64,000 nucleotides of DNA from an uncultured Bacilli bacterium (GTDB lineage Bacteria > Bacillota_I > Bacilli_A > RF39 > UBA660), in NCBI GenBank assembly GCA_947627925.1, contig CANQXW010000002.1:9575-73574 (forward strand), read 5' to 3'. The translations under genes and the position numbers were made by a program. This document shows positions 1 to 64,000 of this stretch, one piece after another. The notes beneath the pieces were generated by a model. That model saw only the letters and a program-made list of their open reading frames with translations, made no database searches and was not told the DNA's origin. The first letter of the stretch is position 1. Each line of letters begins with the position of its first letter.

Positions 1-1467
1 GATTTGAACTGGTGAAAGCCATAATGGTAAAGCACCTTTAGTTTCCTCTAAAATAAAGGCTGTAAAACGGTCAAAGGTTCCAAATATTGCTCTATGTAAA
101 ACAACCGGAATTTGACTTTTGCCTTCTTTATCAATATAAGAAAGTTCAAATCTTCTTGGAAGTAAGAAGTCTAATTGACAAGTAGACAAAGTTACTTCTG
201 GACCAACTGCTGGTTTTACTTCTACATCTAATTTTGGACCATAGAAAGCGGCTTCGCCCACGGCTTCATAGTAGTCGATACCAAAGCCATTTAAAACTTC
301 TCTCAATTTATTTTCAGCTTCATCCCACATTTTATCATCATCAAAATATTTTTCTTTATCTAATGGATCTCTTAAAGATAAACGGAATTTATAATTTTTA
401 ATACCGAAATCATGATAAACATCTAAAATAAGTCTAACAACTTTTTCAAATTCTTCCCCAATTTGGTCTGGACGGACAAAAAGATGGGCATCATTTTGAC
501 ACATACAACGAACTCTTTCTAGTCCTTTAACAGCGCCGCTTGCTTCATATCTAAAGTCAGTCGCAAATTCGCCAATTCGAATTGGTAAATCCCGATAAGA
601 ATGAAGTTCGTTAGCATAGACTAACATATGATGAGGACAGTTCATTGGCCTTAAAACAAATTCTTCATCGTCAACTTTCATAGAAGGGAACATATTTTCC
701 TTATAATGATCCCAATGACCAGAAGTCTTATATAAATCAACGGTACCAACACATGGCGTATAAACATGAAGATAACCTAATTTTTGTTCTTTTTCATAGA
801 TATAATTCTCTAATTGCTTTCGAATTATAGCGCCATTAGGTAGCCATAAAGGCATTCCTTTTCCCACTAAATCATGAGTTGTAAAAATATTTAAAGCCTT
901 GCCAATTTTACGATGATCTCTTTGAGATGCTTCTTCAAGTTCGGTTAAATAATCATTAAGTTCTTCTTCGGTATTAAAACAAACACCATAAATTCTTTGA
1001 AGCATTTTATTATTTTTATCGCCTTTCCAATAGGCTCCGCTAAATTTAATTAATTTAAAATGTTTTAATTCTTTAACACTTTCTACATGAGGACCACGGC
1101 AAAGATCAGTAAAATCCCCTTGAGTATAACAAGATATAACCGTTTCATTCTCGTCCATTCTTTCAATCAAATCAATTTTATAAGGGTCATCTTTAAACAT
1201 TTCTAAAGCTTCACTTTTAGAAATTTCATGACGGACTATTCTTTTGCCATCTTTAGCAATTTTTTTCATTTCGTGTTCAATTTTCGGAATATCTTCTTCG
1301 GTAATAACTTTGTCACCTAAATCGATATCATAGTAAAATCCTTCTTCTACAACTGGGCCAACCCAAAACTTAGCCTCCGGATATAAATGCTTTACTGCTT
1401 GCGCTAGTAAATGAGCACAACTATGATTTAACACATTTAATTTTTCATTTTCTTTAATATTTATCAT
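1..1467 (-). CDS. thrS: threonine--tRNA ligase, N-terminal 489 codons (3' end runs off the window)
   Basis: The minus-strand frame is open from ATG (1465-1467, RBS AGGAGGAAG upstream) to position 1. The translation MINIKENEK...[11 protein letters not shown]...RPMNCPHHM...[28 protein letters not shown] carries class II ThrRS hallmarks. The ORF track omits it because it is open-ended. Confidence 0.9.
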
Positions 1468-2092
1468 TTTTCTTCCTCCTTAATATAAATTTCGACTTCA
1501 ATGTCTTTATCAATTTCCTTTTTAAATTTTTCTCCTAAATCCATGCTACCAATGATACTACCATAATGAGTCGGGATAACTTTGTGAGGCTTTATCTCGT
1601 TTATGTACTTGGAAGCCTCGATGTAATCCATAGTAAAATGTCCTCCGATGGGAATAAAGCAAACATCAGCATGAATATTTTTATTTTCCTCTAAAGCATC
1701 AGTATCTCCCATAATATAATAGGTTAATCCTTCAAAGGAAAGAAGATAGCCCACATAATTAGCTTCTTTCGGATGAAACTTTTTATTAATGTTATAAGCT
1801 CTAACGGTGGAAAATTTTAAACCTTCAACCTCATAACTTTGATTAGGAAAAACTATTACTACTCTTTCGGATAAAGTTTTAACTTCTTCCTCTAAAATTT
1901 GGGGAGCAATAATAATGGTATCATCCTTAATAATATTCTGAATAGACTTTTTATCATAATGATCATAGTGATCATGAGTGATAAAAATATAGTCGGCATC
2001 ATTTAACTTTTGGGTTATTTTGAAAGGGTCAAAATATATTTTTTCTGACCACTAAGTTTTATAGCCGATTGAGTAAATACTTCAATTGTCAT
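1464..2092 (-). pseudogene. MBL-fold metallo-hydrolase, reading frame broken by a 1-nt deficit in an A6/T6 run
   Basis: ATG at 2090-2092 gives MTIEVFTQSAIKLSGQKK, which then stops. The -1 frame continues IYFDPFKITQKLNDADYIFITHDHYDHYD (HxHxDH motif) into the tracked ORF 1464-1754. The break is at the T6 run 2039-2044; A7 would restore the frame. Confidence 0.7.
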
Positions 2093-2095
2093 CTT

Positions 2096-2341
2096 TCCAC
2101 CTCCCTAGAAAATAAAAAAGAATGATACTTGAGGAGTCAAATTGACGGTACCATCCTTTGCTTAACTTAATTTCGATAACGGCTTTAAACCGGAGTTGAT
2201 TGGACTCACTAGAGAATAGTAATTATTAAATTCCTTTGTTAATTTCCACCAACCATTAACTCTCTTGGAAAATTCCTTTAATAATCGTGTTTCTCATCAC
2301 AGATTTATGTCTTAATTTTAACACTATTTATTTGTTTTGAC
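2096..2341 (-). promoter_or_regulatory. T-box leader (Thr specifier ACU) with its promoter and intrinsic terminator, upstream of the MBL-thrS operon
   Basis: Promoter TTGTCA-17-TAAAAT lies at plus 2313-2341. There is a K-turn-like GAUGAGA...UCUCUAGUGA. A 9-bp stem AUUAUUAAA/UUUAAUAAU flanks the loop UACUAU (ACU+A at plus 2218-2220). The T-box core is AAAGGAUGGUACCGUC (2145-2160). A 10-bp terminator AGGAUGGUAC/GUAUCAUUCU is followed by U6. Confidence 0.8.
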
Positions 2342-2555
2342 AATCTTTTTTCGGAACTAAATCGATTCCGCCTTTAGAAAAGGGATTGCATTTTAAAATT
2401 CGCTTAAGACTTAAGATAACTCCTTTAAAACTACCATAGGTGCTAATAGCCTCTTTAGCATAATCGGAACAAGTAGGATAATATTTACAATTACTATGAC
2501 TTCTTAAAGGGGCCATTTGATATAAATTAATTAATTTTAATAAAACCTTTTTCAT
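2328..2555 (-). CDS. yidD: membrane protein insertion efficiency factor YidD
   Basis: MKKVLLKLINLYQ...CKYYPTCSDYAKEAI..GSFKG..LSLKRILKCNPF..GGIDLVP matches the YidD pattern. The tracked ORF extends to a GTG at 2588, but I prefer the 75-aa ATG start. Confidence 0.85.
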   Translation of the reverse strand: MKKVLLKLINLYQMAPLRSHSNCKYYPTCSDYAKEAISTYGSFKGVILSLKRILKCNPFSKGGIDLVPKKDCQNK

Positions 2556-2584
2556 AACCTTATTATAATAGTTTATTTTTAAAC

Positions 2585-3973
2585 TCACAAGTCTTGCTTA
2601 TTTCTTGTTAATCTCATAAATGGAGTTTGCTCTAAATCATTAGTCAACAATTTATCACAAAAATCCAAAAAGTAATTCTTTAATTCTAAGATTTCTGTTT
2701 TATCAAAAGATACTGGTAAGAACAATTTTTTCTTATTCATACGATAACGCTCTTCTTTAGTAAGCACTCGATCACCATAAGTATATTTAGTAATTATAGG
2801 GTTATCTACAAGATATTTTTTGGCTTGTAATAAATTTTGTAAAGCTCTAAAATTATGATTTTCAATAATTGCACTTAAAAGATCAATTTGTTCTAAAAAT
2901 GTATTTTTAAATTCAGCAACATAAACTGAATATCCCATATAAAATATTTCTTGAAAAAAACTTTGAATATCTTCAGCTTCCATCATAGTTTGTTTACGAA
3001 TATTCCATGAGTCTTCTGGGGCACCATAAAAAATTTTTTGCTCATTTTCTTTAGTATTGTTAATAACATAATTTTGGGCATATGTTAACTTTTCTTTCAA
3101 AATTGTCCAAACATACTCATATTCGTTATCATCTCTTGGTATTTCCCAATATTTAGGAGCATATTGAAAATAGAAATGCATCGGTTTCATAAATTCAAAT
3201 ATCATTTCTTTTTCTTCCTTGCTACAAGAATTTAAAAGATTAAGATATTTAATAAATAAATCATCATTTAAATGATAAAGACATAATTTTAAAACATCTT
3301 TCCTTGATAAATTTGGATATTCTTGTAAAATATCATCAATATTTATATCTAAAAGTTTACTATCCTTAAATGTGTCAATAAGCATATCTAAATTAAAACT
3401 TTCAACATTTTGATAATTATTTATGTATTCTTCATATAATGATTTAATATCCTCTAAATATTGGATCCAAAAATCATCAGTTAATTTTAAGGTGATGTGT
3501 TCTTCCGGGTTACTTTCTTTTGTAAAGACTACTAAATACTCAATATCTTCTTCTGTTGCTTTTGCGTCATAACTGTATCTTGTTAAGATCGTCCAAATAT
3601 TACAAGCAATAAAAATTGCTACTTCATTTTTATCTAATTTGTCATTATGCAAATTATAAATATTTCTAATAAATATTCTTTGGATTTTATTCGTTACATC
3701 ATGAAACTCAAAAGCATTATAAATACTGACAAAGCCGCTTTTTCCTTCCCTTTTTAAATAATCATTTATTTCATTATATAACTTTTTTTCATTATCATCT
3801 TTTAAAATATCAATGCTGCCCATATAGTATAATATATGAAAAGCTATAAATTCACAAAATTCTCTATTCTTTCTTAAAGGCCTTCTTCTACTTAATAAAC
3901 CATTATCTTCTTTTAATTCCATCAGAACCCTCCTAATTGCATTTATAATAGCATAAAGATAATATTTTTTCAA
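2585..3973 (-). CDS. hypothetical protein (462 aa), no domain recognised
   Basis: A long ORF in AT-rich DNA. Its stop overlaps the alternative yidD start (GTGA). Confidence 0.7.
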   Translation of the reverse strand: MKKYYLYAIINAIRRVLMELKEDNGLLSRRRPLRKNREFCEFIAFHILYYMGSIDILKDDNEKKLYNEINDYLKREGKSGFVSIYNAFEFHDVTNKIQRIFIRNIYNLHNDKLDKNEVAIFIACNIWTILTRYSYDAKATEEDIEYLVVFTKESNPEEHITLKLTDDFWIQYLEDIKSLYEEYINNYQNVESFNLDMLIDTFKDSKLLDINIDDILQEYPNLSRKDVLKLCLYHLNDDLFIKYLNLLNSCSKEEKEMIFEFMKPMHFYFQYAPKYWEIPRDDNEYEYVWTILKEKLTYAQNYVINNTKENEQKIFYGAPEDSWNIRKQTMMEAEDIQSFFQEIFYMGYSVYVAEFKNTFLEQIDLLSAIIENHNFRALQNLLQAKKYLVDNPIITKYTYGDRVLTKEERYRMNKKKLFLPVSFDKTEILELKNYFLDFCDKLLTNDLEQTPFMRLTRNKQDL

Positions 3974-4043
3974 TTTTATTTATCTTATGTTTTTACTAAA
4001 TAAAATATCTAATGAATTATATTAAAATTGCCAAAAATAGGTA

Positions 4044-4092
4044 TTGCACTTTTAAGGAAAATAAACTATACTTAACTTATAAACAAATGTTT
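4044..4092 (+). promoter_or_regulatory. sigma-A-type promoter plus a possible SOS (Cheo-like) operator
   Basis: TTGCAC (4044-4049), a 17-nt spacer, then TATACT (4067-4072). The imperfect palindrome AAAC-AAAT-GTTT (4081-4092) lies between the -10 and the RBS GGAGGTG. It resembles GAAC-N4-GTTC only partly. Confidence 0.4.
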
Positions 4093-4108
4093 GCTGGAGG
4101 TGATTTAG

Positions 4109-5359
4109 ATGAATTTTAAAAGAAATATTTTATGTATTGATTTAAAAAGTTTTTTTGCTTCTTGTGAATGTATAGAAAGAGGTCTTGATCCTTTTACTTA
4201 TCCCTTAGTAGTAGCTAATCCGAAACAAGGAAATGGGGCCATTACTCTAGCGGTTACTCCCTATTTAAAAAAGCAAGGCGTAAAATCACGGGGACGTCTT
4301 TATGAAATAGATAAAAATATTAAGTATTATATTGCGAAGCCAAGGATGAGCTTATATATTGCGAAAAGTAAAGAAGTTATCAGCGTTTATTTAGACTTTG
4401 TGAGTGATGATGATTTACACGTCTATTCGATTGATGAATGTTTCTTAGATGTTACCAATTATTTAAAAATGTATAAGAAAACCGATGAAGAATTAGCCCA
4501 AGACATTTTAAAGACAATTTATCAAAAAACGGGACTTACAGCAACTTGTGGGATTGGACCAAATATGCTTTTGGCTAAAGTAGCGATGGATGTCGAGGCT
4601 AAAAGTAAACCTAATAATATTGCCAAATGGTCCTATGATGATGTTGAAAAGAAATTATGGCCCCTTACTCCTCTTTCAAAAATGTGGGGCATTGGCAAAA
4701 GAATGGAAAAAAATTTTAATATGTTAGGAATTTATTCTGTTGGGGATTTAGCTTGTTATGACCAAAATGTTTTAAAAGATAAATTTGGAGTGATGGGAAT
4801 AGAACTTTGGAATCATGCCAATGGAATTGATTATAGTAAAATTTCTGATTTTAAAAAAATGGCTAAAACAGAATCTTTTAGCCATTCCCAAGTATTATTC
4901 AAAGACTATAATGAAAACAATATTAAAATTATTATTTCCGAAATGGTTGATGTTTTAACCGAAAGACTTAGAAAAAACAACAAAATGACTAAATGTATTA
5001 GTCTAGGAATAGGATATTCCAAAGAAATTGACAATGGCTTTTATCATTCCACTAGACTAGATAATCCGACAGATTCAGCATATGAAATATTAAAGTATTG
5101 TTTAATTATTTTTGACAAGTTTTATGAATATTTACCCATTAGAAAAGTAACAATAGCTTGTGGAGATTTACAAAAAAGAGATAATGTGCAATTAAGTTTA
5201 TTTAATGAAGAAAAAGAACCAGAAAAAAATAATATTAATGCTACAATTGATAATATTAAAAATAAATTTGGCAAAAATAGTCTTTTAAAAGCTACTAATC
5301 TTTTACAGGACTCTACGGCAAAAGAAAGAAATCAAAAAATTGGAGGACATGAATCATGA
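4109..5359 (+). CDS. Y-family (translesion) DNA polymerase, UmuC/YqjW/UvrX-like
   Basis: The N-terminus ILCIDLKSFFASCE, then SIDECFLDVT, and the GIGPNMLLAKVAMD and LWGIG motifs are typical of the ImpB/MucB/SamB family. Confidence 0.85.
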   Translation: MNFKRNILCIDLKSFFASCECIERGLDPFTYPLVVANPKQGNGAITLAVTPYLKKQGVKSRGRLYEIDKNIKYYIAKPRMSLYIAKSKEVISVYLDFVSDDDLHVYSIDECFLDVTNYLKMYKKTDEELAQDILKTIYQKTGLTATCGIGPNMLLAKVAMDVEAKSKPNNIAKWSYDDVEKKLWPLTPLSKMWGIGKRMEKNFNMLGIYSVGDLACYDQNVLKDKFGVMGIELWNHANGIDYSKISDFKKMAKTESFSHSQVLFKDYNENNIKIIISEMVDVLTERLRKNNKMTKCISLGIGYSKEIDNGFYHSTRLDNPTDSAYEILKYCLIIFDKFYEYLPIRKVTIACGDLQKRDNVQLSLFNEEKEPEKNNINATIDNIKNKFGKNSLLKATNLLQDSTAKERNQKIGGHES

Positions 5360-5670
5360 TTGATAGAGGTATTATTAAATGGCAACCTTTTAATTCATGC
5401 TATAATGGCAAAAAGGTTATTGAAGATATTAAAAAAAATAAGGACTATGTTTCTTATCCTTCCCTATCAGAAGATCAATTAGAAATATTAGAAAACGAAA
5501 TTATTGAAGCCTATAATTTAGGATTAAATATTTCTTTGGTATACTATTATAGTGGGAAAATAAATAATCTTAAAGGTAAAATTAATTATTTAAATACTGA
5601 AAAAAAGATTCTATATCTAAATAATAAGAATCTTTACTTGAAACAAATTTTAAAAATTGAAAGAATTTAA
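5356..5670 (+). CDS. YolD-like protein (UmuD-equivalent partner of Y-family polymerases)
   Basis: Small size and 4-nt overlap (ATGA) with the polymerase gene. The N-terminal RGIIKWQPF motif is as in YolD/YqjX. Confidence 0.7.
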   Translation: MIDRGIIKWQPFNSCYNGKKVIEDIKKNKDYVSYPSLSEDQLEILENEIIEAYNLGLNISLVYYYSGKINNLKGKINYLNTEKKILYLNNKNLYLKQILKIERI

Positions 5671-6386
5671 AACTCTCCCTTTTTAATGACTAAATCAATA
5701 TCGCTTTCTAAATCATTGGCGAAAACATATAACATTTTGTTTAAATAAAATTCAGTTGTATGATAATTTTTAGTAAAATCAAAAGAATATTTATCATTTA
5801 TTTCATAAGAAATTTCAATAATTTCGCCATCCTCTTTAGCTCCATACCAAGAAGTTAATGGCAAAGGTATTAAATTACCATTAGGATCAAATTTTTGGGG
5901 TATTTTAAGTTGTTTTTTATTTAAAATAGAAATTATTTTGTAAAATAAATCTTCGTATTTTTTACCCAATTTCAAAGTAATATCTATTAAATCATCGTTA
6001 CAAAATTTAGAAGAAATAGTTTTTTTAGTGATTGTCTTTAATGCCTCTTTAGAATTAAATTCGACATTAGCAAAAACAGCACTATGAAGAACTTCTACAC
6101 CACTTCCAGTTAATATATCATATAAATTTAAAACTTTGGTTTTAAAATCTTCTAAATCTTCCATTAAAGCGTTGTGAACTGTATAACTAAAATTTATTTT
6201 GCTAAAAGACATATTGCTCTTGGGACTGCTGGCTTCTATTAGGGGAGCAAGAACATTATCTTTAGAATTATATATTTGATAATTAGAATATTCGTCTTGA
6301 AAAAATTTTTGAAATAAATTCAATACTTCGTTATGTTTTTCAAAAATATTAAACCAAAAAGTAATGCTAAAACAATTAACTGTCAT
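5667..6386 (-). CDS. hypothetical protein
   Basis: The tracked ORF is 5667-6440. I prefer the internal ATG at 6386 (MTVNCFS), which has the RBS GGAAAGGAA and avoids overlap with the upstream gene. Confidence 0.6.
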   Translation of the reverse strand: MTVNCFSITFWFNIFEKHNEVLNLFQKFFQDEYSNYQIYNSKDNVLAPLIEASSPKSNMSFSKINFSYTVHNALMEDLEDFKTKVLNLYDILTGSGVEVLHSAVFANVEFNSKEALKTITKKTISSKFCNDDLIDITLKLGKKYEDLFYKIISILNKKQLKIPQKFDPNGNLIPLPLTSWYGAKEDGEIIEISYEINDKYSFDFTKNYHTTEFYLNKMLYVFANDLESDIDLVIKKGEF

Positions 6387-6420
6387 TATAATTTCCTTTC
6401 CAATAGAAAAATAGCCGAAG

Positions 6421-7053
6421 CTATTTAATAGTACTTTCAAATGTATTAAGCATATAATCTATACGGCTTTTAATGCCTTCTGCATAATCACTACTATTTG
6501 GCGTTTTTATCGTTAATTTATAAACTGTACCATTTGTAGAAATATAACGTTCTTCGGTATAATTATCAACTGTAATAACACAACTACTGTATTCGCTATT
6601 GTTAACATTATTACATGTACTAGGCAACGTTGACTTTTCAACTACTACTAAAACTTTTTCAGAATCTAAATATTTAAATATATCTTGTTTTCGATATTTA
6701 AAAACTTTAAATGAACTAGTATCATAACGCATGCTATAATCTAAGTCACTAACATATTTTTGGGTGGTTATTAATTCATCTTCCCCTTCAATTTTTATAT
6801 ATTCCATTTTTCGGTCAGTAGACATATTTATTTTAATATAATTTTTTTCGACAAAAAAATAGTTCATTAAATAAACAATAGCTATAGATAATATAATTAC
6901 TCCTAAAACAACAAGGGTTTTCATCACTATAGTATTTTTTTTAAACTTGTCTATAGTAGTTCCCTTTTTATTAGAATATTTTTTATTATAATTTTGATTA
7001 TTTCTTGATTTATTTGCCATAACTTCTACCTCTATTTTAATAATACTACTCAT
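6421..7053 (-). CDS. hypothetical membrane-anchored protein
   Basis: Basic N-terminus followed by one hydrophobic helix (TLVVLGVIILSIAIVYLMNYFF). The start codon is ambiguous (M1 or M12). Confidence 0.6.
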   Translation of the reverse strand: MSSIIKIEVEVMANKSRNNQNYNKKYSNKKGTTIDKFKKNTIVMKTLVVLGVIILSIAIVYLMNYFFVEKNYIKINMSTDRKMEYIKIEGEDELITTQKYVSDLDYSMRYDTSSFKVFKYRKQDIFKYLDSEKVLVVVEKSTLPSTCNNVNNSEYSSCVITVDNYTEERYISTNGTVYKLTIKTPNSSDYAEGIKSRIDYMLNTFESTIK

Positions 7054-7160
7054 TTTTTAAATCATCAATGATATTTATTTTAAGTGTGTCAATTTAATAT
7101 AAACATCTTTTCTTATTATGGCATGAAGATGATTTAAATATTCTTCTTTGAAAGCATTAT

Positions 7161-7190
7161 AAAACTCGAAACATAAGTCAAAATTTAGTT
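7161..7190. repeat. copy 1 of a recurrent ~25-nt motif CATTWTRAAACTCGAAMYAWAAGTC
   Basis: gcattataaaactcgaaacataagtca aligns by eye with the copies at 8642 and 62642. It lies upstream of the minus-strand gene 6421-7053. Confidence 0.5.
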
Positions 7191-7234
7191 TATATGATAC
7201 TTTAAAAAATATTTTTATATTAGTATTGTATTAT

Positions 7235-8533
7235 TTAAAATTTAATATCATACTTATTTATTTTAATAATATTTTGATTTAGTAGTTCAAGTTGCTTATT
7301 AGTTAAATTTTTCTTATTTATAACTATTCGATGCACATATTTTTTTAACCAATCTTCTGTTGCGACATAATACCCATTTGTGCCATATGTATTTCCCCAA
7401 CTATTTTCAATTCTATATTTTATTGCTTTATCATCTATCGTATTAACTCCTGTTATTAACATACAATGGCAATTAGTTATCCCATTAGTTTTTAAAATAG
7501 AATTTCTATCTAATTTTAAATCAATGTCAAATATTTCCCCATATCTTTCCATTAAATCAATCCATATTCCATCAATTCTTTTTGAGGTTGTGGAGCAATA
7601 AAAATAAACTGGTTCATTAGCTTTCAATTGTTTAATTATTAAAGATTGAAATTCTTTTGAAGGTAAATTCAAAATAGTATTATCCTTTTCTCCACTGATT
7701 TTAGAACTATCTTCCTCTTGATATAATTTATTCCATTTTACTTTTTCATCATTATATGACGTTATTTCAATATATTCTTTCTGTAAATCAATATTTATAT
7801 AATTATTATAAAATTGTTTCGAAGTCATATTTTTATTAATATGATAGATTCCAATTTTGTCAGTATATTCAAAGTCAAATGAATCTGGAGGAATTCCATA
7901 TACAGACGCTATTACTATATATGCTTCTTCCATATATTTATTTTTCAAGTTATTTTCTTCATCATTATTAGTTATTAATTGTAAATCTAAGTAAAATTTC
8001 CTTAATAACCTGGATAAGATTTGATTAATTTCATATGTATTTGAAGATGAAAAAGTCTCAGGAAAAACTGTTTCGGGAACAACGCCATATTTTTTTACTA
8101 AATAAGCAAATTGAGTGAAATAGCCATCATCTGTTATTCCATTTTCAAGTAAACTAGAAACATCTCTATCGTATAAATTTATACCATTTTCTTTATATGA
8201 AATTAATCTTTCTAATAGCATGTTAAATCTTTCTAATTTATCGTAAAATGCAACATAACTACCAGATAATTCAAAATTATCTAAATTACATTTTTCTATT
8301 ACTATTTTTCTTAAAATATTCAATCCAGCAAATAGCCAACAACGACCAGATGATTTTTGATCTGTAATTTTATGTGTTTTAATATTTATATTAAACTCAT
8401 GATTAATTTGAGTATCTAAATCTTGAATTAAGTCAACTAATGATACTTTATTTAGCATTCTTTGTCTAATCTTATTATGTATATTGTTTGTATAATTTTT
8501 TCTATAAACATCTAAATCTTCTCTTTTTAACAT
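7235..8533 (-). CDS. pepC: aminopeptidase C (C1-like cysteine peptidase, bleomycin hydrolase family)
   Basis: The active-site context QKSSGRCWLFAGLN, the 432-aa length, and the C-terminal ENSWG...GYY pattern. Confidence 0.85.
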   Translation of the reverse strand: MLKREDLDVYRKNYTNNIHNKIRQRMLNKVSLVDLIQDLDTQINHEFNINIKTHKITDQKSSGRCWLFAGLNILRKIVIEKCNLDNFELSGSYVAFYDKLERFNMLLERLISYKENGINLYDRDVSSLLENGITDDGYFTQFAYLVKKYGVVPETVFPETFSSSNTYEINQILSRLLRKFYLDLQLITNNDEENNLKNKYMEEAYIVIASVYGIPPDSFDFEYTDKIGIYHINKNMTSKQFYNNYINIDLQKEYIEITSYNDEKVKWNKLYQEEDSSKISGEKDNTILNLPSKEFQSLIIKQLKANEPVYFYCSTTSKRIDGIWIDLMERYGEIFDIDLKLDRNSILKTNGITNCHCMLITGVNTIDDKAIKYRIENSWGNTYGTNGYYVATEDWLKKYVHRIVINKKNLTNKQLELLNQNIIKINKYDIKF

Positions 8534-8641
8534 ATATTAATAACTCCTTATTAAAAATATTACTTTTCATAACAAATGAACGTGATTTATTTGTATTTAA
8601 CTTTTGCCTACGTTCATATATAATATTATCATATTTTGATA

Positions 8642-8672
8642 CATTTTAAAACTCGAACTAAAAAGTCCGAGT
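8642..8672. repeat. copy 2 of the recurrent ~25-nt motif
   Basis: cattttaaaactcgaactaaaaagtccgag. Only in this copy does it form the hairpin AAACTCG/CGAGTTT, just 3' of tRNA-Ala. Confidence 0.5.
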
Positions 8673-8684
8673 TTCAGTTCAATC

Positions 8685-8761
8685 TGGTGGAGGATGTGGG
8701 ATTCGAACCCGCGACCCCCTGCGTGCAGGGCAGGTGCTCTAGCCAGCTGAGCTAATCCCCC
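8685..8761 (-). tRNA. tRNA-Ala(UGC)-like, with atypical C33 and a C50-A64 mismatch
   Basis: GGGGGATTAGCTCAGCTGGCTAGAGCACCTGCCCTGCACGCAGGGGGTCGCGGGTTCGAATCCCACATCCTCCACCA. It has a G3:U70 pair, anticodon stem CCTGC/GCAGG, loop CCUGCAC and an encoded CCA. Confidence 0.75.
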
Positions 8762-8814
8762 AGAGAACACGATTATCTTATCATATAAATTAAAGATAAT
8801 CAAGAGTTTTTCTG

Positions 8815-9021
8815 TTATTTTTCTTTCTTAACGACTTTTATTAAACCGTTTTCTAATTCTTCTAAACTTCGTCCAATATCTTTTTTACTAATGTATTCAT
8901 TAATACGCATTTGATAATGGCCAGTTTCTAACATTTGCTTACTTCTTTTAGAAGCGACATGTACTAACATGTATTTAGAATCTACTATATTTAGCAATTT
9001 ATCAATTGATGGATATAACAT
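8815..9021 (-). CDS. rpoZ: DNA-directed RNA polymerase subunit omega
   Basis: MLYPSIDKLL...SKYMLVHVASKRSKQM is the typical RpoZ N-terminus; the protein is 68 aa. Confidence 0.85.
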   Translation of the reverse strand: MLYPSIDKLLNIVDSKYMLVHVASKRSKQMLETGHYQMRINEYISKKDIGRSLEELENGLIKVVKKEK

Positions 9022-9109
9022 TTTACCACTGCTCCTTACAATAATATATTACTAAATATTTTATGATTAATACAATGTTTAGAAAGTTTTTTGACATTAA
9101 TTTTACCTT

Positions 9110-9490
9110 TTATTTGTCAATAGTGACTACTATACCATCAGTTTCTTTTCTAATAGTGATTCTCTTTTCGTTTAAAGTTTCTTCACTGTTAATAGGATTA
9201 GAAACATCACCTTGAGAATTAGGAGTATATAATTGTTGATCGATAAGGTCTTGAACTTTAATAACTTTAACATTTTGTGCTGCAAAAATATCAGGATTAT
9301 TATTAGCGTAATATTCAGCACTTTTTTTAATTGTATCTATAGTAGCTTCATAAGCAGCGTTCATATCATATTCTGGTTCAAAAGCATAAGATATTTGATT
9401 GGCTATAATAAAGTAAATAATTGTAAAAACAACTAGAATTATACCTAAAATTAATATTTTTTTATCTTTGACTAAACTCATTTTTATCAC
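9110..9490 (-). CDS. hypothetical membrane-anchored protein
   Basis: Single N-terminal TM helix (ILILGIILVVFTIIYFIIA). Confidence 0.6.
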   Translation of the reverse strand: MIKMSLVKDKKILILGIILVVFTIIYFIIANQISYAFEPEYDMNAAYEATIDTIKKSAEYYANNNPDIFAAQNVKVIKVQDLIDQQLYTPNSQGDVSNPINSEETLNEKRITIRKETDGIVVTIDK

Positions 9491-9536
9491 CTAACTATCT
9501 CTAAATATATTATATCTTATTTCATAAAAATAGCCA

Positions 9537-9562
9537 AGAAAAAAATCTCTAAACAGAGATTT
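9537..9562 (-). terminator. intrinsic terminator after the CotD-like gene
   Basis: On the minus strand, AAATCTCT-gttt-AGAGATTT is followed by TTTTTTC and abuts the stop codon. Confidence 0.6.
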
Positions 9563-9870
9563 TAAAAGCAACATCTTTGATCATAGACATTTGATACAAC
9601 ATTTTCTTCACAAGTAGTGAAACATGGTGTATATGTATGTCTATAAATATGATGATTTATAACTCTTGTATTGCATGGCATAATATGAGGTACTTCATAG
9701 CAAATATATTTATGGCATACCCTTTCTTGAGGACATTCTTGAATTGGTGGACACATCATAGTTTGTGATGGAGCCATTCCCATATCACAGCAACCACCAG
9801 CCATATTATTCATACTCATTGTACCTTCATAGTTACTTTCTGTATTAAACTCAAATTTATTTTGTTCCAT
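9562..9870 (-). CDS. Cys/His-rich CotD-family spore coat protein-like
   Basis: The C-terminal half, CHKYICYEVPHIMPCNTRVINHHIYRHTYTPCF, resembles the CotD repeat pattern (HP.H....NHH.Y.H.Y.P). Confidence 0.6.
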   Translation of the reverse strand: MEQNKFEFNTESNYEGTMSMNNMAGGCCDMGMAPSQTMMCPPIQECPQERVCHKYICYEVPHIMPCNTRVINHHIYRHTYTPCFTTCEENVVSNVYDQRCCF

Positions 9871-9927
9871 AAAATATTTCCTTTCTAATGTATCTTATGA
9901 AACATCTATATTTTGGTTTGGGTTATT

Positions 9928-11364
9928 TTAATTAGCGGCTTTAAATTGTTTTAATGGTGTTGATTCATCGATTGATTTAAATACATATCCTTTGCCTTTT
10001 AAATATATAATTACATCTTCCAATGCTTCTTTAGTGCTTTTTTGAATGTCATGCATTAAAATAATATATGAACCATTGCCTTTAACATAAGTTTTTATAT
10101 TGTTTAAAACATAGCTAGCTGTAGCTTTTTTTCCATGCGAATCTCCTGAATCAACATTCCAGTCAAAATAGGTATAGCCTTTTTCAGTCATTAATTTTGA
10201 TAAAGTTGTCATAATACCTTGGCAATGACTACGGCTGACAGTATTAGAAGTTCCTCCGGGAAAACGGAAATATTTTGGATGGACTCCTGTCTGTTCATAT
10301 ACAATTTGCTCCATTTTGTTAAAATCATTCAAGTAAGCATCTACACTATCATAAATATTCCACTTGTGAGAATAAGTGTGAACACCGACTACATGGCCAC
10401 GATTAGCCTCTTCTTTGATTAAATCCAAATATTTTGTGCTTTGAAATTGATTTGTAACAAAGAAGGTTGCTTTTACATTATATTTATCTAAAATATCTAA
10501 AATTGTAGTTGTATAAGCGCCGGGACCATCATCAAATGTTAAATAAATTACCCCATCCGTAACTGTTCCGTTTACTAAACTATCTTGATCTGTTACTATT
10601 ACCTTTCTAGTAACTTTATCAGTAGCCCCAGCCGAATCTGTAACCGTATAAGTTACCTCATAATTACCTAGGGTATTAGCATCAACATTAGATTCAGTTT
10701 TTATATTTTTGGAAATATCGCCATCACAAGAATCAGTCGCGGTGGCTCCGGCTTCTTCATAAATAGTACCAACTTTTACATAAGTTGTGGTCGAACCATT
10801 TAATTTAATTATTGGCTTTTCATCATCAATATAAATTAATTTTTCTTTTAATTCAGCTTTATTATTTGAAGTATCAGTGGTAGTTAAAATAATAAAATCA
10901 TCTTCAATCTTATAAGATAATTTATCGGTTATATCGCCATCATAATTATCATTAACCGTGGCATCAATTGTAACATTTTTTTGCGATTTACAAGTTTTAA
11001 TTTCCGAATTCAAATTAATTGTGGGAGCCTCTTTATCTACAACAGTTATTACTCTTTCCTTTTGTTTTTTATGGCCATTATTTTCTACTTCATATACGAC
11101 TATGTATTTACCAAGTTTAGTGGTGTCAACATTTCCGGTAACTTCTACTTTCATTTCTTTTTTAGAAAATAAATTGCCTAAATAAGCTTTGGCACCTTCT
11201 TCTTTATAGTCGGAACCAACTTCAATAGTTTCTTTTTCTTGACCATTAAGATTTATGCTTAATGAAGTAACAAATAAATTTACCACTATTAAAATTCCTA
11301 AAACAAGCGATAAAATGATTCCTCCGAAAATAATTAGTTTCTTTTTTCTCCTTCGACTTCTCAT
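9928..11364 (-). CDS. membrane-anchored polysaccharide deacetylase (NodB domain) with Ig-like DUF5011-type repeats
   Basis: N-terminal TM helix. Two repeats (DGDITDKL..., CDGDISKNI...GNYEVTYTVTDSAGA). NodB motifs YLTFDDGPG and HTYSH. Confidence 0.8.
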   Translation of the reverse strand: MRSRRRKKKLIIFGGIILSLVLGILIVVNLFVTSLSINLNGQEKETIEVGSDYKEEGAKAYLGNLFSKKEMKVEVTGNVDTTKLGKYIVVYEVENNGHKKQKERVITVVDKEAPTINLNSEIKTCKSQKNVTIDATVNDNYDGDITDKLSYKIEDDFIILTTTDTSNNKAELKEKLIYIDDEKPIIKLNGSTTTYVKVGTIYEEAGATATDSCDGDISKNIKTESNVDANTLGNYEVTYTVTDSAGATDKVTRKVIVTDQDSLVNGTVTDGVIYLTFDDGPGAYTTTILDILDKYNVKATFFVTNQFQSTKYLDLIKEEANRGHVVGVHTYSHKWNIYDSVDAYLNDFNKMEQIVYEQTGVHPKYFRFPGGTSNTVSRSHCQGIMTTLSKLMTEKGYTYFDWNVDSGDSHGKKATASYVLNNIKTYVKGNGSYIILMHDIQKSTKEALEDVIIYLKGKGYVFKSIDESTPLKQFKAAN

Positions 11365-11392
11365 ACAACTTCACCACTATTTATATTTTAAC

Positions 11393-11413
11393 ATAAAAAA
11401 AGCCTTATGGCTT
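11393..11413 (-). terminator. intrinsic (bidirectional-looking) terminator after pgsA
   Basis: AAGCC-ttat-GGCTT is flanked by an A7 run on one side and an A/T run on the other. Confidence 0.55.
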
Positions 11414-11422
11414 AAAAAAATT

Positions 11423-12013
11423 TTATTTTTTAGAAAACAAATATCTAGTATTGTAATAATATTCGCAACCGCTAACGATAGATAGTAAAGTTGCTAACAT
11501 TACCAAGAAAATATCAACAGGAATATTTAAATACGTAAATGGGAAATTATTTAGCATAACTAAAGTAAGCCCTATCATCATACAAAATGTTTTTGCTTTG
11601 CCTAAAAAACTAGCTGCAACAACTTTTCCATTATTTCCACTGATCATTTTACATGAATCAACAATAATATCTCTCGTAATAATTATTACAGGAACTAAAA
11701 CAGGAATTAAATGATCATAAGCTAAAATAATTAATAATCCATTGACTAAAATTTTGTCAGCAATGGCATCAGCAACTTTACCAAAGTCAGTTACCATATT
11801 TTTGCTTCTCGCCAAATATCCATCAATAAAATCAGTAACAGAAGCAATAACAAATATAATGGTTGCAATTATATATTTCAAACTTAATACTTCGCCATTA
11901 ACAAGATACTTGGGAAAATCAATTCCCATATCATACCAAGGTATCATTAATAATACTAACATAATAATTGCTAAAAAAATTCTAAATATAGTAATCTTAT
12001 TCGGTAAATTCAT
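11423..12013 (-). CDS. pgsA: CDP-diacylglycerol--glycerol-3-phosphate 3-phosphatidyltransferase
   Basis: NLPNKITIFRI, plus the CDP-alcohol phosphotransferase motif DFIDGYLARS...G...D...DK. Confidence 0.85.
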   Translation of the reverse strand: MNLPNKITIFRIFLAIIMLVLLMIPWYDMGIDFPKYLVNGEVLSLKYIIATIIFVIASVTDFIDGYLARSKNMVTDFGKVADAIADKILVNGLLIILAYDHLIPVLVPVIIITRDIIVDSCKMISGNNGKVVAASFLGKAKTFCMMIGLTLVMLNNFPFTYLNIPVDIFLVMLATLLSIVSGCEYYYNTRYLFSKK

Positions 12014-12022
12014 TTTAAATCA

Positions 12023-12490
12023 CTACTTTCTATAACTCACAACATAAGCGTTGCTTTTCTCAACAGTTACTTGATTAACTGACCAAAAAATTGCTAATAT
12101 TACCAATATAAAAATTAAAACATAAATTGCTAAATATATACTTTTAGGGCTTTTCAAATGGCTTAAAGTATATGGTGAAGAAATTTTTTCACTATTATCT
12201 TTTGTGGTTAATTCAATCGTTTTTTCAATTTCTTTGACCGGAATTCGAGATGTATATTCAAATAAATATTCATTAAATTCATCCAACATTTTATCTGAAT
12301 CTAACCCTAAATATTTAGCATAATTGGCAATATACTCTTTTAAAGCAAAAATATCTTTAAACGAACCTATTTTACCATTTTCAATATTATTTAAAACTAT
12401 TTCGCTTATGTCTAAGTCCTTACTAACTTCACTAAGTTCTATTCCTGATTCTTCTCTTGTTTCTTTCAAGAGTTCAGCAATTTCTTCCAA
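12023..12490 (-). CDS. RodZ/YmfM-like HTH membrane protein
   Basis: An N-terminal XRE-type HTH and one C-terminal TM helix. It sits directly upstream of pgsA, as in Bacillus ymfM-pgsA. Confidence 0.6.
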   Translation of the reverse strand: MEEIAELLKETREESGIELSEVSKDLDISEIVLNNIENGKIGSFKDIFALKEYIANYAKYLGLDSDKMLDEFNEYLFEYTSRIPVKEIEKTIELTTKDNSEKISSPYTLSHLKSPKSIYLAIYVLIFILVILAIFWSVNQVTVEKSNAYVVSYRK

Positions 12491-12511
12491 AGTTTTTCAC
12501 TCCTTAAATAA

Positions 12512-12868
12512 AAAATAATATTAATAAGCCATGTTCTGTACTCATATGAGCGACAAATATTTATCTATACATAATTATGTATCTATTATTGCGTTCTTTT
12601 TTCCGCTACTAATAGTTCCCCTACCATAATTTGGGTTTCTCACTCGTGGGGTTTACCGCGTTTCATTTGTTTGTTACCAAACAACTGCGTTTCTGTGGCA
12701 CTTTATAATTACTCATATCTTTAAAAGATATTTTCATCGCCGTTAGTTTAAAACTACTTTAGGTTATTTATTCCCTAAACACGAACACTACAACCATCAC
12801 AGGATTGTGTGAGCATGGACTTTCCTCTACATTACTATTTAATGCAGCATTTGTCTAAATATTATTCA
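12512..12868 (-). ncRNA. rnpB: RNase P RNA (bacterial, Firmicute type)
   Basis: The minus strand carries GAGGAAAGTCCATGCTC (plus 12811-12827), ...GTGCCACAGAAACG..., ...GGTAAACCCCACGAG... and ...ACAGAACATGGCTTA. Putative P1 pairing is AATAATATT/AATATTATT. The ends are approximate, and the 5' end abuts or overlaps the gpsB stop codon. Confidence 0.85.
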
Positions 12869-13194
12869 TCTTTACCAAAGACAACTTTTTCTAATTGGCT
12901 AATCCTTTTTAATAAATCAACATTATTTGGCATTCTAGTTGTATTTTCATTTACTTTAGCAATTTCTAATTGTTCATTCAAAGATCTAATTTCTTGTTTT
13001 AATTTACTATTATCAGCCATTAAGTCTTTAATATCTTTTTCCAATTTCTTTATTATAGAATTGTATTCTGTATAATCACGTATTACCATATCAAGAAATT
13101 TATCCACTTCTTGAGGCCTGTATCCTCGAGCGTCTATTTTAAATTCTTTCTCTAAAATTTCTTGTGGTGTTAAATAAATACGATCATTATACAT
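12862..13194 (-). CDS. gpsB: cell-cycle protein GpsB (DivIVA domain)
   Basis: LTPQEILEKEFK...RGYRPQEVDKFLDMVIRDY is the GpsB/DivIVA signature. The preferred start is MYNDR, with RBS AAGGTGGA. gpsB-rnpB synteny is as in Bacillus. Confidence 0.85.
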   Translation of the reverse strand: MYNDRIYLTPQEILEKEFKIDARGYRPQEVDKFLDMVIRDYTEYNSIIKKLEKDIKDLMADNSKLKQEIRSLNEQLEIAKVNENTTRMPNNVDLLKRISQLEKVVFGKDE

Positions 13195-13511
13195 ATATCC
13201 ACCTTCTAACAATAGAAATTATATCGACTTTAGTTATCTTTGTCAAGGTCTTTAAGTTTCGTTCTTTCAAGACAAATGCTGGAATATTCAATCTTTTTTA
13301 GCATTTCATTAATTATATAATCAATTTTCATTATATCACCAAATATATTGTAACATTTTTAAAAAAGAAAAAAATAGATTCGACAAATGTTAGCAAAATA
13401 TTCCCTTGTCAGTTAAAGTTAGCAATTATTAAATATTTGTTTAATGACTTAATTCCCGTCATTATACATATCGGGCATTTCTAACTATAATCAATAATTA
13501 TTTAAATTTGG

Positions 13512-13540
13512 TTGATTTTTTTTGCTTGGTGTAATATAAT
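13512..13540 (+). promoter_or_regulatory. sigma-A-type promoter for tRNA-Arg/tRNA-Pro
   Basis: TTGATT, a 17-nt spacer, then TATAAT, about 20 nt upstream of tRNA-Arg. Confidence 0.55.
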
Positions 13541-13560
13541 GTTAATGCAAACGGGAAACC

Positions 13561-13637
13561 GCACCCATAGCTCAATTGGATAGAGCGCTAGACTACGGAT
13601 CTAGAGGTTAGGGGTTCGACTCCCTTTGGGTGCACCA
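13561..13637 (+). tRNA. tRNA-Arg(ACG)
   Basis: GCACCCATAGCTCAATTGGATAGAGCGCTAGACTACGGATCTAGAGGTTAGGGGTTCGACTCCCTTTGGGTGCACCA folds as a cloverleaf with anticodon loop CUACGGA. Confidence 0.9.
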
Positions 13638-13642
13638 CTTTT

Positions 13643-13719
13643 CGAGAAGTAGCACAGCTTGGTAGTGCGCGTGGTTTGGGACCATGAGGTCGCAGGTTCG
13701 AATCCTGTCTTCTCGACCA
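13643..13719 (+). tRNA. tRNA-Pro(UGG)
   Basis: CGAGAAGTAGCACAGCTTGGTAGTGCGCGTGGTTTGGGACCATGAGGTCGCAGGTTCGAATCCTGTCTTCTCGACCA has anticodon loop UUUGGGA. Confidence 0.9.
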
Positions 13720-13731
13720 AATTTTAAAAAA

Positions 13732-13756
13732 ACCACATAATTTGTGGTCTTTTTTA
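13732..13756 (+). terminator. intrinsic terminator after the tRNA pair (bidirectional context)
   Basis: ACCACA-taatt-TGTGGT followed by CTTTTTT, with an A7 run on the other side. It overlaps the stop of the convergent gene. Confidence 0.65.
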
Positions 13757-14512
13757 TGTAATTTTTTCAAATAGTTTCGAAATGCTTTCTAATTTTAAAG
13801 CAAATTTGACTTCCCTGGCGATTAATCGAGGTGTACCGATGTCTGTAAAGCCATCTTTAATATAGAAATGAATTAACACTTCATCATTTTCAATAAGTTC
13901 TAAAAATTTGTCAAAGCTTTTTAACTTATAAATATCCATTTTAACATATTTGAAATATTCAGCATTATTTTTGTAATAAGGATAAGCATAGACTATTGCT
14001 AAATTGGTTAATTTTCCTAATAACCTTTTTTCTAAAGTTTCAAAATCCCAATAGCAAACATCTTCCACAAATTCCCCATTTTTACACGCTTTCATTATAA
14101 CTTGCTTTTTATCACGATTAACTTCCAAATTAAATTTATATCCGCCACGATCTTTAGTATAATTTGCAAAAACATTATTATAATAAACTAATTCACTATT
14201 AGAAATTTCGGGATTAAGATAACCATACGTTTCAAATATATACCTTGTAGCATAATTACCATTTTTAAGAGGTGCACAACTAAATAAAGATAATGGTATT
14301 TTACTATAAGCATATTTACATTTTAATTCAATACTCCGGAAATCTGGCTTACTTTCTTGATCTTCTTTTTTATTTAATAAAGTTTCAAATGTATAACCAA
14401 TTCCCGTTGGACCCTTTCGCAAACTTTTGACTAACCCCATATTTTTTATTCTTTTAAATTCTTTTTTTAATAAAAGTACATCTTCTCGCAAAACAACTTC
14501 ACCCCCTCTCAT
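13754..14512 (-). CDS. MvaI/BcnI-family type II restriction endonuclease-like protein (no adjacent methyltransferase)
   Basis: The pattern IKNMGLVKSLRKGPTGIGYTFETLL......KPDF.SIELKC...S..PLSLFSCAP and the C-terminal GTPRLIA...KL...LF resemble my recollection of BcnI/MvaI. The start is ambiguous; a TTG after GGGGGTG is possible. Confidence 0.55.
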   Translation of the reverse strand: MRGGEVVLREDVLLLKKEFKRIKNMGLVKSLRKGPTGIGYTFETLLNKKEDQESKPDFRSIELKCKYAYSKIPLSLFSCAPLKNGNYATRYIFETYGYLNPEISNSELVYYNNVFANYTKDRGGYKFNLEVNRDKKQVIMKACKNGEFVEDVCYWDFETLEKRLLGKLTNLAIVYAYPYYKNNAEYFKYVKMDIYKLKSFDKFLELIENDEVLIHFYIKDGFTDIGTPRLIAREVKFALKLESISKLFEKIT

Positions 14513-14665
14513 GGGGACGTATTATAGCAAAAAGTGGTTGTAAAATTTGTCGAATTATGTAGTATCGTAAAAAAATGTAAAAAAAATTTTTAAAATAAGA
14601 TAAATTTATGATTTTATAAGTTATAATTAAACTAGAAGAAGCGATTTTTAAACGGGGAGATTTTA

Positions 14666-14692
14666 GAATAAAAAGAATAAAAAGAATAAAAA
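14666..14692. repeat. three perfect tandem 9-mers (GAATAAAAA)x3
   Basis: Read directly from the sequence. It is A-rich low-complexity DNA in an intergenic region. Confidence 0.8.
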
Positions 14693-14734
14693 GTTTAAAT
14701 AAAAGCTTCTTTTTTGTTTAAAAAAATTAACATT

Positions 14735-14767
14735 AACAAAAGAAAACCTCGTAGTAAATACGAGGTT
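14735..14767 (-). terminator. intrinsic terminator of the five-tRNA operon
   Basis: On the minus strand, AACCTCG-tatttacta-CGAGGTT is followed by TTCTTTTGTT, immediately after tRNA-Lys. Confidence 0.65.
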
Positions 14768-14778
14768 TAATTATACAC

Positions 14779-14854
14779 TGGTGTCTCGTTGGAGATTTGA
14801 ACTCCAGACCCTTCGATTAAAAGTCGAATGCTCTACCGACTGAGCTAACGAGAC
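14779..14854 (-). tRNA. tRNA-Lys(UUU)
   Basis: GTCTCGTTAGCTCAGTCGGTAGAGCATTCGACTTTTAATCGAAGGGTCTGGAGTTCAAATCTCCAACGAGACACCA. Confidence 0.9.
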
Positions 14855-14861
14855 GAAATAA

Positions 14862-14937
14862 TGGCTGCCCCGGCTGGGTTCGAACCAACGGAATGTCAGA
14901 GTCAAAGTCTGATGCCTTACCACTTGGCTACGGGGCA
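14862..14937 (-). tRNA. tRNA-Gln(UUG)
   Basis: TGCCCCGTAGCCAAGTGGTAAGGCATCAGACTTTGACTCTGACATTCCGTTGGTTCGAACCCAGCCGGGGCAGCCA has a U1-A72 pair and anticodon loop CUUUGAC. Confidence 0.9.
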
Positions 14938-14955
14938 ATTAAATTAATTAAGAAA

Positions 14956-15039
14956 TGGTGGAGGGATATGGATTTGAACCATAGAACCCGAAGGAACAGA
15001 TTTACAGTCTGCCGCGTTTGACCACTTCGCTACCCCTCC
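14956..15039 (-). tRNA. tRNA-Tyr(GUA), long variable arm
   Basis: GGAGGGGTAGCGAAGTGGTCAAACGCGGCAGACTGTAAATCTGTTCCTTCGGGTTCTATGGTTCAAATCCATATCCCTCCACCA. Confidence 0.9.
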
Positions 15040-15046
15040 AAAAAAA

Positions 15047-15122
15047 TGGTGCCGACTGAGGGACTCGAACCCCCAGCCTACTGATTACAAGTCAGTTGCG
15101 CTACCAATTACGCTAAGTCGGC
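15047..15122 (-). tRNA. tRNA-Thr(UGU)
   Basis: GCCGACTTAGCGTAATTGGTAGCGCAACTGACTTGTAATCAGTAGGCTGGGGGTTCGAGTCCCTCAGTCGGCACCA. Confidence 0.9.
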
Positions 15123-15158
15123 ATACTAATACGTCGGCACAAAATGCCAAAAAATAAA

Positions 15159-15235
15159 TGGTGGGCGATATAGGACTCGAACCTATGACCCTCTGCTTGT
15201 AAGGCAGATGCTCTAACCAACTGAGCCAATCGCCC
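15159..15235 (-). tRNA. tRNA-Val(UAC)
   Basis: GGGCGATTGGCTCAGTTGGTTAGAGCATCTGCCTTACAAGCAGAGGGTCATAGGTTCGAGTCCTATATCGCCCACCA. Confidence 0.9.
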
Positions 15236-15276
15236 AAATATTCAATAATAAAATATCGCTTTTCAGGACAATTAAG

Positions 15277-15305
15277 ATTATACTATACAAATTTTAATTA
15301 TGCAA
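15277..15305 (-). promoter_or_regulatory. sigma-A-type promoter of the five-tRNA operon
   Basis: On the minus strand, TTGCAT, a 17-nt spacer, then TATAAT, about 40 nt upstream of tRNA-Val. Confidence 0.55.
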
Positions 15306-15334
15306 CAAATTTTTCTCATTTTTGTCGTTATTTT

Positions 15335-15760
15335 TCAAAAAAGTAGTCCTTTTTGAATTGCATATGGTAGAAAGTGGTCACGGATAGATGATGATAAATT
15401 ATATTCTGTTTCGCCTAAAGAATACCAATGATAATCTAATATTTCATCATTAGGAATTAAACTCACATGAATTTTTTTAGTAGCTAAAAACATATTCATT
15501 TCAATAATAACATCGCTATCACTCGCGGCAGCCTCTTTAAAGCACATTATAGGAAGCAAATCTTCTTCACAAAACTCAAAGCCTTGACCTACTTCTTCAT
15601 TTACCTCTCTTAAAGCAGCAGTAATTTCAGTTTCTCCAGTTTCTACCCCTCCACCAACGAGGGTCCAAGAATGAGTTGTATTGCTTCTTTGAGACTTAAC
15701 GATTAACAGTTTGCCATTTTCAATAAAAGCTACACCAACTACTCTTTTTAATTTCTCCAT
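15335..15760 (-). CDS. NUDIX hydrolase
   Basis: Nudix box GGGVETGETEITAALREVNEEVG. Confidence 0.85.
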   Translation of the reverse strand: MEKLKRVVGVAFIENGKLLIVKSQRSNTTHSWTLVGGGVETGETEITAALREVNEEVGQGFEFCEEDLLPIMCFKEAAASDSDVIIEMNMFLATKKIHVSLIPNDEILDYHWYSLGETEYNLSSSIRDHFLPYAIQKGLLF

Positions 15761-15887
15761 AAACTTCTCCTACTACTTTAGATTTATTATACTATAAATT
15801 TCTATAAAAACATCATTTTCATTTTTCAAAAAAGTAAAATTGTGTTAATATAAATTTAGAAACTTTTCCAAAAAGAAAGGTTTTATT

Positions 15888-17333
15888 ATGCAAAAAATTA
15901 CCAATATAAATAAATTAGATAAATTTCAAGAAAGTGTTGTAAAAAGCAATTGCAATTTGCTGATCATCGCAGGCGCAGGGGCCGGCAAGTCTTTTACATT
16001 GTTAAATAAAATTGAATATTTAATAACCACTCAAAATGTTTTGCCCGAAGAAATATTAGTTATATCCTTTACTAATGCTTCAGTTAACGATATAACGTTA
16101 AAATTAAATTCTAAAGTAAATGCATTTACTTTTCACAAATTGGCTATGCAAATTTTGGATGCAGCCTCCGTAAATTATCAAATTGTCAATGACTCCCTTT
16201 TAAATTTCATCATAAATGAATCTATTTACACATGTACCACTGAAGAGCAAAAAAATATTTTAAAATTTTTAAAATATTCTCAAAAATTTCCTACCTTTAT
16301 TAAATCGCCAGAATGTAATGCCTTCAAAAAATTTATCGCCACATTTATAAATTTATGGAAAACTAACGATTACAAATTTGAAAATATACCTTTAAAAAAA
16401 TTAAAGCGCAATGAAAAAAATATTTTACTTTTTATTTTTAAAATATACTCTATTTATATTGAAGAAAAAAATAGCCAAAACAAATTAGACTTTGATGATT
16501 TAATAAAGCTTGCTTCTCTTAAAGTTAAAGACGCCTCTTTAAAATATAAATATTTAATTATAGATGAATTTCAGGATACATCGTTAATTAGATTAAATTT
16601 ATTAAGACAAATATATAATTATACCCAATCACAGATAATCGTTGTTGGTGATGATTATCAATCAATTTATCGCTTTAGTGGTTGTGACTTAAATATATTT
16701 TTAAATTTTACAAATTATTTTCCCAAAGTAAAAACTATCACACTTCAAAATGTTTATCGAAATAGTCAAGAACTTATAGATATAGCGGCAACTTTTATTG
16801 CTAAAAATCCCCGTCAGATTTCTAAAAATCTTAAATCGCAAAAGCACACATCAAATCCTATTATATTCGCTCCATATAATAATAAATTACATTGTTTTAA
16901 AAATGTTTTAAATGAAACTTTAAATACAACAAAAGATATTATGGTTTTAAGCCGGAACAACCGGGATATTTATGATTATATTGATGATGATTTCAAATAC
17001 CAAGATAATATTTTAATTTATCAAGATACCAAAATTAAATTTTATACCGTTCACAAATCCAAAGGTCTAGAAACAGAAGCCGTGATTATTTTAAATTGCA
17101 ACAACAATATACTAGGATTTCCCAATCAAATAGAAAATAATAAATTAATAAATAAAATTTTTCCTTTTTCAGAAATCACGTTCGCTGAAGAAAGGCGACT
17201 GTTTTATGTGGCTCTAACCCGTACCAAAAATCAAGTATACCTTCTCTATGACAAGCATAATCCATCTTGCTTTATTAAAGAATTAAAAAAAATAGTTAGA
17301 TCTAAACTAAACTCCCTTGTTTACTTTAAATAA
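15888..17333 (+). CDS. UvrD/Rep-family (helicase IV-like) ATP-dependent DNA helicase, compact form
   Basis: Walker A AGAGAGKS, Walker B LIIDEFQDTS, then VGDDYQSIYRFSG, YRNSQ, VHKSKGLE and ERRLFYVALTR. Confidence 0.8.
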   Translation: MQKITNINKLDKFQESVVKSNCNLLIIAGAGAGKSFTLLNKIEYLITTQNVLPEEILVISFTNASVNDITLKLNSKVNAFTFHKLAMQILDAASVNYQIVNDSLLNFIINESIYTCTTEEQKNILKFLKYSQKFPTFIKSPECNAFKKFIATFINLWKTNDYKFENIPLKKLKRNEKNILLFIFKIYSIYIEEKNSQNKLDFDDLIKLASLKVKDASLKYKYLIIDEFQDTSLIRLNLLRQIYNYTQSQIIVVGDDYQSIYRFSGCDLNIFLNFTNYFPKVKTITLQNVYRNSQELIDIAATFIAKNPRQISKNLKSQKHTSNPIIFAPYNNKLHCFKNVLNETLNTTKDIMVLSRNNRDIYDYIDDDFKYQDNILIYQDTKIKFYTVHKSKGLETEAVIILNCNNNILGFPNQIENNKLINKIFPFSEITFAEERRLFYVALTRTKNQVYLLYDKHNPSCFIKELKKIVRSKLNSLVYFK

Positions 17334-18215
17334 CTATTTTTTACTTATCCATAAACTACCATCTTTAACAATAATTTCTATTTTATCTTCTTTAACTAAT
17401 TTAGTTAAAAATGACTTTATTGTTGTTCCTATTATATGATATTGTTCAACACTTGATTTTATATGATTTTTTAAAAATAACTCATTCAATAATTCATTAT
17501 AAAAATGCTTATGGTCTAATATATTTAAGATATCATTTTCAATAGCCAAAGTTGTTTGCCGATTAACATCCACTGTCTTTCTTATATCTTTTTCAATTTC
17601 GCCATGGCTAGGCACATAATAATCATAATTCGTCGTTTCGAGATAATCTAGGGTTTTTAAAAATTCTTCAACATCATAAGTATATTGAATTGCATATTTA
17701 TTTAATATTCTTTCACTAGTATAAGCATCGCCAACAAAAAGTACATTATCACTAGTAGCTACTCCAATAAGGCCAAAAGAATGTCCTTTTAAATCAACTA
17801 TCTTTAAACCTTCAATATCCATATTTTTAATATCTTCGCAACTGCTTGGTCTGGCCATTAAAAAAGATGTACACAAACTATCAAGTGGTTTTGCTCCATA
17901 CATTAAAGCTGGTTCCAATAGAGGATTGTTAATAAAATAACTTTCCGTTTTTTCAGCATAAATTAAAGCATGATATTTCTCTTGCAAATAACTATTTCCC
18001 CCAATATGATCAGCATGACTATGCGTATTAATGATATATTTTAATGTCCAGTTATTTTCTTCTAATACCTTCGCAATATTTTTGCCATAATCTTTGGAAC
18101 TTCCTGTATCAATTAAACATACTTCATTATCGTTTATTAAATATATTCCCACATTTACAAGATTTTCGATAACATATGTCTTTTCGCCTAATTTTTTCAT
18201 CGCCATATTATTCAT
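17334..18215 (-). CDS. MBL-fold metallo-hydrolase
   Basis: The INTHSHADHIGGN motif, followed by downstream H and D residues. Confidence 0.8.
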   Translation of the reverse strand: MNNMAMKKLGEKTYVIENLVNVGIYLINDNEVCLIDTGSSKDYGKNIAKVLEENNWTLKYIINTHSHADHIGGNSYLQEKYHALIYAEKTESYFINNPLLEPALMYGAKPLDSLCTSFLMARPSSCEDIKNMDIEGLKIVDLKGHSFGLIGVATSDNVLFVGDAYTSERILNKYAIQYTYDVEEFLKTLDYLETTNYDYYVPSHGEIEKDIRKTVDVNRQTTLAIENDILNILDHKHFYNELLNELFLKNHIKSSVEQYHIIGTTIKSFLTKLVKEDKIEIIVKDGSLWISKK

Positions 18216-19107
18216 TTTTATCTTTATTTAAAAAGTATTTTAAACCCTCTAAACTAAAGATAATAACGCCTCCTAAAATAAAATATAATATATTAAATGT
18301 ATCAAAAGTTAAATACTTAAGAGGTACATCTAAAGTTGTTGGTCCCATAATTATGGAATAGATTGACGCAATCATCATACCTAAAATGGCATAAATGGTT
18401 GCACTTCTTTTTTTATCTAAACATTTTCTTAATAGTTTAATAAAATATAAAATCCCAAATATTACTCCTAAACCAAACACTATTAAAATTGGTAAGGCTG
18501 AAAAATCCAAACTTATTAAAGCTTTTATTTTACTAATAATAGGAATATAAATGCCAAAAATAAGCAAAATGGTTGAACCAGAAATTCCCGGCAATACCAT
18601 CGCTGAAATAGCCACCATGGCCGCTAAAAAGACATATAATATTGTGCCTAAATTAAAACTATCAATATTAAAAGTTCCTCCTACAACTCGGTTTAAATAA
18701 GTAACTAAGATAACTAATAAAGCGCCTAAAATGGCAAAAATAATATTTTTATATTGTCCTTTTAAAGACTCCTTTTCCTCTTTCATAACAATCGGCAAAG
18801 CAAAAATAATAAATCCAATAAATAATGAACTCATTTCGTAAATGTGCTTATCAAATAAATTAGCTAAAAATAAAACCGCTAATAAAAATCCTACACCCCA
18901 ACCAATAGCAATTTTAAATAAATATTTAATGGCTTCTTTTTTCTTATTGATATTTCCTCTAAATAAATCATCTAAAGCGGTAATGAATTTGTCATAAAAT
19001 CCTAAAATAAAGGCTACTGTGCCGCCTGATACCCCCGGAACGCTGTCAGCCAAAGCCATAAAAAAACCGTTGATAAAATTACTAATATAATCCTTAATTT
19101 TCTTCAT
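18208..19107 (-). CDS. DUF368-family polytopic membrane protein (undecaprenyl-phosphate translocase-type family)
   Basis: Duplicated PGVSGGT / PGISGST motifs and multiple TM helices. The preferred start is MKKIKDY at 19107; the tracked ORF extends to 19179. Confidence 0.7.
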   Translation of the reverse strand: MKKIKDYISNFINGFFMALADSVPGVSGGTVAFILGFYDKFITALDDLFRGNINKKKEAIKYLFKIAIGWGVGFLLAVLFLANLFDKHIYEMSSLFIGFIIFALPIVMKEEKESLKGQYKNIIFAILGALLVILVTYLNRVVGGTFNIDSFNLGTILYVFLAAMVAISAMVLPGISGSTILLIFGIYIPIISKIKALISLDFSALPILIVFGLGVIFGILYFIKLLRKCLDKKRSATIYAILGMMIASIYSIIMGPTTLDVPLKYLTFDTFNILYFILGGVIIFSLEGLKYFLNKDKNE

Positions 19108-19275
19108 GCTATCATCATCCTCTTTTTCTAAAATAATTATAGCAAAGAAAAAATAACTAAACAATATATAACTATTCAAACCTATATTTATATTTTCTTT
19201 ACTATTTTCTTTCTAAAAGAAGTTTACAAATAAATTTCACTTATGATACAATAATAATTGAAAGGATATGGTTAT

Positions 19276-19857
19276 ATGAGCCCAAAGAAAAAAGCAGTTA
19301 CAAAAAAAGTTTCTTCTAAAAAAGAAACTAAAAATGTTGGTTTTAAAAATTATTTATATGCTTTCCTTATTTTAGTTGGAGGTATAGCTTTTATATTTTT
19401 ATCTTTTAAATGGTATCAATTAAAAACAGAAGAAAAACTAATGAAGAGTTATTTAATAACTTCTAATACAGTTGTAACCACCATTTCTGATTTAGACGAA
19501 TTTAATCATATCATGCAAGAATCCCCAGCATCATATTTTATCTATCTTAGTTATACGGGAGATAAAAATGTTTACGAAATGGAAAAAGATTTAAAAATTG
19601 TGATAGATAAGTACAATATTAACGATATATTTTATTATATCGATGTTACCGAATTAAAAAAGAACAATCAAGATTATCTAAATAAAATAAAAGAAACCTT
19701 AAATATTCCTGATTTAGAAAGAGTTCCCGCTGTAGTTTATGTTAATGAAGGCGAAATTCTGAATCGCAATATTCTTGATGGCGTTAAAGGAACTAATTTT
19801 AAAGCCGAAGACTTAGAAAGTCTACTTGAAATATACGAATATGATACAGTAAAATAG
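19276..19857 (+). CDS. membrane-anchored protein with a thioredoxin-fold-like layout but no CxxC
   Basis: One TM helix. The pattern FIYLSYTGD...IFYYIDVTEL...VPAVVYVNEGE parallels the paralogs at 37.1-40.7 kb, but TGDK replaces CxxC. Confidence 0.5.
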   Translation: MSPKKKAVTKKVSSKKETKNVGFKNYLYAFLILVGGIAFIFLSFKWYQLKTEEKLMKSYLITSNTVVTTISDLDEFNHIMQESPASYFIYLSYTGDKNVYEMEKDLKIVIDKYNINDIFYYIDVTELKKNNQDYLNKIKETLNIPDLERVPAVVYVNEGEILNRNILDGVKGTNFKAEDLESLLEIYEYDTVK

Positions 19858-19918
19858 GCAGAAACCATATGTACAAATTTAATTACCTCATACATTAATT
19901 GTAGGAGGTAATTTTTTT

Positions 19919-20389
19919 ATGTTATTCGATGATAATAATGTTAGTTTAGATCTATCCCTATTTAATTTACCAGGTGTAACCGAATCCCCAATGAATATCA
20001 TTAATAATTATAATAGCAATTCTAAAAACAAGTTTTTATCAGCTAAAGAAGGATTTTTAAAAGGAAATTCTTTTAAAGATGAATATAAACCTTATAAAAA
20101 TTTAACCTATGTAGATATTAAACCTAAAAGTGATCGCGAAGCCAAATTATATAATGTTATGCAATATGCCTTTGCCATAACCGATATGAATTTATATTTA
20201 GATACTCATCCTGACGACAAAATGGCCTTACGCTATTTAGAAGAACTAATCAATGAAGAAATGGAAGCCAAAAAAGAATTTATGAAATCTTATGGTCCTC
20301 TTATGGTAAATAAAACTAAAGGCGATGAATTTAAATGGATTGATAGTCCATGGTCTTGGGAATCTTTCAGAGGTGATATCTATGTTTAA
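19919..20389 (+). CDS. cotJB: apparent CotJA-CotJB fusion spore coat protein
   Basis: The N-terminal half, AKEGFLKGNSFKDEYKPYKN, resembles the CotJA core. The C-terminal half, MNLYLDTHPDD....YGPL....W.DSPWSWE, is the CotJB signature. Confidence 0.7.
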   Translation: MLFDDNNVSLDLSLFNLPGVTESPMNIINNYNSNSKNKFLSAKEGFLKGNSFKDEYKPYKNLTYVDIKPKSDREAKLYNVMQYAFAITDMNLYLDTHPDDKMALRYLEELINEEMEAKKEFMKSYGPLMVNKTKGDEFKWIDSPWSWESFRGDIYV

Positions 20390-20939
20390 GTATGTAAAAA
20401 CAACTAATTATCCTATTAGCATTACAAAAAAAGATTTAAGAATGGCTAAAAATCTTATAACCCAATTTGGTGGATCTAATGGCGAATTAGCGGCGGCCTT
20501 AAGATATTTTAGTCAAAAATTTACAATGCCAGATGATAAAGGTAAAGCCTTACTTAATGATATAAGTACAGAGGAACTTGGCCATTGTGAAATGATTTGT
20601 ACAATGGTTAAACAACTAACCCAAAATGCAACTGTAGAAGAATTAAAAGAAGTTGGCCTAGATTCTTATTATGCTGAACATAATAAAGGCTTATACCCTG
20701 TAGATGCCAATGGTGTTCCTTTTACTGCCACTTACTTTGCAGTAACTGCTGATCCCATGGCGGATTTAATGGAAGATATGGCCGCAGAACAAAAAGCGAG
20801 AGCAGTTTATGAAAATCTCATTGATTTAACAACTGATGAAGATGTTATTGCTCCCCTTCTATGGTTAAGACAACGAGAAGTCGTTCATTTTAATCGCTTT
20901 AAAGAATTATATGAATATTATAAAAGTAAAGGTTACTAA
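20382..20939 (+). CDS. cotJC: spore coat protein CotJC (manganese-catalase-like ferritin fold)
   Basis: FGGSNGELAAALRYFSQ...EELGHCEM...EQKARAVYE. The ATG at 20382 overlaps the cotJB stop by 8 nt; the tracked ORF starts earlier at 20325. Confidence 0.8.
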   Translation: MFKYVKTTNYPISITKKDLRMAKNLITQFGGSNGELAAALRYFSQKFTMPDDKGKALLNDISTEELGHCEMICTMVKQLTQNATVEELKEVGLDSYYAEHNKGLYPVDANGVPFTATYFAVTADPMADLMEDMAAEQKARAVYENLIDLTTDEDVIAPLLWLRQREVVHFNRFKELYEYYKSKGY

Positions 20940-20940
20940 A

Positions 20941-20965
20941 AAGACGCTTAAAGGCGTCTTTTTTA
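20941..20965. terminator. bidirectional intrinsic terminator between cotJC and ftsK
   Basis: AAGACGC-ttaaag-GCGTCTT is followed by TTTTTT and preceded by AAA. Confidence 0.65.
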
Positions 20966-23197
20966 TTCTTCTTCTTCATTTTTAACTAAGACTTCTCTTG
21001 GTTTACTACCATTTTGAGGCCCTACAATTCCTCTTGACTCTAATAAATCAATCATTCTTGCCGCTCTGTTAAAGCCAAAACGGAATTTTCGTTGAATCAA
21101 GGAAGCACTAATCTTACCCGTTGTAATAGCAAAGTCCACAACTTCATCATACATTGGATCATCATAGCCATCTTCACCATTACCACTACCAGATGAAGAA
21201 TTAGAGCTACTAGCTACCGTAATATCTTCTTTATATTGGGCTTTTAATTGCTTTGTACAATAATTAATTAATTTTTCAATTTCTTCATCCGAAATAAAAC
21301 AACCTTGGATTCTTTCTGGTGTATTCTCCCCCATTGGTAGATAAAGCATATCACCTTTTCCCAGTAACTTTTCAGCTCCTCCCATATCTAAAGCGGTTCT
21401 AGAATCGATTTGGCTTGCTACCGCGAAACAAATACGAGATGGAATATTGGCTTTAACAACACCAGTAATGACATTGGTTGAAGGTCTTTGCGTAGCCACG
21501 ATTAGATGAATTCCAGCAGCTCTTGCTAATTGAGTAATTCGCATAATAGAATTTTCTACTTCTTTAGAAGCCACTAACATCAAATCAGCAAGTTCATCAA
21601 TAATTACTACCCAATAAGGCATTTTGGGAAGCGGCGATTCCGGATGTTTTTTATTTTCTTTTTCGATATGTTCATTATATTCGTTTATCTTTTTAACTTT
21701 TGCTTCGGCAAATTGATCATAACGCCGGTCCATTTCCGCTACTACATTTTGTAACATTACGGAAGCCTTTTTAGGGTCATTTACAACCGGACAATACAAA
21801 TGCGGAACGCCATTATAATTAGTAAGTTCTACCTTTTTAGGGTCAACCATAATAAGTTTTACCTCATAAGGCGTATAATTCATTAAAATTGAACAAATAA
21901 TAGAATTAATACAAACTGATTTACCACTACCCGTAGAACCAGCCACTAAAAGATGGGGCATTTTAGTTAAGTCAGCTACAATAGGTTTGCCCATTAAGTT
22001 TTTGCCTAAAGTAACCATAATATCATACTTATTTTTAGCGTTTAAATTAGCTTCTAATATTTCTCTAAAAGGTACCGCACTAATAGTTTCATTAGGTATC
22101 TCTACGCCGATTGTACTCTTGCCTGGTATAGGAGCTTGAATCCGAACATCTTTAGCGGCTAAAGCTAAAGCGATTTCTTTATTAATAGACAAAATATGAC
22201 TGACTTTAGTTCCCGCCGGAACACAAACTTCATATTGCGTAAAAGCCGGTCCTACTCTAATGTCCACTACTTTACCAACAATGTGGAAATCTCTTAAAAC
22301 TTTTTCTAATAAATCTTTATTAGCCAAAATCTTGGCATCACTTTCGGTTTTTTTCGGAACCTTAACTTCTTTTAAAAGATTAATTGGAGGCAAACGATAT
22401 TTGCCATCATTTACCATATTTTCGACTACTAATGGTTCAATCTCTACAACTTCTTTAACCTCTTCCGATTTTTTATTTTTAATATCTTCTAATCTATTAA
22501 TAACAACTTTCTCATCACTTTTTCGCATTGGCAATTCTTCTGTAACTTGCTCACTAATACTTGGAAGACTTTCTTCTCTTTCGTCTTTCTCCTCATCGGA
22601 AGCTTCTTTATTCCTTTTTACAAATCCTTTAATTTTATCTAAAACATCACTTAACGATAAATCGAATAAAAGAATTAAACCGCCCAGAGCTAATACTACC
22701 AAAATAACGATGGTGCCAGTCCTTGCAAAAAGCATATATAAACCACTTATAGCGAGAGCTCCAACTAATCCTCCCCCAATCGCAATAGAAGTATTTCCGG
22801 TATTTAAAACCGAAGCGGCCATATCAATTGTATTTATCCGATCCATAAATTGATCAAAAGTCGTTTTTAAAATATCGCCGGGATTTTCAATCTCGTTTAA
22901 AAAAGTAAAATGACTAGCGACTAAAACAACTAACAAAATTAGATAAAACCCAATTAACCGAGAAGAAAAAAACTTTGGCATTTTTCTTTTAAAGACCATA
23001 AACAAACCAACTAATAAAAGATAAATTACAAAAACAATCCACCATGAGCCAAATAAAAACATGCCAAATTCTTTAATAAGAGTGCCAATATAGCCAAAAC
23101 CAAAACCAATAATACCAATAATGGCTAAAATTAATCCAGTAAGTTCTACACTCATTCCCTTATTTTGGGAGTCTTTTGATTTTTTACGCTTTGCCAT
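20963..23197 (-). CDS. ftsK: DNA translocase FtsK/SpoIIIE
   Basis: N-terminal TM helices. Motor domain with Walker A GSTGSGKS, IIDELADLM and ATQRPS. C-terminal gamma wHTH domain SASLIQRKFRFGFNRAARMID. Confidence 0.9.
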   Translation of the reverse strand: MAKRKKSKDSQNKGMSVELTGLILAIIGIIGFGFGYIGTLIKEFGMFLFGSWWIVFVIYLLLVGLFMVFKRKMPKFFSSRLIGFYLILLVVLVASHFTFLNEIENPGDILKTTFDQFMDRINTIDMAASVLNTGNTSIAIGGGLVGALAISGLYMLFARTGTIVILVVLALGGLILLFDLSLSDVLDKIKGFVKRNKEASDEEKDEREESLPSISEQVTEELPMRKSDEKVVINRLEDIKNKKSEEVKEVVEIEPLVVENMVNDGKYRLPPINLLKEVKVPKKTESDAKILANKDLLEKVLRDFHIVGKVVDIRVGPAFTQYEVCVPAGTKVSHILSINKEIALALAAKDVRIQAPIPGKSTIGVEIPNETISAVPFREILEANLNAKNKYDIMVTLGKNLMGKPIVADLTKMPHLLVAGSTGSGKSVCINSIICSILMNYTPYEVKLIMVDPKKVELTNYNGVPHLYCPVVNDPKKASVMLQNVVAEMDRRYDQFAEAKVKKINEYNEHIEKENKKHPESPLPKMPYWVVIIDELADLMLVASKEVENSIMRITQLARAAGIHLIVATQRPSTNVITGVVKANIPSRICFAVASQIDSRTALDMGGAEKLLGKGDMLYLPMGENTPERIQGCFISDEEIEKLINYCTKQLKAQYKEDITVASSSNSSSGSGNGEDGYDDPMYDEVVDFAITTGKISASLIQRKFRFGFNRAARMIDLLESRGIVGPQNGSKPREVLVKNEEEE

Positions 23198-23277
23198 ACT
23201 ATCACCAATATCATTATAAACTATTTTGACAATTAATTCTAGATTTTATATAATTAATTTTATTGGGGCGTGATTTT

Positions 23278-23787
23278 ATGATTAATGTGGTTTTATTTGA
23301 ACCCGAAATTCCAACAAATACAGGAAATATTATGCGTACTTGTATTGCTACTAATACCCATTTACATTTAATAAAACCTTTAGGTTTTAGCTTAGATGAT
23401 AAATATGTAAGACGAAGCGGTGTTAACTATATTGATAAATGCCATTATACTCTATATGAAAATATTGATGAATTTTTTGCCAAAAACAAAGGCGAATACT
23501 ATTTTTTAACGCGATATGGCCATAAACCTCATACTTCTTTTGACTACTCTAATCCAAAAGAAAATATCTATTTCTTTTTTGGCAAAGAATCTACTGGTAT
23601 TCCGCCGAAAATTTTAAAACCTTATATTGATCGATGTTTAAGAATCCCCATGACTAGTGATGTTAGAGCCTTAAATTTATCTAACACTGTAGCTATCGTA
23701 GTATATGAGGCCTTAAGACAACAAAACTACCCTAATTTGTTATTCGATGAACCCCATAAATCCAAGAATTTTATTGAGGAAAGTTAA
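23278..23787 (+). CDS. trmL: tRNA (cytidine/uridine-2'-O-)-methyltransferase TrmL (SpoU/TrmH family)
   Basis: INVVLFEPEIPTNTGNIMRTC and the C-terminal LNLSNTVAIVVYEALRQ knot motif. Confidence 0.8.
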   Translation: MINVVLFEPEIPTNTGNIMRTCIATNTHLHLIKPLGFSLDDKYVRRSGVNYIDKCHYTLYENIDEFFAKNKGEYYFLTRYGHKPHTSFDYSNPKENIYFFFGKESTGIPPKILKPYIDRCLRIPMTSDVRALNLSNTVAIVVYEALRQQNYPNLLFDEPHKSKNFIEES

Positions 23788-23802
23788 TACTTTCTTTTTT
23801 TA
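23779..23802 (+). terminator. intrinsic terminator after trmL
   Basis: GAAAGT-taat-ACTTTC is followed by T7 and overlaps the stop codon. Confidence 0.55.
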
Positions 23803-23885
23803 TTATTATATGCTAGAATAATTTTCTAAGAATTGAGGTGCCTTATGACTAAAGAATTAGCTATGCAAATCTTAGGTTTAGAAAA
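23791..23885 (+). repeat. near-identical 5' module (promoter, RBS and first 14 codons), copy 1
   Basis: My manual alignment to 25964-26058 (offset 2173) shows 1 mismatch in 95 nt. The module includes TGCTAGAAT (an extended -10-like element), the RBS GAGGTG and ATGACTAAAGAATTAGCTATGCAAATCTTAGGTTTAGAAAA. Confidence 0.85.
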
Positions 23886-25887
23886 GGAATTCACTTTTAA
23901 AGAATTAATGGAGGCCTACCACAGAGAAAAAAATAAATATGAAAATCATTTTCACGTTTATAAAACGGAATATCCGCCAGAATTAAATGATGTGGAAAAT
24001 GCTTATAAATATTTAAAACAAAATCAATGCTATGTTATACCTACTACTGATAAAACTACGGCAAGAATTTCATATGATGAAGATGAACCTTTATATTCTT
24101 TAGATCGAAAAAATGAAGAAATAAAACAAACAATAAATCGATTTATGGAAAATTTTGCCATTGAGAAAAAGAAATTTATTGAAAGAATATCTATTTATTT
24201 AGAAATTCCTAATATGGCTTATTCCGATACAAAACAAGAGCAAATAGATTTTTTGGCACCACAATATCCGGCTTTTTTAGAAACTTTACAAAATTCAGTA
24301 AAAGTTGAAGTAGAAAGAATATTGCCACTAATTAAAGATTGTCAAGATTATAATGATTTTGCTAAATTTAAGGAAATTGCTGAAAGTTTTAAAGCTTATA
24401 TAAAGGAAATTTACAAAAAGATAATTGAAGAAGTATTAAAGGAATATAATTTAGTCAAATGGGATATGAGTGATATATATAACAATCTTTTCCCTTCTAT
24501 AAAAACCAGATATCACAATTTAATAGAAGTCTACAATTTAGTTCATAATTATATCGTACAAGCAGGACTTGTATCAAATAACAATACCTTTGAGAGAACA
24601 TGTAGAGAAATTTTTAATTACTGGATGATAAATGTTAAACATAGTAAACATTTTAGAGAAATTAGCAAACAAGATTTTCATTCAATGCGTAAACAAGTTA
24701 GAGACAAAATGAAATCTCTATATGGAGACTATTTATCTATAGATATAGCATTCCAAAACGGCTTTCAAAAATTATTTATAGAATCCCTAGACGATTTAGA
24801 AAGAGAAAAAACCGCAATGTATGCTGAATTTTACGATGTATTAGAGGAAAAACGAAAAACTTACAGAAATGAACCAGGGATTGGCTATGTTGGCGATATA
24901 GTATGGGAAAAAATACGAGAAAGAATTAGTGATAAATATGGAAAAGAATTTACGAAAGGAGCCGACAGTTATCCGGTTATTACACCGAGTGTTAGAAAAG
25001 GAATAGAGCAAATCATTGAAGAGGAACAAGATGAAATCGTAAAATTATATAATAAAAGATTTTATCAAATAAAATATTTATTAGACCACTATCCAACTTT
25101 CGCTAACTCAGATTTTGTTAACGAGGAATTAAGAACTCAGGTCTACCCTTTTGAACGTTTTATTATAAATGAAACACATGCAAATGAATTTTTTCGAATA
25201 TTAAATGAATGTGAACCTAATGCTCATATAACTAGTTTTGATTCGATTCCTTATGAAGATGAATCTATTAGTGATGAAATGCTTCATACCTTACAAAAAG
25301 AAGAAGATGATATTCTTCCTAATCGAGGCACCTATTTAGTTTATGATGGCTGTGAAATAACCTGGTTAGAAATTGAAGAAAAACTAAAACAATATCAAAG
25401 AAATGACGAGGTAACTCACGCAATTTATCAAGAGGGAATTTTATTTGCCAAAAATGGAACGTTTAATTCTGAGTATTTAGAACCACACTCATATGCTGGT
25501 GGTATTTATGTTAGCGATTTTATAGAAGAACAAAAACCAGCTATTTTAACATATCCAATAAATGGTGATGTCAAATCTGTAACTTCTATCTTTGAATATA
25601 TTTTGGATAGATTGCGAAATTTACAAGAGTTTGATGCAGTTGCCGATTATACTTTAATATCATTTAATTTAAATAGTCATAATTTATTTATTTTTTCTCA
25701 TCATCTTCCAGTATATGTCGGATTTACAAATAAAAATGAAAAAATGTATTCTAACAATCCATGCTTATTGAGGTATTTTTGTAATCAAGTTTATCAAATA
25801 CCTGATGAATCTTACTTATTTAATGGCAATATTGAGCCAAGAAAAAAAGGTTTTGATCTATTAGTGCGTCGTTATCATAACTATTAA
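23845..25887 (+). CDS. large unknown protein with a degenerate J-domain-like N-terminus, paralog 1
   Basis: I use the ATG after RBS GAGGTG; the tracked ORF begins 12 nt earlier at a TTG. MTKELAMQILGLEKEFTFKELMEAYHREKNKY...VENAYKYLKQN resembles J-domain helices but has no HPD. No other domain was recognised. Confidence 0.75.
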   Translation: MTKELAMQILGLEKEFTFKELMEAYHREKNKYENHFHVYKTEYPPELNDVENAYKYLKQNQCYVIPTTDKTTARISYDEDEPLYSLDRKNEEIKQTINRFMENFAIEKKKFIERISIYLEIPNMAYSDTKQEQIDFLAPQYPAFLETLQNSVKVEVERILPLIKDCQDYNDFAKFKEIAESFKAYIKEIYKKIIEEVLKEYNLVKWDMSDIYNNLFPSIKTRYHNLIEVYNLVHNYIVQAGLVSNNNTFERTCREIFNYWMINVKHSKHFREISKQDFHSMRKQVRDKMKSLYGDYLSIDIAFQNGFQKLFIESLDDLEREKTAMYAEFYDVLEEKRKTYRNEPGIGYVGDIVWEKIRERISDKYGKEFTKGADSYPVITPSVRKGIEQIIEEEQDEIVKLYNKRFYQIKYLLDHYPTFANSDFVNEELRTQVYPFERFIINETHANEFFRILNECEPNAHITSFDSIPYEDESISDEMLHTLQKEEDDILPNRGTYLVYDGCEITWLEIEEKLKQYQRNDEVTHAIYQEGILFAKNGTFNSEYLEPHSYAGGIYVSDFIEEQKPAILTYPINGDVKSVTSIFEYILDRLRNLQEFDAVADYTLISFNLNSHNLFIFSHHLPVYVGFTNKNEKMYSNNPCLLRYFCNQVYQIPDESYLFNGNIEPRKKGFDLLVRRYHNY

Positions 25888-25945
25888 TAAAGGTATAAAT
25901 TTAGTAAACTTTCTAAATACTTACAAAATCGAACTTAATTTGAAT

Positions 25946-25975
25946 GAAAGAAAGGAATGATTCTTTCTTTTTTTA
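25946..25975 (+). terminator. intrinsic terminator after paralog 1
   Basis: GAAAGAA-aggaatga-TTCTTTC followed by T7. Confidence 0.6.
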
Positions 25976-26058
25976 TTATTATATGCTAGAATAACTTTCT
26001 AAGAATTGAGGTGCCTTATGACTAAAGAATTAGCTATGCAAATCTTAGGTTTAGAAAA
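25964..26058 (+). repeat. near-identical 5' module, copy 2
   Basis: See 23791-23885. Confidence 0.85.
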
Positions 26059-28060
26059 TGAATTTACTTTTGAAGAATTAAAAAAGGCTTATGAACAGGC
26101 TCATAATCAATATCAAATAAATCATTATCCTAACTTTATAAAAAATCATTCTGCTAAATTATATGATATTGAAAGAGCATATGAGTTTTTAAAGAAAAAT
26201 AAATGCTACTCAATTTCTCTTCGTGATACTACTAGGAATATTTTTTATGATAATGATGATAAATTTCTAGAATATTTAAAAGGAATAAACGGGGAAATAA
26301 AATTATTAATGGAAAAAATAATTAAAAATTTTCCAATAGAAAGAGAAAGTTTTATTAAGCGAATATCAATTTTTTTAAATTCTCCAAAGATAGTTTATAC
26401 AGATGATGAAGATAATCAAATTACTATATTCACGACAAAATATCCTCGATTTTTAGAACCTCTGCAAAAAGAAGTTAAAGATAAAGTCAAAAAATTAATT
26501 GCGCAGATTAAAGAATTTCAAAGTTACAATGACTTTTTAAAATATTGTGAAATTGTAGAAGAATTTAACCATTTCATAAAAGAAATTTACAAAAAAATTA
26601 TTGAATACTCTTTAAAAGCACATAATTTGGTTTGTTGGGATGTCAGCGATATATACGATAATGTTTTTTCATCTATGCAAAATAGATACCATCAACTATT
26701 TGATGTATATGATTTAATACAAGATTATATTAATGAACATAAATTAACATCTAACAATGCTTTTGAAAACAAGATGAAAGAAGTATTCGATAAATGGTTA
26801 AGGACTTCTAAACATAGTCCTCATTTTAAAGACTTAAGTGAAGAAGAACGAAAAAAAATATTTAATCATGCAAGAAATATAATGAAAGAATTATTTAAGG
26901 ATTATTTATCTGATAGCACCGCTATACAAAATGGTTTTGAAGAAATGCTTATCGAACTTTTAGATAATCTAGAAAATACTGAATCTCAAATCTATCATAC
27001 TCTTAACGAAGTAATCGACGAAAAGATGGCTACATATCAAGGAGATATTGGATTTCAATATTTTTCTTTAACCCATCCAATTTGGAGCCAAATTAGAGAA
27101 AGAATAGTAAGTGTTTATGGTAAAGATTTTGAAAAGGGGAAAAATCCCAATGTTACTCCCGCGATGAAAAAAGACATCGAGCTCATTATTGAAGAAGAAA
27201 TAACAAGACTCATAGAATTATACAATAAAAGATTCTATCAAATAAAATATTTATTAGATCACTATCCAAATTTTGCTAATTCTTCTTATGTTGAAGCAAT
27301 GTTACAAAATTTTGTTAATCCTTTTCAACCTTTTATCACAGAAGGTGCATTTGAAGATGATCTCTTAAAAAAATTAAATGAAACAGAACCAGAGGCCCAA
27401 TTAACTAGTTTTGATTCCATTAATTATATTGATGAAATTATTAGTGATGAAACACTACAAATGGTAAATCCTGATGAAGAGATATTACCTAATCGTAATA
27501 CCTACTTAGTATATGATGGGAGCGAATTTTCTTGGCTAGAAATAGAAGAAAAATTTAAACAATACAGCCAAAATGACACAGAAATTTATGCTATTCATTG
27601 CGATGGAATGCTTTTTGCCAAAAGCGGAAAATTTAATCCTAATTGTATCGAACCTGCTAGTTATGATGGTGGCTATTTTGTTAGTGATTTTAAAAGAGAA
27701 CAAGAAAGCGATATTGCTGACACCTACAAAGATTACTGGAATAATCCATCTACAACTTACACCTTTAGAGCTGCTTTAAACAAATTCAGTGTTTTAAAAA
27801 ATTTAGAACAAGTTGCTGATTTTACTTGTGTAGCTTTTAACACAAAATATCATAGTCTTTTTATCATTTCTCATCATCTACCTGTCTATATTGGCTTTAC
27901 CAATAAAGGAGAAAAAATGTATTCTAACAATCTAAGTTTATTAAGGCATTTTTGTCCATATATTCATAAAATGCCTGATGAATCTTACTTAATTGATGGC
28001 GATATTATGCCACGTCGAAAAGGTTTTGATTTATTAGTTCGTAATTACCATAACAATTAA
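26018..28060 (+). CDS. large unknown protein with a degenerate J-domain-like N-terminus, paralog 2
   Basis: The tracked ORF is 684 aa, the same as paralog 1. Shared blocks are KEIYKKIIE, LYNKRFYQIKYLLDHYP.FANS, LPNR.TYLVYDG, HHLPVY.GFTNK.EKMYSNN and PDESYL..G.I.PR.KGFDLLVR.YHN. Confidence 0.75.
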   Translation: MTKELAMQILGLENEFTFEELKKAYEQAHNQYQINHYPNFIKNHSAKLYDIERAYEFLKKNKCYSISLRDTTRNIFYDNDDKFLEYLKGINGEIKLLMEKIIKNFPIERESFIKRISIFLNSPKIVYTDDEDNQITIFTTKYPRFLEPLQKEVKDKVKKLIAQIKEFQSYNDFLKYCEIVEEFNHFIKEIYKKIIEYSLKAHNLVCWDVSDIYDNVFSSMQNRYHQLFDVYDLIQDYINEHKLTSNNAFENKMKEVFDKWLRTSKHSPHFKDLSEEERKKIFNHARNIMKELFKDYLSDSTAIQNGFEEMLIELLDNLENTESQIYHTLNEVIDEKMATYQGDIGFQYFSLTHPIWSQIRERIVSVYGKDFEKGKNPNVTPAMKKDIELIIEEEITRLIELYNKRFYQIKYLLDHYPNFANSSYVEAMLQNFVNPFQPFITEGAFEDDLLKKLNETEPEAQLTSFDSINYIDEIISDETLQMVNPDEEILPNRNTYLVYDGSEFSWLEIEEKFKQYSQNDTEIYAIHCDGMLFAKSGKFNPNCIEPASYDGGYFVSDFKREQESDIADTYKDYWNNPSTTYTFRAALNKFSVLKNLEQVADFTCVAFNTKYHSLFIISHHLPVYIGFTNKGEKMYSNNLSLLRHFCPYIHKMPDESYLIDGDIMPRRKGFDLLVRNYHNN

Positions 28061-28066
28061 TATTTA

Positions 28067-28097
28067 AAAGGTTTCTTTTTTGGAACCTTTTTTTATT
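28067..28097 (+). terminator. intrinsic terminator after paralog 2
   Basis: AAAGGTT-(10 nt)-AACCTTT followed by TTTTTATTTTT. Confidence 0.6.
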
Positions 28098-28144
28098 TTT
28101 CGCATATATTATATCTTAAGTCCATATATTTTAATGGGTGAATT

Positions 28145-30706
28145 ATGATAAATTATAATGGTCTTAGTGAAATGGAAGTAAAAAATGCACGCAAAATGTA
28201 TGGTACTAATGAATTAACGAAGTTGAAGCAGAAAACTTTTTTTAAAATTCTCTTAGAATCCCTTGGAGATCCAATTATTAAAATATTATTAATTGCTTTA
28301 GGGATTAAACTCCTTTTTATTTTTTCTAAATATGATTGGTATGAAACAATTGGAATTGCTATTGCCGTCATGCTTGCTTCCTTAATATCCACTATATCGG
28401 AATATGGAAGTGAAGAGGCCTTTAAAAGGCTTTCCAATGAAGCAAGTAAAATAAATGTTAAAGTTTATCGTGACAACCTTTTAAAAGAAATTATGATTAA
28501 TGATATTGTCGTTGGCGATATTGTAAAACTTTCCACTGGAGACTCTATTCCCGCGGACGGCATTTTAATAAATGGTACTTTATCAGTTAACGAGTCATCG
28601 TTAACTGGCGAATCTAAGGATATCAAAAAAGCTAATAATGATAAACTTTTTCGGGGGTCAGTTGTCACGAACGGGAATGGAAAAATGCTTGTCCAAAAAG
28701 TTGGCAACAATACCGAATATGGCAAAATATCTTTAGAAATCCAAACTGAATCACCTACTTCACCCTTAAAAAAAAGATTATATGGTTTAGCCAAAATAAT
28801 TAGTAAGATTGGTTATATTGGGGCTTTTGTTGTTTCACTTTCATATCTTTTTAATAAAATTGTTATTGAAAATAATTTTGATATTGATTTAATCATGGCT
28901 ACTCTTACTACTCCTAAAATTATTCTTAATCATTTAATCTATGCTTTAACTTTGTCTGTAACCATTATTATTGTCGCTGTTCCTGAAGGTCTTCCGATGA
29001 TGATTACTTTAGTTCTTTCTTCCAATATGAAAAGAATGCTTAAAGATAATGTTTTAGTAAGAAAACCGATTGGCATTGAAACTAGTGGCAATCTTAATTA
29101 TCTTTTAACAGATAAAACAGGAACTCTCACTAAAGGAATTTTAGAAGTTACCTCTTTTATTACAGGAGATTTAAAAATCTTTAAAAATAATAAAGAATTA
29201 AAAAAACACTCTAGTTATGAAATAATTTATAATTCTCTCATTTTAAATAATGAAAGTGTTATTAGTGATGGCAAAATAATCGGAGGTAATTCTACCGATA
29301 AAGCGTTAATTGGCTTCTTGCCTCTTAAAAACAATAATCCCAAAATTACCAAAAGAATCCCTTTTGATAGTGAAAAAAAATATAGTGCTGTATACATCAA
29401 TAATGATATCTATTTAAAAGGAGCCGCCGAGATAATTTTACCGAAATGCACTAAATATCTCACTACTAAAGGAGAAGAAAAAATTATTCTAAACGAGAAA
29501 AATATCTTAAAAGAGATTAGCAAATACACTCAAAAAGGAATTAGAGTCATTGCTTTAGCAAAGGGAAATAATTTAGATAATAATTTAACGTTTATTGGTT
29601 TTGTAACTTTAAAAGATGAGTTAAGAAAAGAAGCTAAAGAAGGAATTAGTTTAATTCGAAATGCCGGCATTAATGTCATTATGATTACGGGAGATGCCAA
29701 GGATACGGCCCGGAATATTGCCAAAGACTCAGGCATTATCGCAGATCCTACTGATATGATATTAACCAGTGAAGAATTTAATCAAATGGATTCTGAAGAT
29801 GTAAAAAAAATTATCCATCGTTTGAAAGTAGTGGCTAGAGCTCTTCCTCAAGATAAAAGTCGTCTAGTTACCATTTTAGAAGAAATGAATTTTGTGGTTG
29901 GTATGACTGGTGATGGCGTTAATGATGCTCCCGCTTTAAAAAAAGCCAATGTCGGCTTTGCGATGGGAAGCGGAACCGAGGTTGCTAAAGAAGCTAGTGA
30001 TATTGTTATTTTAGATAATAATATTTTATCCATTAGTAAAGCTATTTTATATGGTCGCACGATTTTTAAAAGTATTCGCCGTTTTGTTATATATCAATTA
30101 ACCGTTAATTTTACGGCCCTTTTCCTATCTATTGTTGGTTCTTATATTGGTGTTAGTACACCAATTACTATAATTCAAATGTTATGGCTTAATATGATAA
30201 TGGATACTTTTGCAGGCATGGCGTTCTCTTATGAAGCCCCTCTTAAATATTACATGGATCATAAGCCCAAAAAATTAGATGAACCAATCATCAATAAATA
30301 TATGTATTCCGAAATAATTATTACGGCCATGTATTCCGCTTTCTTATGTATATTATTTTTAAAACTTCCTCTATTTAAAGAAATAGTACGTAGTGAAGAA
30401 AAATATTTTATGACTTCTTATTTTGCCCTCTTTATCTTTATAGGTATCTTTAATGCTTTTAATTCCCGAACCGAAAGATTAAATATTCTATCTAATATTA
30501 CAAAAAACAAAGTCTTTATCACTATCTTCCTTTTTATCATCAGTGTCCAAATATTCTTAATATATCATGGAGGAGAATTATTTCGTACCTTCGGAATGAC
30601 CCCTTTTGAACTTATCTTTGTTATTCTTTTAGCTTTTACTGTCGTTCCTGTAGAATTTTTAAGAAAAATTATTCTCAAGAAAAAAGGTTATTCCATTGAA
30701 GTATAA
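28145..30706 (+). CDS. P-type (P2) calcium-transporting ATPase
   Basis: LTGES, the phosphorylation site DKTGTLT, MITGD, MTGDGVNDAPALKKA, and about 10 TM helices. Confidence 0.9.
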   Translation: MINYNGLSEMEVKNARKMYGTNELTKLKQKTFFKILLESLGDPIIKILLIALGIKLLFIFSKYDWYETIGIAIAVMLASLISTISEYGSEEAFKRLSNEASKINVKVYRDNLLKEIMINDIVVGDIVKLSTGDSIPADGILINGTLSVNESSLTGESKDIKKANNDKLFRGSVVTNGNGKMLVQKVGNNTEYGKISLEIQTESPTSPLKKRLYGLAKIISKIGYIGAFVVSLSYLFNKIVIENNFDIDLIMATLTTPKIILNHLIYALTLSVTIIIVAVPEGLPMMITLVLSSNMKRMLKDNVLVRKPIGIETSGNLNYLLTDKTGTLTKGILEVTSFITGDLKIFKNNKELKKHSSYEIIYNSLILNNESVISDGKIIGGNSTDKALIGFLPLKNNNPKITKRIPFDSEKKYSAVYINNDIYLKGAAEIILPKCTKYLTTKGEEKIILNEKNILKEISKYTQKGIRVIALAKGNNLDNNLTFIGFVTLKDELRKEAKEGISLIRNAGINVIMITGDAKDTARNIAKDSGIIADPTDMILTSEEFNQMDSEDVKKIIHRLKVVARALPQDKSRLVTILEEMNFVVGMTGDGVNDAPALKKANVGFAMGSGTEVAKEASDIVILDNNILSISKAILYGRTIFKSIRRFVIYQLTVNFTALFLSIVGSYIGVSTPITIIQMLWLNMIMDTFAGMAFSYEAPLKYYMDHKPKKLDEPIINKYMYSEIIITAMYSAFLCILFLKLPLFKEIVRSEEKYFMTSYFALFIFIGIFNAFNSRTERLNILSNITKNKVFITIFLFIISVQIFLIYHGGELFRTFGMTPFELIFVILLAFTVVPVEFLRKIILKKKGYSIEV

Positions 30707-30708
30707 AG

Positions 30709-30733
30709 TATCTAGTCAAACTAGATATTTTTT
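30709..30733 (+). terminator. intrinsic terminator after the Ca-ATPase
   Basis: TATCTAGT-caa-ACTAGATA followed by TTTTTT. Confidence 0.65.
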
Positions 30734-30790
30734 AATAAAAAAATATAAGCCCATGATATAATTAATATATAAAGGTAGGAAAAATAATAT

Positions 30791-31165
30791 ATGATTTTAA
30801 TAACAAAGGATAATGTATCATCATTTATTGAATATTATCATAATTTACATGATAGTTATATAACCAATGTTAGTTATGATATTAAATTATCAAAAATAGA
30901 ACTTGCTATAAATGTTTTTTGGTCTGGCAAACCAATATTAAATAAAGAAAAATACTACGAAACTAATAGCACAAAACTAAAAATGATTTTTAGCAATATA
31001 GAAAAATGTAATATCAAAGAAATATTTTCCTGGAATTATATTAATGATGCTTTTATAAAATATATTAATATTAAAAATAAAGATTATATTTGTTTTGCTA
31101 ATGACGAAAGTGATCCCTTAATTTATATTGTCTGTGACAAGATTGAATATGAAGAATTAAAATAA
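30791..31165 (+). CDS. hypothetical protein (124 aa)
   Basis: ORF only; no motif recognised. Confidence 0.5.
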   Translation: MILITKDNVSSFIEYYHNLHDSYITNVSYDIKLSKIELAINVFWSGKPILNKEKYYETNSTKLKMIFSNIEKCNIKEIFSWNYINDAFIKYINIKNKDYICFANDESDPLIYIVCDKIEYEELK

Positions 31166-31219
31166 CAATTAAATCTATTATCTCTAAACATATAATTCTT
31201 AATTTTAACAAAAAAAGAA

Positions 31220-33337
31220 CTAATTATTAATTAAATTGTTCTCTTTCATTAATTTACTAATATTCTTATAATTATAAATTTCATAATTACTTCTTTTAAT
31301 AATATCTTCAACATTTTTAATTTTTTGACTTCTTAAATAACCCGTTAGAATATCTTTAGTTAAATTATCAAAAGTTATTGTTTTATCAACTAAATCATTA
31401 ATCTCACTACTAGTATTTTCTTTTAAATCATTATTAAAACCAATATGATTATTATTTAGGATATCATCAGTAATAAATATTAAAGAATTATTAAAATAAA
31501 TCTTTTCGCCTTTATTATCCGTAATATATCCTTCTTTTAAAATTTCTTTAATCAAATCTTTAATATTTTGATGAGCTTCATTATAGTTGTCAAATAATAT
31601 AATGGTAAAATTATTATTAGCTAGTTTATTAAATAAATGTTCATCATTATAGCCAACGTATCCTTGCGTTGTCCCAATTAATTTATTAATATCAATGGAA
31701 GTTTTATACTCCTTTAAATCAATTCTTAAAAAGTTAGCATTAGGAACGAGCTCCGCATATTTTTTAACTAAACTACTTTTACCTAAGTAAGATCCTCCCT
31801 CTAAATATATTTTAATAAAGCCTTTTTTATTTAAGAAATGATTCCTTACTACATTATTTATTTCTTGCGTATATTTATAAGTATTGTATAGTTCTTTTTC
31901 TATTTGGGAAGGAATATTATCTAAAACTTTTAGCTTTTCTTTTGTAAGCATTAAATTAGTTTTATTTTCTAAAACTTGAATAATATCTTTTTCTTTAATA
32001 ACTTGCTTTTTACTATTATTAAAACTACTTAATTTTTTATTTACTTCTAATTCCTCACTATAAATTTTTAAGGCTTTATCATAGTCATTATTTTTGATAC
32101 TTTTATCTTTTTCTTCTTTTAATTTATCTAATTTTTTATATAATTCTCTTTTCTCACTAATATTAATATTTCCGGCTTTAACTTTGGAGCAAACTGAATC
32201 TAGAAAATCAATGGCCTTATCAGGATTTCTTTTATTATTAATAAAAGTATCAGTATAATAAATGATTTTATCAATAATATTATTAGGAATTATAACTTCA
32301 TGATGTCTCTCATACTCTTTTTTTACTTTCAAAAGAATATCTTTAGTTTCTTCTTTATTAGGTTCATTTACATTTATCACTTCAAAACGGCGCATTAGTG
32401 CTTTATCTGCTGAAAAAAATTTATGATATTCACTATTAGTAGTGGCTCCAATACATTTTATTTTACCCCTTGCTAAAGCAGGTTTAAAAATATCTCCCGC
32501 TGTAATTGCGCCTTCTGCCCCACCAGCATTAACCATCGAATGGATTTCATCGATAAATAAAATAATATGGTCATCATTTTCTAACTCTTTAATAATTTTG
32601 GTTAGTTTTTCTTCAAACTCGCCCCGATATTTAGTTCCCGATACTAAAGAGCCCATTTCTAAAGCTACAATTTTAGTATTAAATAAACTATCTGGAACTT
32701 CTTTTCTTTCAATTCTTCTAACTAACTCTTCCACAATGGCTGTTTTGCCGACTCCCGCTTCCCCGATTAAAATCGGATTATTTTTTTTCTTTCTTAAAAT
32801 AGTTTCAATAATTAAATCGATTTCTTTATCTCTTCCCACAACGGTTTCGTTATAATCAATGGTTTCATTAAGTAACACGCCTGTTTCTAAAACTTCCAAC
32901 TTTTTATGAACTAATTTAGTATTTTTATTAAGATTATCATATACATCATCAATATCAATACCCATGCCAATTAAAAGTCGAATAGCTATTCCTTCGCCTT
33001 CTTCAAAAATTGACAAGACTAAATGTTTAGGCGTCACAATACCTTTATTGTTTTCTTTGGCATTATCTAAAGCATTATTTATTACTCTTTTTAAAAGAGG
33101 CGTATAAAGATTAAGTTCACTTTCTTTAGTTGCATTACCCACCACGATATTGAGTTCTCTTTTAAAACTTTCATAAGTTAAATTATATTCTTTAAAAAAA
33201 TTACTCATATCTTGATCTAACTTCAAAATAGCTAAAAATAGATGTTCTGTGCCAACATAAGGATGATGTAAATTAAGTCTTTCACTTTCCGCCATTCTAA
33301 AAATATTTGATACATGAACTCCAAAATTATTATACAT
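31220..33337 (-). CDS. ClpA/ClpC-family AAA+ ATPase, short form with divergent second module
   Basis: Clp_N repeat (HPYVGTEHLFLAIL). D1 has Walker A GEAGVGKT and Walker B LFIDEIH. D2 has Walker A GGSYLGKS, but Walker B reads ILFDNYNEA (DE replaced by DN). An HIGF tripeptide loop is present. The protein is 705 aa. Confidence 0.8.
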   Translation of the reverse strand: MYNNFGVHVSNIFRMAESERLNLHHPYVGTEHLFLAILKLDQDMSNFFKEYNLTYESFKRELNIVVGNATKESELNLYTPLLKRVINNALDNAKENNKGIVTPKHLVLSIFEEGEGIAIRLLIGMGIDIDDVYDNLNKNTKLVHKKLEVLETGVLLNETIDYNETVVGRDKEIDLIIETILRKKKNNPILIGEAGVGKTAIVEELVRRIERKEVPDSLFNTKIVALEMGSLVSGTKYRGEFEEKLTKIIKELENDDHIILFIDEIHSMVNAGGAEGAITAGDIFKPALARGKIKCIGATTNSEYHKFFSADKALMRRFEVINVNEPNKEETKDILLKVKKEYERHHEVIIPNNIIDKIIYYTDTFINNKRNPDKAIDFLDSVCSKVKAGNINISEKRELYKKLDKLKEEKDKSIKNNDYDKALKIYSEELEVNKKLSSFNNSKKQVIKEKDIIQVLENKTNLMLTKEKLKVLDNIPSQIEKELYNTYKYTQEINNVVRNHFLNKKGFIKIYLEGGSYLGKSSLVKKYAELVPNANFLRIDLKEYKTSIDINKLIGTTQGYVGYNDEHLFNKLANNNFTIILFDNYNEAHQNIKDLIKEILKEGYITDNKGEKIYFNNSLIFITDDILNNNHIGFNNDLKENTSSEINDLVDKTITFDNLTKDILTGYLRSQKIKNVEDIIKRSNYEIYNYKNISKLMKENNLINN

Positions 33338-33420
33338 AAAATTTCTCCCTTACAATTCTATGTTTATAATGAGATTTTTATTAAAATCTTATACAACTAA
33401 AAAAGAAGATCTTAAATCTT

Positions 33421-33651
33421 CTAATATGGTCTAAATGGTGGATAATAATAATTATAACTATAATTGCCATAAGGATAATTAGAATTAAAGCCAGGTCCAC
33501 CATTAGGATACGGAGCAACATTATAAATTGGTCTTGGTCGTGTTAAACCAACCGCTGCTCCCCCAAGTAGTGCTCCTCCTAAAAAAGGAACAATAAATCT
33601 TTCATTATTAATATTATAATTATTAGGATAAAAATTAGGCCTATTATACAT
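33421..33651 (-). CDS. small Tyr/Pro/Asn-rich low-complexity protein with a central Gly/Ala hydrophobic stretch
   Basis: The ORF is 76 aa. Its composition (NYPYGNYSYNYYYPPFRPY) is reminiscent of spore-coat or cross-linked proteins, but function is unknown. Confidence 0.45.
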   Translation of the reverse strand: MYNRPNFYPNNYNINNERFIVPFLGGALLGGAAVGLTRPRPIYNVAPYPNGGPGFNSNYPYGNYSYNYYYPPFRPY

Positions 33652-33722
33652 AATATCTTCCTTTCACTCATAGCATATGTTTAGTTTTTTTAAGAATACA
33701 TTATGTTGGCCCAATCTTAGTT

Positions 33723-33747
33723 TAAAAAAACACCTTTTTAAAAGGTG
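33723..33747 (-). terminator. intrinsic terminator after tRNA-Leu
   Basis: On the minus strand, CACCTTTT-a-AAAAGGTG followed by T7. Confidence 0.65.
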
Positions 33748-33760
33748 AACAATCTCATTA

Positions 33761-33848
33761 TGGTGCTCGTACTCGGACTTGAACCGAGACTTCTTTAAAG
33801 GAAAACAGATTTTGAGTCTGCCGCGTCTACCAATTCCGCCATACGAGC
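33761..33848 (-). tRNA. tRNA-Leu(CAA)
   Basis: GCTCGTATGGCGGAATTGGTAGACGCGGCAGACTCAAAATCTGTTTTCCTTTAAAGAAGTCTCGGTTCAAGTCCGAGTACGAGCACCA has a long variable arm. Confidence 0.9.
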
Positions 33849-33917
33849 AACTTACAACTAATTATAACACGGATAATACTAATTAGTAAATAATAGAATC
33901 TGTCTTTAGACCCTTTT

Positions 33918-34832
33918 TTAATCACCTATTGTAAAAACATAAAACTCATATATAATTTGGGCATTTTCATCCACAAGACTAGAAATAATATTTATTTTTC
34001 CAGCATTATCAATATAATATATTAATCCGCCATTTTCTTTATCTTCTTGATATTGATTATTCAAATTTTTGATATTCTTTTCATAATATTTTATTGTTTC
34101 TTCTTGGCTATATGAATCATCAGTTTTAAAATAATCATTTATTGCCATTATGGTTTTTTCTTTTAATTTTTCTAAACTTAAATTTTTTCTTTTGGCTATT
34201 TCCATATTATTTAAAATAGCACCACTTTCTAAATCGATTACATAACCTAAAAGATGATGAACAGGCACTGATGTATCACCACTATAATCTAAAATTAAAA
34301 TCGTTAAAGTATTTAATTCCTCATTTATGAATGTTTTATATGTTAGATTATAATATTCACAATTTTGGTCATAATCTTCATCTGATTCTTCACACAATCT
34401 ATTATTATTTAGAAATTTCGCATATTTTAAATATAAGTCCTTTAATTCATTATTTATTTTTTCGACATCTTTATTGTCAATATTTATGAAAGGAATTTTG
34501 AAAGCATCAATATTTTCTTGGGTTATATTAGTAGGAAACTCTAAAGAGCCAAAAGATATATTACTAGAACTAATTTCATTATTTTTCATTTTGTTGCTAA
34601 ATACATAATCATACTTTATATCGTATACATAATCTTTATCTTGATAAATTTTTTTAATTTTTTCTTCTGGGGTATTATCATCTTCTTTGATATTGCTATT
34701 TTCCTCTTGGAGATTATTTTCTTCAAAAGTATTATTGAAGATTCCCATATAGTACATTACTCCCATATTTATACTTGCCCCTAAAATAATTCCTAATATA
34801 CATACTAATAAATATTTAACCCATTCTTTCAT
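33918..34832 (-). CDS. hypothetical membrane-anchored protein
   Basis: N-terminal TM helix (YLLVCILGIILGASINMGVMYYM). Confidence 0.6.
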   Translation of the reverse strand: MKEWVKYLLVCILGIILGASINMGVMYYMGIFNNTFEENNLQEENSNIKEDDNTPEEKIKKIYQDKDYVYDIKYDYVFSNKMKNNEISSSNISFGSLEFPTNITQENIDAFKIPFINIDNKDVEKINNELKDLYLKYAKFLNNNRLCEESDEDYDQNCEYYNLTYKTFINEELNTLTILILDYSGDTSVPVHHLLGYVIDLESGAILNNMEIAKRKNLSLEKLKEKTIMAINDYFKTDDSYSQEETIKYYEKNIKNLNNQYQEDKENGGLIYYIDNAGKINIISSLVDENAQIIYEFYVFTIGD

Positions 34833-34848
34833 CCTTTTATCCTTTCAA

Positions 34849-35391
34849 CTATTCTTTAGTTTCAAAAAGTAGAGCATCTTCTTGAGGTTTCTCGACTACT
34901 AATTCTGGCAAATCATTTAATGAAGCTAGACCAAAAAAGTCTAAAAATTCTCTAGTTGTCTTGTATAAATTTGGTTTACCAGGCAAATCACTTTTACCAA
35001 CAACTTTAATTAAATCCTTACTTAATAGTTTTCTTATAACATAAATACTACTTATGCCCCTTATTTCATCTATTTCAATTCTTGTTATTGGTTCGTTATA
35101 AGCAATAATAGCTAAAACTTCTAATTGGGCTTGGGATAAAGTTTCAACTCTTTCTTTTACTAATTTTTGATAAAATTCTTTATGTTCTTTTTTAGTTGTC
35201 AATTTAAAACTATTTCCTAAATAACTAATTTTAATACCCCGTTCATCTTTATCATATTCTTTTTTTAAAGTTGTTAAAAGTTCTTTAGCTTTATCCGGAG
35301 AAACATTTAAAATACTACAAATATCTTCTAAAGTTACCCCTTCATCACCAACGACAAATAGTAAACCTTCTAAAACACCCACTAAATTCAT
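34849..35391 (-). CDS. scpB: segregation and condensation protein B
   Basis: VLEGLLFVVGDEG, LEVLAIIAYNEPITRIEIDEIRG and GKPNLYKTT.EFL..FGL. Confidence 0.85.
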   Translation of the reverse strand: MNLVGVLEGLLFVVGDEGVTLEDICSILNVSPDKAKELLTTLKKEYDKDERGIKISYLGNSFKLTTKKEHKEFYQKLVKERVETLSQAQLEVLAIIAYNEPITRIEIDEIRGISSIYVIRKLLSKDLIKVVGKSDLPGKPNLYKTTREFLDFFGLASLNDLPELVVEKPQEDALLFETKE

Positions 35392-35392
35392 T

Positions 35393-36118
35393 TTAATCAA
35401 CACTTTCTATTACAATTTTACTAAATGCTTTGCTTTGTTTCAATAATATTTCTTTATTTTTACTCATATCTAAAAGAGATAAAAATGTAACAACGACATT
35501 TTCTTTAGTCAAAATATCAAATAATTCGGAAAATTCCACTTTCTTTTTGGCTTTTAAAAGACTTCTTATCTCCCTAATTCTCTCTTTAACACTATATTCT
35601 TTTCGCATTACTTTAGTTGTTAAAGGCTTTTGAAAATTAACTCGCTTTTGCATTTCTTGAAAAGCCGCGAGTAAATCATCTAAAGTAACATCACTATTGA
35701 TTATCTTTTCATCATCTTCTACATATTCTTGTAAATTTTCTGGTATTTTTGTATAATAATCCGCCCGATTTTCTTCTAAACTCCGGAATGTTTCACACAT
35801 ATTTTTATAACGTTCATATTCAATTAATTTATCTCGTAAATCTTCTTCACTTTTTAAAGAAAATTCATCATCTTCATTATTATCTTCTTCTTCCGTTTTA
35901 TTAACTAACATTTTACTTTTCAAATGAATTAATTCTGATGACAAAACTAAGTATTCAGAAGAAGAATCTAAATCTTCTTTGGGAATACTTTTAATAAAAG
36001 CAATATATTGATCAATAATATCTTTAATGTTTATTGTATATATGTCCATTTTGGATACTCTTACTAAATGTAAAAGCAAATCAAAAGGGCCTTCAAAATC
36101 TTCTAGTTGTAAATTCAT
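35393..36118 (-). CDS. scpA: segregation and condensation protein A
   Basis: FEGPFDLLLHLV...KMDIY.I.I..I..QY. It sits directly upstream of scpB. Confidence 0.85.
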   Translation of the reverse strand: MNLQLEDFEGPFDLLLHLVRVSKMDIYTINIKDIIDQYIAFIKSIPKEDLDSSSEYLVLSSELIHLKSKMLVNKTEEEDNNEDDEFSLKSEEDLRDKLIEYERYKNMCETFRSLEENRADYYTKIPENLQEYVEDDEKIINSDVTLDDLLAAFQEMQKRVNFQKPLTTKVMRKEYSVKERIREIRSLLKAKKKVEFSELFDILTKENVVVTFLSLLDMSKNKEILLKQSKAFSKIVIESVD

Positions 36119-36127
36119 AAAATCTTC

Positions 36128-37069
36128 CTAACTACAAACAAATCCATAAGTTGTCATTTCAAAATCAACTACTTTTGGGTCTTCTTTTAAAAGATAGTAA
36201 TAATGATTATTTAGTTTAGTGGAATCAACTTTGGTTAAATCAATCGAAATAACTGCAGTGTAACCATTATTAGAACCATTAAACGTCGCCGTTACACCCG
36301 TTACATCTTTATAATTATTAACTATATTTTGTTTATTTTGGTAATCTTCATTATAACCAGAATCATTTACATTACTATTAGAAATAGTATGATTAATTGT
36401 TTTTAATTCTTTATTTTCAAAAGAATAAGTTAAAGTTTCATTATCCTTTTTACAAGTTAAAGAACCACGACCATAATCATCATTGGCTAAAGTGAAATCA
36501 GGATAATCTTGAACAGTCTTTTCTGTAAAAATCAAATAATAAAAGGCACTGGGAACAGTAAGAGTATAAGCTTCTTTACTTCCTTTCGCTACTGATGCAA
36601 TATCTATTTTAAAACGGTCTAATAAAGTCTTGTCTTCAGAATAAGTTTCTAAGAAAAATTTTCGACCGGTTAAATTAACAGTTTGTTCCGTATCATTAAC
36701 TGCTTCAAAAGTTAATGTTTTATTAGCATAATTAAAATTTTTTAAAGTTAAAGAGTTACTTTCTATCTCCAAAGTATTACTAAAAACATTATATACTACT
36801 TCATCTTCAGGAGGTAAAGTAGGTTCTTCAGGATTCTCCGGCTCTTGTTCATTACCTGAACTACCACCCGCAATAGTGCTAGCGGTATTTTTTCCTAAAA
36901 GATCATTTATAAAAACAGATATATCATTAATATAAAAAACCGCTAAAATAAAAATGGCAAATATGACTATAACCCGTCCTAAATTACTCTTTTTTTGATA
37001 AGCAGTTCCTATTACTTGGGGTTTTAATTCAATATCTTCTAAAACCACAGTTTCTTTTTTCTTTGCCAT
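36128..37069 (-). CDS. hypothetical membrane-anchored extracellular protein
   Basis: One TM helix, then a Pro/Glu linker and a beta-rich domain. No family recognised. Confidence 0.6.
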   Translation of the reverse strand: MAKKKETVVLEDIELKPQVIGTAYQKKSNLGRVIVIFAIFILAVFYINDISVFINDLLGKNTASTIAGGSSGNEQEPENPEEPTLPPEDEVVYNVFSNTLEIESNSLTLKNFNYANKTLTFEAVNDTEQTVNLTGRKFFLETYSEDKTLLDRFKIDIASVAKGSKEAYTLTVPSAFYYLIFTEKTVQDYPDFTLANDDYGRGSLTCKKDNETLTYSFENKELKTINHTISNSNVNDSGYNEDYQNKQNIVNNYKDVTGVTATFNGSNNGYTAVISIDLTKVDSTKLNNHYYYLLKEDPKVVDFEMTTYGFVCS

Positions 37070-37127
37070 ACTATCACCCTTATATTCTTTCTTATTATAT
37101 CATAAATCTTTAAATTCTAAAATATTA

Positions 37128-37823
37128 TTAGCAGCCATTTTGGGCACAATCTTCAATATTATTTTTACTTCTAATAAGGCTTTCAATTAAATTTTCTAAT
37201 ATTTCCTCATCTATTTTTTCATTTTCATAATTTTTAGGAGTATAAAAAGAAGTTATTTTTCCCTCTCTAAAAGCCACTAAAGTAGGAGCTTCCAAGACTT
37301 TTTCGAAAGTAGCCATACTATGACCCTCAGCATCATAAATTAGACTATTATCTAAATAATCATCTAATAGTTCTAATAAATGATTATAATTTTCTTCCCC
37401 ATCGCGAGTCTTCGTAATATTGCCATCAATAAATTCATAAGTAGGACGAATACTTTCGATATCTAAATAATAAATGGGCTCTTCTAAAGTGCTTGACACC
37501 TTTAACAAAGAAGGAATTAAACTTCGGCAATCGGCATTGGCTGCATAACCAAAATATATTACTCCTGTTTCTTCTTGGAGCATCTTTATAGCTTCATCAG
37601 TATTTATATAATTAATCAAATTATTATCACTAATAATTAAATCTAGATAAGCATTATCGCTTTCATCGACTTTATCATTATAACTCATGTACTCCATCCG
37701 GAAAACATTAGCATCAGTAATGGCATTACTTTTTCTTTTGAGTAAAGAATTAATTCCTAATCCTAAGACCATAATTGTTAAAACAATAATAGAATAAAGA
37801 ATTATTTTATTACGTCTTTCCAT
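37128..37823 (-). CDS. membrane-anchored thioredoxin-fold paralog with a degenerate active site and a C-terminal CAQNGC tail
   Basis: The preferred start is MERRNK (RBS AGGTGG). FGYAANADCRSLIPSL aligns with FGYNTCPWCRSVLPTL of 39285-39983. The protein ends ...EDCAQNGC. Confidence 0.6.
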   Translation of the reverse strand: MERRNKIILYSIIVLTIMVLGLGINSLLKRKSNAITDANVFRMEYMSYNDKVDESDNAYLDLIISDNNLINYINTDEAIKMLQEETGVIYFGYAANADCRSLIPSLLKVSSTLEEPIYYLDIESIRPTYEFIDGNITKTRDGEENYNHLLELLDDYLDNSLIYDAEGHSMATFEKVLEAPTLVAFREGKITSFYTPKNYENEKIDEEILENLIESLIRSKNNIEDCAQNGC

Positions 37824-37878
37824 TCTACCACCTATCAAAATTTTACTATAAATATTAAAGATATGCAATAAAGGAGGC

Positions 37879-38394
37879 TTAACTTGCTTCTAACACCAGC
37901 ATTTTGGAACCATGTTTATTGGCTTCTTTTAAAACATCATCTAAGCACTCTTTATTAAGATAAAAATAAATTGGCGTATCAGTCAAAATAGTTATAGAAT
38001 ACTTTTGAATGACAATTGCTTTTATTTTTGACCACTTAAAAATCATTTTAATATCATAAAATGAAGAATAAGTAAGTCCTTCTTTATCTAAAATTATAGT
38101 TGATTCAAAATTAACCTTTTGGCTCATTTTATAAATAATTAAATATTTTAAAATTAAATATAAAACATAACCAATATCTAAAATTAATAAAATAATTCCC
38201 ATGATTAAATATTGATTTAAGAAAAACATTAAGCTTACAAATAAAAGTAATGTACTTAGAAAAATTGTTTCCATTCCATAACTTAAATTAGGAATTTTAT
38301 GTTTTTGTAAAATAATTCTTTTATTTCTAGCTACAGTTTTTGCCTCATTATAAATTTTAAAATAATTTTTACTTAAATCACATTTTATTTTCAT
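37879..38394 (-). CDS. YcxB-like two-TM membrane protein
   Basis: Two adjacent TM helices are followed by a small C-terminal domain. The family assignment is tentative. Confidence 0.5.
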   Translation of the reverse strand: MKIKCDLSKNYFKIYNEAKTVARNKRIILQKHKIPNLSYGMETIFLSTLLLFVSLMFFLNQYLIMGIILLILDIGYVLYLILKYLIIYKMSQKVNFESTIILDKEGLTYSSFYDIKMIFKWSKIKAIVIQKYSITILTDTPIYFYLNKECLDDVLKEANKHGSKMLVLEAS

Positions 38395-39194
38395 TTATGC
38401 CTCCCTAATTTTTGCTCTAAAAAATACGCTATCCCATCATTATCATTACTTAAAGTTACCGCGTCAGCTTTCGCTTTAACTATATCTAAAGCATTTTCCA
38501 TAGCCACACCCATGCCCACCATTTCTATGGCTTCTAAATCATTAGTGCCATCACCAAAAAAGATCATTTCATCTAAAGAGATACCTAATTTCTTCCCTAA
38601 ATACTCTAAAGAAACGCCTTTATTAATATTTAAAGGATTTATAACAATAATTTTACATTCATCCGTATTATCATCCATAATAAATATATTTAATTTCTTC
38701 GAATAGGGAGCAAGTAAAGGAAATATTTCTTCTACTTTTCGATCATCTTTTAAAAAGACATTTATTTTACTAATATGACCTTTTATTTCCTCTAAAGAAT
38801 GAATATCTATGAGAAATGGTACAGAATTATGTTCCTTATCCCCTTTTAAATAATAAGCCAAATCCGTTACATAATCAATGCGACTACAATAAGGAGTTAA
38901 AAAATCAGTCAAATCCTGGATAAGAGAAAAAGGAATCGTTTTAATTGGTTCTATTTTATCATTTTTTACATCATAAATTGAAGAACCATTAGTTAAAATA
39001 ATATAGTCAAAATAACTGATTGAAAGATCCCATTTAACGCTCTCTAAATTTCTTCCCGTTACACCGACAATTAAATAATCTTCATTCCGATATTTTAAAA
39101 GAGCATCATGACTCTTAGAACTAACAAGGCCTTGCCTATTTAATAAAGTACCATCAAAATCCATTCCAATTAGTTTGTACATTTTCTTCACCAC
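38391..39194 (-). CDS. Cof-type HAD-IIB phosphatase
   Basis: GMDFDGTLL, GR, and FGDGTNDLEAIE.VG.GVAMENA. Confidence 0.85.
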   Translation of the reverse strand: MVKKMYKLIGMDFDGTLLNRQGLVSSKSHDALLKYRNEDYLIVGVTGRNLESVKWDLSISYFDYIILTNGSSIYDVKNDKIEPIKTIPFSLIQDLTDFLTPYCSRIDYVTDLAYYLKGDKEHNSVPFLIDIHSLEEIKGHISKINVFLKDDRKVEEIFPLLAPYSKKLNIFIMDDNTDECKIIVINPLNINKGVSLEYLGKKLGISLDEMIFFGDGTNDLEAIEMVGMGVAMENALDIVKAKADAVTLSNDNDGIAYFLEQKLGRHK

Positions 39195-39284
39195 TCTTTT
39201 AAACTTAAAATAATTATACCAGAGATTTAGAGAATATTGCTAAAAAAATATTCTAAGTTTAAAAAAGTAGATTTCCAAATCTAA

Positions 39285-39983
39285 TTAACAACCGATTCCA
39301 CATTTTTCAGGTTCATCTTCTAAACATTCTAAGACGCATTTTAATTTATCATACATATCTTTCTTCATAGAATCCGTTAGTTCCATATAACCATCAGTTT
39401 GTTCATCAGATATACCTGTATCTAGTTTTTGCGGCTTACCATCGATAACACTTACGACATTTGGAGCATAAATTCTTTTTTCTTTAGTATCAACTTCTTT
39501 GCCTTTACTATCAGTTAAAGAATAATCCTCTAAAACATTATCCATTAGTTCCAATAATTTATAGTAATCATCGCTACCTTTTTTACTAGTAACTACTTCC
39601 CCGTCTTCATTAACTTCTAAAGTATCTCTGATATCATGAATATCTACGTAGTAAATTTTATTAATATCTAAGTCATCTAAAACTTCAACTAAAGTTGGTA
39701 GAACACTCCGGCACCAAGGACAAGTATTATAGCCAAAATATACCGCAAAAGTCTCTCCGGCTTCTAAAAGCTCCACTATATCTTTAGCCTCTTTATAAAC
39801 AAAAGGATTATCTTCTGGGATTTCAATATTTCTAATATCTTTACCACTAGATGTTTTGGTTCCATTAACACTTTCATATTCTTTTTTAAATTTTTGGGCA
39901 TCAGTTTCTTCTTTTTTACCGCAACCTGTAAATAAAAATAAACTTAAAACAATACTTAATAAAACAAATAATTTCTTTTTCAT
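39285..39983 (-). CDS. thioredoxin-fold lipoprotein (CPWC) with a Cys-rich C-terminal tail ending CGIGC
   Basis: Lipobox LFTGC, active site NTCPWC, and tail KCVLECLEDEPEKCGIGC. Confidence 0.7.
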   Translation of the reverse strand: MKKKLFVLLSIVLSLFLFTGCGKKEETDAQKFKKEYESVNGTKTSSGKDIRNIEIPEDNPFVYKEAKDIVELLEAGETFAVYFGYNTCPWCRSVLPTLVEVLDDLDINKIYYVDIHDIRDTLEVNEDGEVVTSKKGSDDYYKLLELMDNVLEDYSLTDSKGKEVDTKEKRIYAPNVVSVIDGKPQKLDTGISDEQTDGYMELTDSMKKDMYDKLKCVLECLEDEPEKCGIGC

Positions 39984-39995
39984 TTTTTATCACTC

Positions 39996-40661
39996 CTATT
40001 TCTTTTTCGTTTCTAATTTAACAAGTTTAGCCATTATTTTCTTATTTGAGAAATAAATATAACTAATAATAATTACGGTGCTTACTGAAGTAAATAATAA
40101 ACTCCACCAAATTGAAGATGAATTAGATGTAACTTCTTTGGTGCCTTTACTCATTTCTTCTAAAACATCATATCTTGTCTTCTTGTTGTATTCATCTTTA
40201 ATGGCTTTTTTAATATCTTCATCATAACCAGCGTAATAACCCCCAAAAACTTGATCACCAATAACAATATAAGGAACTCCCTCATTAGCCACACCGGTAA
40301 AATCAGCCACCTTATTTAATAACTCTTTATTATCCGCATTATTCCAAGTTTCATAAGATACTAATTTAAAATATTTTCCATATTCCGGAACAATACTATT
40401 TAAGAAAGTTAAAAATTTCATACAAACTGTACAACCTTTACCTCTAAATAAATAGATAGTAATTTGATCATCAGTTTCCTTATAGTCTTTTAAATCATAT
40501 TCAATGCCTTCATCTTTCAGAGAATTTTCTAAATTCATCGTTTTATACTTAGATGCCGCATCCACCCACATTGGCATTAAGAATAAACAAAAGATACCCA
40601 GCAGAACAATAATTGTCACAATAACTGATAATAACCGATTACTTTTTTTGCTTTTTTCCAT
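39996..40661 (-). CDS. thioredoxin/glutaredoxin-like protein (CTVC) with N- and C-terminal TM helices
   Basis: FRGKGCTVCMKF...VPYIVIGDQVFGGY, flanked by hydrophobic helices. Confidence 0.65.
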   Translation of the reverse strand: MEKSKKSNRLLSVIVTIIVLLGIFCLFLMPMWVDAASKYKTMNLENSLKDEGIEYDLKDYKETDDQITIYLFRGKGCTVCMKFLTFLNSIVPEYGKYFKLVSYETWNNADNKELLNKVADFTGVANEGVPYIVIGDQVFGGYYAGYDEDIKKAIKDEYNKKTRYDVLEEMSKGTKEVTSNSSSIWWSLLFTSVSTVIIISYIYFSNKKIMAKLVKLETKKK

Positions 40662-40747
40662 ACTTTTTCCTCCAATATCAGTATCTGCTTTTTCCTTAAA
40701 ATTAGCAAGAAAATCAAGGTTGAAAAAAATTCAACCTTAAGTTGAAT

Positions 40748-41449
40748 TTAATTTTTACAGCCATTTTCTATAATCAAAGGGATTTTATAAAAGACAGTTT
40801 GATGAGATTCGTTAATAGCTTCAATTTCTAAATGGAAAGTATCATTTTCATATATTTTACAATTATCCGAATGATGATTAACATTGAAATTAACCTGACT
40901 TAAAAAATCTTTTAAACTAATTTTCCCATCTGTATGATTATAACTACTAATTACTTCTTTAGTATTACCTACACTTTCATAAAGGAGACACTTTATTTCC
41001 ACATATTCATTAGTGCTATCTTCACCTTCATATGTAATATTCGAAATATAAATAGTGGTTTTATTTTCATTATAAGCAATGCTACCATACAAACTAAAAT
41101 TATTCACATTAGTCGAAATAGTTTTAAATTCAAAATCATTGTGAGGAAAAAGAAAATGAATAAGTAAAAAAGAAACTATCAATATTAAAATAATTAAGGA
41201 AATTATTAATTTTAAATTAATTTTTTTGGTATTTTTAGATGGTAAGTCTAATCCAAAAAGTTCCATAAAATCTAAATTAAATTTATCACAAATTAAATAA
41301 AGAGTTTCTATGTCAGGCATATTTTTGCCCATCTCCCATTTACTAACGGCTTGGGGAGAAACATAAAAAAACTGAGCAAATTCTGCTTGCGTTAAATTAT
41401 GACTGACTCTTATATCTTTAATTTTTTTTCCTAATTCTTCTAAATTCAT
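40748..41449 (-). CDS. XRE-family HTH regulator fused to a TM helix and an extracellular domain
   Basis: LTQAEFAQFFYVSPQAVSKWEMGKNMPD, followed by LIISLIILILIVSFLLIHFLF. Confidence 0.75.
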   Translation of the reverse strand: MNLEELGKKIKDIRVSHNLTQAEFAQFFYVSPQAVSKWEMGKNMPDIETLYLICDKFNLDFMELFGLDLPSKNTKKINLKLIISLIILILIVSFLLIHFLFPHNDFEFKTISTNVNNFSLYGSIAYNENKTTIYISNITYEGEDSTNEYVEIKCLLYESVGNTKEVISSYNHTDGKISLKDFLSQVNFNVNHHSDNCKIYENDTFHLEIEAINESHQTVFYKIPLIIENGCKN

Positions 41450-41641
41450 AATACTTCCTGGCTAATATTATAGCACAACCGCAAAATATTTAAACATTTT
41501 TATTTTAAAATAACTTTAATATTGCCTTTTTCTAAATCTTTTAAAGCCACAGTATGGCCAATTTTAGTATAGCTATAGAAGGGGTAAAGTTTTGATAAAA
41601 CTAAACTAAACAATAGACGAATACCCTTTTTCCTAATACCT

Positions 41642-42535
41642 CTAGTGATGATGGCGATGCGTTGCCAATTCTTTTACTTCACAATTTTTTTCGGCACATT
41701 CATCATCTTTTTCTTCCATTTCAATAGTTACATGACTAATATTATTTTCAGACATAAGTTTTTTAATCTCTTGCTTTACCTCTTTAAAATATTTCATATC
41801 ACTAACGACATGCATGGTGGCATAAACACTTTCGCCATCCATACTCCATAAATGCACATGATGGACTTCTAAAACATGAGAAACTTTTTTAACTAAAGAT
41901 ATAATCTTTTTTACATCATAACCTCTAGGAGTTTTTTCTAAAAATAAATCTAAAGCCTCTTTTAAATTTTTAAAAGCATGAACTAAAAGGAATATGGCTA
42001 CTCCTAGGCTCATCAAAGAATCAATAGCATAAAATTTAGTTAAACGAATAACTAGAGAACCCACTAAAACCACTAACCAACCTAAAACATCTTCCATCAT
42101 ATGGAGATTAACTGCTTTTTTATTAACATTATCCCCATCTTTCGTTACATAAGCCGCTAAAAAGTTAATAATAAAGCCAATAATTGCTAAAATAAGCATG
42201 CCATTATAATTAACCCGAACAGGATTAATTAATCTTTTTATAGAACTTACAATAACAATTAGAGAGCCACAAATTAAAATAATCGTCGTAATTAAAGCCC
42301 CTAAAACGGAATATCTTCGGTAGCCATAAGTATAGATATCATTTGCTTTCCGCTCACTTTTTTTCTCTAAAAAATATGATATCCCGATACTTAAAGCATC
42401 CCCGGCATCATGTAGGGCATCACTCATAATCGAAACACTTTTAGAAAAGAAACCGCCGATTAATTCAAAAATAGCAAAGAAAAAATTAAGGAGAAAAGCC
42501 ACTAAAATACTAGTTTTATTATTCATTTGCTTCAC
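41642..42535 (-). CDS. cation diffusion facilitator (Zn/Co/Cd efflux, CzcD/ZitB-like)
   Basis: The SDALHDAGDA and HMMEDVLGW motifs, six TM helices and a His-rich C-terminus, HRHHH. Confidence 0.85.
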   Translation of the reverse strand: MKQMNNKTSILVAFLLNFFFAIFELIGGFFSKSVSIMSDALHDAGDALSIGISYFLEKKSERKANDIYTYGYRRYSVLGALITTIILICGSLIVIVSSIKRLINPVRVNYNGMLILAIIGFIINFLAAYVTKDGDNVNKKAVNLHMMEDVLGWLVVLVGSLVIRLTKFYAIDSLMSLGVAIFLLVHAFKNLKEALDLFLEKTPRGYDVKKIISLVKKVSHVLEVHHVHLWSMDGESVYATMHVVSDMKYFKEVKQEIKKLMSENNISHVTIEMEEKDDECAEKNCEVKELATHRHHH

Positions 42536-43027
42536 CTACTCACACATATCTTTACTTATATCGGCTTCTAAAGAACCGAGATAAATATTTTTATTTTTAG
42601 CATTATCACAAACTAAAATTTTAAGGCCTTCATTAGAAAAGCCTGATTCTCCTTCATCAATATAAATTTTAGCTTTAAAGTATTCTTGAACTTCCCCATT
42701 ATCATTTAAAATATTAATAATTTCTTCCATAATATTTTCATCATCTTTTAAAACTTCTTTTAAAGATCTAACTTCTTTATAATCATTTATCTTAATATCT
42801 TTTAAACAATTAGTATAAATAATTCGCCCATCTTTTAATTCATAATACTTATTATCTTTCGTACAGCTTTCTTTTGTAGTTTCAATTTTATAAGCAAAGT
42901 CCTCACCAGGTAGTGTTTTATCCACTTTCCCAAAATACTTAAAAATAACAATTATCCCAATAACTATAATCAAAATAATAATTATAATAGTTAACCATTT
43001 ATTTAACTTATCTTTCACTACTATCAC
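42536..43027 (-). CDS. hypothetical membrane-anchored protein
   Basis: N-terminal TM helix. Confidence 0.55.
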   Translation of the reverse strand: MIVVKDKLNKWLTIIIIILIIVIGIIVIFKYFGKVDKTLPGEDFAYKIETTKESCTKDNKYYELKDGRIIYTNCLKDIKINDYKEVRSLKEVLKDDENIMEEIINILNDNGEVQEYFKAKIYIDEGESGFSNEGLKILVCDNAKNKNIYLGSLEADISKDMCE

Positions 43028-43049
43028 CTAATAATATTATATCACTAAC

Positions 43050-44261
43050 TTAATAATAAAAATATTTAATTTTAAAAGTTGTTCCTTTATTAACAATAGA
43101 CTCGCAAGTAATCTTCCCCTTATCTTTTTCAATAATAGATTTAGCTAGAGCTAGTCCAATCCCAATACTATCAGAACTAGCATTTTTCCCTTTATAAAAT
43201 CTTTCAAAAAGATGTTTTAAGTCTTTACTATCCATTCCTTTACCATAATCTTTAATATCTATTTCTAAATAAAGATTATTTTTAAAAACTTTAATATCGA
43301 TAATTCCTTTCGAATGAGAATATTCCAAAGCATTTTTTAAAATATTAGTTAAAGCTTCAATTTGCCACTTTTTATCACAAATTATTTTTTCTTCGTTCCT
43401 TTCCTGATAATTAATTTTAACATTTTTTAAATCGCTTAAACTGTTAACATTCAATATGGCTTCTTTAATAAGATCATCTACTCTTACTTCTTCATCATAA
43501 AAAGTAATTGCATTAGCTTCAAATTTAGAAAGTTTTAATAAACTATTAATTAAAAAATTTAAATTCGTAATTTCTCTTTTAATTTTATTTAAAAATTGCT
43601 CTCTAACATCTTCTTCCATATCAGGATTGGAAATTAAATTATCGAGCATAATACAAATAGATGTCAAAGGAGTTTTTAATTGATGAGAAATATCTTCTAA
43701 ATAATCTTTTAATTTAATTTTATCATTTAAAGAAGTTTCGGTTAAACTTCTTAGTCTAATAGTAGTCTTAGCTACTTCATCTTTTAATAAAGATAATTCA
43801 TCTTCTTTAGCCTCTTTAAAATTAATTTGATAATTGCCATGATTAATCTTTTCTAACTTCTTAATAATCGATTCAATGCTTTTGCTATTTCTTCTTTTAT
43901 AAAAGATAAAGATTATTAAAATTAAAAAACTAAAAACCATAATATCGGCAAGTTTAAAGAGAAAAAATTTTTCTTTTAAAGTATCATTTTCTAAAATAAT
44001 ATTGTCACTTAAATCATAACCATACTTGGCTAAATAATTAGGATAATCTTCTTTAACTTTTAAAGAAGAAATAATTTCACTTTCTGATACATTAGGATAT
44101 TTTTCTTTAATTAAAGCGATAAGCATATTTAAATTATTATTAACATTTTCATTATACTTTTGATACTCTAATTTATTAAGATAAATAATACTTCCTAAAA
44201 ATATGCCAAGTATGATCAAAAGCCCTAGTAAATATTTTTTAAAATAATTATTCTTCTTCAT
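43050..44261 (-). CDS. sensor histidine kinase
   Basis: H-box ISHQLKTPLTS, N-box NILKNALEYS and G-boxes DYGKGM / GIGLALAK. There are two TM helices. Confidence 0.85.
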   Translation of the reverse strand: MKKNNYFKKYLLGLLIILGIFLGSIIYLNKLEYQKYNENVNNNLNMLIALIKEKYPNVSESEIISSLKVKEDYPNYLAKYGYDLSDNIILENDTLKEKFFLFKLADIMVFSFLILIIFIFYKRRNSKSIESIIKKLEKINHGNYQINFKEAKEDELSLLKDEVAKTTIRLRSLTETSLNDKIKLKDYLEDISHQLKTPLTSICIMLDNLISNPDMEEDVREQFLNKIKREITNLNFLINSLLKLSKFEANAITFYDEEVRVDDLIKEAILNVNSLSDLKNVKINYQERNEEKIICDKKWQIEALTNILKNALEYSHSKGIIDIKVFKNNLYLEIDIKDYGKGMDSKDLKHLFERFYKGKNASSDSIGIGLALAKSIIEKDKGKITCESIVNKGTTFKIKYFYY

Positions 44262-44904
44262 CGACTCTATAACCTATTCCTTTAACTGTTTTAATAATAT
44301 CTGTTTCTAATTTTTCTCTTATTCTACTAATATAAACGGTAATGGTATGTAAAGAAACATCATTTCCTGTCCATTCCCATAAGTGATCCGCAATGTCTTC
44401 TCTTCTCACAACTTTATTAAGATTTAAAAATAACAAATGCAAAATTTTTAATTCTAAAGGGGAAATTACTAAAGGTTCATCACCTTTTAAAACTACCATT
44501 TTATCTAAATCAAATTGGATATCTTTAATTTTGATTATGGCCGATTTTTTATTCCGTAAAACAATTTTATTAATTCTCGCTAATAACTCTTTCGTAAAAA
44601 AGGGTTTAGTTAAGTAGTCTTCGGCTCCTAAGTTTAGGGCTTTCACTATCTCTTCTTCCCCATCACGAGCCGTTAAAAAAATGGTCGGAATATGATATTT
44701 TACTAAATAATGTTCAAAAAAACTTAAACCATTTCCATCGGGAAGCGTAATATCTAAAATAATTATATGAGGACGATTATTTTCTAAATATTCTAAAGAG
44801 GATTGAATAGTTTGACAAGTTAAAACATTGTAACCTTCTTTTTTTAAAGAATATTCTAAACCATCTAAAATATTTTGGTTATCTTCAATAAGTAAAATGT
44901 TCAT
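44248..44904 (-). CDS. OmpR-family response regulator
   Basis: Receiver domain (ILDITLPDGNG, KP) and a winged-helix C-terminus (GIGYRV). Confidence 0.85.
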   Translation of the reverse strand: MNILLIEDNQNILDGLEYSLKKEGYNVLTCQTIQSSLEYLENNRPHIIILDITLPDGNGLSFFEHYLVKYHIPTIFLTARDGEEEIVKALNLGAEDYLTKPFFTKELLARINKIVLRNKKSAIIKIKDIQFDLDKMVVLKGDEPLVISPLELKILHLLFLNLNKVVRREDIADHLWEWTGNDVSLHTITVYISRIREKLETDIIKTVKGIGYRVDEEE

Positions 44905-44955
44905 AAAGCCTCCTTCTTAATTATACCATAAGGAAAAGGGAAAGTTTATTTTCCC

Positions 44956-47592
44956 TTAAATATTTTCATTTCTAATCGTTTCAATCACATTTTGGCGACT
45001 TATCTTTTTAAGTGAGTATTTCATAATAACAAAAATGAGAATAAAGACAACAATGGTAGTAATCAAAATAGCCCCAAAAGGTATTTCAAAACGCATAATT
45101 AAATTACTCTTGGCAAGATAATAATAAATTAAGTAAGATAACGCTAGACCAATCGGAATTCCAATCAGTAAAGATTTAGTGCCATAAAAGATACTTTCCA
45201 AGCGAATCATGCGATTAAATTCGGGAGTAGTCATACCAATACTTTTTAAAATTGCAAATTCTCTTTTCCGCAAATTCATGTTCGTGGTAATGGTATTAAA
45301 GATATTTGTAATTCCAATTAAGGCAATAACCGTAATGAAACCATATAAGAAGATAGCTACTAAAGTAAAGAAATAATTCATTTGTTTTAAGTTTGCATCA
45401 ATATTATTGATATGAATATCATAATCTTTAAACATATCTTCTAATTGTTTCTGTACTTCGTTAGCATTTTTACTTTTTATATAAACAAAAGCTGTATCAT
45501 TTTCGGTAGTCATATCTTCATGGTATTTTTTATTACCGATTAAATAAACAGAATAATTTAAATCGGAAATAAACATCGGTTTAACATCAGTTAATGCCCC
45601 AACTATTAATGAACGTTCACCTTCATCTCCAATCGTAATATTTCCTTTAAGAATATCATTTTTCTTAAAATTATATTTTATTATCTCATGATATTTATCA
45701 TCTTGATTATTATAGATAAAGTATTTATTTAAGTAAATAAACTTATCTTTATTATCTTCATAATTAACTTTTAACTCTTTTAAATAATTGCGATAATACT
45801 CATCATTAACCATAATGACAGGAATATATTCTACAACCGTTCCATCTTCTTCAATTACCGAAGAGGCATTATTAATTTTTTGATATTCTTTGGTGTAATA
45901 TTTAGAAGGATTTTCCAATTTTAAATAGAAATCCCGGTATTCCGCTACCTCTTCAATTAAAGGTAAATCATTAATGGATGCAATTTTACCTTTTAATTCT
46001 TCATCCATTCGATTATTAAAATAAGCACTTAAACTATAATTGTAAGTTCCATATTCTAATTTAACAAACTTAAACGCATAATTAATAAATGTTGAAAGGG
46101 CAATAAAGACAGCCGAACAAACCACAATACTAATTACAGTTGTCCGATATTTCTTTTTACTTCTTTTTAAATTCTTATAAGAAATTTCGCCACCAATACC
46201 AAAGATTCGGGAAATAAATGCCGGAATCTTTAAATTTTTGGATTTAATACTTACTTCCCCACTATTGCGAATCGCTTTAATTGGAGATACTTTACTTGCC
46301 TTTTTAGCACTTCTTCTGGCTGAAAGCAAGATGGTTACGAGTCCTAAAAGAGCGGAAAATAAAATTCCTATTAAAGAGAAAGCAAAATGTAAATTTAAAC
46401 CTTCTTGAAAAGCCGCTTCTAAAAGATAGTTACTAATGAATATTAAAATATATGATGCTAATAGGCCACTTAATATTCCTAAAGGTATCCCAATTAAGGA
46501 AAGAATAAGGGCCTCTAAGTAAACACTCATTTTTATCTGCCTTTTAGTAGCCCCAACACTTCTAAGCATACCATAATCTCTAACTCTTTCGGTAACCGAA
46601 ATATCAAAACTATTTTTAATACAGAATATGGAAGTAAAAATAATGATGATAATGACTACAATGGCCACATATAATAAAACCTTAATGGCCGTATCTCCTG
46701 TTATACCAGTTTCTAGAGTTATTAAATAATTATTATAATTAAATTCATATTTAGCGTCCTTTAAAACTTCGAAATACTCCTCTAGTTTTTCTTCACTTAA
46801 ACGATTAGGAGAAAAATATAAATCTTTAATAACTTTTTCATCGCCTTCAATTAATTGGGCAACTCCTTTACTAGGATTTTTTAAAGCACTCTTAGTAAAA
46901 CGCACATAAACATCATTAACTGACGTTGCCACCTTAGTATCTAAATGCGTAATAAAGGTATAACCAGGTGCTGAATAGTCTTCAATAATCCCGGATGGTC
47001 TACTAGCAATTCCCACAATTTTAAATCTATAGTGTTTTGTTTCCACAATTTCTTCAGGCGTTTCTCCATCATAAGGATTATTTTGGGTAAGAGCATCCCC
47101 TTCACTATTAACTCTTTTGCCGACATCTAAAGTAATAAAATCGCCAACTTCTAAAGTGACTCTCCCATTAGTTTCTAGGTGACTTGGAATTACGACTTCT
47201 TCCGAGTTTTCCGGAAGCCTTCCTTTAATTAAATTCACTCCTAAATTATTTAAAGCTTTATCATCATAAGCCTTTAAATAAATATAAGGTTTATTTTCAT
47301 TTTTAATACCCTCTAATTTAGCATAACCAAGATTGTTAGTTAAATAATAGCTTTCAATATTTTTATTTAATCGGAAGGTATCAACATCACTATCTAAAAC
47401 ATTATAAAAAGCAAAATGATAATTACCATCTTTTTTACTTTCAAAGTCAATCATACTTTCTCTAGCGGAGAAAAACATACTCGTAACGGCGGAAAGCAAA
47501 GCAACTGATAAGATAATGCCCATAATGGTGACAATCGTTCTTTTTTTATTTAAAAGTAAATTAGTGGTTGTTAATTTGCGAAAAAGATGCAT
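44956..47592 (-). CDS. FtsX/MacB-type ABC transporter permease with duplicated FtsX domains (878 aa)
   Basis: Two blocks of TM helices are each preceded by a large extracytoplasmic domain, and the gene sits next to a MacB-type ATPase. The module plus TCS is arranged like Bce-type peptide-antibiotic sensing/resistance units. Confidence 0.75.
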   Translation of the reverse strand: MHLFRKLTTTNLLLNKKRTIVTIMGIILSVALLSAVTSMFFSARESMIDFESKKDGNYHFAFYNVLDSDVDTFRLNKNIESYYLTNNLGYAKLEGIKNENKPYIYLKAYDDKALNNLGVNLIKGRLPENSEEVVIPSHLETNGRVTLEVGDFITLDVGKRVNSEGDALTQNNPYDGETPEEIVETKHYRFKIVGIASRPSGIIEDYSAPGYTFITHLDTKVATSVNDVYVRFTKSALKNPSKGVAQLIEGDEKVIKDLYFSPNRLSEEKLEEYFEVLKDAKYEFNYNNYLITLETGITGDTAIKVLLYVAIVVIIIIIFTSIFCIKNSFDISVTERVRDYGMLRSVGATKRQIKMSVYLEALILSLIGIPLGILSGLLASYILIFISNYLLEAAFQEGLNLHFAFSLIGILFSALLGLVTILLSARRSAKKASKVSPIKAIRNSGEVSIKSKNLKIPAFISRIFGIGGEISYKNLKRSKKKYRTTVISIVVCSAVFIALSTFINYAFKFVKLEYGTYNYSLSAYFNNRMDEELKGKIASINDLPLIEEVAEYRDFYLKLENPSKYYTKEYQKINNASSVIEEDGTVVEYIPVIMVNDEYYRNYLKELKVNYEDNKDKFIYLNKYFIYNNQDDKYHEIIKYNFKKNDILKGNITIGDEGERSLIVGALTDVKPMFISDLNYSVYLIGNKKYHEDMTTENDTAFVYIKSKNANEVQKQLEDMFKDYDIHINNIDANLKQMNYFFTLVAIFLYGFITVIALIGITNIFNTITTNMNLRKREFAILKSIGMTTPEFNRMIRLESIFYGTKSLLIGIPIGLALSYLIYYYLAKSNLIMRFEIPFGAILITTIVVFILIFVIMKYSLKKISRQNVIETIRNENI

Positions 47593-47593
47593 T

Positions 47594-48262
47594 TTAATCC
47601 TCCACTATTTTGCCATCTTGAATTTTAATAATTCGATCAGCATTCTTCGCTATTTCTAAATTATGGGTTATCATTACTATCGTTTGTTTATAATCTTTAT
47701 TACTTCTTTTTAAAAGTTCTACAATTTCTTCACTATTTTTGGTGTCGAGATTTCCTGTTGGTTCATCGGCTAGAATAATGGTTGGACTTGTAATAAGAGC
47801 TCTACCAATAGAGGTTCTTTGTTGTTCTCCACCGGATAATTCATTGGGTAAATGTCTTCTTCTTTTGGAAAGACCTAATAAAGATAAAATATTATCTAAA
47901 TGTTCTTTCGATACTTTCCGATTATCTAAATCCATCGGCAAAGTAATATTTTCTTCCACATTTAAAATCGGAATTAAATTATAGAATTGATAAATTAATC
48001 CTACTTGTCTTCTTCTAAAAATAGCTAATTTATCATCGCTATAGGAATAAATATCTTCCCCATCAATATAAACTTTCCCACTAGTGGGCTTATCAACACC
48101 TCCAATTAAGTGTAAAAGAGTGGATTTGCCACTACCACTGGCTCCGACAATAGCCACAAATTCGCCCTTGTTAACCCTAAAAGATACATTGTCTAAGGCT
48201 ACTACCTGGGCATCGCCTTTGCCATATATTTTGGTTAAATTCTCAACCTTTAAAATTTCCAT
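47594..48262 (-). CDS. ABC transporter ATP-binding protein (MacB/LolD/BceA type)
   Basis: Walker A GASGSGKST, signature LSGGEQQR, Walker B ILADEPTGNLD. Confidence 0.9.
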   Translation of the reverse strand: MEILKVENLTKIYGKGDAQVVALDNVSFRVNKGEFVAIVGASGSGKSTLLHLIGGVDKPTSGKVYIDGEDIYSYSDDKLAIFRRRQVGLIYQFYNLIPILNVEENITLPMDLDNRKVSKEHLDNILSLLGLSKRRRHLPNELSGGEQQRTSIGRALITSPTIILADEPTGNLDTKNSEEIVELLKRSNKDYKQTIVMITHNLEIAKNADRIIKIQDGKIVED

Positions 48263-48309
48263 AATTCACCTCACACTTTAATTATATTATATCCAGTGTT
48301 ACAAGTAAG

Positions 48310-48942
48310 TTAGAAATCTTTTTTTAGATATATTTTTCTTGATATAAAATAAGAAGCCCCAATAATCAAAATAATAAACACAATAAAGAAATAAATTAAA
48401 TAATTGCCAAAGTTATTTAAAAAAGTTCCCACACTGCTTAAATCAAAGAAATTAAGTAAAAATCCTCCTCCAATAGCGATACCAAAGACTAAAACAAAAA
48501 TAATTAATCTGCCTTTTTCAATACCATATTTAAAGATTAAAGGATACATTAAAGCCACCACTAAAAGAGTACCTATAATAGAGCCAAACATTAAACCTAA
48601 ATTCTCTCCAATATTTAAGCTACCTTTACTAATAAAAGACATTAGACAAGATAAGATAAACACTAATAAAGATGTACTTAAAACTAATAATAAACTCATA
48701 ATATATTTCGCTTTAACAACATTCTCTCTTCCTTTAGGTAAAGTAATGGCATAAGCATCCCATTTGTTATATTCATCATAACTAAATGTTGATAAGCCCA
48801 TCATCACACTCATAAAAGGAGGCAAAAAAGTTAAACTATTATCCCCATTTAAAGCCATAATAATATCAATAATTAAAATAACTCCTAAAATTGTCAAATT
48901 ATTTTTAGTTGATAATAAATCCTTTATAATTAATCCCTTCAT
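48310..48942 (-). CDS. ABC-2-type transporter permease
   Basis: Six predicted TM helices; translationally coupled to the upstream ATPase. Confidence 0.7.
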   Translation of the reverse strand: MKGLIIKDLLSTKNNLTILGVILIIDIIMALNGDNSLTFLPPFMSVMMGLSTFSYDEYNKWDAYAITLPKGRENVVKAKYIMSLLLVLSTSLLVFILSCLMSFISKGSLNIGENLGLMFGSIIGTLLVVALMYPLIFKYGIEKGRLIIFVLVFGIAIGGGFLLNFFDLSSVGTFLNNFGNYLIYFFIVFIILIIGASYFISRKIYLKKDF

Positions 48943-49802
48943 TTTTCTTCACCTTTAATCATTAATACCATTAATTCATCTAAAGTTATTTTATCAATAA
49001 CCATTCCCTTATATTTTTTCTTTAAAGCATTTTTATTTTTAATTAAAACTTCATAATTGTATTTATTATTTTGATATTTCAAAATATCACTCTTATCTAA
49101 TTTCTTAAACTCTTCAATACTACATTTTAAAATACCATAACTATCCATAATATTAGAACCTAAATCATCTAAAACTATTTGGCCTTGATCAATAAAGACA
49201 ATGCGGTCTGCGACATTTTCTAAATCACTCGTAATATGCGTAGATAAAATTATCGTATGATCCTCACTTTGCATAAAGTTTAAAAAGATATCTAACACTT
49301 CTTTTCTTACAACGGGATCTAAACCACTTGTTGGCTCATCTAAAATTAATAATTTCGGATGATGAGCAATTGAGGTAATTATTTCTAATTTCTTTTTCAT
49401 TCCTTTAGAAAAAGTTTTAATAGTTTTATCTTTAGGAAGATTAAATTCTTCCAAATATTTAAAATATAATTCTTTGTCCCAATTAGCATAAATATTTTTC
49501 ATGATTAAATTAATATCTAAAGGAGTTAAGATTTCCGGAAAAAACATATCGTCTAAAACAACACCAATATCTTTTTTATTGACTTCTTCCCCTTCTAAAT
49601 AATCGCGGTTAAATAATTTAATCTTCCCCTTATCAGGTTTAATAATATTTAAAAGGAGTTTAATTAATGTGGTTTTACCAGCTCCATTTTCGCCAATTAA
49701 ACCAATTATTTCGCCTTTAGGAATATTTAGATTAATAGGTCCTAAAGAAAATTTATCATAATTTTTACTTAAATCTTTAATTTCAATTATATTCATATTC
49801 AC
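48939..49802 (-). CDS. ABC transporter ATP-binding protein
   Basis: Walker A GENGAGKTT, signature FSKGMKKK, Walker B LILDEPTSGLD. Confidence 0.9.
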   Translation of the reverse strand: MNMNIIEIKDLSKNYDKFSLGPINLNIPKGEIIGLIGENGAGKTTLIKLLLNIIKPDKGKIKLFNRDYLEGEEVNKKDIGVVLDDMFFPEILTPLDINLIMKNIYANWDKELYFKYLEEFNLPKDKTIKTFSKGMKKKLEIITSIAHHPKLLILDEPTSGLDPVVRKEVLDIFLNFMQSEDHTIILSTHITSDLENVADRIVFIDQGQIVLDDLGSNIMDSYGILKCSIEEFKKLDKSDILKYQNNKYNYEVLIKNKNALKKKYKGMVIDKITLDELMVLMIKGEEK

Positions 49803-50170
49803 TCTCCATAAAATATATCTAATAAACTCTTAAATTCTTTTTTTGAAATATTATTTTTCTTCGCTATATTAACTGCTTCCATTAAATGCTTCTCTAATTC
49901 TTTCTGAGCAGTTTCTTTAATTAATTCTTTATTTTTCGGTGCAATAAAAGTTCCTTTCCCTTGAACCTGAATAATATAGCCTTCATCTTCTAATTCATCA
50001 TACGTTTTTTTAATCGTCATAATACTTATCTTTATTTCTTCTGCTAAACTTCTAATGGAAGGAAGAGAATCATTTTCTTCTAAATTGCCCTCTAATATTT
50101 CTTCAATAATGGCTTTTTTAATTTGCTCATAAATCGGAACCATACTACTATTACTAATAATTATTTTCAT
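49799..50170 (-). CDS. GntR-family (YtrA-subfamily-like) transcriptional regulator
   Basis: PIYEQIKKAI...LPSIRSLAEEIKISIMTIKKTYDELEDEGYI. It is short with no effector domain and leads an ABC operon. The preferred start is MKIII at 50170. Confidence 0.8.
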   Translation of the reverse strand: MKIIISNSSMVPIYEQIKKAIIEEILEGNLEENDSLPSIRSLAEEIKISIMTIKKTYDELEDEGYIIQVQGKGTFIAPKNKELIKETAQKELEKHLMEAVNIAKKNNISKKEFKSLLDIFYGE

Positions 50171-50180
50171 ATCTACCTCA

Positions 50181-50217
50181 TATATAACACTATATAACAC
50201 TATATATCACTTGTCAA
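50181..50217 (-). promoter_or_regulatory. promoter of the GntR-ABC operon overlapped by three tandem decamers (candidate operator)
   Basis: On the minus strand, TTGACA (plus 50212-50217), a 17-nt spacer, then TATAGT (50189-50194). The plus strand carries TATATAACAC TATATAACAC TATATATCAC at 50181-50210. Confidence 0.45.
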
Positions 50218-50421
50218 TATATAATGTTTAAAAAAAATATTCTACCATATATTCAAAGGTAATTACTCCTTAAATATACAAGTAGAATATATGTATAGCC
50301 TTCAGCTTAGAAGTGAAAGCTTTTAGAATTGGGGTAAATATTATTATCTTCATTATTTATTATTTTTTTTCATTAATAATTATCATTTATTCATAACTCA
50401 AAATTATTTTGCAACTTGTGT

Positions 50422-50531
50422 AATAAAAAAACGCCTAATTCAGCAATTAACTACCCCAACTTAAATTCGGCAACATCCAACACAGAAATATTTGAATGTT
50501 CCTTTTTTATTGTATTCAAGTTTCCTTGAAC
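50422..50531 (-). ncRNA. candidate small RNA (orphan copy of the module at 56.8 kb)
   Basis: It lies downstream of the promoter at 50538-50567. It has the 5' hairpin UGUUCAAG-GAAA-CUUGAAUA, then AAAAAAGGAACAUUCAAAUAUU..., and ends at a GCCgAAUU...AAUUaGGC stem followed by GUUUUUUU. The boundaries are inferred. Confidence 0.3.
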
Positions 50532-50537
50532 AATAAT

Positions 50538-50567
50538 ATTATAGCATGTAATGATTTTTTCTGCCAA
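50538..50567 (-). promoter_or_regulatory. sigma-A-type promoter (extended -10), copy A
   Basis: On the minus strand, TTGGCA, an 18-nt spacer, then TGcTATAAT. Confidence 0.5.
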
Positions 50568-50596
50568 AAAAAGATACTCTATTTCTAAAGTATCTT
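50564..50596 (-). terminator. intrinsic terminator of surface-protein gene 1
   Basis: On the minus strand, AAGATACT-ttagaaatag-AGTATCTT followed by T7. Confidence 0.7.
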
Positions 50597-50731
50597 CTCT
50601 ATACTAATTTGTAAATAATTGTTTTACAATTACCACAAGTTCTGTGGAAAGGTTTGTGAGAATGAACTTTAGGGTGTTTGCGAGTCCCTAAAATTTATTT
50701 AAACAATTTATTTACCAATTTAGTAACTTAA

Positions 50732-52219
50732 TTAGTTGTTTTCTTTTCTTTTTGTAGAAAAGCTAACTGTTAAGGCACTTACTAGACCTAATCCAGCATA
50801 AACTAAGATATTATCATTAGTTTTTGGTACATCTGGCACATTAGGGTTTGTGTCTTCTGGAGTTGTTCCTGGAGTGTTTGCTTCGTCTCCAGTACTTCCT
50901 TGTTGATCTTCAGGTTTTTTATCTGGTGCTTGAGCGCCATTACCTACTACCACGTTTCCATTTTCATCAGTTGTGAATTCAGCGCTAGCTAATGCTTTAA
51001 CAAAATCATCATCTGAATATTTTTCAGAACCTAATCTTATATCATTACCAATTAATCCGCCAATGAATTCTCCACCTGAAATCATATTTTTATGTTGATC
51101 AAGGAAATTTTTATCTAAGTCTTCAATATGCATAACTGGTAAATATTTGCCGTTATTTCCTTTTCCACTTGTAAATTTGCCTCCTGAAACAGCTAATTTA
51201 GTATCTTCGGTTACTCCCTTGATATAAACAGCATATTCATTAGCCTTTTTAGCAGTAAATTCTCCACCTGAAATTGCTACATCAACATATTTTGGTCCAT
51301 TATAAGTAGTACCGTCATCATTTTGCATTGCAAGCACTGCAATTGCATGGTTAGATTCACCATCGTGAACTCCTTTTTGATGTTGTGCATCAGTAGCTGT
51401 ATAAGTACCACCAGTAATACTAACTTTACCACTTCTAACAGTAACAGCTTGAGCACCTTTTACAGTACCATTAATAGTCCAAATACCATATCCTGATGCG
51501 TATAAAGCTGTTGCTTGATTTGATGTATATGTACCAGCATTTACATTAATTACTGGTGCATTTTTATCATATGCAATAAATCCGTTAACCTTTATTACAT
51601 AGCCTTCAGTAGTCCAAGTACCATCCATATCAATTGTTGTATTCTTAGCTGTAGAAATTCTACTTGAAACCGGGCCATTAACTCCTAAAACTAAACCATA
51701 TCCAGTAGAAGTAACAGTAACATCCTTTCCAAAAGATACAGCAGTTGTAAGATCTGTATTATCATTTCCTGCAACTAATACAACAGCTGAATTATCATCA
51801 TCCGTGGTACCATTGCCTTTTAATTCAACTGAACCTTCTACCTTTAAAGTAGATCCAGCCTCAACTTTAATTAATGGAACACCTGCACCAGCAACATTTT
51901 TAATAATTCCGCTAGTTCCTGTTATAGTAACATTAGCATCTGATTTTATTATAATGCTGTGTCCATTGGCAACAGTAATAGTTTTACCATTTAAATCAAG
52001 AGTGATATCTTTATCAATATCTCTATCTACTGATAAACTTGATGCCTTTAATACTTTGACTGTATCACCTTTTTGAGCATGATCTAAAGCATCTGTTAAA
52101 GAAGTTTCACATACATCATTTAGATAAGCTTCACCCATACATTCAACTTCAGCTCTAACACCCATAGTCATTACTAACATACTTAGTAATGCGATTGCAA
52201 ACATTTTTAAACTTTTCAT
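50732..52219 (-). CDS. secreted, C-terminally anchored surface protein with beta-helix-like repeats, paralog 1
   Basis: Signal peptide MKSLKMFAIALLSMLVMTMGVRA. Repeated SGG(T/E/K)F(T/I) turns. A Pro/Glu/Asp linker. C-terminal VPKTNDN, a hydrophobic helix and KRKENN. Confidence 0.8.
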   Translation of the reverse strand: MKSLKMFAIALLSMLVMTMGVRAEVECMGEAYLNDVCETSLTDALDHAQKGDTVKVLKASSLSVDRDIDKDITLDLNGKTITVANGHSIIIKSDANVTITGTSGIIKNVAGAGVPLIKVEAGSTLKVEGSVELKGNGTTDDDNSAVVLVAGNDNTDLTTAVSFGKDVTVTSTGYGLVLGVNGPVSSRISTAKNTTIDMDGTWTTEGYVIKVNGFIAYDKNAPVINVNAGTYTSNQATALYASGYGIWTINGTVKGAQAVTVRSGKVSITGGTYTATDAQHQKGVHDGESNHAIAVLAMQNDDGTTYNGPKYVDVAISGGEFTAKKANEYAVYIKGVTEDTKLAVSGGKFTSGKGNNGKYLPVMHIEDLDKNFLDQHKNMISGGEFIGGLIGNDIRLGSEKYSDDDFVKALASAEFTTDENGNVVVGNGAQAPDKKPEDQQGSTGDEANTPGTTPEDTNPNVPDVPKTNDNILVYAGLGLVSALTVSFSTKRKENN

Positions 52220-52248
52220 CTTTTTTCCTCTTTCCTTTCTATGCGTTA

Positions 52249-52279
52249 ATTATACCCCCCCCCGTATTCGATTTGTCAA
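52249..52279 (-). promoter_or_regulatory. consensus promoter with a G9 tract inside its 19-nt spacer (gene 1)
   Basis: On the minus strand, TTGACA (plus 52274-52279), aatcgaatac+GGGGGGGGG (C-run at plus 52255-52263), then TATAAT (52249-52254). The ATG is about 30 nt downstream. The -35 lies in one arm of the 10-bp inverted repeat GATTTGTCAA/TTGACAAATC (52270-52308). Confidence 0.7.
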
Positions 52280-52544
52280 TACTTATTTTTGCTAATTTTT
52301 GACAAATCATTATTTTTTACAAAAAAGATATAATTTCTTTATATTATATTTATTATTTTATATTTTGATTACAATTTAAAAAATTATATACTATTATCGT
52401 GTAAATAAGGATCATTCTAAAATAAAAAGAGAAAATTCACTTAGTAACTTTCTCAATTTATTATAATCCTACTCCTATTTCTAGTTGTAATTTTATTACT
52501 TCTGAAATAAAAAAATTTGTATTCAAGTTTCCTTGAACAATAAT

Positions 52545-52574
52545 ATTATAGCATGTAATTACTTTTTCTGCCAA
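52545..52574 (-). promoter_or_regulatory. sigma-A-type promoter (extended -10), copy B
   Basis: TTGGCA, an 18-nt spacer, then TGcTATAAT. The GAAA-tetraloop hairpin is followed here by ACAAAUUUUUUUAUUU, so the transcript would probably be very short. Confidence 0.45.
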
Positions 52575-52603
52575 AAAAAGATACCTTATTTCTAAAGTAT
52601 CTT
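52571..52603 (-). terminator. intrinsic terminator of surface-protein gene 2
   Basis: A 7-bp stem AAGATAC/GTATCTT followed by T7. Confidence 0.65.
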
Positions 52604-52738
52604 CTCTATACTAATTTGTAAATAATTGTTTTACAATTACCACAAGTTTTGTGGAAAGGTTTGTGAGAATGAACTTTAGGGTGTTTGCGAGTCCCTAAAA
52701 TTTATTTAAACAATTTATTTACCAATTTAGTAGCTTAA

Positions 52739-54196
52739 TTAATTGTTTTCTTTTCTTTTTGCAGAAAAGCTAACTGTTAAGGCACTTACTAGACCTAAAC
52801 CAGCATAAACAAGAATGTTATCATTTGTTTTTGCAGGTTCGTCTGGTAAACGACCTGTTGTTCCGTCTGCTGGAGTGTTTGCGTCTCCAGTATTTCCTTG
52901 ATCTTCAGGTTTTGTTTGATCTTCTGGTTTTTGTTCATCAGCAGGGGTGTTAGTATTAACATCACCTTTAACTAATTCAGCAGTAAATTCTTCATCAGTA
53001 TATTTTACGCCATCTACAGTAATTTCACCAACTACACCGCCAGTGAATGTTCCACCAGTAATCATATCTTTATGATTTTCAAACATAAGTTGAGCACTAG
53101 CATTATTAACATACATAGCTGGTAATTGAGTTCCTTTAACTGAATCTTTACCACTTGTAAATGTACCACCACTGATAGCTAATTTAGATCCTTCAACTAT
53201 TTTTCCGACATATATTGCATACGCATCTTCAGTATTAGCAGTAAATGTACCACCTGAAACAATTAAATTCATATATTCTGGATGATATGTAGAACTATCT
53301 TTCTTTTCGTCTCCTAAGATAGCAATAGCATGATTACCTTCGCCATCGTGAACACCTTCACCGTTTTTTGTATTAGTAGCTGTATAACTTCCTCCACTAA
53401 TATCTACCTTACCACTTCTAACTGCAACAGCTTGAGAGCCTTTTACAGTCCCACCATCAATATCCCATTCAGCATATCCTGATGCATATAATGCAGTTGC
53501 TTTATTTGAAGTATATGTACCTTCAGCTATAGTAATCTTCACAGGATTAGAACTTTTAGTAATATATCCATTAACTTTTACAACATAAGCATCTGTAGTC
53601 CAGGTACCATTCATTGTAATATCAATATTTTGAGCCGTTGTAGTAGATCCATCACCAACAACTAAACCATGTAATTTTGAAGTAGCGACAACACCTTTTT
53701 CAAAATATACAGTAGTATTGTTAGTATTGATGTTTTTTACTCTTACAACAGCAGAGTCAATTTCAGTAGCATTATTGACTAAATTAACTGAATCTTCTAC
53801 CTTTAATGTAGCTCCAGAATTTACAGTAATCAATGATGTTTTAACTGCTGCAACATTTTCAACTGTACCAGTTCCTTTCAAAGTAAGTTTTGCACCATTT
53901 ACTATAATTCCAGCACCATTAGTAGTAGTAAATTTAAGGCTCTTGCCGTTTAAATCAATAGTAATATTTTGACTAATTTCAATGGAACTGCTTTCTTCAG
54001 CATCAGCTTCTAGTTTAATTGTATCGCCAATTCCTGCTCCTCTAATAGCTGTAGATAAATCTGCATAACAAGTAAGTTTACCATCAACTAGTCTCGAATA
54101 CTCATCGTTACTATCTGTACATGATGCAGCATGTACACCTGTTGCCATTACAGCAAATGCCATAACAGCGATTGCAAACATTTTTAAACTTTTCAT
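52739..54196 (-). CDS. secreted, C-terminally anchored surface protein with beta-helix-like repeats, paralog 2
   Basis: Signal peptide MKSLKMFAIAVMAFAVMATGVHA. Shared blocks are TWTT..YV.KVNG, GTYTSN.ATALYASGY, VRSGKV and GVHDGE.NHAIA. The C-terminus is PAKTNDNILVYAGLGLVSALTVSFSAKRKENN. Confidence 0.8.
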   Translation of the reverse strand: MKSLKMFAIAVMAFAVMATGVHAASCTDSNDEYSRLVDGKLTCYADLSTAIRGAGIGDTIKLEADAEESSSIEISQNITIDLNGKSLKFTTTNGAGIIVNGAKLTLKGTGTVENVAAVKTSLITVNSGATLKVEDSVNLVNNATEIDSAVVRVKNINTNNTTVYFEKGVVATSKLHGLVVGDGSTTTAQNIDITMNGTWTTDAYVVKVNGYITKSSNPVKITIAEGTYTSNKATALYASGYAEWDIDGGTVKGSQAVAVRSGKVDISGGSYTATNTKNGEGVHDGEGNHAIAILGDEKKDSSTYHPEYMNLIVSGGTFTANTEDAYAIYVGKIVEGSKLAISGGTFTSGKDSVKGTQLPAMYVNNASAQLMFENHKDMITGGTFTGGVVGEITVDGVKYTDEEFTAELVKGDVNTNTPADEQKPEDQTKPEDQGNTGDANTPADGTTGRLPDEPAKTNDNILVYAGLGLVSALTVSFSAKRKENN

Positions 54197-54225
54197 CTTT
54201 TTTCCTCTTTCCTTTCTATGCGTTA

Positions 54226-54256
54226 ATTATACCCCCCCCCGTATTCAATTTGTCAA
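54226..54256 (-). promoter_or_regulatory. consensus promoter with a G9 tract inside its 19-nt spacer (gene 2)
   Basis: TTGACA (plus 54251-54256), aattgaatac+G9 (C-run 54232-54240), then TATAAT (54226-54231). Confidence 0.7.
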
Positions 54257-54533
54257 TACTTATTTTTGCTAATTTTTGACAAATCACTGTTTTTTACAAA
54301 AAAGATATAATTTCTTTATATTATATTTATTATTTTATATTTTGATTACAATTTAAAATCATCATTAATTAAATACATATTTTCCAAATATTTTCATATA
54401 TTAAATAATGCAGCTTTTCTTAAAAACAGACAATTTATTAAAATTTTAGCCGCTTCGGGAGAAAATATCTCCCAAATATTTACTTTTTCGCTAAAAAATG
54501 CTAATATAAGTACAAAAAGGAGATGAAATACAT

Positions 54534-55733
54534 ATGTTAATTCAATTTAAATTTAAAAATCATAAATGTTTTTATGACGAAACTTTTTTAGACTTATTAG
54601 CCACTCAAGAAAAAAGGCATTTGGAATCGACAATTAATGTCAATGGTTATAATATCTTACCAGTAATTGCTATTCATGGAGCTAATGCTTCTGGAAAAAG
54701 TAGTGCCTTAGAGGCTTTAGATTTCATGTTTGAACTTATCAAGTATTCAAATAAAACTGATATTAAAAATAATTTACCAGCAAATCCCTTTTTATTTAGT
54801 CAAAAAAGTGCTGATGAAAATAGCGAATATGAAATCTCAATTTGCTTAGGTGATTATGAATATCGTTACGGATTCTCATTAAATAAACAACAAATTGATG
54901 AAGAATGGTTATATGTTAAAAAATTTGCTATTAATACTAAAGCTTCCCAAAAAACTATTTTTGAAAGATCAAATAATAAAGTTACCTTTGGCAAAAATTA
55001 TGCTAAATATGAAAAAACTTGGAATTTATTTGGAAAAGATATTATTATAAATACTAATAAACTATTAGTTTTAAGTAATTTAGCCATTAAAGAAGAAACT
55101 GGTATTTTAAGAGATATTTATGATTATATTTGTAAATTTGATTTTAAACTAGCTAGCGAATTTCAAAAAGCCAGTATTGATATCTTAACCCAAGACGATT
55201 CAATATTTCAAAAATTTCAAAATATTATTAATGAATTTGATCCTTGTTTACTAGGAATTGAAATTGTTCCCGTAGAAACAGAAGAGGGAGAAAAATATAT
55301 TATTAGTGGTATTCATAAAAATATTGATAATTCTAAATTACCAATTTCAATCCCTATTCATAAAGAATCTGATGGTACTATTCGTCTTTTTGGTATTATA
55401 CCAAGAATTTTAAAAAATTTAGAAAATGGGGGATTATTATGTATTGACGAAATAGATATAAAATTACACCCTTTATTATTTAAAAAAATTGTAAGTATGT
55501 ATATGGATAAAACAATTAATAAAAATAATGCCCAGTTAATTTATACTTCCCATTCAACATTTTTATTTAATAGTAATACTTTACGAAGAGATCAATTATA
55601 TCTTGTCGAAAAAGATAACACTGGGAAATCCAAGTTATACTCTTTGTCAGAATTTAGAGATTTACGAGCTGATGCCGATTATGAAAAAAAATATTTAACT
55701 GGTCAGTTCGGAGCCATTCCATATGAGAAATAG
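54534..55733 (+). CDS. ABC/SMC-like AAA_21-type ATPase (defence-associated family)
   Basis: Walker A GANASGKSS, signature-like ESDGTIRLF, Walker B LLCIDEIDIKLHP and H-loop YTSHS. It is followed by an RloB-like gene. Confidence 0.75.
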   Translation: MLIQFKFKNHKCFYDETFLDLLATQEKRHLESTINVNGYNILPVIAIHGANASGKSSALEALDFMFELIKYSNKTDIKNNLPANPFLFSQKSADENSEYEISICLGDYEYRYGFSLNKQQIDEEWLYVKKFAINTKASQKTIFERSNNKVTFGKNYAKYEKTWNLFGKDIIINTNKLLVLSNLAIKEETGILRDIYDYICKFDFKLASEFQKASIDILTQDDSIFQKFQNIINEFDPCLLGIEIVPVETEEGEKYIISGIHKNIDNSKLPISIPIHKESDGTIRLFGIIPRILKNLENGGLLCIDEIDIKLHPLLFKKIVSMYMDKTINKNNAQLIYTSHSTFLFNSNTLRRDQLYLVEKDNTGKSKLYSLSEFRDLRADADYEKKYLTGQFGAIPYEK

Positions 55734-55741
55734 GTAAAAAT

Positions 55742-56430
55742 ATGGGAAGTGACAATTTATATAAAAGACGTACTACCGAAAGGCGTCAAAGACAAGAAAA
55801 TATAAAAAAGAACGCTCTAGTAATTGGTTAATAGTATGTGAGGGAAAGAAAACAGAACCAAACTATTTTACAAACGCTATTGAAGAAATTAATAAAAATA
55901 TTGATAGTAAATATAAATTTAAAGTCAAAATTGTTGGTAAAGGAATGAATACCAAATCTTTAGTTAAAGCGGCAGATTTACAAATTGAAATTGATAAATA
56001 TTCTTATAATGAAATACCATATGGAAAAATATTTGTTGTATTTGATAAAGATAGCTTTGATGCTGATGATTTTGATGAAGCAATAAAAATGTGTGAAAAT
56101 AATGGGTATATTCCACTATGGTCTAACCAAGCAATTGAATTTTGGTTTTTATTACATTTTAATTATATATTTTCTAAAATGAATAGAACAGAATATGCTA
56201 AAAAAATTAATGAATATTTTAAAAAGAAAGGGCTTAATTATAAATATAAGAAAAATGACAAAGAAATATACAATTTACTTTGTAAATATGGTTCATTAGA
56301 AAAAGCCAAAACAAATGCTAAAAAAATTATGAAGGAGTTTCAAGGAGAAAAACCATCATTATCAGAAAGTTGTACAAATGTATATAAATTCTTTGATGAA
56401 ATTGATAGTCGATTAAAAGAATTAAAATAA
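55742..56430 (+). pseudogene. RloB-like (Toprim-like) protein gene, interrupted at an A_AAA_AAG / A6 run
   Basis: ATG at 55742 gives MGSDNLYKRRTTERRQRQENIKKNALVIG*. The -1 frame continues ERSSNWLIVCEGKKTEPNYF...VVFDKD...WSNQAIEFWFLLHF (RloB signatures) to 56430. The A-run is at 55804-55809; A7 or a -1 slip restores the frame. Confidence 0.7.
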
Positions 56431-56446
56431 TTATATATGATTAAAC

Positions 56447-56471
56447 AAAAAAGGCACACTCTGCCTTTTTA
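56447..56471 (+). terminator. intrinsic terminator after the RloB-like gene
   Basis: AAAAAAGGCA-cactc-TGCCTTTTT. Confidence 0.65.
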
Positions 56472-56475
56472 ATTT

Positions 56476-56577
56476 ATACTAATTTTGTAAATAATTGCTT
56501 GACAATTAATGCCATAATTTCTTTATGTTATATTGCTTATTTTATTTTTTGACTACATTTTAAAAAAGTTTCATAAT
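56476..56577. repeat. fused copy of the two cassette flanks (cassette-less junction)
   Basis: tatactaattttgtaaataattgcttgacaatta matches the 3' flank of units A/B (50601-50632). ataatttctttatgttatattgcttattttattttttgactacattttaaaaaa matches their 5' flank (52330-52381). Only about 6 nt (atgcc) lie between the two. Confidence 0.7.
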
Positions 56578-56592
56578 GTCCGCATATTTTTG

Positions 56593-56622
56593 TTGACTTC
56601 AAAAACGTTAGTTTGCTATACT
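56593..56622 (+). promoter_or_regulatory. promoter of the small hydrophobic peptide gene
   Basis: TTGACT, an 18-nt spacer, then TGcTATACT (extended -10). The 5' UTR is about 57 nt and carries the hairpin CTTGC-tgaatttc-GCAAG just before the SD AAAGGAGG. Confidence 0.55.
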
Positions 56623-56685
56623 CTTATTAGGAACATTTGAATAGTTGGGTGCTTGCTGAATTTCGCAAGAAAGGAGGCGATCTTT

Positions 56686-56769
56686 ATGAACAAGAAGGAT
56701 TTGTTAATCTTATCTCAAGTAGTAATTATCTTCCTTTTATTATTTTTACTATTTGTAGTATTAATATAA
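56686..56769 (+). CDS. 27-aa hydrophobic peptide, candidate type I toxin
   Basis: A strong SD, AAAGGAGG, lies 7 nt upstream of the ATG. The peptide MNKKDLLILSQVVIIFLLLFLLFVVLI is a polar N-terminus plus one TM helix. It is too short for the ORF track. Confidence 0.5.
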   Translation: MNKKDLLILSQVVIIFLLLFLLFVVLI

Positions 56770-56885
56770 ATTGAAAAGAACCTAACTCATCATCTATGAT
56801 TTAGGTTCAACCAAAATAAATTCTGCAACACTCAACACTAGAATATTTGAATGTTCCTTTTTTATTGTATTCAAGTTTCCTTGAC
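56770..56885 (-). ncRNA. convergent small RNA, candidate type I antitoxin
   Basis: It starts after the promoter at 56892-56920. It has the GAAA-tetraloop hairpin and AAAAAAGGAACAUUCAAAUAUUC.... It ends at the 8-bp terminator GAACCUAA/UUAGGUUC followed by UUUUC, right at the peptide stop codon. The U-run exists only on this strand. Confidence 0.4.
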
Positions 56886-56891
56886 ATATTC

Positions 56892-56920
56892 ATTATAACA
56901 TATAATTAATTTAATGACAA
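56892..56920 (-). promoter_or_regulatory. sigma-A-type promoter, copy C (drives the convergent small RNA)
   Basis: On the minus strand, TTGTCA (plus 56915-56920), a 17-nt spacer, then TATAAT (56892-56897). Confidence 0.55.
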
Positions 56921-56921
56921 A

Positions 56922-57848
56922 TTATTCTATATAAAACTCCCATAAATTCTTAATTTGACCTTTAAGACGACTATAATCCCAAAGAATATTACTTCTTATT
57001 TTACTATTAGGATCATTTACCTTTATTTTTCCATCTTGAACACTCACTAACACAATGTAATGGCCATTGATTGTAAAATCTCCTTTCCGCATACTACAAA
57101 TAATAGGATGTCCATTATTTAAAGCATTTTTAATACTTGCCTCATCTAAAGGAAGTTCTTTGGATTTAAGACCAAAATGATTCGCACCTTTCCGCATTAA
57201 ATCCCATGTTGTTCCACTACTTTCTAAATAATAACCATTTTCATAAGCGTATTTACTAACTTCATAAGGCGTATAATCACCGTTACCAGTTAAACCCGCA
57301 ATTACCATAGCTAGTGATGTTGGACCACAACCACTAATAGCAACATTACTACTGCCATATTTGCCATAACCCCATCTTTCATCCCATTGGAGTAACAACG
57401 GTATTTCTCCTTTTGTTACACTACCAATATTATCACTATAAACTTTGTCTTTCTTTTCTTGATAATTTAAGACAAAATCAGTAAGTTCAATATTTCTGGA
57501 TAAATCCTCTAATAATACTTCTGGATAGGTATTATAATTATCAATAATATCATTAATTCTTTTATCAATTTTACTGAAATTTTTTAATCTTTCCCTAATT
57601 GTTCCCTTTTCATACTTAAGCATCGAAACATCTTCATATGTTTGATATTTACTATAATCAATATTATCTTTATTTTCTTCATGATTATCATTATCAATAA
57701 TTACAGTATCAAGGGTTAACATTTTAAAATAATGATAATAAAAGAAAATTATGCCTCCGATTAATCCTAAAATAATTATTAATTTTAATATTTTTTTTCG
57801 TTTTTTTCTTCTTTTCATAAAACACCTCATTATAAAACCCATTTTCAT
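56922..57848 (-). CDS. membrane-anchored C39-like cysteine peptidase domain protein
   Basis: A basic N-terminus and TM helix. SGCGPTSLAMVIAG, and later GHYIVLV, are typical of the Peptidase_C39_2 family. The start is ambiguous. Confidence 0.7.
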   Translation of the reverse strand: MKMGFIMRCFMKRRKKRKKILKLIIILGLIGGIIFFYYHYFKMLTLDTVIIDNDNHEENKDNIDYSKYQTYEDVSMLKYEKGTIRERLKNFSKIDKRINDIIDNYNTYPEVLLEDLSRNIELTDFVLNYQEKKDKVYSDNIGSVTKGEIPLLLQWDERWGYGKYGSSNVAISGCGPTSLAMVIAGLTGNGDYTPYEVSKYAYENGYYLESSGTTWDLMRKGANHFGLKSKELPLDEASIKNALNNGHPIICSMRKGDFTINGHYIVLVSVQDGKIKVNDPNSKIRSNILWDYSRLKGQIKNLWEFYIE

Positions 57849-57907
57849 TGTAGCAAAACGAGAAAATGGGTTTATTAATAATGTCTTAGAAATTTCTTAA
57901 GATTTTC

Positions 57908-58963
57908 TTAAAGAGGCAATTTTATCGTAAATTTAGTTTCCTCTTCATCACTAGAGGCCGCTATATCGCCATGATGTTTTAAAATAATTTCTTTAGAAAT
58001 AGCCAGGCCTAAACCAGATCCTCCTAAAGATGTTTTACGGGCTTTATCAACTCGATAAAATTTAGTAAATATTTTAGTTAAATCTTCTTCTTTAATCTTA
58101 TCTCCTTTATTACTAATAGTTAAGTAAGCATATTTATTATCTATATAAGTAGTTATTAAAATAGATGTATCTTGATAACTATAATTTAAAGCATTTTTAA
58201 TTAAATTGCCAATAACTCTTGCTAAAAGATTAGAATCAGCTTTTAAAACTATTTTGTCTTTTTTTATAAATTTGATTTCTTTATGTAAACTTAAAGTAAG
58301 AGGATAAAAATCATCTATAATTTGTTCAACCATTAAATTAAGATTTATTTCTTCTTTTTGAAGTTTAACCTCATCTAAACTAAATTTAGTGATATCAAAT
58401 AATTCATTAATCAATTCTTCTAATCTTTCGGATTTACTTAAAGCAATATCTAAATATTTTTTTCTATTTTCTAAAGGTAAGTTATTTTCTTCTTTTAATA
58501 AATGTAAATAACCAATTAAACTAGTTAAAGGGGTTTTGATATCATGGGCTAAATAAACAATTAAATCGTTTTTCTTTTTCTCTTCTAAAAAAGCCTTTTC
58601 TTTAATTTTATTTAAACTTATCTCAATATCTTTTAATTCATCGGGAAGGCGAATATATTCATTTGGAATTAAAAGTTTACTACTTCCTAAAACAATTGCG
58701 TCAATATAAGCAAGGGTTTTTCTTAAATGATAAAAAGATATAATGGCGACTCCAATTAACCAGACAATAACTTCAATAATAACATTATCTTTAATCATTT
58801 TTAAAAATTGATAGGTTTTATCGTAAGGTTGCCAGACATAAGATTCACAATAAGTTCTCGCAATAATATAGATAAGAAGAAAGATACAAGTATAAATAGT
58901 TGTACTTAAAATTATTTTTTTAACTAATTTTTTTGTTAACGCATTTCCATATTTATTTTTCAA
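57908..58963 (-). CDS. sensor histidine kinase (VanS-like architecture)
   Basis: Two TM helices, H-box LAHDIKTPLTSL, N-box NLIKNALNYS, and GSGLGLAISKEI. Confidence 0.85.
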   Translation of the reverse strand: MKNKYGNALTKKLVKKIILSTTIYTCIFLLIYIIARTYCESYVWQPYDKTYQFLKMIKDNVIIEVIVWLIGVAIISFYHLRKTLAYIDAIVLGSSKLLIPNEYIRLPDELKDIEISLNKIKEKAFLEEKKKNDLIVYLAHDIKTPLTSLIGYLHLLKEENNLPLENRKKYLDIALSKSERLEELINELFDITKFSLDEVKLQKEEINLNLMVEQIIDDFYPLTLSLHKEIKFIKKDKIVLKADSNLLARVIGNLIKNALNYSYQDTSILITTYIDNKYAYLTISNKGDKIKEEDLTKIFTKFYRVDKARKTSLGGSGLGLAISKEIILKHHGDIAASSDEEETKFTIKLPL

Positions 58964-59633
58964 TGATATAACCTACTCCCCAAATAGTTTTAATATACTT
59001 AGGATCTTTCCCTGTATCATGCATTTTCTCTCTTAAATGTCTTATATGAACCATTATGGTATTATTATCATTCTCATAATATTTCTCTTGCCAAACATGA
59101 AAGAATAAATCTTCACATGCTACTACTTCTCCTCTATTTTGACATAAATACCATAAAATTTTAAATTCAATCGGGGTTAAATCTAATTCTGTATTATTTA
59201 AAGAACATTTATGAGTTTTATTATTAATAACTAAACCGCGAAAATAAATTTCTTCACTGTTATCTACTTGATATTCTTTATATCTTCTAATATTAGCTTT
59301 AACTCTGGCTACTAATTCTAAAGGTTCAAATGGTTTCGTTAAATAATCATCAGCTCCTAAAGAAAGGCCTTTAATTTTATCTAAACTATTAATTTTCGCT
59401 GTGACAAAAATAATTGGAAAATTATAATTCTTTCTTATTTCTTGACATAACTGAAAACCATCTAAATCATTCATCATAATATCTAATATTGCTAAATCAA
59501 TCTTTTTCGTTTTTAAAAATTCTAAAATATTTTTACTTTCATAAAACTTAAAGACTTGGTAACCTTCATTTTGTAAATATATTTCGATTAAATCCGCAAT
59601 CTCTTTTTCATCATCACATACTAAAATATTCAT
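58953..59633 (-). CDS. OmpR-family response regulator
   Basis: MNILVCDDE...LDIMMNDLDG...KP; the winged helix ends WGVGYII. Confidence 0.85.
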   Translation of the reverse strand: MNILVCDDEKEIADLIEIYLQNEGYQVFKFYESKNILEFLKTKKIDLAILDIMMNDLDGFQLCQEIRKNYNFPIIFVTAKINSLDKIKGLSLGADDYLTKPFEPLELVARVKANIRRYKEYQVDNSEEIYFRGLVINNKTHKCSLNNTELDLTPIEFKILWYLCQNRGEVVACEDLFFHVWQEKYYENDNNTIMVHIRHLREKMHDTGKDPKYIKTIWGVGYIIEK

Positions 59634-59674
59634 AACTTCACCTTTTAAATATTATAACATATGCTCCTATTTTT

Positions 59675-59702
59675 TTGACATAATAATAATTTATGATATA
59701 CT
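59675..59702 (+). promoter_or_regulatory. sigma-A-type promoter of gene 59725-60765
   Basis: TTGACA, a 16-nt spacer, then TGaTATACT. Confidence 0.5.
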
Positions 59703-59724
59703 AATCAAATAAGGAGCATGATTC

Positions 59725-60765
59725 ATGAGTAAAAATGATTGTTTAAACTTAAAACATAACTTAAATATAGCTCAAATATTTTTAAATACTTTTGGACTTG
59801 TCTTAGGAGATACAAAAGAGGCTGATGCATTTTCCCAAATAAAAATATTTGATCAAGACAGAAATGAAGTGGGAGAATTATCCTTAACTAATGACAAGGT
59901 TATAATATCAGCAAATTATCATAAAAATGTCTTAAATGCAAGTTTTGATATAGCTAAACTGTCTAGTTTTATTGACTTTGAGTGTGAAAGTGCTCCAGCG
60001 GCTATGTTTGGTAAATGGTCTAGTAAAGTTGTTTTTCAAGTTCAAAAATCAAATAATATAAATTTATCCGGAGAACTTTTAATGACATGTTCTGCCGATA
60101 CTGAACTTGGAATATCTTGTCTTTGCCATCCTTTAGTAAATTGTGAAGTTCCTGGTAAAGGTCAAATAATTTTAAAAATATTAAGGGATGGAAGCACATT
60201 TAATTTAGAAATTATTGCAAAAGAAAACTATGAAGTAATAGATATAAGGCCTTGGGATTGGTTAAACGGTTTTATTCTTCATGATAAAAAAAGTGGAAAA
60301 TATGATGAAGAAAAATTTGCTTATCCATATAGAAGATATGCTGGAGTTTTTAATGGTGCCGAAAGCGGAGAAAATAAAAATAAATTACATGTATTCTTAA
60401 GCGAGGAAGAGTATGAAAATCAATTAACTTTTAGAAGTGAATTTCCACCAAAAGTTGGAGATGACAATTCTAGAGAAACCTTGCTACAAAAAGGAAGGCT
60501 AATGCAAGATTTAGATCCAAATATGTATGAAAAAATCCAAAAATTAAGAGATATATTATTAATTGGGGATATATCTTTATTAGATAATTTATTTAGTGTT
60601 TGTTATGATAGTTACACTGATGAAGAATTAAATTCTTTATTAGGTGTTAATAGACAAAAATTAAATTATCAAAATGGTGCAGATAATTTAGTTGATGCTT
60701 GCTTTGAAATTGGAACCAAGGAAAGCCTTTCTTCAGAAATTATAACTAGATTATTAAAAAAATAA
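59725..60765 (+). CDS. hypothetical protein (346 aa), no domain recognised
   Basis: A long ORF with RBS AAGGAG, divergent from the TCS. Confidence 0.65.
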   Translation: MSKNDCLNLKHNLNIAQIFLNTFGLVLGDTKEADAFSQIKIFDQDRNEVGELSLTNDKVIISANYHKNVLNASFDIAKLSSFIDFECESAPAAMFGKWSSKVVFQVQKSNNINLSGELLMTCSADTELGISCLCHPLVNCEVPGKGQIILKILRDGSTFNLEIIAKENYEVIDIRPWDWLNGFILHDKKSGKYDEEKFAYPYRRYAGVFNGAESGENKNKLHVFLSEEEYENQLTFRSEFPPKVGDDNSRETLLQKGRLMQDLDPNMYEKIQKLRDILLIGDISLLDNLFSVCYDSYTDEELNSLLGVNRQKLNYQNGADNLVDACFEIGTKESLSSEIITRLLKK

Positions 60766-60774
60766 GAATTACGT

Positions 60775-61356
60775 TCAATTGTAATTCTTTATTTTTAAGG
60801 ATTCTAAATAAGTAGAAATATCATTCTTTAACATTTCATTTATAAATTTATCTAAATTAGCGTATGAAATAATATTTTGTCTTTCTTCTCCTCTATAGTG
60901 GGCATCTTTTTGACTCGAAGTAATCCGATTCTCTACTTCTTTTTGAAATGGTCCATAACTTATATCATAATTATTAATGAGATATTCATGAACTTGATTA
61001 TAACTATAATATAAATCTTTTTTAAAATCGTTATATTCAGTTTTAACTATATAATTTTTATCAAAAAAATTATTAAAAAAAATATAATCTGTTAATAGAT
61101 GAAAGAAATAGCCTTTTTCATAATCATTATCTATTTTAGCTTTAGCTAAATATTCATTTAAACCAATTTTATTTTTTAATATTTCTTTTAAATTATTTTG
61201 ATTAACCTTTTTAGTATAATGAGACTTTATTCTATCAATTGCTAAATCAGGGGCTAAAGAGCCTTTAATAAACTCTACTTCATCTTTTATATCATTATGA
61301 ATTTTTAAATATTTCCGAGCAAGAGCAATATGAATATCAAGACTTGGCATAAGCAT
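60775..61356 (-). CDS. putative metal-dependent hydrolase (zinc phospholipase C-like / DUF457-like pattern)
   Basis: The N-terminal PSLDIHIALA, then GSLAPDL, then FFHLLTDY are spaced as in membrane-associated metal hydrolases. The assignment is weak. Confidence 0.35.
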   Translation of the reverse strand: MLMPSLDIHIALARKYLKIHNDIKDEVEFIKGSLAPDLAIDRIKSHYTKKVNQNNLKEILKNKIGLNEYLAKAKIDNDYEKGYFFHLLTDYIFFNNFFDKNYIVKTEYNDFKKDLYYSYNQVHEYLINNYDISYGPFQKEVENRITSSQKDAHYRGEERQNIISYANLDKFINEMLKNDISTYLESLKIKNYN

Positions 61357-61364
61357 CTCCTAAC

Positions 61365-61883
61365 TTATTTTTTTATCTTTTTGATTAATGATTCTAATTC
61401 TTTTAAAGATTTGTTTATATATTTTCTATTAATACCAATAATAGGAATGTTATAATCTTTAATTTTATCATATAATTTTTGAATAAAAAGTCCTTTTCTT
61501 CGTTCGTTACCATGGTTAGTATATATATAATTAACACAACATGATGGCGATTGTTCTATACCTAAAATAGCTATAATCTTATAATTATTATCAATAATTT
61601 GCTTTATTTCTTCAAAAACGTTATTTGCCAATTCTTCACAATGCTGATTAAATTCATCAGTATTATACTTTTTTAATCCCATCGGTTCCCGAATCAAACT
61701 TTTCTTATAACTACTTTCAGCACAAGGCATTTGGATTATATTTATATCATTAGCCATTAATAAATCTATAAATGGTTTTATAGAACTTTTCCATTCATAT
61801 TTAACAAGCCCCTTTGCTTGATAAGCTTGAGCAAGCAAACAAAAAGGGACAAAAACAAAATAAGGGCTTCGATTATCTATCAT
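61365..61883 (-). CDS. Cys-containing protein resembling DUF523/TudS-type [4Fe-4S] proteins
   Basis: Three Cys contexts, VPFCLLAQ.Y.A.G, MPCAES and EQSPSCCV, echo the DUF523 pattern (SaCLLG..vRYdG / CPE / SPSCG). The assignment is tentative. Confidence 0.35.
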   Translation of the reverse strand: MIDNRSPYFVFVPFCLLAQAYQAKGLVKYEWKSSIKPFIDLLMANDINIIQMPCAESSYKKSLIREPMGLKKYNTDEFNQHCEELANNVFEEIKQIIDNNYKIIAILGIEQSPSCCVNYIYTNHGNERRKGLFIQKLYDKIKDYNIPIIGINRKYINKSLKELESLIKKIKK

Positions 61884-62587
61884 AAATATTTTTCTCCCAT
61901 ATTAACGTTTAAATATCTTTTTATTAACAAATCTATTTTAGGAAATAGAAAGTCTTTATAAACTTTTATTGTAGCATCTAAAATGTCTTTATCTAAAGAA
62001 TTATTTTTTAATGGCATTCCTAATAAACATTGAGCTTCATTGGCTTTAGGAATTATCCCTCTAATTAATAAATCATTTTTTTCTTGAAAATCATCACTTA
62101 GATTCTTAACAGGAAGCAATAAATTTATCTTATATTTTTTAAATAATAAAGTAAATAAATCTAACATTTCATTTTGTTCAATAGCAAACTTTTGACTTAT
62201 TCTAGCACCATCAACAACATCGGTAATGCCTAATTGCTTACATAAAATTATCGATTGAATGTACATTGATAATCGACAAGATAGGCAATTAAATTGGGAA
62301 ATAGAAATATTACCAAAATCATTAGCAATAATATTTGCTTTAGTATTGTAAAAATCTTTAATTAATTCTCTAAATATAGCATCAATTTTTTGAATTCCAA
62401 CAAATTTTACTGTATCATCTCCATATTTTTCTTTTAATCTTTTAATTCCATTTTTAATATTTCTACTTCCTATTTCAAATGAATTATCATAATGAACTAA
62501 ATATACCTGATAACCTTGCTCTATTAGTAACACCGTACTTAATAATGAATCTTTACCACCAGAATATAATACTAAAGCTTTTTTCAA
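61880..62587 (-). CDS. PP-loop (adenine nucleotide alpha-hydrolase superfamily) ATPase
   Basis: The N-terminal ALVLYSGGKDS PP-loop and an internal CLSC motif. The start is a TTG, overlapped 4 nt by the downstream gene. Confidence 0.65.
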   Translation of the reverse strand: MKKALVLYSGGKDSLLSTVLLIEQGYQVYLVHYDNSFEIGSRNIKNGIKRLKEKYGDDTVKFVGIQKIDAIFRELIKDFYNTKANIIANDFGNISISQFNCLSCRLSMYIQSIILCKQLGITDVVDGARISQKFAIEQNEMLDLFTLLFKKYKINLLLPVKNLSDDFQEKNDLLIRGIIPKANEAQCLLGMPLKNNSLDKDILDATIKVYKDFLFPKIDLLIKRYLNVNMGEKYL

Positions 62588-62641
62588 AAGATTTCACTTC
62601 CTTATGTTTTAAATATATAAATATCATACCATAATTTTAAG

Positions 62642-62670
62642 CATTTTGAAACTCGAACCAAAAGTCCATA
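62642..62670. repeat. copy 3 of the recurrent ~25-nt motif
   Basis: cattttgaaactcgaaccaaaagtcc, about 55 nt upstream of the PP-loop gene start. Confidence 0.5.
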
Positions 62671-62799
62671 GTTAATGACATTAATAACAAAAGAGAAAAG
62701 TAAAACTTTCCCTAAGGCTGTTATTTATTATTTATCATTAGTATCATCATATTATAAGCATCTACAATTTTTTTTGACTTAGTCATATAATCAGCTAAA

Positions 62800-63393
62800 T
62801 TATTTTATAAATTTTTTTCTATAACTATTATTTATTGTGGCATCAAAGTTATCTGGTAAATATTCATTTGGTATATGTTCATTATATTTAATATCCATAA
62901 AGTAATTACAAAATATCATTTCAACATAAATTATTCTCCTATTATCCGTAATTGCATAGACAAATCCTTGGTATGAATCCGATTCCATTGCTAATAATTT
63001 GTAATTAGTAAATCCGGTTACCCCATAATAACCAATATAATCTTCTATTCCATATTTATTTAATCTTTCCACTTCATTTTCATATTCATCTTTAGAATAA
63101 TCTACTACTAAATAAGATAAATATTGATTATCCCAAGCATCTAAATAAACCATTTTAAAATCTTTAACATCTAAGTCCTTAACTGATTTGGGAAATATTT
63201 CTTCTGACATTCCCCATTTATCTTTATATTTATTATTGGCCTTAACTCCTATAACTTCCTGATATTTATTTAGATCCGTTATTGCTTCTTCTCTATTTAG
63301 TCCTCCCCTAAATATAAAGATACAAATAAAAGCCACGATTAAAATTATAGCTAAAATTACTATATATTTAAACATATTTTTTGATTTTTTCAT
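62800..63393 (-). CDS. hypothetical membrane-anchored protein
   Basis: N-terminal TM helix (YIVILAIILIVAFICIFIF). Confidence 0.6.
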   Translation of the reverse strand: MKKSKNMFKYIVILAIILIVAFICIFIFRGGLNREEAITDLNKYQEVIGVKANNKYKDKWGMSEEIFPKSVKDLDVKDFKMVYLDAWDNQYLSYLVVDYSKDEYENEVERLNKYGIEDYIGYYGVTGFTNYKLLAMESDSYQGFVYAITDNRRIIYVEMIFCNYFMDIKYNEHIPNEYLPDNFDATINNSYRKKFIK

Positions 63394-63433
63394 ATTTAAT
63401 CTCCAATCGATTAAACAACATAATTGTAATTTA

Positions 63434-63754
63434 TTATTTATTAGTTAATTTATAAATAATTGTTCCTATTACTAAACCAAGTAAAGAATCAACAAAATAC
63501 CAAACTATATGAATTAAAGCTGATTCATTATAGTAAATAAAGATTGATGGTATAAATAAAACTGAAACAACTAAAGGATAAAAATATTTTGCTTTTTCTT
63601 TAGATATACTAGATATTATTATAGAAAGAATAAATGTTCCCACTATAAGTAAAAATACTAAACCCATTTCTGTCATTCCGGCAAATAAAGGAACAATGTA
63701 AAACAAAAATAATTGTATTATTAATATTAATATTTCTTTCCAAAATTTTTTCAT
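63434..63754 (-). CDS. small polytopic membrane protein
   Basis: Three to four hydrophobic helices in 106 aa. Confidence 0.6.
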   Translation of the reverse strand: MKKFWKEILILIIQLFLFYIVPLFAGMTEMGLVFLLIVGTFILSIIISSISKEKAKYFYPLVVSVLFIPSIFIYYNESALIHIVWYFVDSLLGLVIGTIIYKLTNK

Positions 63755-63815
63755 AATTTCTCCACTTCTACAAACTTGCTAATATAAATCAAGTCCTTTT
63801 TATGAAATTTTACAG

Positions 63816-64000
63816 CTATTCTTTATATAACCTATATGCATAATATAAACCGATTAAAGAGTTAACAACAACTAACAATAAATCAAAATTATAAAACTCT
63901 CCATTTTGAACAAAGTTTATTATAAAATCAATAATAAGTACAATTAGTATAATTACATTAAAAATTAGTAATAATAACTTATATTTCTTTTTATAAAAGA
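63816..64000 (-). CDS. C-terminal fragment of a hydrophobic protein (5' end outside the window)
   Basis: The frame is open from the window edge to a TAG at 63816-63818: ...LLLLIFNVIILIVLIIDFIINFVQNGEFYNFDLLLVVVNSLIGLYYAYRLYKE. Confidence 0.4.
   Translation of the reverse strand, partial: FYKKKYKLLLLIFNVIILIVLIIDFIINFVQNGEFYNFDLLLVVVNSLIGLYYAYRLYKE

What the first reader, a model, noticed from the sequence alone, without database searches (positions are those of the whole stretch)
56593..56920. Candidate type I toxin-antitoxin locus: a 27-aa hydrophobic peptide gene with a convergent small RNA
On the plus strand there is a promoter (TTGACT, 18-nt spacer, TGcTATACT), a structured ~57-nt leader and a very strong SD (AAAGGAGG). 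The ORF encodes MNKKDLLILSQVVIIFLLLFLLFVVLI, a charged N-terminus plus one TM helix.

On the minus strand there is a good promoter (TTGTCA, 17-nt spacer, TATAAT). A ~115-nt transcript from it would end at an 8-bp hairpin followed by UUUUC, placed exactly at the peptide stop codon. The hairpin has a U-run only on the minus strand. The peptide mRNA should therefore read through and overlap the small RNA across its whole length.

This is the 3'-overlap arrangement of TxpA/RatA and BsrG/SR4. The locus also sits next to a defence-like gene pair.
Basis: inference. Interest (0 to 1): 0.65.

Follow-up and report, generated by a model that had tools for sequence, protein, structure and literature searches.

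The report
New type I toxin-antitoxin-like RNA module
The flagged spot is one intact copy of a previously undescribed, multi-copy family of tiny membrane-peptide genes. Each gene is paired with a small antisense RNA, built like the Bacillus subtilis bsrG/SR4 toxin-antitoxin system, so it is a sound but unsurprising new member of a known kind.

Summary

- **Family.** The ~333-nt module (56573-56905) recurs at least 12 times in three or more related uncultured rabbit-gut Bacilli genomes and metagenome assemblies. There are three subtypes plus a divergent relative (L017). All share a sigma-70 promoter, a strong SD, a 26-30 aa ORF (basic N-terminus plus one hydrophobic helix), and a convergent ~113-nt RNA with its own promoter. 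That RNA's terminator sits at the ORF stop codon.
- **Peptide mRNA.** It most likely does not read through indefinitely. Its first ~35 nt pair with a 3' arm that is followed directly by U6 (-27 to -37.5 kcal/mol, z -6.5 to -10). One subtype has a completely different but still complementary inner helix. This is the bsrG mRNA design (helix P1). The overlap with the antisense RNA is ~90 nt.
- **Decay.** Two decayed copies lie in the same window (50298-50600 and 52448-52565). The intact orthologue of one is present in a sister genome.
- **Known families.** Nothing matches in Rfam, Pfam or NCBIfam.
- **Untested.** Toxicity and antitoxin action.

Verdict: a new family of a known kind, of moderate interest.

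The parts
56573..56592 (+). Conserved element directly upstream of the toxin -35 (ATAATGTCCGCATATTTTTG). It marks the left border of the ~333-nt conserved module.
   Evidence: It is kept in 8 of 9 full units. The border is defined by the L005/window match 56573-56905 at 95% identity. The same element precedes unrelated small hairpin RNAs in L012.
56593..56622 (+). Toxin promoter: TTGACT, 18-nt spacer, TGcTATACT (extended -10).
   Evidence: Found in the scan. It is conserved in all units apart from small -10 variants and one unit with a weak -35.
56629..56864 (+). Predicted toxin mRNA of ~236 nt, from the predicted start AGGAAC to the U6 tract.
   Evidence: MFE -64.9 kcal/mol, z -5.8, and 0 of 200 shuffles fold as well. 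The same fold is seen in all family members.
56629..56663 (+). 5' arm of the long-range helix (equivalent to bsrG P1).
   Evidence: Duplex with the 3' arm is -34.7 kcal/mol against -11.6 +/- 2.9 for shuffles. 91% of cells are paired across 9 units, against 34-47% when the partner is slid.
56670..56677 (+). Shine-Dalgarno AAAGGAGG, 8 nt before the ATG. It is predicted to pair with CUUCCUUU inside the ORF (56729-56736).
   Evidence: Sequence. P(unpaired) is 0.14 in the free mRNA. The same SD/anti-SD pair is kept in the divergent unit L017.
56686..56769 (+). 27-aa ORF MNKKDLLILSQVVIIFLLLFLLFVVLI (candidate toxin). It has a KKD N-terminus and one hydrophobic helix.
   Evidence: ORF listing. GRAVY is 2.23 and the best 19-aa window scores 3.21. 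An ORF of 26-30 aa with an SD is present in every unit. In L017 the ORF is 90% identical while the flanking segments are 51-75% identical.
56773..56808 (-). Intrinsic terminator of the antisense RNA (SL3). The stem is GAACCUAAAUCAU/AUGAGUUAGGUUC, followed by UUUUC, and starts 4 nt after the toxin stop codon.
   Evidence: Inverted repeat I8. The position at the stop codon is conserved, with compensatory stem changes (GAACCTAA / CGCCTAA / ACCTAA / GACACTTAAG / CACCTAAC).
56818..56858 (+). 3' arm of the long-range helix. The same DNA forms a local hairpin on the plus strand (a possible mRNA terminator) and SL2 of the antisense RNA on the minus strand.
56859..56864 (+). U6 tract: the predicted 3' end of the toxin mRNA and the proposed toehold for the A-rich linker of the antisense RNA.
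   Evidence: T5-T7 directly follows the 3' arm in all units. Its role as 3' end and toehold is inferred.
56773..56885 (-). Predicted antisense small RNA of ~113 nt (candidate antitoxin). It consists of SL1 (CAAG-GAAA-CUUG), an A-rich linker, SL2 and the SL3 terminator.
   Evidence: MFE -27.9 kcal/mol, z -3.1. The consensus of 8 sequences has 28 pairs, 7 of them with compensatory changes. The first ~45 nt are invariant across the alpha, beta and gamma units.
56892..56920 (-). Antisense RNA promoter: TTGTCA, 17-nt spacer, TGtTATAAT.
   Evidence: Best promoter in the scan, 11 of 12. The -10 is kept in all units. A -35 (TTGACA, TTGGCA, TTGAAT or TTGAAA) lies 17-18 nt away in otherwise unrelated flanks.
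50298..50600 (+). Decayed beta-type paralogue (copy B). The toxin promoter and start codon are lost, and a TTA-to-TAA nonsense change is present. The antisense promoter and the 5' half of the antisense RNA (50456-50558) are retained. The antisense terminator is degraded.
   Evidence: Self-BLAST gives 84% over 104 nt, E 3e-25. Sequence; nhmmer 143 bits. It is orthologous to the intact unit in L002, with flanks colinear at 91% over 5.7 kb.
52448..52565 (+). Remnant (copy C). It holds the C-terminal two-thirds of a toxin ORF without a start (…LSQFIIILLLFLVVILLLLK*), joined directly to the antisense promoter region.

Best explanation
The locus is an intact member of a lineage-specific, multi-copy family of type I toxin-antitoxin-like modules. 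It works like bsrG/SR4 of Bacillus subtilis.

**The peptide mRNA**
- A sigma-70 promoter makes a ~236-nt mRNA for a 27-aa membrane peptide.
- The mRNA is closed by a ~35-bp helix between its extreme 5' end and a 3' arm that is followed directly by U6.
- Its SD is buried in a helix, so the full-length transcript is stable but poorly translated.

**The antisense RNA**
- A convergent promoter makes a ~113-nt RNA that is perfectly complementary to the last ~90 nt of the mRNA, from the stop codon to the 3' end.

**Proposed sequence of events (inferred)**
1. The single-stranded A-rich linker of the small RNA pairs with the U-tail of the mRNA.
2. The small RNA invades the 3' arm and displaces the 5' arm.
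3. The resulting ~90-bp duplex is cut by RNase III.
4. The freed 5' end is exposed to 5'-dependent decay. In the beta subtype the freed strand also tightens SD sequestration.
5. Peptide synthesis is thereby prevented.

**Shown versus inferred**
- Shown in silico: conservation of both transcription units, of the ORF, and of both RNA structures.
- Inferred: transcript ends, the toehold pathway, the nucleases involved, the toxicity of the peptide, and the antitoxin role of the small RNA.
For: **Anatomy**
- All elements are confirmed in the window.

**Homologues**
- Homologous units are found in L001, L002, L005, L006 (three copies), L007, L010 (two copies), L012-14 and L017. All have the same architecture.

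**Long-range helix**
- It is present in every unit at -27 to -37.5 kcal/mol, z -6.5 to -10.1, with 0 of 500 shuffles as stable.
- The gamma subtype has an unrelated inner-helix sequence that pairs only with its own partner: -37.5 kcal/mol cognate against -19 to -27 non-cognate.
- Across 9 units, 91% of cells are paired, against 34-47% in slid controls.

**Antisense RNA**
- It has a conserved three-hairpin structure, with compensatory changes in the terminator located at the stop codon.

**Translation signals**
- The SD is predicted to be mostly paired, with P(unpaired) 0.08-0.16.
- When the 3' UTR is blocked, the 5' end changes from paired to free: P(unpaired) 0.03-0.12 rises to 0.25-0.82.

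**Coding**
- An ORF of 26-30 aa with an SD is kept in three sequence-unrelated cores.
- In the distant unit L017 the ORF is the best-conserved segment: 90% identity against 51-75% for the other segments.

**Decay and nuclease**
- Toxin-first decay is seen in copy B, whose orthologue in L002 is intact.
- RNase III is encoded in a carrier genome.

**Known precedent**
- In bsrG mRNA, nt 1-35 pair with nt 232-262 in helix P1, the SD lies in a helix, and SR4 overlaps the 3' end (PMC3834814).
- B. subtilis type I antitoxins bind mRNA 3' ends over 100-140 bp and recruit RNase III (PMC6562991).
Against: - There is no transcript, toxicity or neutralisation data. The organisms are uncultured.
- The peptides match no curated toxin family and the RNAs match no Rfam family.
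- Within subtypes, nonsynonymous codon differences are as frequent as synonymous ones, although they are mostly I/L/V/F swaps. Purifying selection on the peptide is therefore shown mainly by the L017 comparison.
- The terminator-like features are weak in the window copy. The antisense RNA has only four U's, and the local plus-strand hairpin is only -2.4 kcal/mol.
- The terminator scan did not call either one.
- Predicted SD accessibility changes little on antisense binding in the alpha and gamma subtypes.
Confidence: 0.7

Rival explanations
1. The gene encodes a non-toxic small membrane protein under cis-antisense control. The sense/antisense pair is real, but the peptide has an ordinary physiological role (for example a membrane-protein partner) and the small RNA only tunes its level.
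For: - The peptides match no known toxin family.
- Several units sit next to, and divergent from, secreted surface-protein genes in tandem arrays. This could hint at a linked function.
- Toxicity is untested.
Against: - The module is multi-copy, with at least 5 copies per genome.
- It sits in unrelated contexts.
- It shows cassette swapping at one orthologous site.
- It decays toxin-first while the antisense promoter is retained.
- The mRNA is locked and its SD sequestered, which is typical of type I toxins.
Confidence: 0.17
2. The unit is a repeated non-coding element, such as a MITE-like inverted-repeat element or a structured ncRNA. The ~35-nt inverted repeat would be the functional part and the ORF incidental.
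For: - A 35-nt inverted repeat flanks ~150 nt (I6).
- The unit is multi-copy and occupies different genomic sites.
- There is no strong dN/dS signal within subtypes.
Against: - Conservation extends well beyond the inverted repeat on both sides, into both promoters.
- The repeat arms co-vary rather than being conserved as a protein-binding sequence would be.
- Three unrelated cores each keep an SD, a start codon and a 26-30 aa hydrophobic ORF.
- The ORF is the best-conserved segment in the comparison with L017.
- No target-site duplications are evident.
Confidence: 0.05
3. The small RNA mainly acts in trans, for example on the interleaved surface-protein genes or on other paralogous toxin mRNAs. 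The overlap with the local peptide gene would be secondary.
For: - The first ~45 nt of the small RNA are invariant across the alpha, beta and gamma units, while the rest varies.
- Decayed copy B keeps just this part together with its promoter.
- Units alternate with surface-protein genes at a 2.13-kb period in L006.
Against: - In the window, the invariant 21-mer matches only the two units themselves.
- Pairing of the small RNA with the mRNA 5' region is no better than in shuffles.
- The invariance is also explained by three overlapping constraints on the same DNA: the mRNA 3' arm and terminator, SL2 of the small RNA, and the small-RNA promoter.
Confidence: 0.06
4. The features are a chance constellation of promoter-like and hairpin-like sequences in AT-rich intergenic DNA.
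For: Promoter-like sites are common here: 9 were found against 5.7 expected.
Against: About 12 homologous units show conserved architecture and compensatory changes. Fold z-scores are -5.8 and -3.1.
Confidence: 0.01

Closest known systems
bsrG/SR4 (Bacillus subtilis SPbeta prophage; type I TA)
   Same: - The genes are convergent.
[quoted passage not shown]
- The toxin mRNA is closed by a long helix between its first ~35 nt and a 3' segment (P1).
- The SD lies inside a helix.
- The duplex is a substrate for RNase III.
- In the beta subtype, antisense binding is predicted to increase SD sequestration, as SR4 does.

Sources: PMC3834814, PMC6562991, and here.
   Different: - There is no detectable sequence similarity of peptide or RNAs.
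- The peptide is 26-30 aa rather than 38 aa.
- There is no separate terminator stem-loop after P1. The 3' arm itself, or a local hairpin within it, is followed by the U-run.
- The overlap is ~90 nt against 123 nt, and the small RNA is 113 nt against ~180 nt.
- The module is not on a recognisable prophage.
- It has a modular structure, with invariant ends and exchangeable cores.
txpA/RatA, bsrE/SR5 and yonT/SR6 (B. subtilis type I TA)
   Same: The antisense RNA overlaps the 3' end and ends near or inside the 3' end of the ORF. The presumed mode of action is RNase III-dependent mRNA decay (PMC6562991; T1TAdb paper PMC8594479).
   Different: - The toxins are unrelated and mostly longer (my recollection: 30-59 aa).
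- There is no Rfam hit to the curated antitoxin families.
- The conserved 5'-3' closing helix ending in a U-run is the dominant feature here.
Fst/RNAII (par) and SprA1/SprA1as
   Same: These are Gram-positive systems with a small hydrophobic peptide of about 30 aa and a convergent antisense RNA on the 3' side.
   Different: - In those systems the functional pairing lies outside the overlap, at the mRNA 5' region or RBS (PMC8594479).
- par uses one shared bidirectional terminator.
- Here, pairing with the 5' region is no better than in shuffles.
- Here there are two separate unidirectional terminators.
- No Fst-family profile matched the peptides.
hok/Sok and aapA/IsoA (Gram-negative type I TA with a 5'-3' long-distance interaction)
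   Same: The primary toxin transcript is locked by pairing of its 5' and 3' ends, and the SD is sequestered. This similarity rests on established knowledge of these systems.
   Different: In those systems the antisense RNA binds the 5' part of the mRNA, and activation requires 3' trimming. Here the antisense RNA covers the 3' arm itself.

Membership tests
Type I toxin-antitoxin system (generic kind) | Small (<60 aa) hydrophobic peptide ORF with its own promoter and RBS | tested here: met
   The ORFs are 26-30 aa with a GRAVY of 1.3-2.2. An SD lies 7-9 nt upstream, and the promoter is conserved.
Type I toxin-antitoxin system (generic kind) | Antisense RNA with its own promoter and terminator, complementary to the toxin mRNA | tested here: met
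   A conserved -10/-35 and a Rho-independent terminator are present, with an 88-95 nt perfect overlap. No transcript data exist.
Type I toxin-antitoxin system (generic kind) | The peptide is toxic when overproduced | not testable with these tools
   This needs expression experiments.
Type I toxin-antitoxin system (generic kind) | The RNA prevents toxin synthesis | not testable with these tools
   Only structural predictions are available.
BsrG/SR4 family | Sequence homology of toxin and antitoxin to BsrG and SR4 | tested here: not met
   There is no Pfam or NCBIfam hit for any of 5 peptides at E<=10, other than a sub-threshold SecE match. There is no Rfam hit at E<=1-10 in the window or in 7 loci.
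BsrG/SR4 family | Helix P1 between the mRNA 5' end (~35 nt) and a 3' segment, the SD in a helix, and a 3'-overlapping antisense RNA | tested here: met
   compared with PMC3834814.
BsrG/SR4 family | A separate terminator stem-loop (SL4) after P1 | tested here: not met
   The U-run follows the 3' arm directly. Only a local hairpin within the arm is present.
TxpA/RatA family | Match to a curated type I antitoxin RNA family (Rfam) or to a toxin homologue | tested here: not met
Fst/RNAII (par) | Fst-family toxin | tested here: not met
   No profile hit.
Fst/RNAII (par) | Interaction through repeats at the 5' ends outside the overlap, and a shared bidirectional terminator | tested here: not met
   The duplex between the small RNA and the mRNA 5' region is -25 to -33 kcal/mol, against -27 +/- 4 for shuffles. 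There are two separate terminators with strand-specific U-runs.

The most novel reading that the evidence does not exclude
The family may be a modular cassette system. Invariant ends (the toxin promoter with the 5' arm, and the 3' arm with the antisense head and its promoter) would serve as recombination handles that let different toxin cores be swapped at a site. This is seen for alpha against beta at one orthologous locus. Every antisense RNA carries the same ~45-nt head and every toxin mRNA the same tail. Any antitoxin, including orphan ones such as copy B, could therefore engage any paralogous toxin mRNA. That would form a cross-protective network, interleaved with and possibly stabilising a variable surface-protein gene array.
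Probability: 0.2. Interest if true: 0.6.

Novelty: new member of a known kind. Interest (0 to 1): 0.45.

Why it matters
- It adds a type I TA-like family from an uncultured gut Bacilli lineage where none is described. A literature search found no paper linking type I TA systems and Erysipelotrichaceae. T1TAdb covers 24 families from 218 species.
- It shows that the bsrG-type design recurs with unrelated sequences. That design combines a 5'-3' closed mRNA with a 3'-overlapping antisense RNA.
- The natural set of three cores sharing identical regulatory ends is a ready-made comparative system. It can be used to ask which RNA features set antitoxin specificity.
- The peptides are shorter than the 30-aa and 40-aa minimum query lengths of the protein tools used here. 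The only library entry found for this family was a 96-aa fused gene call. Such loci are therefore easy to miss in standard annotation.

Tried and rejected
- **Rfam.** I searched the region at E<=10, the whole window at gathering threshold, and seven homologous loci at E<=1. No relevant family was found.
- **Peptide profiles.** Pfam and NCBIfam searches with five peptides gave no toxin family.
- **Phages and plasmids.** BLAST of the locus gave nothing in plasmids. The phage hits were only short, weak AT-rich matches. A viral-contig pattern scan gave 0 hits.
- **Metagenome scan.** A scan with the promoter-block pattern returned one chance hit inside a gene (L008). In the genome scan, L003 (Neobacillus) and L004 (Bacteroidetes) were chance hits.
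- **Exact-product look-ups.** Look-ups of the 38-aa extended ORF, the C39-like protein and the surface protein found nothing on record.
- **Trans pairing with the mRNA 5' region.** I tested whether the small RNA pairs in trans with the mRNA 5' region or SD, as in SprA1as and Fst. The result was no better than shuffles, so this was rejected. The 12-nt direct repeat D4 allows 11 of 12 pairing in the alpha subtype. By my inspection of the aligned sequences it is interrupted in the beta subtype.
- **A protein-coding small RNA.** I asked whether the minus-strand RNA encodes a protein (TTG ORF 56794-56874). The frame is not conserved, because of indels in the variable part and a 1-nt shift in the gamma subtype. 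This was rejected.
- **Link to the C39-like peptidase and two-component genes.** I asked whether the peptide is a bacteriocin or pheromone precursor tied to these neighbours. It has no double-glycine motif, and the other family members lack these neighbours. This was rejected.
- **Link to the AbiL pair.** Only the window copy is adjacent to it.

Full report
**Observation**

The window is 27.5% GC DNA from a Firmicute (RNase P class B).

- The plus-strand promoter is TTGACT (56593-98), an 18-nt spacer, then TGcTATACT (56614-22).
- The SD is AAAGGAGG (56670-77).
- The ORF runs 56686-56769 and encodes MNKKDLLILSQVVIIFLLLFLLFVVLI.
- A hairpin lies at 56778-56808 with a U-run on the minus strand only.
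- The minus-strand promoter is TTGTCA-17-TATAAT (56920..56892). It matches 11 of 12 positions and has a TG.

Consensus matches alone are weak evidence in such AT-rich DNA: 9 promoter-like sites were found against 5.7 +/- 2.2 in shuffles. I therefore looked for relatives.

**A family, not a single locus**

Self-comparison found two further pieces in the window.

- Copy B (50298-50600) is 84% identical to 56811-56912 over 104 nt.
- Copy C (52448-52565) is a remnant.

One exact-pattern scan of 185,579 species genomes returned five true homologues in two rabbit-gut MAGs, both labelled "uncultured Bacilli bacterium" (L001, L002, L005, L006, L007). It also returned two chance hits. A profile search found more copies in L006 and L001. 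Contigs carrying homologues of the neighbouring surface protein yielded further copies (L010, L012-14). A full HMMER scan with the TTG-extended ORF found one hit, which led to a more divergent unit (L017).

The units fall into three subtypes. They share nearly identical ends but have different cores.

- Alpha: the window copy, L005, and more distantly L017.
- Beta: peptides such as MNKKDI[IL]IFSL..IIYSLL...
- Gamma: MPKRIFCIKVLRYITIILLLLTLLVIEIKK.

Every unit has the toxin promoter, an SD 7-9 nt before an ATG or GTG, and an ORF of 26-30 aa with a basic N-terminus and one hydrophobic helix. Every unit also has a hairpin immediately after, or overlapping, the stop codon, with a T-run only on the minus strand. 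A convergent TATAAT is present with a -35 at 17-18 nt, even where that -35 lies in unrelated flanking DNA.

The conserved module in the window spans 56573-56905.

**The peptide mRNA is a closed RNA**

From the predicted start (A at 56629), the first ~35 nt pair with 56818-56858, which is followed directly by U6. The whole 247-nt stretch folds at -64.9 kcal/mol (z -5.8).

The same helix exists in every unit at -27 to -37.5 kcal/mol, z -6.5 to -10, with 0 of 500 shuffles as stable. In the gamma subtype the inner half of the helix has an unrelated sequence (GAGUGUCUACC/GGUAGACAUUC) that pairs only with its own partner: -37.5 kcal/mol against -19 to -27 in non-cognate combinations.

On a MAFFT alignment of the arms, 91% of cells are paired, against 34-47% for slid partners. 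Double-sided changes in fixed columns are few because the sequences are close. RNAalifold recovers the helix independently.

The 3' arm can also form a local hairpin just before the U-run (-2.4 to -11.6 kcal/mol). The plus strand therefore does have a terminator-like signal. The mRNA probably ends at 56859-56866 and overlaps ~91 nt of the small RNA, not its whole length.

The SD is predicted to be mostly paired, with P(unpaired) 0.08-0.16. In the alpha subtype it pairs with CUUCCUUU inside the ORF. That pairing is kept in L017.

**The antisense RNA**

The predicted RNA runs 56885 to 56773 (113 nt; z -3.1). It has a conserved architecture:

- SL1 with a GAAA loop;
- a single-stranded A-rich linker;
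- SL2, which is the complement of the mRNA 3' arm;
- the SL3 terminator, with compensatory stem changes between subtypes.

In L017, SL1 has a different sequence but still forms a hairpin. An ORF on this strand is not conserved in frame.

**Coding evidence**

Within subtypes, codon changes are as often nonsynonymous as synonymous, although most are I/L/V/F exchanges. That comparison is therefore not decisive.

Two observations are stronger.

- Three unrelated cores all keep an SD-led 26-30 aa hydrophobic ORF at the same place.
- Between the window copy and L017 the ORF is 90% identical, while the leader (75%), the 3' UTR (64%) and the promoters (51-61%) have diverged.

**Evolutionary behaviour**

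L002 is colinear with window 44921-50637 at 91% identity. Its intact beta unit is therefore the orthologue of window copy B. Copy B has lost the toxin promoter and start codon and carries a nonsense codon, but it keeps the antisense promoter and head.

At another orthologous site one MAG has an alpha core and the other a beta core. The module ends and flanks are 84-100% identical there, while the cores are 20-60% identical.

In L006 and in the window, units alternate with paralogous ~480-500 aa secreted proteins at a ~2.1-kb period. Other copies sit in unrelated contexts.

Multi-copy status, mobility and toxin-first decay are all typical of type I TA loci.

**Mechanism**

The best-supported model is bsrG/SR4-like. 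Experimentally, nt 1-35 of bsrG mRNA pair with nt 232-262 (P1), the SD lies in a helix, and SR4 overlaps the 3' end (PMC3834814). B. subtilis type I antitoxins bind the 3' 100-140 nt of the mRNA and trigger RNase III cleavage (PMC6562991).

Blocking the overlap region in silico frees the 5' end: P(unpaired) rises from 0.03-0.12 to 0.25-0.82. In the beta subtype it also lowers SD accessibility to 0.00-0.02. A carrier genome encodes RNase III.

I infer a toehold between the invariant U-tail of the mRNA and the A-rich linker of the small RNA. Displacement of the 5' arm would follow, then RNase III cleavage and 5'-end-dependent decay.

A trans interaction with the 5' region or SD, as in SprA1as or Fst, is not supported.

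**Comparison and novelty**

No Rfam, Pfam or NCBIfam family matches. The locus is therefore not a member of the BsrG, TxpA, Fst or SprA1 families by sequence.

It shares the Gram-positive arrangement with the antisense RNA on the 3' side (PMC8594479). With bsrG specifically it shares the P1 helix. It differs in four ways:

- there is no separate terminator after P1;
- the peptides are shorter;
- the ends are invariant around exchangeable cores;
- it is interleaved with surface-protein genes.

This makes it a new member of a known kind.

**Limits**

- All transcript ends are predictions, and toxicity and neutralisation are untested.
- The taxonomic range is unknown beyond a few related rabbit-gut genomes and assemblies, because only exact-pattern scans were possible.
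- T1TAdb could not be queried.

Noticed in passing
window 50732-52219 (-) and 52739-54196 (-); L006 1129-6829: There is a tandem array of paralogous ~480-500 aa secreted proteins. They have a signal peptide (MK[SN]LKMFAI...) and a C-terminal hydrophobic anchor, and no Pfam domain. They repeat at a ~2.1-kb period, and each is preceded divergently by a TA-like unit or its remnant. Homologues are rare (57 hits) and come mostly from related MAGs.
   Followed up: partly
window 54534-56430 (+): This is an AbiL-like defence pair: AbiLi at 5.7e-80 and AbiLii/RloB at 1.3e-15. The AbiLii reading frame is broken. Its N-terminal piece (55742-55831) ends in two in-frame stops, and the Pfam match of the 161-aa ORF starts at profile position 46. 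It is probably a pseudogene or an assembly error.
   Followed up: partly
window 56573-56592; L012 1440-1790 (-): The element ATAATGTCCGCATATTTTT, immediately upstream of a TTGAC(T/A) -35, is not specific to the toxin promoter. In L012 it also precedes two tandem ~65-nt GC-rich perfect-hairpin RNAs that end in U-runs and have no Rfam match. It may be a shared UP-like element or regulator site for small-RNA promoters in this lineage.
   Followed up: partly
window 50601-50632, 52608-52639 and 56476-56508: A 32-nt motif, ATACTAATTTGTAAATAATTGTTTTACAATTA, contains the palindrome TAATTG...CAATTA. It occurs twice exactly (0 expected by chance) just after the terminators downstream of copies B and C. 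It occurs once more, with a 1-nt insertion and 2 changes, upstream of the intact unit. Its function is unknown.
   Followed up: no
L005 5240-5410 versus L007 6550-6720: At one orthologous chromosomal site, two related MAGs carry different toxin cores (alpha against beta) between near-identical module ends. This implies recombination between paralogous units.
   Followed up: partly
window 57825-57883: A near-perfect ~57-nt palindrome lies between the C39-like peptidase gene and the histidine-kinase gene. It scored as a spurious miRNA hit in Rfam on both strands. It is probably a bidirectional terminator.
   Followed up: no
L017 41-331 (P0058): The only database protein that contains a family peptide is a 96-aa gene call. 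It reads through a TGA, apparently called with genetic code 4, and fuses upstream DNA and the leader to the 27-aa ORF. This is an annotation artefact that hides the real small gene.
   Followed up: yes
window 56922-59633 (-): A Peptidase_C39_2-like membrane protein is followed by a HisKA/HATPase histidine kinase and a response regulator on the minus strand, immediately downstream of the unit. No link to the unit was found in other genomes.
   Followed up: partly
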